A stretch of DNA of 64,000 nucleotides. Origin: Perna viridis. Taxonomy: Eukaryota. The notes under the pieces were generated by a model. It saw only the letters and a program-made list of their open reading frames with translations. It searched no databases and was not told the DNA's origin. Both the position numbers and the translations under genes were made by a program. Location: positions 54,194,862 through 54,258,861 of the forward strand of contig CM074511.1 of assembly GCA_037379345.1 (NCBI GenBank). Reading direction: 5' to 3'. This document shows, piece by piece, positions 1 through 64,000 of this stretch. Numbering within the stretch: position 1 is the first letter of the stretch; every line of letters begins with the position of its first letter.

Positions 1-37
1 GTCTTAAAAGGCAAGTTTACTGGATGTGTTTAATTGT

Positions 38-43
38 TTTATT
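38..43 (-). promoter_or_regulatory. Candidate polyadenylation signal AATAAA in the 3' UTR
   Basis: tttatt on the + strand, about 300 nt downstream of the stop codon. The AT-rich background makes this weak. Confidence 0.3.
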
Positions 44-340
44 GACTTATGTTTTAATGGAGACAATTAGAGAGTGTTTTGCCTAACTAATATTAATCTG
101 AAATAGAGTCGTCGAAGTAAAATGAATATAAACTTTTTTCCAAACAAAAAAAAAAGCTACTAAACCTGATTTTAAATAAATTTATCATATTTAAATATAT
201 ATAAGATAATTTTACATTAAAATAGCGACACAAATTACAAGCAATATAAAATGTTTTTATCACGCATCTTCTGATAGTGCTCCTCAGAAACAATGTAAAT
301 AAAGGCAATGTAATAGCACCATCAATTCTCTTCATACAAC

Positions 341-367
341 TTATTGTTTGCTGGAGAAAAACTGCAT
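341..367 (-). CDS. SCYL2: SCYL2-like terminal coding exon 20 (MQFFSSKQ*)
   Basis: Acceptor tattttttcag|ATG, TAA at 341-343; phase 0. Confidence 0.75.
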   Translation of the reverse strand: MQFFSSKQ

Positions 368-3300
368 CTGAAAAAATAGCAAGAAGTGTGAACTTTGATA
401 AGTGAAAAGTTGAGTCTAATTTATTTGCATTATTAATAACTATTTTTATTTTCTTTTTCAGGTTAATCACAAAACGCATTTTTACAACTTGCTTCAAGTT
501 TTCTGTAATAATAACATTGTAATAAAAAATTAAATACTATGGTATTACCTAATAATCGTTCCTGAAACGTTTCACGAAAAAACATGTCGCGCATGACATG
601 TGGGAAGGAAGCATACTTATCATTATATAGCCTTACATTAAAACAGAATTCTAAATCTAAAATAACAACAACTTAAAGATATTATTATATCAGAGAGAAA
701 ACATAAGCTCCCATCAAATTTGTTGACAGAAAATCTCTGTTTAGCTCATGATATTTTTACTGCAAATGATGTACAACTTACTACGCTTTCTCCAAGTGCC
801 TGAAAACTTGCCCTACGTTGACCTGCTTTCATTGCATCTCCCATGCCAAACAAACTGTTTTTACTTCCACGTCTATCAAATTCCTGCTAATTACCAAATT
901 TAATAGTTATTCATGTTATTGTTCATACTCAATATATCATCTATATATCGGAATGCAAAAAATACATGTGAATGAGTTTTTTGAAGACTTGAAAAAGATG
1001 AATGTCAAATTGGTTTTGATAACGACGAGTTACTTATAAAGGAAAAGTGAGGTATCTTAATTGCCAAACTAATCGTAATCTCAAATGCTTCTTGAAAAGT
1101 GCTAATGAAAAATTTCTAACGTTTTAAGTGGACACGAAATAATCCCCTGTAATGTCAGAAACGATACCTAGTTTGTATTTTTTCGCAGTTAATTGTATTT
1201 CATATCAGACATTCAAAATATTGTAACCTCAGTACACGCATATTTTGTGCAAAAGCTGTTTTTGTTAAAAAAAAAATGAAGAAAGAAGATAAACCCAACA
1301 ATTAGAAATAAAGAAACAATAACAATCGAAAAAAATGCACAAGAAGTTGGTTAAAGATTTCACAGAAAATCTGCAATAAATTTGGTTAGATAACGTTTCA
1401 CATTCAATAAGTAGACTTGTAAAGAGAAGCATGGCTGATGATTTCATCATTTAAAACACATTTGCAATGCCAGGAGGAAAAATGCATTCCTTTTCCAGCC
1501 AATTTAGAGGATGTCATGCCGCAGCATTCCATAAATCATTTCAGCATACCCACCAAGGTGATTATATATATTGCCACATGAGACATGAAGGATATGCATC
1601 AGAAGGGTGCACGACAGTGGATAGGGAACAAGAGGCGATTAAATATGGGAATTGTATGTAGGGTGATGAATAAGAAACCAATGTCAAACAATGTCATGCG
1701 CAATACTACACCATCATCGGCGACATGAAAATCCACTTCCGACTTACGGGCGTGATGAAGGGCCCAGCGCTAGGACGTCGATGTCTGCAATCGAAGAAAA
1801 ACTGATCATCATCGATACCACCTAGTGGTAGAATACCAAGACTATGTGTACTTGGTTTTCTCTCTTTTTGGCCGCCTTCTCCAAACATGGAGATGGGTAA
1901 TATACCGACGCTGTGCGTGCTTGGGCGTCGGTGTTTTGTATCCGACGAACGTCGTGATGATTCATAGGATCCTCTACGCGAATCGTAGAACCAACTTACA
2001 GGGAAAGTATACTGTCCTAAACTTTGTGTGCTCGGCCTACGGGGTCGGTCAGATGATGGACTCTCGTCTGATATCAAACTGATACCCGGTGTACCTCCTA
2101 CAGGCGGAATAAGACTGTACTTCCGTTGCTGGTCTGATATATCACTACTTGTCATCTTGTCTTCCTGGTAAAAAAATACAATTAACAGTAAGTTGTCCTT
2201 TACGTACACATTTCCAATCGTTGACCAATAGATGCCTTTCACAAAGAATCTTAGTAAATAATGAAACGATTTCGATCGATACTAAGTTCATTAGTTAGTT
2301 TTTCGTCTGACAGTCTGATGGATTCTTTACTTGGCGTGTCCAAATTTCCACGCGGACATCTTTATAAAGCTGACAAAGTTGTTAACATTTATTACATTTC
2401 TAAAGCAAAAATAATTACTAAAATTACAATGTGGTTCTATAAATCGATGGTACAAAAAAGTGAGTTTTATTCAGTTCATTAAAATTATAACTAAACTTCA
2501 ACAATTTGAGAAAATATTTTCTACTCACCAATGATTTGGAATTAAGGTTTGGACTACTTGGCACTGGAAAGGTAAAAAAAAGCATGTGATTGTGAACAAA
2601 ATGTATGCTGAGGTAAAAATGAATACACGTACATATATTTGAAGAAGAGAACAAGATGAACACTTTTCTTTTATCTTGTATATGTTGTGGTGGCTGAAAC
2701 CAAATGCAAAAGGCTAAGAAAAAAAAACTTATAAACAAAACAAATGATTAACACTGATACTAAAATATATTATATATTTAGATTGAAATATTACTTTTTC
2801 GTATATGCATTATAAATGTTTGTTTGAACCCTATATCGTCTATACTATATCTGTATATCGCATATCCTACATCACACCCCTAGACCTACATCGCATCCCT
2901 TTACATACTATACTTGAAATATGGTTAAAATATATGATATGGCCCTTGGGATGATATAGTACGGATTTTGACATGTAATATTCAGTATAGGACGTATGAC
3001 TTCATCGACAAGGAGTTCCTGTCGGCTAAAGTGTACTAAACAATATCCTTAATGTCTCATATCATTTAAAAACACCGACTTGTAATTTGATTGCCGTGAC
3101 TTAATTGAATTATTTGAAAACTTATAATACTAAAACACTTGTGCAATTACAAGAGTTGTAATAACAGACTATAGAGAGCATTATTTGTGGTTCAAAGACA
3201 ATATTTTCTAAGGCGATTTTGAAATTGAAATTTGCGATTGAAAATGATGTTTTAAGAGTAAGGGAGAGCTAGCAATTAGAAATAGGTGAGTAGTATTACT

Positions 3301-6300
3301 ATTTTACCTTTTGGTTGCAATATCGGCAAAAAAGACAGAAGTGTCAGCAGTGGGATGATTCAAATACACCAAAATCCCAAAACATATGGCCTAAACGTGG
3401 ACACATGAAACGAAGACGCTTTATCTATTGTAACAACTTATATTTGAGAATTTCGCCATTATGATCAATTTAATAAGATGTAAGTTAGTCATGTCTATTA
3501 TATTCATTAAAATTATTTCTAAGTAAGGTTTAAAATTTGGTAGCAACAGCAGCAATACAGTCATTTTTGTCCCTTTTAAGAACAAAATACCAATCATATT
3601 AAGCCTGCGAAGAGTAACGTAGCATTAGCACCAAATGCATCAGAAAATCTTAATCGCAAAATTAATTTTACACAAGAAGTACTCATAACAAAAATATTGA
3701 AATAATGAGCTTGATCATTTTAGCTTATGGATGATCAGAATTTATATACTGTATCTTCTCAATGTTTTGAGATTTACATTATTTATATATACTCGAATTC
3801 ACCTCAGCCTGTTTGCAGTTTTTTTTAGATTAATTTTTTTATTACTCAAAAGTTCCTTTAAAAAAATTGCAATTTAATTCATGTCGTTCTGTACTGCAAC
3901 TTTCATACAATTATTTCTCGTTCTTACCCCCGAGATTGAAAAAAATAAAAATTTATTTTTCCTACGAGAATTTTGCACTGAACGTATTGTTTATCCGCCA
4001 TCTTGTTTCTATGGATATTTTGAGATGTTCCCTATTACCTCACAATTGAAGAACTGAAATACCATGATTTCCCCGCCATATTTCTGGTTCCCTGCTAATT
4101 CAATACTTTATGTGGTAAGTCTCATATTAAGTACCAGTTGTAGCATTTTCATACGGAATTTCTCGTTTATTCTTTTACAAAAGGTAAAGAGCAGAAATAT
4201 GGCGGGAAATCATGGTATTTCAGCTCTTCAATTGTGAGATAATATGTGACGTCACATTTTATGGCGTAAGTGATATAGCTTTGAACGTTAAAGACAATAT
4301 ATTTACAACACTCAGTAAGGGTTTTGAAAAAAAATATCTATTTGAATGTCGTCTTAAATAAATATAAAAAACAAATGAAAACATGTAAGAACAAGTTTTC
4401 AATCTGATTAGTACGATTCTTTGCAAGAAAAGGAGGAACAACGCGTTTGATAGATATTGACCAAATCTACATATGTAGGCTTTAAATGTCTTCTAAATAC
4501 ACAATTTCCATGAAATAGACATTCATAACGAGATATTAATATATCTAGGGAAATGCCTTCAACCTGGAATCAAAATATAAAATCTTCAAATAAACGAGTA
4601 TTATGCAACACGCTTTTGATTAACTTTCATTTATCACTGAAGAGATTTATGTTACTAAGTTACAGATAGTGTATAAATTGTCTGATTTCATTTGAACTTC
4701 AGATATAATTATTGAAATAAATCCCCTCAAATGAAATGAAGCAATGGTGCCAAGGAATTTGTCATCAACATATAAAAAACAATTATCAAGACTTATTGGA
4801 AATTACAACTGACATGATATGAAAAAAATTTCTTTAAGTCAAAGTAATAAAGGCTGATATTCATAATCCTTCGGTGTTACAGATACTGTTGGTGTTGGCA
4901 TTAAAGAAGCACACCGGACATTCTCATGTCTAGTCCACTAGCTAACACAAAATGAAGAAACAAATTAATTAATTGAAAAGGGAAAACTAAGAATGACCAT
5001 ATAATTGTACATATAACAATTAAACATGGTGAATGTACAAATAAATGACAGTAAACACAAATGTTTAATATTTGTTACATGTATCATGCAATGATTCCAA
5101 TATTAAGGAAGTCCAAATATTAAACAAAACTTATTACGACAATGGATACCTGAAGGGACTTGAACATTGATGCTTGGCGCTATAGGTAATTGTAGCGATC
5201 CTGTCAAAATATGACGATGTCAAAAGAACGGAAACCAAATTATACATAATATAAAATTGGCAACCAGCTTTTCAGCTGCTTTTACATGCAAAATATACTC
5301 ATTTAAAAAAATAGACAGTGGTCAAACACTGAAACATGTATATGCTTTCAACATGCAAACTCATGTAAAATGTAAAAACTCACAATGCAAAATTGTGTTG
5401 ATTTTCATAATGTTGAAAACAACATTTATTTAAATAAAACAATCAAGTATATAACTGCATTGCAAATATCTCATAACTATTTCAAAACTGACTAAAATAG
5501 TTACAAGTAAAACTGCAAGAAAATAAATTAATAAAGGAACACAAATCGACACTAACCTGTTCGACTTTTCTGCATGCCACTTTGAACACCGTCAACGGAC
5601 AAGAAGTTTTTACCTAGCGTCACAGATTTCTCCTCTTTCCCTTTACCATTTTGCATATTCAAAGATCCCCTATAACAATGAAATTGTATTACTGTGAATC
5701 TAACATGGTTTTAGGCTTGGCATATGAAGGACGGCAATATTTGTGCTGAGTTAACGAATGTATTAATAATTTATCGACTAACGGGGACATTCAAGAATAC
5801 CTCAAATATCCACTCTGCATCTGCGTCCAAATTCAAACAATACTTCCAAATGATATTTGTCATTTCAGATAGAACGTTTCGGAGTCATTCATGTTTCTGA
5901 CCCGTATATATATAGGACATCACTGACGCTCCGTCCCTACGAAACATAACTTTATATGAACTCCGCTTTTGATTATTTACTTTTTAAAGAATATTCAAGA
6001 CTTATTTTGATATACAGGACGCTTTCTTCAGCAATTTAAGGAGGTTTTCTATCATGAATGAAAATTGATTGTCTGATTTTTTTTCGTATTCATGATGTTC
6101 AGTGTTGCATTCTTTCATGCACTACCTTTGTGTAAGTGGCGGGGATACAGATTCTTGCTTCATTTTGTTCCTCCTCTCACGATCAATTTGCTCTAACATT
6201 TCACGTAAAACTTCCATCAAAGCACCGAACTAAAATAAAAATACTTTTTTAAACATTGAGAAGGATTTTTTCGCACATTTTCTCCAATAATTATTCCTTT

Positions 6301-9300
6301 GATTTTTGTTCTTTGCGAAGTATTTTCGAAGCAAGCAAAAAAAAACAAACAAACAAACAAACAAACAAACACACAAAAAAAAGACAGAGAGAGGTTACAC
6401 GTTCACCAACAATGACTGGTCCGTCTAACATTACTACAATATGTATTTAAATGGTTTGGTAATATAAACAGAACGTTTTGTGACTATGGTTTTCACATTT
6501 TTTCAAATTCTTAAAAAGGTTGCAATGTTTTTCTCTCTATATATATACCTGTTCCATGGTTAGACCAGGGTTTACTGTCTGTGGCACTAGAGGTGGCATC
6601 ACTTTGGTGGCAATTAAATTGTGTGTCAAACCAAATCTTTTGTCACTCAACAGATGTTTATAAATTCCTATGAATGTCAAATTAAAAAAAAAAGGTAAGT
6701 AGAGAACGTTGGTTAGAATTCAAATGCAATGTAAAATCAGAATAGACAGAAATGGATATTACAAACATATGTTTTATATACTTTTTACAGTTTTTAGTGG
6801 AGTCCATGCTTGCAGTTTTTAGTAGAGTCCGAGTTGCTCATTTGCTTTTGTCACTGTGTATGTATGATTTTAGTTACTTCATGTTCTTTGTTGTGTATGT
6901 CTGTTTTTCATGTCTGGTCTTTGTCCCTGGATTACATTCTTTTGATTCCGCTATAACCTTGGTTCCCTTGATTATTCTTTATATTTGTGGTATCAAATTA
7001 TATGCTACTTATTCGTTTTTGTAAGCAATTTAAAAAAAAAACGTATCTAAGTTGTATTCATCTTCTTGCACATACAAACTAAAAAGCATGGGTATCCATT
7101 TACTTTACATAGTTTGAATTCAAACAAAAACTTACCAACAATTGTCATAACAATAGTTGCATCTTGACATTGGTTTTCTGTGAACAAAGGCAGCACCTCG
7201 TCTAAAATAGTCATCTTGTCTAAACTGTCTAGAACGTGGTCTATACATGTCAGAGCATTTACTTTTACCTTAAAATAGATGTGGCGTTTAATATTTTACG
7301 TAAAACCTATATACAGAAATTGACATTGCATTCAAACATGACCCTTTTGATACAGATAAATGGATTAAAAAATGTTTAATTGATTGGTTGCTGTATGACT
7401 GTGTGTACAAAATTCTTACATCTTCTGCAGAAAAAGTCTCTGACAGAGGTAGCTATAAAGACAATAATGACACAAATAACAAACCGTGGTTAAGTAACGT
7501 ATGCAGTGAGGAACGCGGTAGATTTAACAATGTATGATCTACATACAAATGTATAATAAACATAAAATGAGCTAGATTAAGAGCATTAAGAATAATCTGG
7601 CCAGGGATTATCGATCTTCACTAAATGAAGGTTATCAAAAATGTGCAAAAAAGTGCTCTAACGAATAATGAAGAACATTGTCAAAAACTGATACGACATC
7701 GTTTTGTGAAAGTACTACGAAAATATTTCGGAAACAAAAAACATAGACTTCAGTTGATATTTAAACATTTTATGAATATTTAAAAAAAAAATATAGAATG
7801 CACAGGAGGATGACGCCTTTCATGACATTTCCACCTCCGAGCCTTGTGATGACACTGTTTTGAGAAAATGTCAGGAAAGCTTTTGATTCTGTATCAAGAT
7901 CTTGATCATGGGAAAAAATTAAAAAATATGACATTAACGAAAAATGCTTCAAAGTTGTCTATAGTTTTTAAATTATGCGTAAGATATAATGGCTGTGTAT
8001 CTGAATTTTCCATGTTTAACAGGTGTGAGACAAGTGAAATTCTGTTACCCTTTCTTTTTACAATATGTTTGAATGATTTGAGATTTAAAAAAAAAAAATA
8101 GACGAAAAATGTTTAGAGACGATCCAAAGCATATTTCATGATCAATTTCATATTCATTTTGAGTTATTTGTTTTGTTATATACTGACGACACTGTCATTA
8201 TATCGGAGTCTAAAGATAATATGCAAAAAGTCTTTGGATATCTTTCAGTCATAATGTGACCAATGGAGGTTAACAGTCAACGTAGAAAATGATTAATCAG
8301 GCACAGAAATCGTTGCATATCATTCGTAAATGTATACGAAATGAAGAAATCCCAACAGACATACAGCTTCAGCTTTTTGATTCAATGAAAAAAAAAAACA
8401 TTTTATCATATGGATGTAAAGTATGGGGATATGAAAATTTACAATCAATTGAACAGGTTGAATGTAAGAATGAGGAGCATGGTAGACTTCGAATGAAATT
8501 TAAAAATGGTGTCATATTGGAATAGACTCTGGAATGATGTACAAAACCCAGTAGCTTATTGCTTAAACTTATGTTTATGTTAAGTGCTCTCGATTCAAGT
8601 TTAAATGGCTCAACAGTATCAAATCTTTATTGAACATTACTGGTCTTTGGTACATATTTTTGAACAAAACAGATATGATTCATAAGAAGTTGTAATTGAA
8701 CAAGTTTTATCAGATCATTTTATTTCAAATTGGAACAACTCTATCTCCGATTCCTCTAGGGGACAATTCTATGGATCATTTAGAGGGTTTGGTGTGGAAA
8801 AATACTTACTCCGATTAAATTTTAATAATGAGATATGGTTTACCAAATACAGAGTTTACGTATACCTATAGGAAAAGGAAAGTGGAAAAATAAAATAAGC
8901 AATCCAAGTTTGTCTAAAATGCAAGGTCACTTGTCAATTTGCAATGTGGAGGTTTATAAGAGACTCAAGGAAGTTGCTATTATGTTTTAGTAACTGCTGT
9001 GAATATGAATATTTTAAAAATGTATTGACATAATTTTATTTATTTTTTATTTATTAATTTATTTAATATTTTTAATTTCTATATTTTCTAATTATCCCAA
9101 TTTTCTTTTCTTTTATAATTCCAATATGATATTGTATCTCATATGCTCATGTTACATAAATGATATGTCTGAGTTAACTTGAATAAATCTTGTTAAATCT
9201 GGTTAAAACATGATTGATCAAAAGCAAACTTTGTGACGTTTCTGACGTTGTTCTTCCGTACCAACTGGCGACGTCATAGACGGAAAATAGGAGATACCGA

Positions 9301-12300
9301 CTATCAACTGTGAAAGTCTAACTGACAGGAGGTGACTTCTGCAAATACGGATGTTAGTAAAATTTGATAGCACAATAACATCGAAGTCAAATATCTTTTA
9401 GTTAATATAAGTAATAATCATAGTTTAGTTTGACGTTACATTTTGATGAAACTAAGGTCTATTTTCGTATTCCATCATGTTTAGCATTCAGTTTAAACAA
9501 ACGACATAAAACATATAGCTATCAACTGAGAACTTCGCCATAAACAAAGTGTAAACCAGTCTACAGTTAGATATCACTGAAAACGTTCTTATAATATATT
9601 GGACTGGGAATGAATCTGCTAGACAACATTTCCCATTAATTGATAGTCAGAACCATAAGATAAATTGAATTTTAGACAAATAATGTCTGTGATATTAAAA
9701 AAGAACATTATGGTTGACAAATAAAGGAAAATAAGTGTTCGGGATATACAAGTAGATCAGATCCGTAATAATTACTTACTCTAACGCTATTAGCTTTATT
9801 AAAAAGGGATTTAGCTCGTGGCAAAACCAGCATCTTCATGAAGCTGTCATCCAAGAATTCTTTCACAATTCCAATAGCATTTAAGGCGGCTTCCTATGAA
9901 GAAACCTTCATTAAGCTGACATTAAATTACAAAATGACTGTAAAATTCTCTGGATTTTGATTTTGAATTCCTGTTTTTATGAATATAAACGAGTACATAA
10001 AGGATCCTTATATTGACTTTTGAATCTCGTTCTGTCTTTTATATTAAATATTATAGCTGTGTAATGAATACTTTGAGATATCTGTCCTTAAACTAGAACT
10101 CTTTGAGAGGAAGACAGTTCTTCACTACTAATATCATTGTATTTTTGTGTATTTCTTTACTTTGAAAAGGAATACGATGTTATTTCAAAGAATGAAATAA
10201 AAGATAAAATGTTCCTCATCATAATAAATAGCAACCAATTACCAAAAAAAAAAAAAAAAAAAAAAAAAATCAAGTATCTATTTCCAGCTTCATGGCATCT
10301 ATCTACGTCATACCATAAATACATACAATGATTGTAACCATTTATCCTTCTTCCTACTGAGACAAAAGAATTTCTATTTTTACTTTGTGAGATTTCCTTG
10401 TCTTACCCACGGGTTAAATACAATTGGCGACTTTTGTGAGACTACAACAAAACGTTTTATACATTTACAGAAAGGCGACAGGCATGAAATTCTACGTTTG
10501 CATAATCACACGTTTATGCTTTTGAAAATCACATCAGAAAATTCAAATCTATTAAAGTACACACACGCTCACGTAAGATTTTCATGTTTTCAAACTAAAT
10601 AGTGCATATTTTGAAAAAAAAAAAACTTTAAATATTACCCTTGCGTGTTGGAAATTTTGCTGTCTCGCAGTCTAAGCGGTTCTAGTATAGATTTTTTTTT
10701 TCAAATATCCACACAGCTTGAAAATAGCATGACTATAAACATTTGTACCTACCTGTGCTTGAGTTGATGTTGATTCAAGACAATTGAACACTAGGGGTAT
10801 GATTTCAGACCGTATTTCTTCTATTGGACTTTTCGCTAGTATGATGTCCAGTCTATTCAGAATATTAACAGTAGCCTAAAATTTGGATAATATCTTACTA
10901 ATACGGGTTAGAATAAAATAAAAAGAAATCTAAATCTAAAAGACATTGACGTTTTTTAAATAATAATATGATGTATATATTTTTTTAAATTTCATATTTT
11001 TAATTCAGTGAACACATTTTCAGGACCTATGTTGAAAGCATTATTGAAAAAATAAAATGAAAATAATGATATAATTTTCAAAGAAGATACAATCTCAAGT
11101 AGAGGCTATCGTGAGATCATATATCACACAAATATCGTTAGATTTATGAATTAAGTAAAAGCAAATCATATAATGAAAATATTGCTTAGATGTAAATGAA
11201 GATGGTATCACTGAGAAAAACTCACTTTGATTTTGTGCATTTCAATAATAAAGACATTGATTTGATTAAATGCTTTATTTTGAAATTATTATTGAAAGTG
11301 TCAATAAGATCGAAAGTGTAGATAATTAATTGATCAAAAACTCAGATGTTAGAACGATCCATACATGCAGGTATTAGTGAGTGCACATTTGAAGGCAGTG
11401 AAAGATTTGTAAAAAGGTTCTTTGAGCTGATCCAATATAAGTAATTTTTAAATTAGTAGAATTTGATGGGAGATATGGGATATGTAACGTTGTTGTTTAC
11501 AATGAAATAATTGGTGAAATATGTAGATGTTTACAATAAGATAATTTGTGTGAAATTATAAGTTAAGTTTTGAGAAAGAACATTGATTAAGTATAGTTCA
11601 GATCTATGACTGTAAGTAACCATTAAATATTATATCAACAACATGAAATCAATCAAATATCTCCCACAAAACGGATCTTTTAAAAATCACAGAAGTTAAA
11701 AGCCAATATTCACCTGAACAGGTTTCGGCATGTTTATTACATCACGGAACACAGGTAAAATTATGCCGCAGTATTCCTCTTTGGATGCGTGTTCAATCAT
11801 GGTAATGAAGGGAACTAAAGCACTAGTGACAGAATCTGCCATCGAACATTCAAGGCATAGTACAGGAAAGACATTACGATATAAAATTTTCTGAAAATAT
11901 GATAATAACTTTAAATTTAAAAACTTCATATACTTTATATTTGATTACAGAAAAAAAAACAAGTTCCTTTATAGCCATTAGTTTACGACCAACCCATGTC
12001 AAATTGTATGTAAATTAAATAATATTAAGTGGCACTCCAGCTAAGAATCATGCAAAATGTGATTCATGGGTGAAACGCCTACATATTTTTAGTTTTGATA
12101 TTTTGTTTGAATCGCCATAGTAAACAAAAATTTACATTCATTTTTCATATAACTCGTGTTCTTAGGAGATAAAAATTATATAGAATGCACTGTAGATTTC
12201 AAAATTAAGGGAGATAACTCTGTAAATTACACTCAAATACAATAGAATCTATTGGATTTTTAATGTTGATTATCTCCTAAGAGCAGACAGATTTAAATGA

Positions 12301-15300
12301 ATTATTACAGATTTCATAGTATAGACCCATAAAACAACTTAATTACAAAAATAAAGATATGTAGCCTTTTTTGGTGTGTATCACATTTTTCAGATTTTGC
12401 ATGATTCTTACAAAGACAGCCACTTAAGTATAATTAATCTGAACTTTTAGTTAATAAACTGACCAATCAATGCCCATGTCAAAACCAAATATCAACAGAA
12501 TAAAAACAATGCCAGTTTACTATGGACTAAACAGTCGTTCTGAATCTGTAGAGATCCCATGGTTTCATTTCATTCATACAAACGGTATTGGTACTTTTGA
12601 CAGGACCACTCCTGACGGGGAACTGCGTTATTATTAAAAGACTCATATCGGGTTGTTCTCACTTGCAATATGACGGGTTCCGCTGGTGGTGCAGGACATG
12701 TTTACCCTTCCAGAGCACCTGATGTCACTCCTGTTTTATTGTGGTATTTCATATATCAATTACTTTACTTTTTTCCATTATCTCCAGTTTTTACAGGTAA
12801 TCTCTTCATTTGGGTTCGCTAAATTATTTATTTATATCATCTAGGCTTTCAAGCTATATTTGTATTATCTAACTGCTGACGCTTTGGCATTTTTTGCCGG
12901 TATTTTGCAAAATACAGAAATTGTTTCTGTTCCAGTTTATTTTTTAATGTAAGAAAATAGTATTTTAGTTTTAATGATTCTGATGAGAATATATACATCT
13001 TACCAGAATATATGTCTTAGCAGGTTTTTTTGATTTAGCTAAACGATACGTACTTTTGGAATATCAGGGAGAACCTGTGCTAGTTGACAGTGCACCTCTG
13101 TCCTATGAAAAGGATCCTTCTGCTCTATTGTATCTAGCATTTGTAAGGTACAAATAACTGGATCATTGAAGAACTTTATCTGAAATTCAATATATATATT
13201 TCATTTGATGGGCAGCTGTCGTTTTCATTTGCTTCAGTTTCCTTGATTGAAATCGAAACTGACCTGAGAATCAAATATAATAATAAACCTGATGCTGTAA
13301 AACTGTTATAATTTGTCTAGACCCATTTATGGCTCTTTATATTTACATATTGTCAATTTCTAGATATTTTATACCTTATCACTTGCGTTATTTAAGAGCT
13401 TGCTTCTGTTATGTGAATTAAATTTTGGTACAGTTTTCAGCCATGCCCCATGTTTTTAAGATTCACAAAAACTGGTAACTGTGTGAACAACTCCAAAGTT
13501 AATAAAAAACTATGAATATATACATAAAATCATATACAAAAATCATATATCATAAAAGTTTGACATGGTCCTATTTGTGTCCATTCAGTGTTTCAATGCT
13601 TAGAAAGTCAATTTGACCTCGTTTATAAAAACGTAGAAAATAAATTGATTGAGATCAATGCTGTCAAATCTAATTATCAGAGCAAAGTCATTAGGTAAAA
13701 ACGGTATTTGAATTTATAAAATAAATTGTCTTTTGCAGAAATGCGTTGATTTATTGTTTTAATCTGATCTTCGACTGTCATCCTATTGTATGATTGATAT
13801 CACCTATTGAGAACCTTGTGACATTTCGTAGCCACGGAAAAGAGATAACGTAATAACAGTATCTAAAATTCTTACAGTTATGCCAATTAGGAATGCATTC
13901 TTAAAATAATTCTAGTGACTTTCCAATTACTGGTTTTAGATGTAGCAATCCCATTAAATTAAAACCGAAAGTGAAAATGCCTTTATCCTCTCGTTAAGTT
14001 TCACAAAAAGGACAAAAAGTTTTAATTTAATGTGTTAGAGCAATGTTGTTGAGCAAATGTTCAGCAAACAAGCTGACATTAGAACGTAATTAAATGTCAA
14101 ACAAAGTAGTAAATCGTAATTCGCAATGCAATTACTGAGTTTCATCACAATATGGAATGTGTCAGAATTGCAGTATTGGGCAATAGTGTCGTGTTTATTT
14201 TTGAAAATAAAATGATAGAAAAAAATTAGTTGTTATGCACAGCACCTTACAAAAAGAAAATTATACAAAATATTGTATTGCGGTGTGGCAGGGAATCAAA
14301 TAATTTGTTTGCTACTGTGTTCGAAATCAAAGTAGGAATCACATTAGAAAAGGGAAGAGAACAAGATAAAAATACTGGCACAAGTAACTTAAAATGAAAC
14401 AGATTTGTTTCACCAACCTAGAAATAGGAATCATTTTACATAAGTTTGTATATTGAATAAACCAAACAGACTATAAATATAGGAGAAGTAAACTCGTATA
14501 TCCAGATTTCAACATAAAAGAGTCGTATGTAACATTCCTGTAACGTTCACGTTCAACTTAATTGATTACGTTGGTTAATTAAGCACCATTAAAAATAATA
14601 CTTGTGCGCGAATGATTTATTTATTTGATCTTTGTTTAGAAAATCGATTACTTTAGGTAAAAAAGCATCTTGATTTTTAACAAAACAAGATAATCAAAAC
14701 TGTAAATGTCGGTTTTCGAATAAAAAAACACATGAATAAACACCAAAAAAAAATCATGTCAGTTCCATTTGTTTTAGCTGACATATTTGTTCCACTTAAC
14801 GACACCATTATTGTGTAGTGAATGTCACTTATGGCAAGGAATTGTGTTAATTCTTATACAAAAAAAATTGAGTTTTCTTAACCACAGACTTCAATACGCT
14901 TTATGTACAAGAACATATTGTAAAAAACAGTGATTATAAATTGCACGTTGCATATTTTTCATGTTGGCGTTGAAGCATTAAAGTGTGGTTAATCAAGTCT
15001 TCTTTTTCTATATATCATGGTACAAAGAATCAGCTGGTTTCTATATGCAGAAAACAGCTTCAGTAAATGTATTTTATCCTCACCATTTATGTCGTAAATA
15101 TTGCTAAGTATACAATACTAAAGCGGTATATGGCTACCAGAAATATGTTCGTTCTGGTATGATAAGATAGAGATCTTATTGAATAAGCTGCAATTGCGTG
15201 CAGTCTTTTGGGTATAAAACATGCGCTATTAACCATAACTTGTAAATAGCGAATCGAACTTAATGTTAAATCATTTCCTAGCAACTAGCGAAACAAGAAA

Positions 15301-18300
15301 TAATCAGTACTGCTTTTAGTCACACCAACATTAGTTATATCATTTCAAAAAACCTTTTTTTCATTACGCATTTCATTTGACGGAAACGCATGGAAAATGT
15401 TTGGACACCATAACAATATTGAAATACGCACAAGATTATGTTTCCTTCCAGAAACAAAGCAAAAAAATCACACAAAAATAACATGCAAACTTTCTAATTC
15501 ACTTTATTTCATTCATTCATTGAGGCACCACTACAGATGTATTTATCTTAATTCCATTGCAGTCAGTGCACAATTTATCACTGCTAATCAGACCTAATGA
15601 CAAACACTTCTCGAAGTTGAATTAGGAAATCAATTTAACCAGTTTAACAAATCTACCGTATAGAACAGATAAGATTTGCTCGTAATCCATAAAGGTCCTA
15701 TAATAAAGTTTCTCCTAGAATGCAAGCGGTAATTGATAAAGAGTATGAAACTAAAATAGTAGCAAGAACTATTACAAGAAAGGGATAAATTAGGCGTCAA
15801 AGCTTTTGCTTTTATTCCTGTTACAATCTCTTCTACTTAAGTCATTAATTACCTCCGTTTTTTTAACCACTATATATATATATGTGTGCCTGAAATATTC
15901 CCAACGATGTTAGAACTGTCAAATTTGAAGCAAATTGGTCGTTCCCTCAGAGGGATTCGAACTCGTACCGCAGTGACATCTATGGCAACACCGTCTGCAC
16001 TAAGTCCAGCGCCCTAGACCACTCGGCCAGCTAGGGTATATAAAATATAGCTTTCGCTGGCCTGGTCATTCCTTCTTGTAGGATTATTCTAGGGCTGTAT
16101 CGATGTATGGTAGTACGGGACAGCTCATCTAGGTGTTGTTATGTAGGATATGTAGGAGATCTAATTAAAGATACATGTCACCAAAAATCGATATGCACAA
16201 CCGTCTCAGAATGTGACGACTCCATTCGCTCCATCGGATCAATTGATACAAGGAAGATAACATCAGCGTAGAAGGGTCTGAAAAATTCCCAACGATGTTA
16301 GAACTGTCAAATTTGCGAATTTAACACCGGTAGGGTAATCGTCCTCTGCTTTTCTAGAAACACCCACCGAGTTGCCCATAAAAAGTCAAGTCCAGGGTAG
16401 ACGAAAGAAGAAAGGAAAACTATGAAATTCTGAACAAATCAGTTTTCAAAGAACTTAAAGTAACGAAAATAATACATACAAAGTTACAAAAGCAAAATAG
16501 CAACTCGGACTCCACGAAAAACTGGAAGCATGGACCAGGTGCACCAGTAGGGAAAGCATCATCTGCCTTTCTCGAAACACAGGCTCATAAAAAGTCTATT
16601 CGGCCTAGACGAAAGAGGACAGAAAAACTATGACAAGTTGAGCAAATCAGTTTTCGTGTCGCCGATGGATACAACGTAACAATCTAAGAGTTCATGAAGG
16701 CGACCATAAAACTTCTGTAGGGATGACTTCAATCTTGTAACAACATAACCCTGTTCCAGAAACCTAATTGTTAGAGGTCTAGCGAAATACAAAAATTCTG
16801 CGTAGTTTCGTCAAGCTCTGGCATAAAGAATGAGTTGTGATATGAACACTCCATACGCAGGTGCTGACGGGATGTTGCCACAGATAAAAAGAAAGAAGAC
16901 AATTCTGAATGAAAAATCATCACGTTTGTCGTAAACTTTGGTCAATAATTTTCCCTTACTATCGATTTCTTAGTGTAGGTCAAGATATGAGGCTGACTTC
17001 ACAGTGTCTGTAGTATCATTTATCTCAAGTTCTTTGGGGTAGATGCGATGTATCAAGTCCCCGAAATTAGGATTGTTTCAAGATAATACGACATCTATAT
17101 AACGGAATTGAGATTAAAGGATCTAGCTAGCTTTAAGAGTGAAGGAATAGGTCAGCAAGTAGAGGAGCACAATTCGTTCCCATTGAAATGCCGACCGTTT
17201 GTTGAAAAACGCGTCCACCATACTGGAGAAATATGTTGTCGATCAAAAATTCCAGCACAATTCCAGTATGAGGAATCTCTACCAAGAACTACATGTATAT
17301 ATTTGTACCTAGGTGTACCATCTTTTTTGGAACGATGTATAACTGAGTATTGGGAATAGAAGTATACAGTGTTGAAAAATCATAGGTTTTAATGCTATTA
17401 TATTTTGATGATAGTTTTGAACTGATGGTCTCCAGAAGATCTTTTGAATTTTTCAGGATCAACATTGAATTAATACCACTACGGGAGTAACAAGCGTTGT
17501 GGTAGGACTGCAGACCCTCTTTGACAGCTGCGAGTAAAGAAGTTAGAAGTTTTGAAAGAGGTTTGGTGGTACATTTTGCAGATCCAGTTATGTAACTTGT
17601 TTGTATTGATTCTTGTGGAGTTTAGGAATCCAGTACATAAACGGGAAATCATCGTCTTTGGTAAAGAGACCAAAAGAGGATAGCACCGATTTATGGTTTT
17701 CCACAATCTCTTTGGAGAGTGGTGGCAGTATATGTCTTATCATTGCTGTTTTGTTCTACGTCTACCTCTGATAATAAACATTGGATGTAAAATGTTTGCA
17801 GACAAAAATAATGTTTTGGGCTTAGTCTGCTGGTACGACAACATATTTGTCATGTATAGTAGACATTGTTTTTGCTACATCGGGGTCTTTGAAAACTAAT
17901 GTAGCATTGGCACTCATTGACCTACTTAAAACTTTCATTTGTTTCAAAATGAAAGACCACACGGCCTTTGACCACTCTACAAAGAATCAATGTCTTCTTG
18001 TTCTCGTTTTATCCATTTTCTTGCGTAGTCCTCCACGACATTCATAAGAACTTTAAAGTTATAGTTTCAATTTATGGAGCGTGGTTCATGGTACTTGGGA
18101 TCTGTAGAAAGGATATTACGCAGAGATTCGTTTTCGATGATGGTTAAATCTCCCGTAACGACGTGACGAAAGTGCCATATTTGAATGGAGAGTTTTTGCA
18201 AGAACAGTCTGGTGGTTTAGCCTTGAAGTCCTCAATCTCGAGGTTCTGCAATAGCCTATTATGATTGAACATTTTGGATGCAGTGGGTGAAAAATAGGAA

Positions 18301-21300
18301 TATGAAATAATCAGTATTAATTTGTCTTTTATTTCATACGAGATGAGTTAGATTGCAGGTGTTTTATTTAATTTGAACATATCGGCCACATGATTCAACA
18401 TACTAGATACTTTGTTAAAACTTGTCTGGATATATTAGTTTTACATGGTTGGAATATTTAATTTTTTGAAGCATGTGGTCAAAACCTCCTGCAAGACAAA
18501 ATGAAATGAAATTACCCAATTTAGCAAAATTTACACGTTTTTATATTTAACTCATATTTAACTAAATATTATGCAATATCCACACTAATTTGAGTAAGTT
18601 TATTTTCAGGGACGAATTTGATATAAACCGAATATACCCCTTTAGAATAATAATAGTTTCTTAAATAAATTCTTTCTATCAGTAATAAGTCTATTCAAGT
18701 TTTTACCAAAGCTGAAACCGTAATGACAATATCAATATGTGGAGTTTGAAGTTCATTATACAATTTGTATTTTTGAGTACAAACATGGACATCTGTTGAC
18801 TGAAAACTATGTAAAGCTTCAAGCAGCAAGTTAAATAGAAAAAAATGAAATTTTACCAGAGAGAAGAGCTGAGCGGTAGGACGATATCTTATGTCTTTGT
18901 TGATCATTTTTTCTATCGGTTCTACTAGTGGCAATGGCATCTGATGAGCAATATCACCAAAACGCTGTGTAAGCTGAGAATATAAAATGCATGTCTTTAT
19001 ATATAAATGTAGAAGTCATTTCTGTTGAAAATCCGTTTGCAAGATATAATGATTTTTTATATTTTTAAGGGCATTCTCAATCCAAAGTAAAAAAAAACAT
19101 TTAGATGAATCACAAGAGGCAATTTATCAATTACTTAATCTTAAGACAACGTGTTTAAATAAGGTAATATTCTAAATGACTCGTGTCATAAGGAAGGAAT
19201 GACCTTGCTTTATTTTATGGGGTAACTGATTCAAGTAGGCTTTTCAAAGTAGAATCTCGCACTCATTAAACATAATCAAACTGCTATTCTTAATAAAAAA
19301 TAGAAAATTGCTATTGCAAATCAATAAGTAATATTCATAATACAACATTTGGGAATAAGTATAAAACCATTGAAAAGAAACGCGTCTCGAATTTAGTCAT
19401 CATAAACCTCATATTCAAAATTTAGTAATGAGTGAATTCTACTGGTTAAATAAGTTACAATTTAATAATCAAAATAATTTTAGTAATATTAATTGCGCAT
19501 ACCAAGAACAAAAACAATACTTATTTAGCGACTACTGTTAAACTGTCGAGGGATTGATTGTATATAATATGAAGCTAGGAATATAAAGATATAAACTAAT
19601 GTACGTTTACTTGATCAAGCTGTTTGATATATTGTTGACTGTTGTAAGCGGCGTCTATCATGGGCTCTCCCCTGTTATATATGGTGCATATAAGAATCCC
19701 TAGAGAGAACATATCACTGAAGAAACTACACGTTTTGCACGTTTGGATCTCTGGCGCTATATAATTCAAATCTGGTTGAGCCATTTTGGGAAATTTAGTA
19801 CTCCATTGATGACATGGTGTCGATTCCTGTATAAGAAGAAAGGAGGATGATACCATATGAATTCAAAACGTAAAAAAATAAAACGTTAAGTTAGTAGACA
19901 ACTCTAAAAGGGTTTTTATTAATCAACTAATTTATGAGGAAAGAATCATCTATCTAAAACACATTTCTTCGTTTTTAAAAATAATCATGGCATTGTTTCA
20001 CAAAGCTTACGTAAGACTTACCTGTACTGAAGTCCAGTTGGTTAAAGATTATAACTATAACACTGAGCATTCTATTTTGTCATCTTACAAAATCATACAT
20101 GTATTTCCAATGAACTGATAATGTTTAAAATAATGTATAAACAGTATGTCTAAATTATTTCAAAAGAATTTCTTTGAGATAAAAATTAATATTGGTAAGT
20201 TATAAACAACAATTGTATTAAGCCTCTTTTTAAAAAGGGGGATAATTGGCGGTATTTGTATTTGTTTCATATTGCAAAAGTATTCGGTGACCCCATTTTT
20301 CTTTTTGAAAAATAAAGGAATGTCAGTTAAATGTTCTCAAAATAAATTTTGGAAAAAAAGTTATCTAATGATAGTTTGGGAAATATTAAAATTACCCATA
20401 AAATCCATTCAAAAATTGTCTTTATTTAGGCTCAATTATCTCGAAATCAAGTTCAGTGACCTATGATTTTACATTAAAATTCTGAAGTATGCTCATCATT
20501 CAATATCATCTTCTAGAAAAACTAGGAAAATTTATCTACTATAAAATATAAGGTATGATCTACCTTAAGGATTTACGTGTACACAAGTCTAACGAGTGCT
20601 TTCTGAAAAGATCGGAATTATAGACGTTATATGGTCGTCACATCACCGTGACTTGTTTGTCCAATGGAGGGTTATTGTTTCTAATATGAATGGTAACAAC
20701 CAAATTAGCGAACTGATAAAAACTTGACAGTAGTTAAAACGAAACCTAAAAGGAAAGTAATGGCAATATCAGGACAAATTTTGAAAGTTGGTCCTGACTT
20801 GGTACAGGCATTTCAAAATGAAAGGTGGTTTAAACCAGGTTTTATAGTGCTAACCCCCCAGCCTCAATTATTTTTCATTGTTTCCGGTACATTTCAGCAA
20901 AACATGAGCAACATCAAATTGCCACCAGTCAAAATCTGTAATATATGATTAACGACCTTCATTTGTCATAAATGTACTTTCTATTTTATCAGGCTTGTTC
21001 TTCAAGTAATAGCACTGTTTTTGTTTTGCTTGAATAAGAAACCAACCATCTATTCGTGCATCTGCGATCTTCCTGCTTTCAAGTGAGCTCATGCTATTCG
21101 TTTCAATGTGCTTTTTCATTCCTTTAAAATTGATAATTTTACTTCTTTTTAAGAATTATTTCTGCTTGAAACACTAAAATCATGTACACGAGGTTTTTTG
21201 TTTTTTACTCGTGAAAAATCCTGACCCTTTTTTGGCAGAGTTTAAAATATAATAATGCTTTGTGTCCAGTCAGATGTTACATAATTCATTATCATGTCTT

Positions 21301-24300
21301 TTGTGTGACAATACCAATTATACTGAATAGAAATTGAACCATGTAAACTCCTTGCTAATGTAATTTTCTTAAAAGTTAAAATATTGCCTTCAGTCAAAAC
21401 AATGAATATAAGATATTTTTAATCAACAATTATCGTTGAAATTGACTGTAAAATTATCCTAAATAGGAAAATAAAAGACAATGGAGTGGGACAATCCTGG
21501 GGCCTTCTAATAAAACAGACTTCCTTGTCATTAAAGAGTTCTAAATCAGCTGAAAACACTTATTATACAGCAGCTTTTACATGACATGAAAATCACAATG
21601 ATCGATTCATTCTGTTAGAAGACCCCATTGCTTGGAGACAGGAATCAGCAAGTAATTACTTGCTGGATCAATCACTGAAAATAGTCCGGTTAAAAACAAC
21701 GTCAAATCTATCAACACAAAAATAAATGTGACATAAAACTCCTAAACCGAAATGTATATTATCTATCATGGATGAAATCGAGATGTTATTTGCGTCTTTA
21801 TAGTTTGTGTCTTCCATCAACATACGATGCACTTTATTGTGATTATTTCAACTTTAGACAGATAAACAGTTAGAGATGGCATGAACCTAACACCTAACAA
21901 ATAATAACAAACAATAAATAATATAATACACTGCTTATTAAAGATTATGGAAATAATCCTTCCTTTGCTGAATAGAATTACAGCCTACGCCTGTTCCATA
22001 CCAAATATGATATGAAAAATAAATACAAGAGGATATACTTTTCATGAAAGATATCTATTTATTATATTGTCATAATTTCATTTCATATGTACTGTGAAAG
22101 AGAGAATTTATCTTTTTTTTTTGAGTCTCATATAAATCGAGTTTTTCATAATAAGCTATTAAATCCCCTTTCGTCGAACCATAAATGAGAATTGCTCACA
22201 GTTTTCCTAATTTTAGAAATTGACATTAATAAACAAATCTTAACCAATTCTATTGTGCAATGTTATAAACTCGAGAATCATTTTAACAATAATTCCAGAG
22301 TACAAGTAAATATGTTACTTTTACTAACGTGTTTAACTTATTACATACTTTCCATTTTTCAAAGCAATTGTTAACATTCTATTCTTTAAAGCCCATACAT
22401 CTATTTGGCTACAGGAAACTTAGTTTTTACTAGCAGTGATTGGTTAAAATTGCGTACCTTTCCTTCTCTGATTTTTTCTGCGAATCCTAAACCTGCAAGC
22501 TTCCATGTTCCCCTAGTGGTGATGACAACACTCTGTGGACACACATTTCTATGGACAAGTTGTTCGGTACCGTGGAGGTACGATAAGGCTTCTGTGATCT
22601 GTGAACATATTTAAAATCGCCAGTTTTAATGAAGTTAATTTTCTTTAAAACAAAATAGCACCACAAAGGTAAACGGCTTAATATATAATATCTCTACAAG
22701 ATAGCTAATGCTATAGAGAATGTTATAGAACATCATTTTAATGCTTTCATTAACTTTAATGTAATAAAGATAGAATAAAAAAGTTTTTATATATCTTATC
22801 TTAATTGAAACAGGCAAGTGCATAGAATAAGAAGGCTTTGATTATAAAATCATGGCTGTATGTATTTTTTTCTTTTTCGTATATAAAAGAGAAGGGAAAA
22901 TAAAGATAAAATTGTAAATGAATGCATATCATGTAATCATACAAAGACAAAAATGACAAAGATATTGATCCACTTGTTATATAAAGTTAAAAATTCAATT
23001 AGAAATATATGTTTTCACGGATCTGTGATGGGAAATCAGGTTATTGTGTCATGAATCTATCGACAAATGTGTTGAGTTTCCGCGGTAAAATAATCTACTT
23101 AAAACGAAGGAAATATTGAATAGGGGATATCTTTTTCCATTATCAAGATCTATAAGTATGAAAGAGTGTTCATGATAAATTTGGTATAGCAATAATCACT
23201 TAATGCAATGAGGATGCTAAAACAAGTCTTGATTTGAAGTCAATGATTCTTCAAATATTTCCCTGACGTAAATTTTTTTTTTTTATATAAAATTACTTAA
23301 ATATAACGAGAACAGGTATAGTGTATATGTTAAAGAGACAACAACTCCCCCGGAATGAATACGTCAGCCCAAGGCCATTGGTCTTCACTGAACTACGAGG
23401 AAATCGTCATAACACAGGACAGCTGTCCCCAAAACATCATTATACACAGGAACAGCGAAAGATTTGCCACTATATACTCAAGTAACTAGAAGTGAAAACG
23501 TAACAAGACATACAGAGGCAGAAACTCTCGATTTGGGACAGTCGCAAAAAGTGCAGCGGGGTTAAAGTACTTTGGGGTGATCACAAACCTCCCCTTTAAA
23601 ATCTTATCACTGTGGAAAAACATTACACAATCGAACACTTCGAAAATCAGTTCAAAAAGGTCCGAGTCCCTTGTTACTTCGGAAATAAATAAATTGAACA
23701 GTACAATAATGGCATGACAATGAAATGAAAATTTCGAGATTATATTAATAGATTAATATCCAGACGATTTAACATCTCAATCTTAGTCTGTTTCTTGTCT
23801 CTTTTAATTGATCACCACATTAATTCTCTGTGCATTTCCTGTGTTTGTTTGTGGTTTCTGTTTTTTATTATTCGTTGCTTGATCTTTGTTTTATTTTACT
23901 TTCTATTTGGAAGTGTTTAAATGCAAGTAAATAAGGACTTAAATTCATATAGTTTCTTATCCATCCTCACAGTTATACTGGATATAACATGAACAACTCA
24001 ACAGTTGATTATATAAATTAGGAACGCTTATACCCTACCGGTACAGCTTATTCTTGATTTGTTTCCAATTTCATTAAGATTTAATATTGTGGGTGTTACT
24101 ATATGGCCATGCATTAAGTTCGTTGTTTTTTCCATCTTTTTTTCGTCTACGCACTTCAAATATAAGTTCTTAATGATACAGTTATCTTGGTTATTTTTGA
24201 TTTCTCTTATAAATATACTACTACTTGCAAAAGAAAATGAATTAGGATTAAAACATAATACACTATGGATCGTATACAAACTCAAAACTCAGAATACTCA

Positions 24301-27300
24301 TTAATGAGTTTAAACTTTCATCTTTAGTTTTGTTAAATGCTAATGAAAAAAAAAGAGTAATGAAATTGCACAGGACGAGAAACATCTTTCAGTTGATGGA
24401 GTGTTGCAACAAATTAATTGTTATTATTCTCTGAAAGACGACATCGTATAAGTGAAATACACTTACTTGTAAAATCCCGCACTGAATTTCATAAAATATA
24501 AACTTGTAATCCTAAAACAAATATTTAGAAAATGATTACAGGAGTAGATGCTTAGAACATGCTACTTGATTTAAAGAAAGACTAGCTAAAAATAAAAATG
24601 GTGGTACACAACATTAAGTATAACAATGGGAGATAGTTTTGCTTATGACACACGACTTAAATATGTTTGCAGACACTATCACTATATAAACTATGTTATA
24701 TTTACTATTCCTTTCAAAATTATCATACAAGTTATACAATGACTTTAAGTCAAATTTTATTGATTTTAGCTGTTTGCGCTAAAATAACAAGGTTTAGAAT
24801 GCATGTCATATTTTTATTAAACATTACATAAGTTCAAGTGGTATTGCACAACAATAGCTTTTTTCAATGTATCACGTAAAGAAATGTTCATCAAAATTAT
24901 CAGTGGACATTATTTTTAGAAACACCCGCCGAGCTGCTCATAAAAGTCATCTACAAGGTAGACGTAAGAGGAAAGGAATACTATGACACGTTAAACATAT
25001 CAGTTCTCATGGTGCAGATGGATACACCGTAGGGATCCACAAGTTGATGGTTAGATGACGACTAAAAAATTCTGTAGTGATGACTTTAATCTTGCAGCAA
25101 CATAACCCGGCTCCAGAAGCTAACTGTAAGAAGCCTAGAGCGGTACAAAAAAGTAAGCGTAGTTAGGGAAAGCTCTGCCATAACGTATGAGTTGTTGAAT
25201 GAAAACTCCATACGCTGAAGGGATGAAAAGATGAAATGGATAGGATGAAAGGAAAGTTGCCAAATCGGAATAAAAAGTCACGCGTTTGTCGCTTAGTTTT
25301 GTACAGATAATGACAGATCTCGCTACTCCATCGTTGCCGTATATAAGTTTTTCTATGACGGCTAGACGGCTAATGTCCAATGAATTCTACTCAATTCATC
25401 GAGAATTTGAACGACATAGCCAAAATGATTGTTCTATGTGTTTTTCTCACGGTATCTTTGCTGTTCCCAGGGTGATGTTAGGTACTCTCGTCTCCATCTG
25501 TTCCAGAAATGTTATATTAGTTTAGCTTAACATTTCGAAAGTTCATTGAGTCCTGCATGTGTATCGTCGGAAGTACCATTATCTTCTTTAGAGACTTGGA
25601 ATCATTTTTACTCAGTATGAAAAATATCTATCAAGAACTTCATTTTTATATCTAGGTGTACCGTCTTTTTTGGAGTAACAAAAATATATATTTTTGAGTC
25701 GGGATTTCAACTGAGTATGGGAAATAGAAATATAAAGAATTGAAAAATCATACGGTTTATTGCTATCATATTCTGATAATAATCTTAAATCTTAAATTGG
25801 GGGTTTCCTGAAGATCTTTCGTAATTTCCGGGATCCACATTGAATTAATACCACTACGCGAAAAACAAGTGTCATGGTAGGACTGTAGGCCCTCTTTGAC
25901 AGCTGTGAGTATAAAAGTTAAAAGTTTTGAAAGAGGTTTGTTTGTATATTTTGCAGATCCAGCTATGTAACGTTGTTTGCATGGCTTCTCGAGGAGTTTA
26001 GAAATCCAGGACATAGACGGTAGATCACAGACTGAGCACAGGGATTGCACAGATTTATGGTTTTCAACTACCTTTACTTTCGAGAGTGTGGTAGTAGTAT
26101 ATTACTGTAATTATTTTCTACGTCTACCGCTAATTATAAACATAGGATGGAATACGTTTTGCAGACAAAAACAATGCTGCTTTGGACTTTGTCTGCTGGT
26201 ACAACAACATATTTGTCATGAAAAGTCATATATACATCAGGGTCTTAGAAAACTGATGTGGCATGACACTCATACTTTTATACGTTTCAAAATTAAAGAC
26301 CTCACAGTCTTTGCCCTCTCTGACAGTGAATTAATATCTTCTTGTTCTCGTTTTGCGTTCTCCTCCACGGCATCCATAAAAACCTATTCATGGAGAGTGG
26401 TTCACAGTAAGACCTTTAGAAAGGACCTTAGGGTGAGAGTAGTTTTCGATGATGTTTAAATCTCCCATGATGACGTTACCGAAAGGTCCATATTTAAATG
26501 GGGAGTTTCGGCAAGAACGGGTAATTTAGCCTTGAAGTCATCAATATCGAGGTCCTACAATAGCCATTATGAATGAAAATTTTGAGTGCAATGAGTGAAG
26601 TAAAGGAATAAGAAATAATCGGCATTGGTTTGTCTTTGACACATGGAGGAATTTTGTTTGTAACGTTTCTGTTAGGGAGGATGTCAGCCAATTCGATTTG
26701 ATTCATACCTTTGTTGACAAACAGTAGTGGAAGAAATAACCGTTTTTCTTCATGTTGACCTTTAACGCAGACTGGTTTAAAGAGTCTGTGTCACAAATAT
26801 TCAAAAACATTGTCATTTTCGTAGCAGACAAAATATGATATACACTTGAAATTATAAAATCTATTTTTGTTTTTTTTTACAAAAGAAATCGTAATGGTAC
26901 TGTGATGAAATATGCCTTAAATTGTCTAGAATGACTGTCGTGCTAATCATAAGGCTGTAAAAACAAAATACAGCAATACAAAACAAAACAAAAAAATACA
27001 AACAAAGACAAACAAACAAAGATAAAACAAAACAAAACAAAAAAAAAACAAAAAAAAACTTTTCTGTGATATTTCTTGAAAAATCAATAAAAAGTACTAT
27101 ACTGCGACATAATTCTAAAATATAATGAAGATAAAAATGTAACTAAAAAGTAGTGTATTCAGGAGGAACCAATTTTTGCAATCAAAGTGTGTTGTATAAT
27201 TGTTTGCTCTACAAGACACCAAGTCAGACGAATACAAATAGATTCATTAGGCAGTTAACCTCCTCATCAGGCTGAAATCTTGATGCCAGAAAAATGAACA

Positions 27301-30300
27301 GATTGTATTACGTTGCCTTTGACAGCTCCTGAGAGACCTCATTAGATGATAATATTTATTTCAAAGGCAATTATCATCAATGCAGTCAACAGCAAACAAA
27401 ATTGATGTATCGAAATTCTACACTGTAATCTGAGTCAGTTAGAGCACATGAACATTCACCACAAGGTAAACGAAAGATACATGGTTGTTAATTGGTTTTG
27501 ATCTGGTATTTTGTAATGATTGGTTCTTTGAACGTGATATTTGTGCTTACTTTAGTCGAAACATTGCGATAAGATTAAGAAATAATCAAGACGGTCATAA
27601 AGATTTAATAACTGGAATATTTTGTTTGAATGCAAACCACACTGTAGCGATTAAATTCAATGAGACTTGTACACATTTTACGTCTGACTGTAAACAAACT
27701 AGTAGGAGGAATAATATCTGATCATAATACAAATAGCTTATGAGAAGTAAAGGTCAATTGTATTTTTTACATTTGCATGAATCCTCTTCCAATCGCAATA
27801 TCAAAGTTAGTTTCTTATTACAGCTAATACAAAAGTCCCGATTTAAATGATTACAAAAACATTTTGAAGCAATTACATTGTTTAATTGGGCTGACTGCAT
27901 CGTATTTTACTTGCTCGCCTGGGGGTTAACAATAATTATCTGAAAGAAAACTCAACAAGGAAGTTAACGAAATACAAAACGAAGTGACTTTTTCTTAGTT
28001 GTCACAATCTGTACTACTATTCTAAAATAATAGAGGGAGAGGCAAATTCATAATTAAAGCCTACCTAGGAAGAAAGGTTATTCCATCTAAAATTATCATA
28101 TATTTCAGTTCATACAATAAGTCATTAAATGGTTATACCTTTCCAATATGTCTGATATCTTTCAATCTTTAACAACATATACTCCATACCCAGAAGAATA
28201 ACAAACAAACGTGAGTTCAACAACTTTTGTGCGTGTCTGTGTTTGTTTTTAATAATTGCATTTCTATTAAACTAGTAATACAAAATACGAAATAAAAGAG
28301 ATAGTCGTTATTGACACCGATTCCATTTATTGTTGCTTTGGTTCAAATGCGCAAAAGAACTTTGCACTGTTTGACGTCTTGCAAGGAGACAACATAAAAC
28401 TACACATATTCCATTACGTGATAAAATTATCAACTACTCAAAAATCATCAATAATGCCAAGCGATACCTATTTTTATTTCCTGGGGTCTGTTGTTCAACT
28501 TGTCATGAATCTTAATTAGTAATTAAAATACCTTAGTCATTTGATTAAAATTAAAAATGTAATTAACTTGTTGTTCAACTTGTCATTAATTTTAATGAAT
28601 CATTAAAAATGCTAATCATGTTATTAAATTTAATTCACCTACTGGACCTGAATTAAAACTTTAATCACATAATTAAAACACCATTTACACAGTTTGTGAT
28701 AATGAATCAGGGGCAAAATCATGTTTTTAGTGGGACCCGGGTAAAGATTTATCTCCCATTGACCTTGAAACAATGTAAACAAAGTTTGAAAAGTTATAAG
28801 TTTTACTTTTAGTAAGTTAAAGTGAATATAATCTCAATAACATGTACTTAGCTACCATAATATGAAATACTATTGTCTTGAATGCAAGACTATTAAAAAG
28901 TGTAAGTTTTTACAAAACCATTCAGAGAAGAGTCTTGGTTCATTTTTAACTTTATTTAACTTTATAACTTGCTTTTGTAATAGAAAAATGTAATATTTAA
29001 AAACGATATCAATATTTAGTTATATTAAAGTAACAGGAAGTACCAGAATTTAATATTTTAAGTGCATTATGGGATGCACTTGCATTTTAATCGTGCAATT
29101 AAAATGTAATACAATGATTAACAAATGCAATGATTAAAGTAAGTTGAACAACAAAATTTAATCATTTGATTTACTAATCACTAAATTAAGTTTTAATAAC
29201 TCATTAAAATTAATTACACAATAATTTTAATAACAAGTTGAACAACAGACCCCAGGTCATCAAAAACCATGATGAAATAGGCTCTTATGGGAGTCTTAAG
29301 TTTCAAAGTGTCCGAAGATTGGGGGCAACGACATTACAAGATTTATACAAATAAAAATGGATTGGATGATTAAATAATTTGTCTGTTCAGAATGAAAATC
29401 CTATAAACAATCTGCGTATGATACATAGGTAAAGTATTTTTTCCTCATTGTTTTATATCACGAGAAAATTGTTTGAAACCATTTTTTTCCCAAAATTTAA
29501 TGTGTTTTAAATCATTATCATGCATTCATTTATTATACTTTCATATTTTTATGTTTGCTTACCTTCAGTTCTTGTATGACAGGTACCGGAAGTCGGTCAT
29601 GGGTTCCCAGGCAGTTTCCAAGACTAGCAAAAATAGGTTCTGCAGCAAAAGCCAAACTATTTCTGTAAAATAAAAAAAGAAGGCTTAACTAATCAAATTT
29701 TAAACTCATCTTATTTTTACCTTAATTGTACTATAGTGCAAATGCAACTACAATGATATTTTCCTATTGTCAACTCTCCTTTCCTATGCAGGAACACTGC
29801 ACCGATTTTCTAAAACTAAGAGTTAAGGTTGTTTTGCTCACACATTTATGCCGTAACCCAAAATATATATACTCTTGTCTACAAGTAGCCGATATTGAGT
29901 AAGGTATACTTCATCTTTCTTTAAAGATTACCTTGTGCTGCTAACAAGGTGTAATTCTTCACAGCCATGATAAGACATTCGAAAGACAAGAGAAAAAGAT
30001 CAATTACAATAAACGGAAAATTATAAACATTAAAGTAATAATTTTTCATCTTTCCTTGATGATCTTCCATATATAACTTATATACCATAATGGTATCTAA
30101 GCTGAAGTTAAGATAGTAGGTACACTCAAAATTTTCCTATGATCATTATACCTAATATTACACAAACTGTAGTACATCTTTTGACAATTTCTTCAGAAAA
30201 TTCACCGTGTAGATTATGAACAATAGGGACTAAAAGAATGCTGTTTGCAAAAATCTGAAGCATTGGCAAAATTGAGCCATATCTGGCATGGAGGGTCATT

Positions 30301-33300
30301 TTTACAAAATATTAAATAAACAAAGATTTATGATAAAGATTTATGAATCGCTTTAATAATAGTTTTAGAAGAATAACTGGACTTTTATTTCTGAAACTGA
30401 CAAAAAATGGGAAAATGTTTAGCTATTTGCCTATATAAAACCTCTTATATTTAAGAATAAATAAATAAATAAATAAATGACAAAAAAACCCATATAATTC
30501 AATTCTGCACACAAATAATATTTTATGGACTATTCATATAGAAGACTGTAGAAGTTTATAGAAATTTTAGTGTGTAGTTTTTTAAACTGAATCATCTTGA
30601 GAAAATATATTAAATACTTCTGTTTCAGTCAAATTTAAATGCCTAAAACCATGTAATTAATCAATGAGGTAACCAAACTTTGAATTATAATGACTTATAT
30701 TGAATAAAGAGAATTGCTGAGCACATCATTGTACAGCTTATGGTGCAAAATAATGTCAAATGTTTAATTTGTGCATGAACGGACAGATTTATACGATGGA
30801 CAAAGTTATATACTGGATAGAGTCGAATCCTGAACAAAGCTAGAGCCAACATAAAAGAAAGCGTGAAATCTCATTAGAAAGTATAAAACAGTGTCTTTTC
30901 TTAACTCTTAATGGTTTAGGAGTTTTAAAACTCACAAGTTTTTGGTTAGATTTACTGTCTCTTGGCAAAGAACATTTCAATATGAAAGAAAATGTAGTAT
31001 GCAATAGAAGGCGTCATTTTACACATGTTCCCACCTAGTGCAATATATTTCTCAATGTTCCCATTTTAAACCCTTAATCTGTACTTTACTTTCCTAGTTC
31101 ATATAAAGCAAAGTTGCTGGAGGCTGACATTTTTGTTCTAGAACCACTAATTTTGAGTTATTTCACTTTTACATCAGTATTAATTTGAAGCCTTGATATA
31201 AGGGATCATTTAAACGTTTTTCATGACTTAAAACTTTTTAATTAGGAGTACCTCCCTAACCCCAGGTCTACTACATTTAATGATGATATATTTCGTTATT
31301 CTAAAAGTTTACACAATTTGGTATGTTCAATATTTGAACAATTCGGCCCTAAAAATGAAATAAACCAAATCTGTATGATTTGCATAATATTTAGTTTAAT
31401 GAGTGCTTACTTTACCTACAAAACCTTTAAAATATGTCATAACATTTTTGGACACAAGAATAATTGGGTTGACAAATTTTGATTGCCACTGGAAATAAGG
31501 CGAGATTGGTAGGGTCGGGCAATTTAGCTTCCTGTTGCAAAGACTTCTTCTCCGATTGAATACCCCAGCAGGGTTCTTTAACGTACGAGGAATGTACGAT
31601 GGGTTCCAAAAGTTTTATGGTCGTCATCATGAACTCGTGGGTCGTAATGGTGTATCCATCTGCGCCATGAAAACTGATTTGTTCAACGTGTCATAGTTTT
31701 CTTTTCCTCTTTCGTCTACCCCAGACTAGACTTTTTATGAACAACTCGGCGGATGTTTCTAGACCGGTGCATCTGGTCCATACTCACATGTTATAGTGGA
31801 GTCCGAGTTGCTCATTTGCTTTTGTTACTTTGTATGTATGATTTTAGTTACTTGATGTTCTTTGATGTGTATGTCTGTTTTCCGTGTCTGATCTTTGTCC
31901 TTGGATTACATTCTTTTGATTACCGCTATAACCTTGGTTCCCTTGGTTACTCCCAACATGTTGCACCACTATGGTTTGTGGTCAGGGTTTCCGTATCATG
32001 GCATGACGACCTCAGCATTTAGCATGCCTGGGTTACCACTTTCAACTCAACAACCTTAGGCACGCAACCCAGGTTGCTCTGTGGGTTTTAAGCCCTATTT
32101 AGTCGCCTTCTACGACAAGCTTAGCGCTGCAGCGGTCCTATTCATTTGACACCTGGACCCCCATGGGGCAGAAATTAATCAAAGTTGGAAAAAGACGATA
32201 CGTGACGTCATTTTGATACGTAAATGTACTAGCTGGTAAATCGTTTTTAGTCAACTATTATTATGTTAACAAGGCCTTTAAATAACAGAGCCGGTAGCTG
32301 CCATAAACAATTAGATTCCTTTTGAAGGCAAATTATAAGACTAAATATGGATGTAAATATAATGTTCAATAGTGTATTTCCTATGCAAAGTAATAAAGTA
32401 TTTTTTGTCCTTAAAAACTTTTTCACAAGGTAAATTTATCCCAGTCTAATACTAATGGAGTATATAGTACCTCACTTTATCGACAGATTTCCAGAAATAA
32501 AGCAGTCTTTGTTAAAGAAACTAATGCCATCGATAATTATTAAATTATGGCTCCTCGAGAGAAGACTTATTGTAGTATTTCGATCATCCACCAACCACGA
32601 TTGTGAAGTATTCAGCTGTAACATAAGTGCTTTTTAGGACAAGACATATTTGAAAATCAATGAAGTTATAACTAAGTGTGTGTTTTTTTTCATTGGAATA
32701 GGCAGGTGGTTTTTCGATCAGTATTTGATATCCCTTAAGTTGGATTGAAAAATCCTCTCTGCAGTTTATCAATTATGCCAATTTCAATTATAAAAATGGA
32801 ACAAATCTGAATTTAGAAAACCTGGTTTATTTGATCGAGGAAATCGTTTCTAAACGCTTCGTCTCGTGCTAAAATGTAAGAGAAAAGTAAAGTTAAATTC
32901 CCAAATTAATTAAAACTAATTTCTCTCTTAATACTCTCATACTATTAAGGTTGAATAATCGTATAAAAAATCGTGATGACTTTCTCTCTTTAGAGACTGA
33001 TATATTTTTCTAGTAATGTATCCTACAGAATATTTAAAACAAATCTCATTTCTATCTTTACCAGGAAATTGCACTAAATGACAACTGAAAGTGTTCTGAT
33101 ATTATTCGCACGAACTTAGTATCATATTACTCTCGAAGCTTATCAGGATAAATCTGAAAGTTTATTAGGGATTCATCTGTGGAAATATTATTGAAATCGG
33201 CTTTAATATAAAAAAAGCTCATCCGATTCATATTACTGCAAGTCCATTGCAGATGACCAAACCTCTAAATTATTTTTTCATATTCAAACTTCGAAATTCA

Positions 33301-34276
33301 ACTCAAATACTGAATTGTAATAGAACCTTGTGATAGAAAATCTAAATAGAACAATATCCGAATGTTATTGCTAGCTTCTCCTCGTTTCCTATTATCATCA
33401 GAATACTTTTACTACTTTAAAGCCACATCCTACCATTTAGATCTACCAATATCATATTTTGATATTTTGTCGATATACAGAAAAAAATAGTTTCATGTAA
33501 TAAAAAAACTTCTTATTGAAGTTACCTGGAGTGATATTGCTTTAACTATAGACTATTTTTATTGTTCTAAATACAGTATATAAATGAAGTTATATATGAA
33601 GCAAAATGATAAGATCAAGGAAACTAGTGTAATGATATCGGTAATAACACATCTAACATCGACAACCCTTGTAACAGAAATTAACTATGATCAAATCGTA
33701 ATTTTACTAAAGGAATTGGGTAATCACAGAAAATAATTTTAGAAATATAGAATAACATGTAACTTCCTCATTAAATAAATTACTTAACACAACCACTGGT
33801 CTTTATGGGGCCACAGTTAAATCCCCAATTACAGTCATTGTCTAGACAGAAATTATACTAATATATCTAAATAAAACTTTGAACTTAGAAATTCCAATAT
33901 TGATAATCAATTATATAAGTTAAGGTGGAAAAGTGCATTCCGAAATAAACCCATAGGCTTTTATGACACGTCGTTAAAATTTGAAGTAAAGTTTGTTCAA
34001 AAGCTGGCTATATTCATAGGCCACTTGTTTATGCGTTCATTGTTATCCAAAATACTACATGAATTTGTTTCTATGTTTCATTTAGCTTGTAATATTGGAC
34101 CCACTTTCTACTGTCTTCATCATACATTGATTAAAATGGAACTCAAAGAACAGTTTTGTTCTATAAGTTATCACTTTGTGTTGTTAAGTGATTTCTATAT
34201 TGTTAAGACATTGCTTTGCAATAGCATTTCAAGGAAGTAATCTATTTTGAATTGTACGTTTAAAGGTTTTGTCAAC

Positions 34277-34325
<49 letters not shown>

Positions 34326-37300
34326 CGAGGTATTTAAGGAGGTATACCAAGGGTAAGGGAGATAAATCTTGAAATCAGTGATAATATGTTTGTATCATAT
34401 TCAATTTTACCAAAGCCTTTCAAGCTTTCATTTGAAACAGAATGAAATAAATCCAAGTTACTATCATGTTTACATGAGATTGATGTAAAATACTGATGCA
34501 AACGTTCCGTTGATTTGTAAAAAAGTTGTTTCCCTTACCTTAAGTCTATCTCCTTAAGATTTAAATTACAAGAGGTTATTACTAGTATTTGATTGGATAC
34601 TACCATCTTCTTCAACGTTGCATATCTGTTTCGTCTATTACTGAAGATTCTATTACATTTCTCTGCCGTTAGGGAAATTATAGTTAAACATTAGAACTAG
34701 GTAGTTCTACTAGAAGATTTAAAATTACAATGAACACGGATATCAATTCTTACTTTTATCATATGCTAAAATGATTTGTTTGAAACATTGAGCTAGTTTG
34801 ATTTCACTGTGATTGAATTGTAACATAGATATGACAAACATCATTCTTATGCATCTTTCATTATTTAACTATAATCTCTTGATCTCCGAGTTCTAAAGGT
34901 AATAAAGAAAGATGTGTATGATAGATGAAAAAGCATAATTTAGAGTCTTACATTTTAGCTATATGAATTTTTGATTGACAGTTTAATAATAGAATGGTAA
35001 AACGGGTCAATTATAGTATTCATAAGTAACTAGTTCCTACAAATTCTCAGTAAATGTTATGGATTTGTTAAGGTATCGAAGCAAAATGTAGATATGTCAA
35101 ATGCTACATATGAACATTCTAAATACCCGCACTCTTCTAATGGATGGATGACGTTTAGAATTCTTGGATGTTTCAATCTTTCTAAATGTTGAACCTCCTT
35201 CCGTAGTAGTTCACATACAGTTTCCTTTCTTCTTGGTTTGTGAAGTTTATCTGCTATTTTCTTTTCGAAAACAAATACAGAGGCTTCCTACAACGATAAA
35301 ACTACAAATTAAATAATTTATCAGAGTTTTTTTGTGTGTGTGGTTTTTTTTCAAGATAAATAATGTTTTCTTCTTTCAAACAAATGTAATATAATTTGAT
35401 TTCATTAAATTTTAAATCTAATTTCTGTGCACATTGATTTTCTATTAAACTTGTAAATATGAATGTGAACCTAATTTCTTATATTTACTTTTCGATGTTT
35501 TTAATCAACGTAGGCTTGTTTATATAATAAATCCTGTCTTAATGAACAGTTATTGATCTGTGCTAGTGAACCTGAGGTCCCCGAGGATATTCACCAACCC
35601 AGTAATCATACTTGTCTAACCCCCGACTTATATCATACTTTATTTATCATATTTATTAAAATTTGCAGTATTACATATTTCAAAGTACCTAAAACTTCCT
35701 TGTATTGCACAAGTTAGAACCTCTCGTTAATGGCTTTTGTTTCCTATTTTGAAAGTTTTAGTTTTAAGTACTTCTTTTGCACAATTAATGTAACGCGTGT
35801 ACAGCATATCGAAATTTGCAATATATATGATATTAATTTTTTTTTATATTTCTGACCAATCACAATAAAACAAAGTATAAAGATATAAGCATAGACATAT
35901 TGTGATTCTTAGTAAACTTTAAATAAAAAAATCAAAACTAAAAATCACAATGTGTAATCCTTTTACCGCCTTCATATACACGATTTTTGTACGAATCCTT
36001 ACGAATAATCAATTCGTATTTAGTCGTTAGCATCCGTAATTATCTCTTAACAACCGTGGACATTCGCAGACATTCGTATCGATTTACGGAGGAGGATATT
36101 TTTTCATGTCAAAATGTTGAATATGAATTTTTATTGAATATTTTATTCGAAAAGAGCTCACAAACCAATATTAACCATTCGTACAGCATCTTTAACCGAT
36201 CACAAGAAGTTGTAATACATTCGCAAGAAATGTTTGATCTGATATTTTATACTATTGTTTTAGAGTTCTTGTGAGTAGATAACGATAAATTTACGATTAG
36301 CGGATATGAATATATACGAAGAAGGTTAGCTGTTGTGCAATTTGAAAAAGAAGTCAAAAGATTTTTTGTTATAATATTAACTTATTTCTCTCATGAAACA
36401 CGTCAAATGTCCATGAATGTTAAATTGAAGAATTCATGAGGTTGTATGGGTAAAATTTATATGAATAAATGCAAAACTATTGAAAAATAATTACCGTTTG
36501 TAAACTAAACAGCAAATAGTAGTCAAAAATCGTTAGGTTATCGTAACTCATTCAGTAATTAAAGTCTGTTTGAGTCTTACAAATCTTAGACAAAAAATAT
36601 GAAATCATTTTTCAAAATTATTCATTTTTTCAACTTTATTTAGTTTTCTATAGAGCAAAGAACTCTGATCAATATTTTCAGAATTTTATCTCATCAGACC
36701 TAAGAAATTTCCATTAGGCTTAATGCAATCTTAATTTTAAATATTTAAATATAATTTTGTCTATTTAAATGTTGGAACAGCTATTTGAATATTTGATGTA
36801 AATATAAACAAAAACCAGGCTCAGGCTACGTAATAAAACTAGGCTACTTCAAGTAATTTGAATATCTATAGGTGTCAATACAGGATTAGAAAGGATGTTT
36901 TGTGATGTTCAGTTGACATCTTTGGATAGTCAATAAGTTGATGCAACATGACTTAGTTATTGACATGAATATTCAAATAGCTCTTACAATACTAAGGCAT
37001 ACAAAAAATCATAGAAATATATAAAATCAAAATTACATTAAACCTAATATGAAAAGTTGTTGTTTATTGGGATAAACTCCTGAAAATATTTCCCAGAGTT
37101 CTTATGTACTATAGAAATGGATCTGCAGAAGAAAAGTTAGAATATTTTGAAAAATAAATTGATATGAATTTTTTTTCTGAGAATTTATAAAACTCAAACA
37201 GACTATATCCCTTATAGCTTGAACCAAATCGTAACAATGCGCATTGTACTCGCAATTATTCTTAACATTATTATAAGCATTCGTAAACTGCTCGTATTTA

Positions 37301-40300
37301 ACCGTAATGAATCATGGACAGTTATCGTAAACGCATCGTATTCATTCTTGGTAAGTCGTAAATCGATTGTTCACACTTATAAATAATCGTTAAGCACTCG
37401 CTAATTACTCGTAAAAGTGGCTTCTTAGCAAGGATTCGTGTATATTTTTATGTGTGCTGGGTATAAAAAATACTATAAGATGCGTATGCAATCCGGAAGT
37501 GACAGTAAATTGATCGGTGGCCATTGTGAGTGCTGGATGAGTTTACCTATGAATGTCGAACTGTACCGACGTGTTTCTGACTGTTCAGCTACCTGCAAGT
37601 CCCATTCATATGAAATTCATTCTTCATATTAGTTTTGCATTAGTTTTTGTCTTATCTGGTTATTGGTTTTGTATTGTTTACGTTTTCTGTACAGATACTT
37701 GCTTTCATACGATTATGTGATTTATTTTGGGTTTTTTTTCTGTCGAGCAAGCGGCGACCGTATTTGTTTTATTTGTATATGTTTTTCTTGCATGGTTTGT
37801 ACAATCATTTTTGTTCCTTTTCCCATTATTAAGTACTTTCCTATTAATCCCTTCTTTAGAAACAGAAAGAGTAATCAAGGGAACCAAGGTTATAGCGGTA
37901 ATCAAAAGAATGTAATCCAGGGACAAAGACACGACATGGAAAACAGACATACACAACAAAGAACATAAAGTAACTAAAATCATACATTCAAAGTAACAAA
38001 AGCAAATGAGCAACTCGGACTCCACTAAAAACGGGGAGCATGGACCAGGTGCACTTGTAGGGTAAGCGTCCTCTGCTTTTCTAGAAACACCCGCCTAGTT
38101 GCTCATAAAAAATTAAGTCCGGGGTAGAAATTGCGAATATGGTATTTATCAGATCACTTAAAAACGTAATTATACTGAAACACATGAACTTTTTTCTGGG
38201 CGGTAATCTACAATTGTATAAAAAGCACCATAGCTTTGTAAATTATTCAGATCTTATTGACAATCTCTCTTACAATTTTATTACATCATTCTCATACATT
38301 TGTTGGCGTCCATATAACCTCATCAAATTCAATAAGTATCAATAAATAAATTACGAAATTACGTTGCACTTGTAACAAAATGCATCGCAAGGAAATCAAA
38401 CATTTTCATCATATCATGAAATGAATTTTAAACTTTATAAAAAAGGGAAGATTGACATGATATAACTGATTGTCATTCATACCTAATAGTTCTATGTATA
38501 AATCATTGGCAGCGTGATTTCCCTTAACGAGGGGTGTATTACCACATCTCTAAGGTACCGAAACATGATCAATATTACATTTAGACCTATTTACTGCGAT
38601 AACAACGCGGCTAATTTCAAAGTCTATTCGGTATCAAGTCTTTTCCCTTGAAACACTATTTGCTAATGGAAAAGAAATTAAACCTAGAAAATCACATCCT
38701 AAATCTAATATACTTTGCCTGTTTTGGTTACTTGTAACAGAATATTAAGTGCTTTCATATCCCACTTTGATATTTATACAGTACCAAACCAGAATAGAGT
38801 TGTAAGAGGCATCTTTGCGACATCATGGCGCGATCATAATCTATTTTAATACTTCCATAAACGGTAAAATAATTATACGAAATGTGACAAAACAATTAAG
38901 CATCGTGTCTAATTCTGAAAGTTAAGAAGAGATTTATTTATAAAATTTCATTAATAAGCCGTTTCAATGGCTTCATTTGCATCACTGCTTAATCGTGACA
39001 ATATTTTTTCGATAGATCTCATTCGACTAAATATGATATATTTATTATGATTATGAACTCTAAGCAACTTGAAATATGAATAATGAATAAGTGAACAATA
39101 GCCACATTTAAAAGATAAAAGGAACCACATACAAACAAGTTATAAATGAAACGTAAAATAAAATATAGAATATGGGCCCAAATATTCGGCCTTATGACCT
39201 TAGTAAGAGATCGAAAAAAAAAGGATTGAGGAGAAAACTGACAATTGCCGACCCATATCACGGAGACAAGGTGCCCTTCAAAATTAATCTTGATCATTGT
39301 GAAGATGCGTCAAGTTCAAGATGAAAAATTATGAAATGGTATGTGAGCTAACGAAAAGCAATTGAAACCGGGATATGGTGACTAAATAATGCAGGTTTTG
39401 TCATTCATTCCAAAGTGGCGGGAAGTGTTTATCGCCTGAACAATTTTCCAAAAGGACAGTTACTTTCATGTCGTCAACGATGTGGTGTGTCTCCCGAAAA
39501 TGTTAACTTTCATTCGTATGTGAAAACTGAATATCCTGATTTTCAACTTTAAATCCACAGTTCTTAGAGACATATATACGTCGTCAGTATTCAACGATTT
39601 GCTTCCATTTACTGCCTATAAAAATGAAGGAGTAAAAGCGAACCTTGTGACAAGTTCTATCAAGTGTGCCACTAGATGCCCCCTGCAAATTACAAAGGCA
39701 CACGGCACTGTAAGCAACCATGATGTTCGACACGTTCTTTTACTTGGGAAACTGACGAGGTCGTCAGGACAGCCAATGTCTTTAAGTTAAACGATGGTTT
39801 CATTTGTACCTCAGAAAACGTCGTTTATGCTGTGGTTTCCAAACGCTGTAAAATGGTTAACATGAGCTAGACCCATCGGAGGTTGGGTGATCGTTTTATA
39901 GACAACAAACAAAACGTCACCAATGGAAAGGATTATCCAGTCGGTGAATATTTTCGGATGGCAAACCACAGCTTTGACGACATGAAAGTAATGTTCTTTT
40001 GGAAATATGTTCAGGCGAAAAACAACGAATGTTCCTAGAATAGTGCATCATCAGCTTTCTTGGGAGAATTGCTTTCCGTCAGCTCACATATAATTTTATA
40101 ATTTTTCGTCTTGAACTTCACGCAACTATACAATGGTCAAGATCAATTTTAAAAGGAACCTTGTCTATGTGGTATGGGACGGCAATTGTCAGTTTTCTCC
40201 TCAATCATTTTTTTTGTCTCTGACTAAGTCCAAAAGGCCGAACATTTGGGCCCATATTCTTTATTTTTTAACGTTTTATTTATAATTTGTTTGTGTGTGG

Positions 40301-55300: not shown

Positions 55301-58300
55301 TCATACAGACCCCAAAAAATACAACAGTAGTTCCTTAGAATCAAATTTCATGGAATGTATCATTAGAAATGTTGATGACGTCGAAGTCAAATTACAAAAG
55401 TTGGTATATGAGACGGTTATCCAATAAGAAAGCGTGTTACTTCTGAAATTAAATTATCAGAAGATGTGTATCACTATCTTTACAGTAACCAAGGGATTTA
55501 TTTAAATCAACAGACCAACACAGGAAAGCACAAATGACACAGGTATAGCAACGAAAAAACTTCATACGGAAAGCAAAGTATTGAATTGAATAAGTTGGAA
55601 ACTGGACGCACGTTCCCCGGTAAGAAAATTACCTTCTTCTATTTAAAGAAGACAAACAATTGCCTAATTGATTGTTGATTAATTGCTAGAGAAGATGTGA
55701 CTTTGCAAATAATTGCTTACTAAATTTAAAATGGAAACCTGACGCCCTTTAATCATTTCACTATTTTTAATTCTTCATTCATAGTATAGGAAAATCATTT
55801 CATATGTTGTAATCATCGGTAAATCGGAGAAATTAACCGCACTCGACTTCTTAGAAATCCCAAACTGAAAGCCGATTCAATTATATTGCCGTATGAATTT
55901 CTCCTCCAATTACGGTTGCGTGATCATAGCTTGGTAAATATTTGGCCATTCCTATAATCATCAGACATAACAACCATTGTTTTAGCACTGCATTATACTA
56001 TTGCAGCAAGACTCAATGATATATGATATAATTCATTACAACAACACTGAAATGAAATCTTTCATTGATTTTATGAAGATTTATATTTTAGTTTTTTATG
56101 TTTTTTTCCATGCCGCGTAGATAATTTTAATGTTAAAGACAAACACTACTGACACATTAAGTAGAATACAAAGATTCATATCCTTCCATTCACATCTCCT
56201 TTGATTTTTTGCAGTATTGAATTGCAATTTTGCTTTCAAGGTTACACCAGCTACGACGACTTCGTACCGATGGAGATTCCCACACCAAAATAATCAGCGG
56301 GATCAGATTTTTCAGTCGAAAGTGTATTAAAACGAAAACATAGTTAATTTTTTAACTAATAATTAAGGTAACTTCTAATATGACATGATTCAAAGTCTTT
56401 ATACCACAGGCGTGGTAAAAAGTGTTATACACATGATCAATATTTTGAGCACCAAATAGGCTGTGTCCATTCAAAAATGTGAAGAAACTAGTAGTATTAG
56501 AATCAAAATAAATCGCTCGGGGTGAAACAATGCGACATACATGACCAACAAATATAAAACAATGATCAAATGAAGTTTCCGTGATTTATTTCATAATGTT
56601 ACAATTTTAAACACGATATAAAATGATGTCATGGGTAAATATGGAACATAATTACATGTGGTTAAAAATTGATACATGTGAAAGGGTATTTTTTCTTACT
56701 GTACTTTCAGCTTAACAAGCTCAGATGCAAATAGATCTGAAAGTGTTAAAATTATCAAAACCAATTATCAAACGGAACTTTTCTTTGACAAATACTTGTG
56801 AGACTGAAAGATAAAAGTTTGAGTTTGAAAGACAAATCGAATCAATGGTAATGTGATCGTCGATTCTTTGATCATTCTTTTTATAGCATGTTCGTGTTTC
56901 ATTTTATGTTTTAACTTGCTGCTTAACTGTTAAAATATACAAAACCTCATGGATATTTTTTAAGAGAAGTCTAATCTATTGATTCATTTTACCTGAAATG
57001 ATGTAACGAATCATTATATTCTATGTCTGTTTTTAAAGTCAAACTTGGGGACTCTTACGCAGTTTTCGATATAATAACGAAAATTATTTTACATACTTCG
57101 TTTGTATAGAAGCTGAATTAATCTGAAAATATCACTCTCAAAGCCTTATGGTAAAACTATGGTTGAATTGGAGTATCTAAGCAGATGTTACAACCGGTAC
57201 TTTTTGCAATGATATAATTTTTGATAGCTTGTTTAACATTTTATAAGGTTGATACCTTATCACTTTAGTTAGTTAAACCTGATGAGGTTTGCTGCTGGAT
57301 TGACACGTTGACATCTGGAAACATCACTTGGTTTTTAACTTCAATTTACTCTTGCCTACACATGTATATTGAAGGTGCTTCATTACAGTTTATTAAATGA
57401 TAAACTAGTATTTGATTGTTCTCCAGGGATATTGAAAAAACAAACGTAAAAACTAATGCTAGTTTGTAGAAAAGGACAATGTTCTATTAATGGAATAAAA
57501 AATATCACCTAAACCTAATTCTGTATCATTCCAATAGTGAATAAACTGGCATTTTTATCGTATTTGATTGTGTTTTATGTCTTTTTGCAGACAAAAGAGC
57601 TACATTAGACTGTTACAACAACCTTAAATGATACAATGAAAGAGATGATCATTTATAGACCACTTCTATAATACTCATCAGATATTACAGTAATAAACCT
57701 ACAACTTGATTCATTGTATTATCAGAAACTATCAATCACATTAAAGATACATGGCGAGTATTTCAGATAGAACCTTTACTGTAGAAGCTGAAATGTTACA
57801 AATTCCTAAACTTCTCTATATATAATAATAAAATGGTCATCTGGAATCATAATGATCTTGATAATATGAAATACGTATAAGGTATTTATGGATTCTTTAT
57901 GGTAGTGTTCATATCACATCATTATTAGTCTAAGGTCATGTGAGTCCAGTATAATAACAGCGTTGACATTTGTTGTTAAAAAAACGATGAAAGTTTGCTT
58001 TTATGTCTGCATTCGTTTTACTATGATAGATCATATATTTTTCTCCTTTTATTTAAGCTTTGCTCGCTTGTGGATGCTAAATAAGTGAAATAGTAGTATC
58101 AAACAAATATAGTTTTGAGGTTTAAATGATGTTTAAGTAATGATATAATCAATTGCTGGAGCACCCACAATAGAAATAAGAACGAATATGTTGAAACGCA
58201 ACACATGGATCAGTGCATAACCTAAATAATCGACAGTCAATACTTTCAGAGATCACCAAAAAGTCTACAGTAAACGCACATGTAAGTACGCTCTGAAAAG

Positions 58301-59422
58301 TCAGACTATCAAAGTAATAAAATCCACGGTAATAGAACAATGGCGATTCTTCAAAATCATTCTAAAAAATAATGTAACGACATAAAGACACATTTTGGAT
58401 AAACATTTCATGACTGTCGATAGGTGCGTGAAATCTGTGGTGGGGGTAAACTAGTTTTTTATGGCTATTAACAATCCTTCTTTAATGGAAGGTAAAAAAT
58501 TAACTAAAACAAAAATACAAACAAACAAAAATGTCATGAAATTACTTAATAATACATCCAATTATCTCAATAAAAAACCTCAACATACTATATTTAAAAA
58601 ATGAGATAACCACCTAAAAAACGCTTGCAGTTACTGAAAGCTAGCTACGAACATATCAAAAAATGACAATATTCTGAAAACTACCAGCATTAGATGTAAT
58701 CGGCCACTAAATTCCAGTGAAACTGGTTTGGAGTACTGACGTCACAATATATTACCGATGTCAAGCCTGCTCACAATACTCGATACTCGACCATAAAAAA
58801 GTTCTTCTCGGTAGATGATACCGATTTCAGCGGTTCGTGAAACACCCGAGGACGCAAAGAACTGAAAATGTTTCTTAAATGAAATGCTATTAGAATTTTA
58901 AAAAAGGTTGTAGTATAAACATTCTTCAAACATAAACAATGGTAATCAAACGATTATAATTCCAGGATAACGACTAGATAAGGAAAAAAGACACACACAT
59001 AAAAAAAACATGAAATAATCAATATAAAACGTAAAAAGAACCAAAACCAACGGAGAGACTTGGATTTCACTAATAAGTGGGAGCATGAACCAGGTCCATC
59101 GGTACTCTTAAAGTTCCTGTCAATCTGTTCATTCAGCTGATTTATATAAAAATGTCTGTTTCGAGGATTATGTTTCATTTCCTACTTTAATATCTTTATC
59201 ACTTTATCCAGTTCCGGGTAGTTCTCCGACAGAGTTTTATTGTGCGGTCTAGAAAATTTTAAATTTACTTACCTTTTGGTCTGAAATTCTAACAGCCTCG
59301 TAAATCTTCCATATCATTTCAGGACCACAACTCCCAACTTGTCTTCCAATGTCAAAATATCTTGTAATAGGGTTTGTATCCTCGGCATATATGGATTGTT
59401 TTATCAACGAGAACATATCCAT
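341..59422 (-). CDS. SCYL2: SCY1-like protein 2 family pseudokinase/HEAT-repeat gene (20 coding exons, ~856 aa); probably the invertebrate bma/black-match-like SCYL2 paralogue
   Basis: Manual exon chain on the minus strand: 59273-59422, 35127-35287, 29563-29662, 24467-24511, 22458-22598, 19611-19826, 18857-18973, 13054-13179, 11714-11890, 10753-10875, 9780-9893, 7136-7268, 6549-6667, 6126-6229, 5557-5669, 5150-5200, 2529-2563, 1748-2164, 782-883, 341-367. All introns are GT-AG and phases are compatible (sum 2571 nt). The peptide follows SCYL2 collinearly (NPITRYFDIGRQVGSCGPEMIWKIY, EASVFVFEKK, LKHPRIL..HPLEE, LAFAAEPIFASL, YIAPE, SDMFSLG, LDEVLP). Confidence 0.92.
782..883 (-). CDS. SCYL2: SCYL2-like exon 19 (EFDRRGSKNSLFGMGDAMKAGQRRASFQALGESV)
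   Basis: ttagcag|GAA and GTA|gtaagt; 102 nt, open frame; continues the RRxS motifs. Confidence 0.85.
1748..2164 (-). CDS. SCYL2: SCYL2-like exon 18, Ser/Arg-rich disordered tail (EDKMTSSDISDQQRKYSL...GPFITP)
   Basis: Inside ORF 1706..2242; tttttttaccag|GAA and CCC|gtaagt; GC-richer than the flanks. Confidence 0.87.
2529..2563 (-). CDS. SCYL2: SCYL2-like exon 17, 35-nt micro-exon (VPSSPNLNSKSL)
   Basis: ttttttacctttccag|TG and TTG|gtgagt. It converts phase 1 to the phase 0 needed by exon 18. Confidence 0.8.
4033..4244. mobile_element. Small foldback/MITE with ~55-bp inverted arms
   Basis: tattacctcacaattgaagaactgaaataccatgatttccccgccatatttctg versus cagaaatatggcgggaaatcatggtatttcagctcttcaattgtgagataata. 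Confidence 0.7.
5150..5200 (-). CDS. SCYL2: SCYL2-like exon 16, 51-nt symmetric (phase 1-1) exon (GSLQLPIAPSINVQVPS)
   Basis: ttttgacag|GA and CAG|gtatcc; frame-preserving. Confidence 0.65.
5557..5669 (-). CDS. SCYL2: SCYL2-like exon 15 (RGSLNMQNGKGKEEKSVTLGKNFLSVDGVQSGMQKSRT)
   Basis: ttgttatag|G and CAG|gttagt; phase 2 to 1; open frame. Confidence 0.8.
6126..6229 (-). CDS. SCYL2: SCYL2-like exon 14, coiled-coil start (FGALMEVLREMLEQIDRERRNKMKQESVSPPLTQ)
   Basis: ttttattttag|TTC and AG|gtagtg; phase 0 to 2. Confidence 0.9.
6549..6667 (-). CDS. SCYL2: SCYL2-like exon 13 (GIYKHLLSDKRFGLTHNLIATKVMPPLVPQTVNPGLTMEQ)
   Basis: ttcatag|GA and CAG|gtatat; phase 1 to 0. Confidence 0.92.
6786..6980 (+). 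mobile_element. Naiad-type PLE 3'-end fragment
   Basis: gtccgagttgctcatttgc...ataaccttggttcccttgatta, the same family as 53028-53420. Confidence 0.8.
7136..7268 (-). CDS. SCYL2: SCYL2-like exon 12 (VKVNALTCIDHVLDSLDKMTILDEVLPLFTENQCQDATIVMTIV)
   Basis: tattttaag|GTA and G|gtaagt; phase 0 to 1. Matches VRVNSLVC..LDK...LDDILP. Confidence 0.92.
7480..9210 (+). mobile_element. Decayed non-LTR retrotransposon (RTE-X/CR1-like LINE), RT and 3' end; boundaries approximate
   Basis: Remnant motifs ETSEILLPFLFTICLNDL (QGxxLSPxLF), LFVLLYTDDTV (YADD) at about 8165-8195, and QLFDSM..ILSYGCKVWGYEN; many stops and frameshifts. Confidence 0.7.
9780..9893 (-). CDS. SCYL2: SCYL2-like exon 11 (EAALNAIGIVKEFLDDSFMKMLVLPRAKSLFNKANSVR)
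   Basis: ttcatag|GAA and AGA|gtaagt. Confidence 0.92.
10753..10875 (-). CDS. SCYL2: SCYL2-like exon 10 (ATVNILNRLDIILAKSPIEEIRSEIIPLVFNCLESTSTQAQ)
   Basis: attttag|GCT and CAG|gtaggt; HEAT-repeat pattern. Confidence 0.92.
11714..11890 (-). CDS. SCYL2: SCYL2-like exon 9, HEAT region (KILYRNVFPVL...MPKPVQ)
   Basis: Inside ORF 11696..11929; attttcag|AAA and CAG|gtgaat. Confidence 0.92.
12029..12423. mobile_element. Non-autonomous DNA transposon with TTAA flanks (Kolobok/piggyBac-type target)
   Basis: TTAA|gtggcactccagctaagaatcatgcaaaat ... attttgcatgattcttacaaagacagccac|TTAA. Confidence 0.65.
12660..12760 (+). repeat. Divergent relative of the Naiad 3'-end motif
   Basis: gacgggtt...gcaggacatgtttacccttccagagcacctg has the same architecture as gcgggtg...gcagaggacgcttaccctaccggtgcacctg. 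Confidence 0.55.
13054..13179 (-). CDS. SCYL2: SCYL2-like exon 8 (IKFFNDPVICTLQMLDTIEQKDPFHRTEVHCQLAQVLPDIPK)
   Basis: aatttcag|ATA and AAA|gtacgt; aligns to SCYL2 IPFFDD..TLQ..D....KVLPKLPK. Confidence 0.92.
15871..16315 (-). mobile_element. tRNA-derived (Leu-like) SINE-like unit bounded by 38-bp direct repeats, ending in (TA)n
   Basis: Minus-strand A box TGGCCGAGTGG and B box GAGTTCGAATCC (15944-16036); direct repeats at 15890-15927 and 16278-16315 (one mismatch). Confidence 0.7.
16325..18335 (-). mobile_element. Decayed Naiad-type Penelope-like retroelement (CxC linker, RT, 3' end)
   Basis: Minus-strand peptides KPPDCSCKNSPF..HVVTGDL (CxC, ~18198-18206), SGINSMLILKNSKDL, KKDGTPRYKY, VGISMGTNCAPLLADL, FRYIDV, SASYLDL, YDKRDDF, PAYGVFISQL, KFYGR. 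No C-terminal GIY-YIG; multiple stops. Confidence 0.85.
18857..18973 (-). CDS. SCYL2: SCYL2-like exon 7 (LTQRFGDIAHQMPLPLVEPIEKMINKDIRYRPTAQLFSL)
   Basis: tattctcag|CTT and CTG|gtaaaa; kinase subdomain XI RP motif. Confidence 0.92.
19611..19826 (-). CDS. SCYL2: SCYL2-like exon 6 (ESTPCHQWSTKFPKMAQPDLNYIAPE...IKQLDQ)
   Basis: Inside ORF 19596..19856; tatacag|GAA and CAA|gtaaac; APE and SDMFSLG kinase motifs. Confidence 0.94.
20690..20870 (-). repeat. SINE-like interspersed repeat remnant carrying a twister-like motif
   Basis: Minus strand ...TTTAAACCACC-TTTCATTTTGAAA-TGCCTGTACCAAGTCAGGA, related to the copies at 23525 and 51757. Confidence 0.55.
22458..22598 (-). CDS. SCYL2: SCYL2-like exon 5 (ITEALSYLHGTEQLVHRNVCPQSVVITTRGTWKLAGLGFAEKIREGK), degenerate catalytic loop
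   Basis: Acceptor ttcacag|ATC, donor AAG|gtacgc. HRN in place of HRD and AGL in place of DFG. Confidence 0.93.
23310..23720 (-). repeat. SINE-like interspersed repeat (same family as 51590-52050)
   Basis: Reverse complement ttccacagtgataagattttaaaggggagg...ccaaagtactttaaccccgc aligns with 51735-51800. Confidence 0.6.
24467..24511 (-). CDS. SCYL2: SCYL2-like exon 4, 45 nt (DYKFIFYEIQCGILQ)
   Basis: Acceptor ttgttttag|GAT, donor CAA|gtaagt. Equivalent to SCYL2 DYKLYDVETKYGLLQ. Confidence 0.9.
24915..26790 (-). mobile_element. Second decayed Naiad-type PLE, with its RT core replaced by a Bel/Pao fragment
   Basis: ORFs 26494..26706, 25766..26050 (KQRYIAGSAKYTNKPLSKLL..SGINSMWI) and 25135..25380 (AYGVFIQQLIRY) are collinear with the element at 16325-18335. 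Confidence 0.82.
25303..25600 (-). mobile_element. Bel/Pao LTR-retrotransposon post-integrase (DUF5641-like) fragment
   Basis: Minus-strand FWNRWRREYLTS and RLAVIEKLIYGNDGVARSV, typical Bel/Pao C-terminal motifs. Confidence 0.7.
26975..27058. repeat. (AAAAC/CAAA)n low-complexity tract
   Basis: Directly visible. Confidence 0.85.
28480..29256. mobile_element. PIF/Harbinger-like MITE with ~24-bp terminal inverted repeats and AT-rich subterminal repeats
   Basis: cctggggtctgttgttcaacttgt ... acaagttgaacaacagaccccagg; CWG-type ends; ttgttcaactt is repeated internally. Confidence 0.75.
29563..29662 (-). CDS. SCYL2: SCYL2-like exon 3 (GNSLAFAAEPIFASLGNCLGTHDRLPVPVIQELK)
   Basis: Acceptor ttttacag|, donor AAG|gtaagc; phase 2 to 0. 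Matches SCYL2 LAFxxEPxFASL. Confidence 0.93.
31607..31952 (+). mobile_element. Naiad-type PLE 3' fragment (ORF end KFYGRHHELV plus 3' UTR)
   Basis: aagttttatggtcgtcatcatgaactcgtg...aaccttggttcccttggttactc. Confidence 0.85.
32085..32169 (+). repeat. RTE-type LINE/SINE 3'-tail remnant
   Basis: ccctatttagtcgccttctacgacaagc...ggacccccatgggg resembles the TTAGTCGCCTCTTACGAC...CCCCACGGG tail of RTE-associated repeats (recognised from memory). Confidence 0.45.
32440..33460 (-). mobile_element. Highly decayed LINE AP-endonuclease remnant
   Basis: Minus-strand traces such as LLSRSHNLIIIDG..GNL and IGRS resemble APE motifs; heavily interrupted. Confidence 0.3.
34278..34325. repeat. (TA)n microsatellite
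   Basis: Directly visible. Confidence 0.95.
34338..34553. mobile_element. Kolobok-like MITE (TTAA flanks, GG...CC ends)
   Basis: TTAA|ggaggtataccaagggtaagggagataa ... ttgtttcccttaccttaagtctatctcc|TTAA. Confidence 0.65.
35127..35287 (-). CDS. SCYL2: SCYL2-like exon 2 (EASVFVFEKKIADKLHKPRRKETVCELLRKEVQHLERLKHPRILNVIHPLEEC)
   Basis: Acceptor gttgtag|GAA, donor GG|gtattt; phase 0 to 2. Not present in the ORF track. Confidence 0.93.
35965..37461. mobile_element. Degenerate non-autonomous DNA element (CCCAG-type end, CGTA-rich arms) with a nested foldback
   Basis: tacgaatcctt (35989) versus aaggattcgtg (37430); right end ...gtgtgctggg. Confidence 0.4.
36563..37204. mobile_element. Long foldback (palindromic) DNA element
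   Basis: Nested inverted matches: agtctgtttgag/ctcaaacagact, ctatag..aagaactctg/cagagttctt..ctatag, agctatttgaatatt/aatattcaaatagct. Confidence 0.7.
37866..38128 (-). mobile_element. Naiad-type PLE 3'-end copy
   Basis: Near-identical to 53028-53290. Confidence 0.85.
39087..40340 (+). mobile_element. Canonical (C-terminal GIY-YIG) Penelope-like element remnant flanked by inverted ~275-bp pseudo-LTRs
   Basis: Inverted repeats at 39087-39363 and 40067-40340. Internal plus-strand traces FICTSENVVYAV.SKRCK...RRLGDRF...YPVGEYF match the PLE GIY-YIG endonuclease. Confidence 0.75.
41717..41975 (+). mobile_element. Naiad-type PLE 3'-end copy with an internal A28 run
   Basis: ggcgggggtttctg(A28)cagaggacacttactctaccggtgcacc...ttggttcccttgattactcttt. 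Confidence 0.75.
43530..43647 (+). mobile_element. Internally deleted Naiad 3'-end copy
   Basis: gactttttatgaacaactcggtgggtgtttcaagaaaagcagag is joined directly to aatcttggttcccttga. Confidence 0.7.
44938..45145 (-). mobile_element. Naiad-type PLE 3'-end copy
   Basis: aaagagtaatcaagggaaccaagg...ctctgcttttctagaaacacc. Confidence 0.85.
48073..48790 (-). pseudogene. Frameshifted coding-like remnant of unknown (possibly transposon-borne) origin
   Basis: Three overlapping or adjacent minus-strand ORFs (48443..48709, 48360..48590, 48073..48306) give protein-like sequence joined by frameshifts. Family not recognised. Confidence 0.3.
51590..52050 (+). repeat. SINE-like interspersed repeat (family of 23310-23720)
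   Basis: ctaaccccgccgcaattttgcgcctgt core and gggttgttttctctttt tail; homologous to the 23.5-kb copy. Confidence 0.6.
53028..53420 (-). mobile_element. Naiad-type PLE 3' fragment (best-preserved 3' UTR)
   Basis: ORF end ATRLKSSLQKFYGRYHEFVDRYGVSI followed by the complete 3' UTR. Confidence 0.88.
54975..55230 (-). mobile_element. Naiad-type PLE RT C-terminal fragment
   Basis: ORF 54988..55206: FISLIRYIRACRNYTDFLYRARTLTNRLLEQGYVATRLKSSLQKFYGRHHELVD. Confidence 0.88.
58944..59105 (-). mobile_element. Degenerate Naiad 3'-end copy
   Basis: gggagcatgaaccaggtccatcggta and taatcaaa..taattccagga match the family. Confidence 0.55.
59273..59422 (-). CDS. SCYL2: SCYL2-like coding exon 1 (MDMFSLIKQS...RISDQK); can be extended in frame to an ATG at 59524
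   Basis: ORF 59249..59524; donor AAG|gtaagt at 59272; matches the SCYL2 N-terminal kinase lobe (NPxTRxFDxGRxxxSxG...WKIY). Confidence 0.9.
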
Positions 59423-60665
59423 CCTGCAAAGAGGTGTGGCACATTTTATTTTACAACACAAGCTCCTTTTCTCATTCTCTCTAGAGCTAGCAGTTTCTTC
59501 ATAATAATTTCCCACGTCAACCATATACGGCTAATTTTTTAAAGTACCATAGAAAAAAGATATTGTACACCTTGTTCACGACAAAAGAAATTTTAAAAAT
59601 CCAATAAAAATCACGTGAAGTCACTTATACATCAAATTTCATGAGAAAACAAGGAAAATTAGATGTAGTGATCCTGCAAAGCTAGCATTAACTGTACCAT
59701 TGTGTTGTCGATATCGGATTTGTTCCTGTGCTGGCTAATGACAGCCACTGCTAGCCAGTCAATCAAGGTATTTTCCGATTCCACAGCACTAATCATAATT
59801 GCTTAATGTGGCTTCAGGTGTCTTCTTAAGGAATTACAAATATAGATTTATTACTTCTTCATAAGACGTCAATAGATTTGCAATAATATTTTTCATTGCT
59901 TTGCTCATGGGTACACAAATTTGGCGAAGGTTAAAGAGTTGATTCTTTGAAATCGATTTGTGTTCCTGTACGTTATATGTTTTGATACATTTTTGTACTA
60001 GTTTCTTGAAGGAAGAAAAAAAAACTGTTTTCCGTGTGTTTATTGTATTTGTTGTTCTGTTCGTTTGTTCGTTTTTTTATGTGTTTTATTTATTTATTTA
60101 TTAATTTTTTGTTTGTTTGTTTCGTTTCGTTTCGGGTTTTATTAAAAAGGCGACAACGTAAGTAACAAATGTTAAAGGAATGTATTATCATTTGTTTTTG
60201 TAATTCTTATAAAATCCAGTAGCCATGGTAACATACTGAAAAAAATATTACTGAGTTTTAGTACAACTCAGGGGTGACTTTTAAAAAACTAACAGCTAAA
60301 TACTATGTTTTTTTAAAATATCAGGCACTTAGACACAACCACAGGATAAAATCATGCATGGAGTAAAATGATAGGACTTTTTTCGATTCATTCTCTCACA
60401 TTTTTAATCCCAAAAGTTGGTGCGAAATAAGGTATTTTGAAAATCAGTCATCTGATGCTGAGGAGAGAATCTAATACGGCAGGAGACGAAACGTTCCGGA
60501 TACCATTCTTCATTTAAATTACATCTGTCTATGTATAAATGTATAAATATTGTTAAACAATATATCCACCAAATTTCAACTTTAAATTTTTGGTGTGCGA
60601 AACAGTGCGCCTTAATGTAACTGTAGAGTGCACCCTTTAGTAACGTAACGAACACCTTAATAAGT

Positions 60666-60829
60666 ACAAAGACCAGACATGGAAAACAGACATACACAAC
60701 AATGAACATATAGTAACTAAAGTCATACATACAAAGTAACAAAAGCAAATGAGCAATTGTGACTCCACTAAAAACTGGGAGCATGGATCAGGTGCACCGG
60801 TAGGGTAAGCGTCCTCTGCTTTACGAAAA
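60666..60829 (-). mobile_element. Naiad-type PLE 3'-end copy
   Basis: acaaagaccagacatggaaaacagac...gtagggtaagcgtcctctgcttt. Confidence 0.82.
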
Positions 60830-61277
60830 CTGTGTGGAGATCTACCAGCCATATCTACTAATACAAACGAATGTGTATAGATGCTATCAGTGTGGTCATC
60901 TATAAATTGAAAACGATACACAAATCTAGATTTTCAATATCCAAATATAATACATAATAAAAAATATAATAGAATATTGGTTCCCTTCATTACTCTTTCT
61001 ATTAAACTAATGATTTTTTTTTAAATCCATCAATTGCGATGTTCAATATATATAGTAAGATACAAAGGTGATATAAATTATTTAATAGTAAATATAGGAA
61101 TTTTTATTATTTGTTAATGTAAAATGTTTTAAAAATTGTGAAGTAACACCCTTTATCACACCCCTTATCGCATCTGAACCTTTACCGGACCCTTACTTTG
61201 GATAATCTTTCGTTTTGTTGCAGGGTCTATTAGACACTCTGTTTACAATAATACTCTTCTACTTAAATGTATGATAA

Positions 61278-61412
61278 AGTGTATAATACACAAAGCAAAA
61301 TCGTATCCCATTCCTCAATGTCAACACTCGGGCAAGAAGCCCTCGTGCCGACATAGATATATTGGCATGAAACCTATGTGATACAGTTTTTGCCATGGAG
61401 TATTTTCTATAT
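61278..61412. repeat. Small palindromic element (possible Crypton-derived MITE)
   Basis: Central atgtcaacactcgggc..gccctcgtgccgacat and outer gcaaaatcgtatcccat/atgtgatacagtttttgc arms. Confidence 0.4.
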
Positions 61413-63619
61413 AATTCTTTAGCTTTCAGATAAACGCACTTCGGTTATATATTACTTCTTTACCTTAGTATTATATTTATTTTGATGATATATGAAGCGT
61501 TTTACAAAAGCATGCATTCAGTTGAAATTGTGAAAGTACTTTACACTTGAGTGCTTTTTCATACATATTTATCTATTTTTTCTGAGTACATTTCAATACT
61601 TCGCTATAGCTTGATTGGTTCAAAATATTTAAAAACGTATATTTGTAAAATAATCAAAATTTGAAATGAAACGATTTCCTCTCAAAGCAACATGATGAAA
61701 ATGCACCCATTACGCTAAAAATGTCAATTAAATTGGGTAATATTTTTACGTTTTAACAACTATAAGTTTCACGGCTTCATTACAGTTTGTAGAAAACAGT
61801 AAACAACTCTGCGATGAACATCCTGTTTCTATTCATTTAATGGGGGTTGGATTCAAGTGACAATTGTGAAAACGATACACGATAAATTCAAATCAACAAA
61901 AAATAAGATAAAGGCATCAATTCAAAGTTTTCACAGCTCTAACACAACGACCATATATTCTAAGAGACAGAATAAAAGCAATTATAAATGTCAACCAAGC
62001 TGTGGCGACAAACCATTGAAATGGGAAATCAATAAATGTCCGAAACCTATTTAAGAAAAACAAAACGACAGATTTATCCTATTCAATCTAATTCAAATCT
62101 TGTTGTTTTCATGTTTCCAGGCAGTTTTATGAATCGCGATTTCTAAAATTGTTCGATTTATCCTCGATTTGGAGAACAGGTTCTTGTCTATTAGAGAATA
62201 TGGTACAAAATCCAGATACTGCCATTGAAACATAACGTCAATTATGAAACGTAGTTGTTAAGTCGTTTGGCAAAGACAAATGCTGTGGTTTATTAATGAA
62301 ATAATAGGTTAAATCTGGTGATGTCACATAAATTCTGATTATCCACTCTCATACTCGACGTCATTGCCACAGCACTAATGTGGAAGGATTATTGTGTTAT
62401 ATAGTGCCATCAATTAACTTATCTCAGCTAATCAAACTAGTCCCAGAAATATTCTGAAGTGAACAAAAATAAACCACAAAAACATGGACCGCTAATTGCC
62501 CAATTGGAATTAAAACGCCATTCGTCAATAATCGTTACTCACGCATGGAGACACTTGGTATGCGTAGCTTTTGCATGAAACTTAAAATAATTATTTTAAA
62601 ACTTTGGGAGCACAAAGCAAATGATTGTGTTACTAAAGATAATAGGAAAAGCAGATTATATGATTTGCTAACCAAGAAACACTCATCAGATGTCCGAAAA
62701 TACATCATTCGATTAAGAGAAAAAAAATGGTATTACATCAACACATATTGTTATCTAAATATAAAATATTCTAGTAAAAAAAACGTTAAAAGTGTATTAA
62801 ATTATCTTACCTCATGAACGTTACATCATGTGTGTGGGGGGGAGGGGGCAGTTTTTTTTATGTTTGGTATGTTATTGATGTTTGACATCTTTTTTTTCAA
62901 ATGCGTCTCTTCGTAAGGCTCTTACTAAAATGATCCAATACCATTAACCTCAACTCAACAGGTATTACACCTTCATCATTATCATTAATGTTGTGGAGGA
63001 CTATGCCAGAAAATACCAGGGAGACATTGATTATGTGTATGAGTGGGTAAAAGCCGTGAGGCCGGTAATCTTAAAATATATGCATTTTCCTTTTACAATG
63101 TAAATAATAGAGTAGAAATGCTGCATTGATCTTTAAAGACTCAAATGTAGCGAAAACACTTTCCTCCATTCATGATATTATCTTGTCATACCTGCAGTTA
63201 AAGTCAAAATTAACATAGTGTTTTTAATAAGCATTGCATGCTCTGTATTAAGTGACTAGAGTAGATGTAGATAATATAAATAGTAACAAAACTTACACTT
63301 CTATCAAGCTATTAAAGTGCACGATTGTTAAAAATCATAAGTCAGTTATATCTTTATTTAATCTATATATATAAGATAGCTTTTGACCTCCCGCCAATAA
63401 ATTGAATACCTGAACTACACAAAAACCACTATAAACAACGCTTTATAGCTAAATTGGCAATTACCAAGCCTCTTTCCAAATTACTTTAATTAGTTCAAAC
63501 AGTTGTCAACAATAATCATCCGTCTTGCGACAACACATTTTTTCGGGGGAAAGGTGCATAAAAGGCACTGTAAGAAGGTATACCTCCTGTCCGCATGTCT
63601 TGGCATTTTGTTATGGGTC

Positions 63620-63970
63620 AATGAAGATGGATGACTCAATTTTTCTTTTGTCGATGGCAGCACTCCTTCAGACCCTGCATGTTAAGTTCGTTTATCACAG
63701 CTCTGGTTATGCCAGACTCTGGAAAAGCTCGTCAGGTTTTTTTGTACGGTGCTAAACTTCTGTCGAATAATATAAGCTATTTGAACAAGACAATTTTTTA
63801 ACAAGGCTTAAGTTATCACTTCAAAAGTTTTAAGGTCGTTATCAACTGATTTGTTCACAGCATGTAAGTTTCCCTCTTAAACTAACACGGATTTGACATC
63901 AACTGAGCAACTCTGCAGGTTTATTTTCTAAAAAAAGAAGTGGTCACTTACCCTACGGGTATATCTGCTC
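63620..63970 (+). mobile_element. Old Naiad-type PLE 3' remnant
   Basis: Traces of DDFNF, aaagttttaaggtcgt (KFxGR) and cacttaccctacggg. Confidence 0.5.
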
Positions 63971-64000
63971 CATATTCCTACTTTAAGTTGAGTACAGGTT

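Follow-up and report, generated by a model that had tools for sequence, protein, structure and literature searches.

A decayed copy of a twister-like RNA domain in the tail of a Naiad-like Penelope-type retroelement from Perna viridis

A stretch of 74 bases (positions 20792-20865, minus strand) in a window of 64,000 nucleotides of Perna viridis DNA (GCA_037379345.1, contig CM074511.1, positions 54,194,862 to 54,258,861 of the forward strand) is a dead, mutated copy of a roughly 95-base RNA domain, which derives from the tail of a Naiad-like Penelope-type retroelement. In better-kept relatives this domain has the layout of a circularly permuted (type-P5) twister self-cleaving ribozyme, within a group of elements that has been reported to lack canonical hammerheads and for which no other ribozyme has been described. 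On present evidence, which is of sequence and predicted structure only, the domain is probably a real twister-class variant, whereas the window copy itself is a relic.

The window copy and its repeat family

The minus-strand sequence at 20792-20865 reads exactly as given in the preliminary description, and the observation made there is confirmed. It holds UAA, ACC ACC, a 5-bp hairpin UUUCA/UGAAA (20811-20823), a 4-bp hairpin CCUG/CAGG with the loop UACCAAGU, a G-rich run upstream (20854-20860), and AACCUGGUU. The last of these had been described as a GGTT..AACC hairpin, but is better read as a 9-nt palindrome that cannot form a stable hairpin. The features of the copy, all on the minus strand, are as follows.

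20686..20944 (-): the whole repeat copy, a 5'-truncated 3' UTR tail of a Naiad-like Penelope-type retroelement (family W), covering consensus positions 28-313 and 77% identical to the family majority consensus; the 3' end is shared with all copies, and the 5' start falls in a cluster of starts at consensus 25-31.
20865..20874 (-): relic of the P5 5' strand, ACCGUAAUGG in the consensus and AAAAUAAUUG here, with three positions changed.
20854..20864 (-): linker (AGGC), then the P2' / G-A / T1 strand, GG-GA-GGU in the consensus and UGG-GG-GGG here, so that the conserved A and the T1 U are lost.
20833..20853 (-): insert standing where P1 should be, with a decayed first palindrome (20845-20852; consensus UAGCGCGCUA) and an intact second palindrome AACCUGGUU (20833-20841).
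20830..20832 (-): UAA, the predicted cleavage step between U20832 and A20831, placed by analogy with the twister layout (Liu 2021, PMC8501958) and with the Rfam Twister-P5 alignments of relatives.
20824..20829 (-): P2 5' strand (consensus CCC, here ACC), then the T2 strand AC and the C that closes P3.
20809..20823 (-): P3 hairpin UUUCA-UUU-UGAAA, followed by U and G; relatives have different sequences that still pair.
20793..20808 (-): P4 hairpin CCUG/CAGG with loop L4 UACCAAGU, in which ACC is the T1 partner and GU the T2 partner.
20787..20792 (-): junction where about 20 nt are deleted, seen as a gap in the alignment row of this copy; the P5 3' strand (consensus CCAUUGCGGU) is missing, and the core is partial (positions 1-93 of 105).
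20692..20709 (-): decayed terminal stem-loop near the 3' end of the element (consensus GGUAAU-loop-AUUACC), read from the sequence; a role in priming is inferred.

With the P5 3' strand deleted, the A of the G-A step mutated, and the P5 5' strand and first palindrome decayed, the window copy cannot fold in the manner described below and is inert, in line with the earlier suggestion that it may be inactive. Taken alone, it is no more than chance. An Rfam search returned nothing at the gathering scores, nor at E<=10 in 900 nt, and in a 111-nt search twister-P1 gave only a local match of 12.0 bits (E 5.3, against a gathering score of 67.2) among other noise hits. A covariance model built from the contiguous half of 24 canonical twisters of this genome gave 7.9 bits (E 4.5); this model scored family W at noise and missed a related lineage, X, but was too family-specific to be a fair test. 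The signal rises above chance only at the level of the family and its relatives.

The copy belongs to an old repeat. There is no second copy in the window, but a search of the genome gave 1,454 first-look candidates, of which all 40 that were scored matched, and a further search gave 1,711. The repeat had been described as SINE-like and as a possible retrozyme-like element that carries a twister. On the arrangement of the copies, their link to a reverse transcriptase and the RNA reads, this reading is very unlikely: copies are interspersed, with one copy per 3-kb locus and no tandem arrays, they share a fixed 3' end with 5' truncations that form a continuous range, and long copies run into a decayed reverse-transcriptase (RT) C-terminus about 100 nt upstream. 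RNA reads gave no circular-junction signal at the motif. In its favor, many copies are short, and several 5' ends cluster at consensus 25-31, which looks like a defined short form. The repeat is instead the 3' UTR of an RT-coding, Naiad-like Penelope-type retroelement. The mollusc origin inferred in the preliminary description is consistent with the Naiad load.

The assignment to the Naiads is tentative and rests in part on a sister lineage. The W lineage is represented by decayed RT C-termini only, 37-63% identical to the sister lineage. In the sister lineage V, PADKA or PADKT (the DKA motif) and a D-C-S-C-K stretch (the C-x-C motif) are visible, whereas a GIY-YIG-like stretch was seen by eye only and a Pfam search gave just a weak RVT_1 match. 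The tail does share the traits expected of Naiads, in that no hammerhead was found in it at E<=10 and the copies are interspersed and 5'-truncated, without poly(A). Furthermore, an RT C-terminus lies 100-545 nt upstream of the domain, on the same strand, at five loci of related lineages (L140, L150, L193, L196 and L202).

Architecture and conservation of the domain

The family consensus adds what the window copy has lost, namely a 10-bp stem (P5), not predicted in the preliminary description, which closes the motif exactly where a type-P5 twister needs it. The order of elements in the consensus and in related lineages is the P5 5' strand, a short linker, P2', G-A, the T1 strand, about 22 nt, Y-A-A, P2, the T2 strand, the P3 hairpin, the P4 hairpin, whose loop U-NCC-AA-GU pairs with both the T1 and T2 strands, and the P5 3' strand. 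In the consensus T1 is GGU/ACC and T2 is AC/GU, such that the loop L4 has the form U-NNN-AA-NN expected of twisters, with NNN pairing with the strand after G-A and the last two bases with the two bases before P3; in the window copy T1 is damaged (GGG against ACC). The minimum-free-energy fold of the consensus keeps P5, P3 and P4 and reaches -28.0 kcal/mol, against -21.1 +/- 3.2 for shuffles. The core is 82-85% identical between the lineages W and W2, while the flanks are only 31-49% identical. Intact relatives, with a domain of roughly 100 nt, include L202 (2058-2155), L150 (339-433, minus strand), L140 (265-364, minus strand) and JYMV-type copies such as L204 (6270-6367).

Two controls bear on the possibility of a chance look-alike, that is, two adjacent hairpins in an AT-rich repeat which happen to resemble twister P3, P4 and L4. 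In 519 Mb of composition-matched shuffles a relaxed twister descriptor hit 0.34 times per Mb, hence hundreds of times per genome without the P3 and P5 requirements, but it never hit with both P3>=4 and P5>=6. A pattern search gave 88 hits in the genome against 0 for the reversed pattern, and also found 90 metagenome stretches. The same layout recurs, with covariation, in other samples and in lineages whose RTs are only 38-56% identical to the query RT (the L069 ORF, from V, the window's other Naiad lineage). Together with the Rfam matches of relatives, these findings make a chance resemblance very unlikely.

Along these lines, in an alignment of 13 sequences across lineages 89.5% of cells pair, against 74.8% in shuffles, and none of 500 shuffles reached the observed value. 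All 10 P5 pairs, 4 of 6 P3 pairs and 1 of 4 P4 pairs (the outer one) show double changes. The free (third) T1 pair is U-A nine times, G-C three times and G-U once, with no mismatch, and 80 of the 88 genome matches, read by eye, keep a standard pair there. The P2, T2 and two of three T1 pairs never vary in this sample, which is partly because the search pattern fixed them, so that they carry no evidence either way. Within the family there is no covariation beyond shuffles (84.5% against 84.4%), since the copies decay neutrally from one master, and apparent compensations in P5 are CpG decay on both strands.

The usual P1 helix is absent. The roughly 22 nt between the T1 strand and YAA cannot pair their two ends, but hold two palindromes instead, one just after the T1 strand and one ending at the YAA step. 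A palindrome of 8-9 nt ends at the YAA step in 57 of 74 sequences, against about 10% of shuffled inserts, and its sequence differs between lineages. P1 is reported to be dispensable, at a cost in rate (PMC8501958). A second deviation concerns P2. Lineages of the X/Y type show GGGG-GA-GGG with (U/C)AA-CCCC, which fits the twister layout. In W- and Z-type lineages (GG-GA-GGU with YAA-CCC) P2 is ambiguous: it is 2 bp plus a bulged C if the guanine before the conserved A stays unpaired, or 3 bp if that guanine pairs, which would leave no free counterpart of the catalytic G. The linker before P2' (AAGC) also differs from the A-rich strand of canonical twisters.

A SECIS element, suggested by AUGA at the base of P5, was considered but rejected on inspection by eye, since no GA partner follows the 3' strand. 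The domain of lineage V (window 53169-53269 and others), taken for comparison, runs parallel in order, but its P2 and L4 do not fit.

Comparison with known ribozymes and retroelements

The closest known system is the type-P5 twister ribozyme (Rfam RF02684, clan CL00120; Roth et al. 2014, as summarized in PMC6765202 and PMC8501958). The order P2'-GAGGG-...-UAA-P2-GC/AC-P3-P4 with the loop GU(C/A)CCAAG(C/U), the T1 and T2 complementarity, and the ends open at P5 are the same. The Rfam Twister-P5 model aligns over its whole length with two relatives, L202 (21.9 bits, E 0.0075) and L150 (20.3 bits, E 0.017), with P2', GAGGG, a 22-23 nt gap, (U)AA, P2 and L4 in register, and was the only or best hit among 4,227 families; both scores remain below the gathering score of 37.6 bits. 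On the other hand, Rfam found no twister or hammerhead in a near-consensus copy of W (L009), and nothing in lineage X. Genome-wide searches with Twister-P5 and P3 gave one weak hit each among only about 70 scored candidates, while Twister-P1 found many bona fide copies in other repeats, which are not this family. The AC/GU pairing of T2 in W matches variation seen in bona fide twisters of this genome (L043). Further differences from the type-P5 twister are the two palindromes in place of a P1 hairpin, the P2 of 2-3 bp, T1 of GGU/ACC and T2 of AC/GU in the window's lineage, and the animal retroelement host.

Twister-class motifs carried by a retrotransposon have been described (2021, PMC8501958); they tolerate variation next to the cleavage site and a weak P1. 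Those motifs are of type P1, sit at the 5' end of an RTE-type LINE and were shown to cleave, whereas the present domain is permuted, sits in the 3' UTR of a Penelope-like element, and is a ribozyme by inference only. Minimal hammerhead ribozymes in the pseudo-LTRs of Penelope-like elements, active as dimers (Cervera and de la Pena 2014; Lunse et al. 2016; cited in PMC6765202), belong to a different ribozyme class but share the class of host element and the region (3' part / pLTR), and both have palindromic sequence in place of a closing helix, which suggests action in pairs; for the present domain this is only inferred from the covarying palindromes. The Naiad clade (Craig et al. 2021, PMC8557442) comprises very abundant RT-coding elements with 5'-truncated copies and no poly(A). 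Naiads were reported to lack canonical hammerheads, and no other ribozyme was described, whereas here their tails carry a twister-like domain.

Interpretation and significance

The interpretation in the preliminary description is thus partly supported. The twister-like motif in type-P5 order, the upstream G-rich P2'/T1 strand, the AC/GU pairing and the inactivity of the copy hold, but the SINE or retrozyme identity and the replacement of P1 by a hairpin do not. We favor, with reasonable though not full confidence, the view that the stretch is a dead relic of a structured RNA domain with the architecture of a type-P5 twister in the 3' UTR of a Naiad-like Penelope-type retroelement. What the analysis itself establishes is that the helices of the fold and one T1 pair are kept by compensatory change across lineages, and that the domain is far better conserved than its flanks. 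It is by inference that intact copies would self-cleave between Y and A, and that the palindromes would pair between two RNAs, or two neighboring tandem units, to give the helix that P1 gives elsewhere, as dimeric hammerheads do in other Penelope-like elements; the cut would then trim read-through or tandem transcripts.

Evidence on cleavage in vivo is indirect. Three or four of 32 truncated copies start within 2 nt of the predicted cut at consensus position 142, where about 0.8 are expected, but the excess of 5' ends is broad (consensus positions 139-160) and could reflect reverse-transcriptase stalling at the hairpins. In RNA-seq data, in which W2-type reads are present, reads of a sister lineage run through the predicted site and no pile-up of ends was reported, although reads were clipped near the site because the reference copy is diverged, which makes this comparison weak. 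The read-through, the scores below threshold, the weak P2 with its ambiguous catalytic-G register in W/Z lineages, the covarying palindromes, which point to RNA-RNA pairing in their own right, and the conservation relative to the flanks would also be compatible with a non-catalytic element of the 3' UTR, serving recognition by the reverse transcriptase, RNA dimerization or packaging, and either descended from a twister that has lost activity or merely convergent on its shape. This alternative is considered unlikely, since the invariant positions are those of the twister core (YAA, G-A, the AA in L4, and the T1/T2 partners), a T1 pseudoknot pair covaries, and Twister-P5 aligns end to end with two lineages; a purely protein-binding or dimerization element has no need for this particular core.

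A more far-reaching reading, possible but tentative, is that Naiad-type elements, thought to be ribozyme-free, carry a P1-less, type-P5 twister which works only when two copies pair through two covarying palindromes. It would be a twister counterpart of the dimeric hammerheads of other Penelope-like elements, and would process their tandem or read-through transcripts.

For the window itself the practical result is one of annotation, as this copy is inert. In a wider context, Penelope-like elements are the textbook case of retroelements that always carry a hammerhead ribozyme, found in canonical members in the same region (PMC8557442, PMC6765202), and Naiads, which dominate bivalve and other invertebrate genomes, were the puzzling exception. 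If their tails hold a twister-class ribozyme, the rule that Penelope-like elements need a self-cleaving RNA would be restored with a different ribozyme class, twisters would gain a second retroelement host besides Perere-3, and a natural twister without P1 that may depend on dimerization would represent a new architecture for structural and mechanistic work.

The window motif and the repeat that carries it

The minus strand of window 20792-20865 reads exactly as stated in the preliminary description, and the observation is real. It contains the following elements:
20830-20832 (minus strand): UAA
followed by ACC ACC
20811-20823 (minus strand): a 5-bp hairpin
20793-20808 (minus strand): a 4-bp hairpin with loop UACCAAGU
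20854-20860 (minus strand): a G-rich run

On its own, however, this copy is not distinguishable from chance. Rfam gave nothing at gathering score over the whole window and no twister at E<=10 in 900 nt, and in a 111-nt search the twister-P1 model returned only a local hit of 12.0 bits, E 5.3, beside three unrelated noise hits. A weak C/D-box snoRNA-like match (SNORD27, 23 bits against 52, E 0.33) at window 20460-20517, minus strand, about 170 nt downstream of the repeat copy, is probably noise as well.

The window holds no second copy of the repeat. The genome (723 Mb in 46 contigs) gave 1,454 initial candidates for a 351-nt query, and all 40 that were scored matched at 70-83% identity. The copies are interspersed, one per 3-kb locus; they share one 3' end, which lies next to a short stem-loop and has no poly(A), whereas their 5' ends are variable. 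Long copies continue upstream into a decayed reverse-transcriptase (RT) C-terminus with the motifs FRYIDDV, LYDKRDDF and KFYGR visible, which ends about 100 nt before the motif in locus L063 and about 250 nt before it in loci L004 and L023. A very abundant sister lineage, here termed V (at least 17,000 RT candidates), shows the PADKA motif and a C-x-C stretch, both of which were used by Craig et al. 2021 to recognise Naiad-type Penelope-like elements (PMC8557442), while Pfam saw only a weak RVT_1 match. The repeat described at first as 'SINE-like' is thus the 5'-truncated tail of a Naiad-like retroelement, with the minus strand of the window as its sense strand; the window copy spans 20686-20944. 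All copies are 72-92% identical to the majority consensus, which was computed only for the 313-nt non-coding tail, for coordinates and folding, so that the lineage (W) is old. Nine of the 86 sampled copies, the window copy among them, begin within a few bases of each other near ...UUUACCGAUUUUGACUGG (window about 20941-20948; consensus positions 25-31), which looks like a preferred 5' end or a short form of the element; no ribozyme or promoter was found there.

Lineage V, a second and much more abundant Naiad-like lineage, is represented in the window by multiple copies (6802-6947, 16325-16835, 31607-31952, 37864-38168, 41756-41996, 44918-45182, 53027-53438, 54975-55195 and 60607-60871). Shortly after its stop codon (about 10-50 nt) sits a roughly 100-nt multi-stem domain closed by a 13-bp stem, the inner part of which runs parallel in order to the twister-like domain (AAGC, GAGGA, UUA, CCCU, ACC, a palindrome GGUGCACC, then a loop UCCAUGCU), but its P2 and L4 do not fit a twister. 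Two further stretches of about 1.6 kb (window 16606-18256 and 24942-26565), lying 8.3 kb apart and related at 77-87% identity (direct repeat families D9-D19), both abut Naiad-like tails.

The family consensus and its related lineages

The consensus of 59 copies shows that the window copy has lost about 20 nt right after P4. The lost piece is the 3' strand of a 10-bp helix, ACCGUAAUGG / CCAUUGCGGU, which brackets the motif exactly as the P5 stem of a type-P5 twister should. The consensus runs in this order:
P5 5' strand
AAGC
GG-GA-GGU
23 nt
UAA
CCC
AC-C
P3
U-G
CCUG, loop UACCAAGU, CAGG
A
P5 3' strand

GGU is complementary to ACC of the loop (T1), and AC is complementary to GU of the loop (T2), a layout that can be compared with the canonical one tabulated by Liu et al. 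2021 (PMC8501958). The minimum-free-energy fold of the 95-nt core keeps P5, P3 and P4 at -28.0 kcal/mol, compared with -21.1 +/- 3.2 for shuffles. Measured against this consensus, the window copy carries three changes in the P5 5' strand, a G in place of the A of G-A, a G in place of the T1 U, and a decayed first palindrome together with the absence of the P5 3' strand; it is therefore inert.

In order to judge whether the family-level match exceeds chance, a descriptor was written that requires TAA (with T fixed before AA), a P2 of at least 2 bp, G-A plus a 3-bp T1, a 2-bp T2, and a 4-bp P4 with loop U-NNN-AA-NN. In 519 Mb of composition-matched shuffles it hit 0.34 times per Mb overall, 0.025 per Mb with a P3 of at least 4 bp, 0.023 per Mb with a P5 of at least 6 bp, and never with both, whereas the consensus has a P3 of 5 bp and a P5 of 10 bp. 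The descriptor is post hoc, so that these figures are only a rough guide. Two more objective tests failed for W itself, namely Rfam and a covariance model built from 24 canonical twister-P1 halves of the same genome (7.9 bits, E 4.5). Within the family there is no covariation beyond shuffles (84.5% paired against 84.4%), as expected for copies decaying neutrally from one master.

A sister lineage, W2 (loci L063 and L068), has diverged flanks, 31-49% identical in a global alignment, but a core 82-85% identical to W; its shared differences fall in the 23-nt insert and in P3, where an inserted A pairs with the U that is bulged in W. A pattern that fixes only GGGAGG, CCCACC and CUGUNCCAAGUCAG, with two gaps, gave 88 matches in the genome and 0 for the reversed control, and additionally 90 stretches in metagenome contigs from several projects. 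These matches fall into lineages, each with its own P5:
W2
X (locus L057)
Y (own genome)
Z (JYMV contigs; CAA instead of UAA; 12-bp P5)
L140
L150/L193
L202
L199

Examples of the differing P5 stems are UUGGCCAAUU/AAUUGGCCAA in L150 and CUUUGACCAC/GUGGUCAAAG in L202. Lineage X (L057:5330-5470, minus strand; genome and contig position G000:C14:24627129-24627269) is a low-copy family of nine copies at 90-94% identity plus two distant hits that match only the core; its motif fits the canonical P2'-GA-GGG / UAA-UCCC register, and one copy has the canonical loop UCCCAAGU. Records filed as metagenome contigs (loci L128-L217; contigs JYMV01..., Ga0256844, Ga0163109-111, Ga0181589, ENA ORXM01) carry many young copies of a related retroelement tail (lineage Z, copies over 90% alike), and these records therefore contain animal host DNA. 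Where enough upstream sequence is present, a Naiad-like RT C-terminus, 38-56% identical to lineage V, lies 100-545 nt upstream on the same strand.

In a 13-sequence cross-lineage alignment the proposed pairs are 89.5% standard, against 74.8% in shuffles (0 of 500 reach it) and 31-45% when slid. All 10 P5 pairs, 4 of 6 P3 pairs and 1 of 4 P4 pairs show changes on both sides, and the one T1 pair left free by the pattern is U-A nine times, G-C three times and G-U once, with no mismatch. Upon inspection by eye of the 88 genome matches, that same T1 pair is standard in 80, being U-A in W/W2-type copies and G-C in X/Y-type copies. P2, T2 and the other T1 pairs never vary, partly because the pattern fixed them, and hence they say nothing either way.

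Relation to twister models and the segment in place of P1

For two relatives the Rfam Twister-P5 model is the best hit of 4,227 families, and for L150 the only one, aligning over all 58 positions: L202 scored 21.9 bits, E 0.0075, and L150 20.3 bits, E 0.017. In these alignments GGGG-GAGGG aligns to P2'-GAGGG, and a 22-23 nt gap stands where the model has P1, followed by (U)AA, CCCC as P2, and CCUG-UCCCAAGU-CAGG as P4/L4. Both scores are below the curated 37.6 bits. The W-like intact copy L140 obtained only a local twister-P1 hit of 14 bits, E 1.5, again as the only hit. Thus, W joins the twister class through its relatives, not on its own score.

Several features fit less well. In W/Z-type lineages P2 is only 2 bp plus a bulged C if the G before the conserved A is kept free, and if that G pairs, P2 is 3 bp and there is no free counterpart of the catalytic guanine; the linker before P2' is AAGC rather than A-rich, and there is no P1. 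The genome holds many bona fide type-P1 twisters (RF03160 up to 57.5 bits; 56 of 61 scored candidates match at E<=10; loci L032-L056, e.g. L033:1501-1560 and L034:1501-1560, minus strand), which fall in at least two other repeat families with conserved flanks. T1 covaries among them (CCC/GGG, CUC/GAG, CAC/GUG), and one copy has the AC/GU form of T2.

Between the T1 strand and YAA every lineage has about 22 nt with two self-complementary blocks. The first block starts 1-3 nt after the T1 strand and reads UAGCGCGCUA in W, GGGAUCCC in L150, GAGAUCUC in L202, GGCAUGCC in L199, GGCGCGCC in L140 and GUGAUCAC in Y. The second block ends at YAA and reads AACCUGGUU in W, AAUCUGAUU in Z, AACUAGUU in L150 and L202, AACCAGGUU in L199 and AAGUACUU in Y. 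A palindrome of 8-9 nt ending at YAA is present in 57 of 74 sequences, against about 10% of shuffled inserts, although most of those 74 are one lineage, and the real count is five different sequences. Perfect 8-nt palindromes cannot make stable hairpins, and selection for self-complementarity therefore points to pairing between two RNAs; this is an inference, which parallels the dimeric hammerheads of other Penelope-like elements (PMC6765202).

Evidence bearing on function and comparison with described elements

Nothing in these data shows cleavage, and two lines of evidence bear on it only indirectly. Of 36 copies sampled by their last 117 nt only, 32 are truncated, and their starts include consensus positions 139, 141, 142 and 143, next to the predicted cut at 141|142, whereas about 0.8 starts are expected in that 5-nt span; there is, however, a broader excess over positions 139-160 that could be RT stalling at P3/P4. 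Furthermore, three RNA-seq runs of the same species (X4-X6), mapped on a family copy at 80% likeness, show that the sister lineage W2 is transcribed, with 74-79 reads per run continuing from the core into the W2-specific 3' flank with 0.87 agreement (L093:307-345 and its flanks). Reads carry sequence through the predicted site, and no place was reported where many molecules begin or end. Since the reference copy is diverged at the site and reads were clipped there, this is weak evidence against efficient cleavage.

In the literature searched, papers that mention both twisters and Penelope-like elements do not link the two, and a 2026 preprint on retrozymes does not mention twisters. Craig et al. 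report that Naiads lack canonical hammerheads and describe no other ribozyme.

The preliminary interpretation of a permuted twister-like motif in a SINE-like repeat is supported in part. The analysis itself establishes that helices of the fold and one T1 pair are kept by compensatory change across lineages and that the core is far better conserved than its flanks, while catalysis and the dimer model are inferred. The window copy is a dead relic, but the family is probably a twister-class variant, of type P5, without P1 and with twin palindromes, resident in the tails of Naiad-like retroelements.
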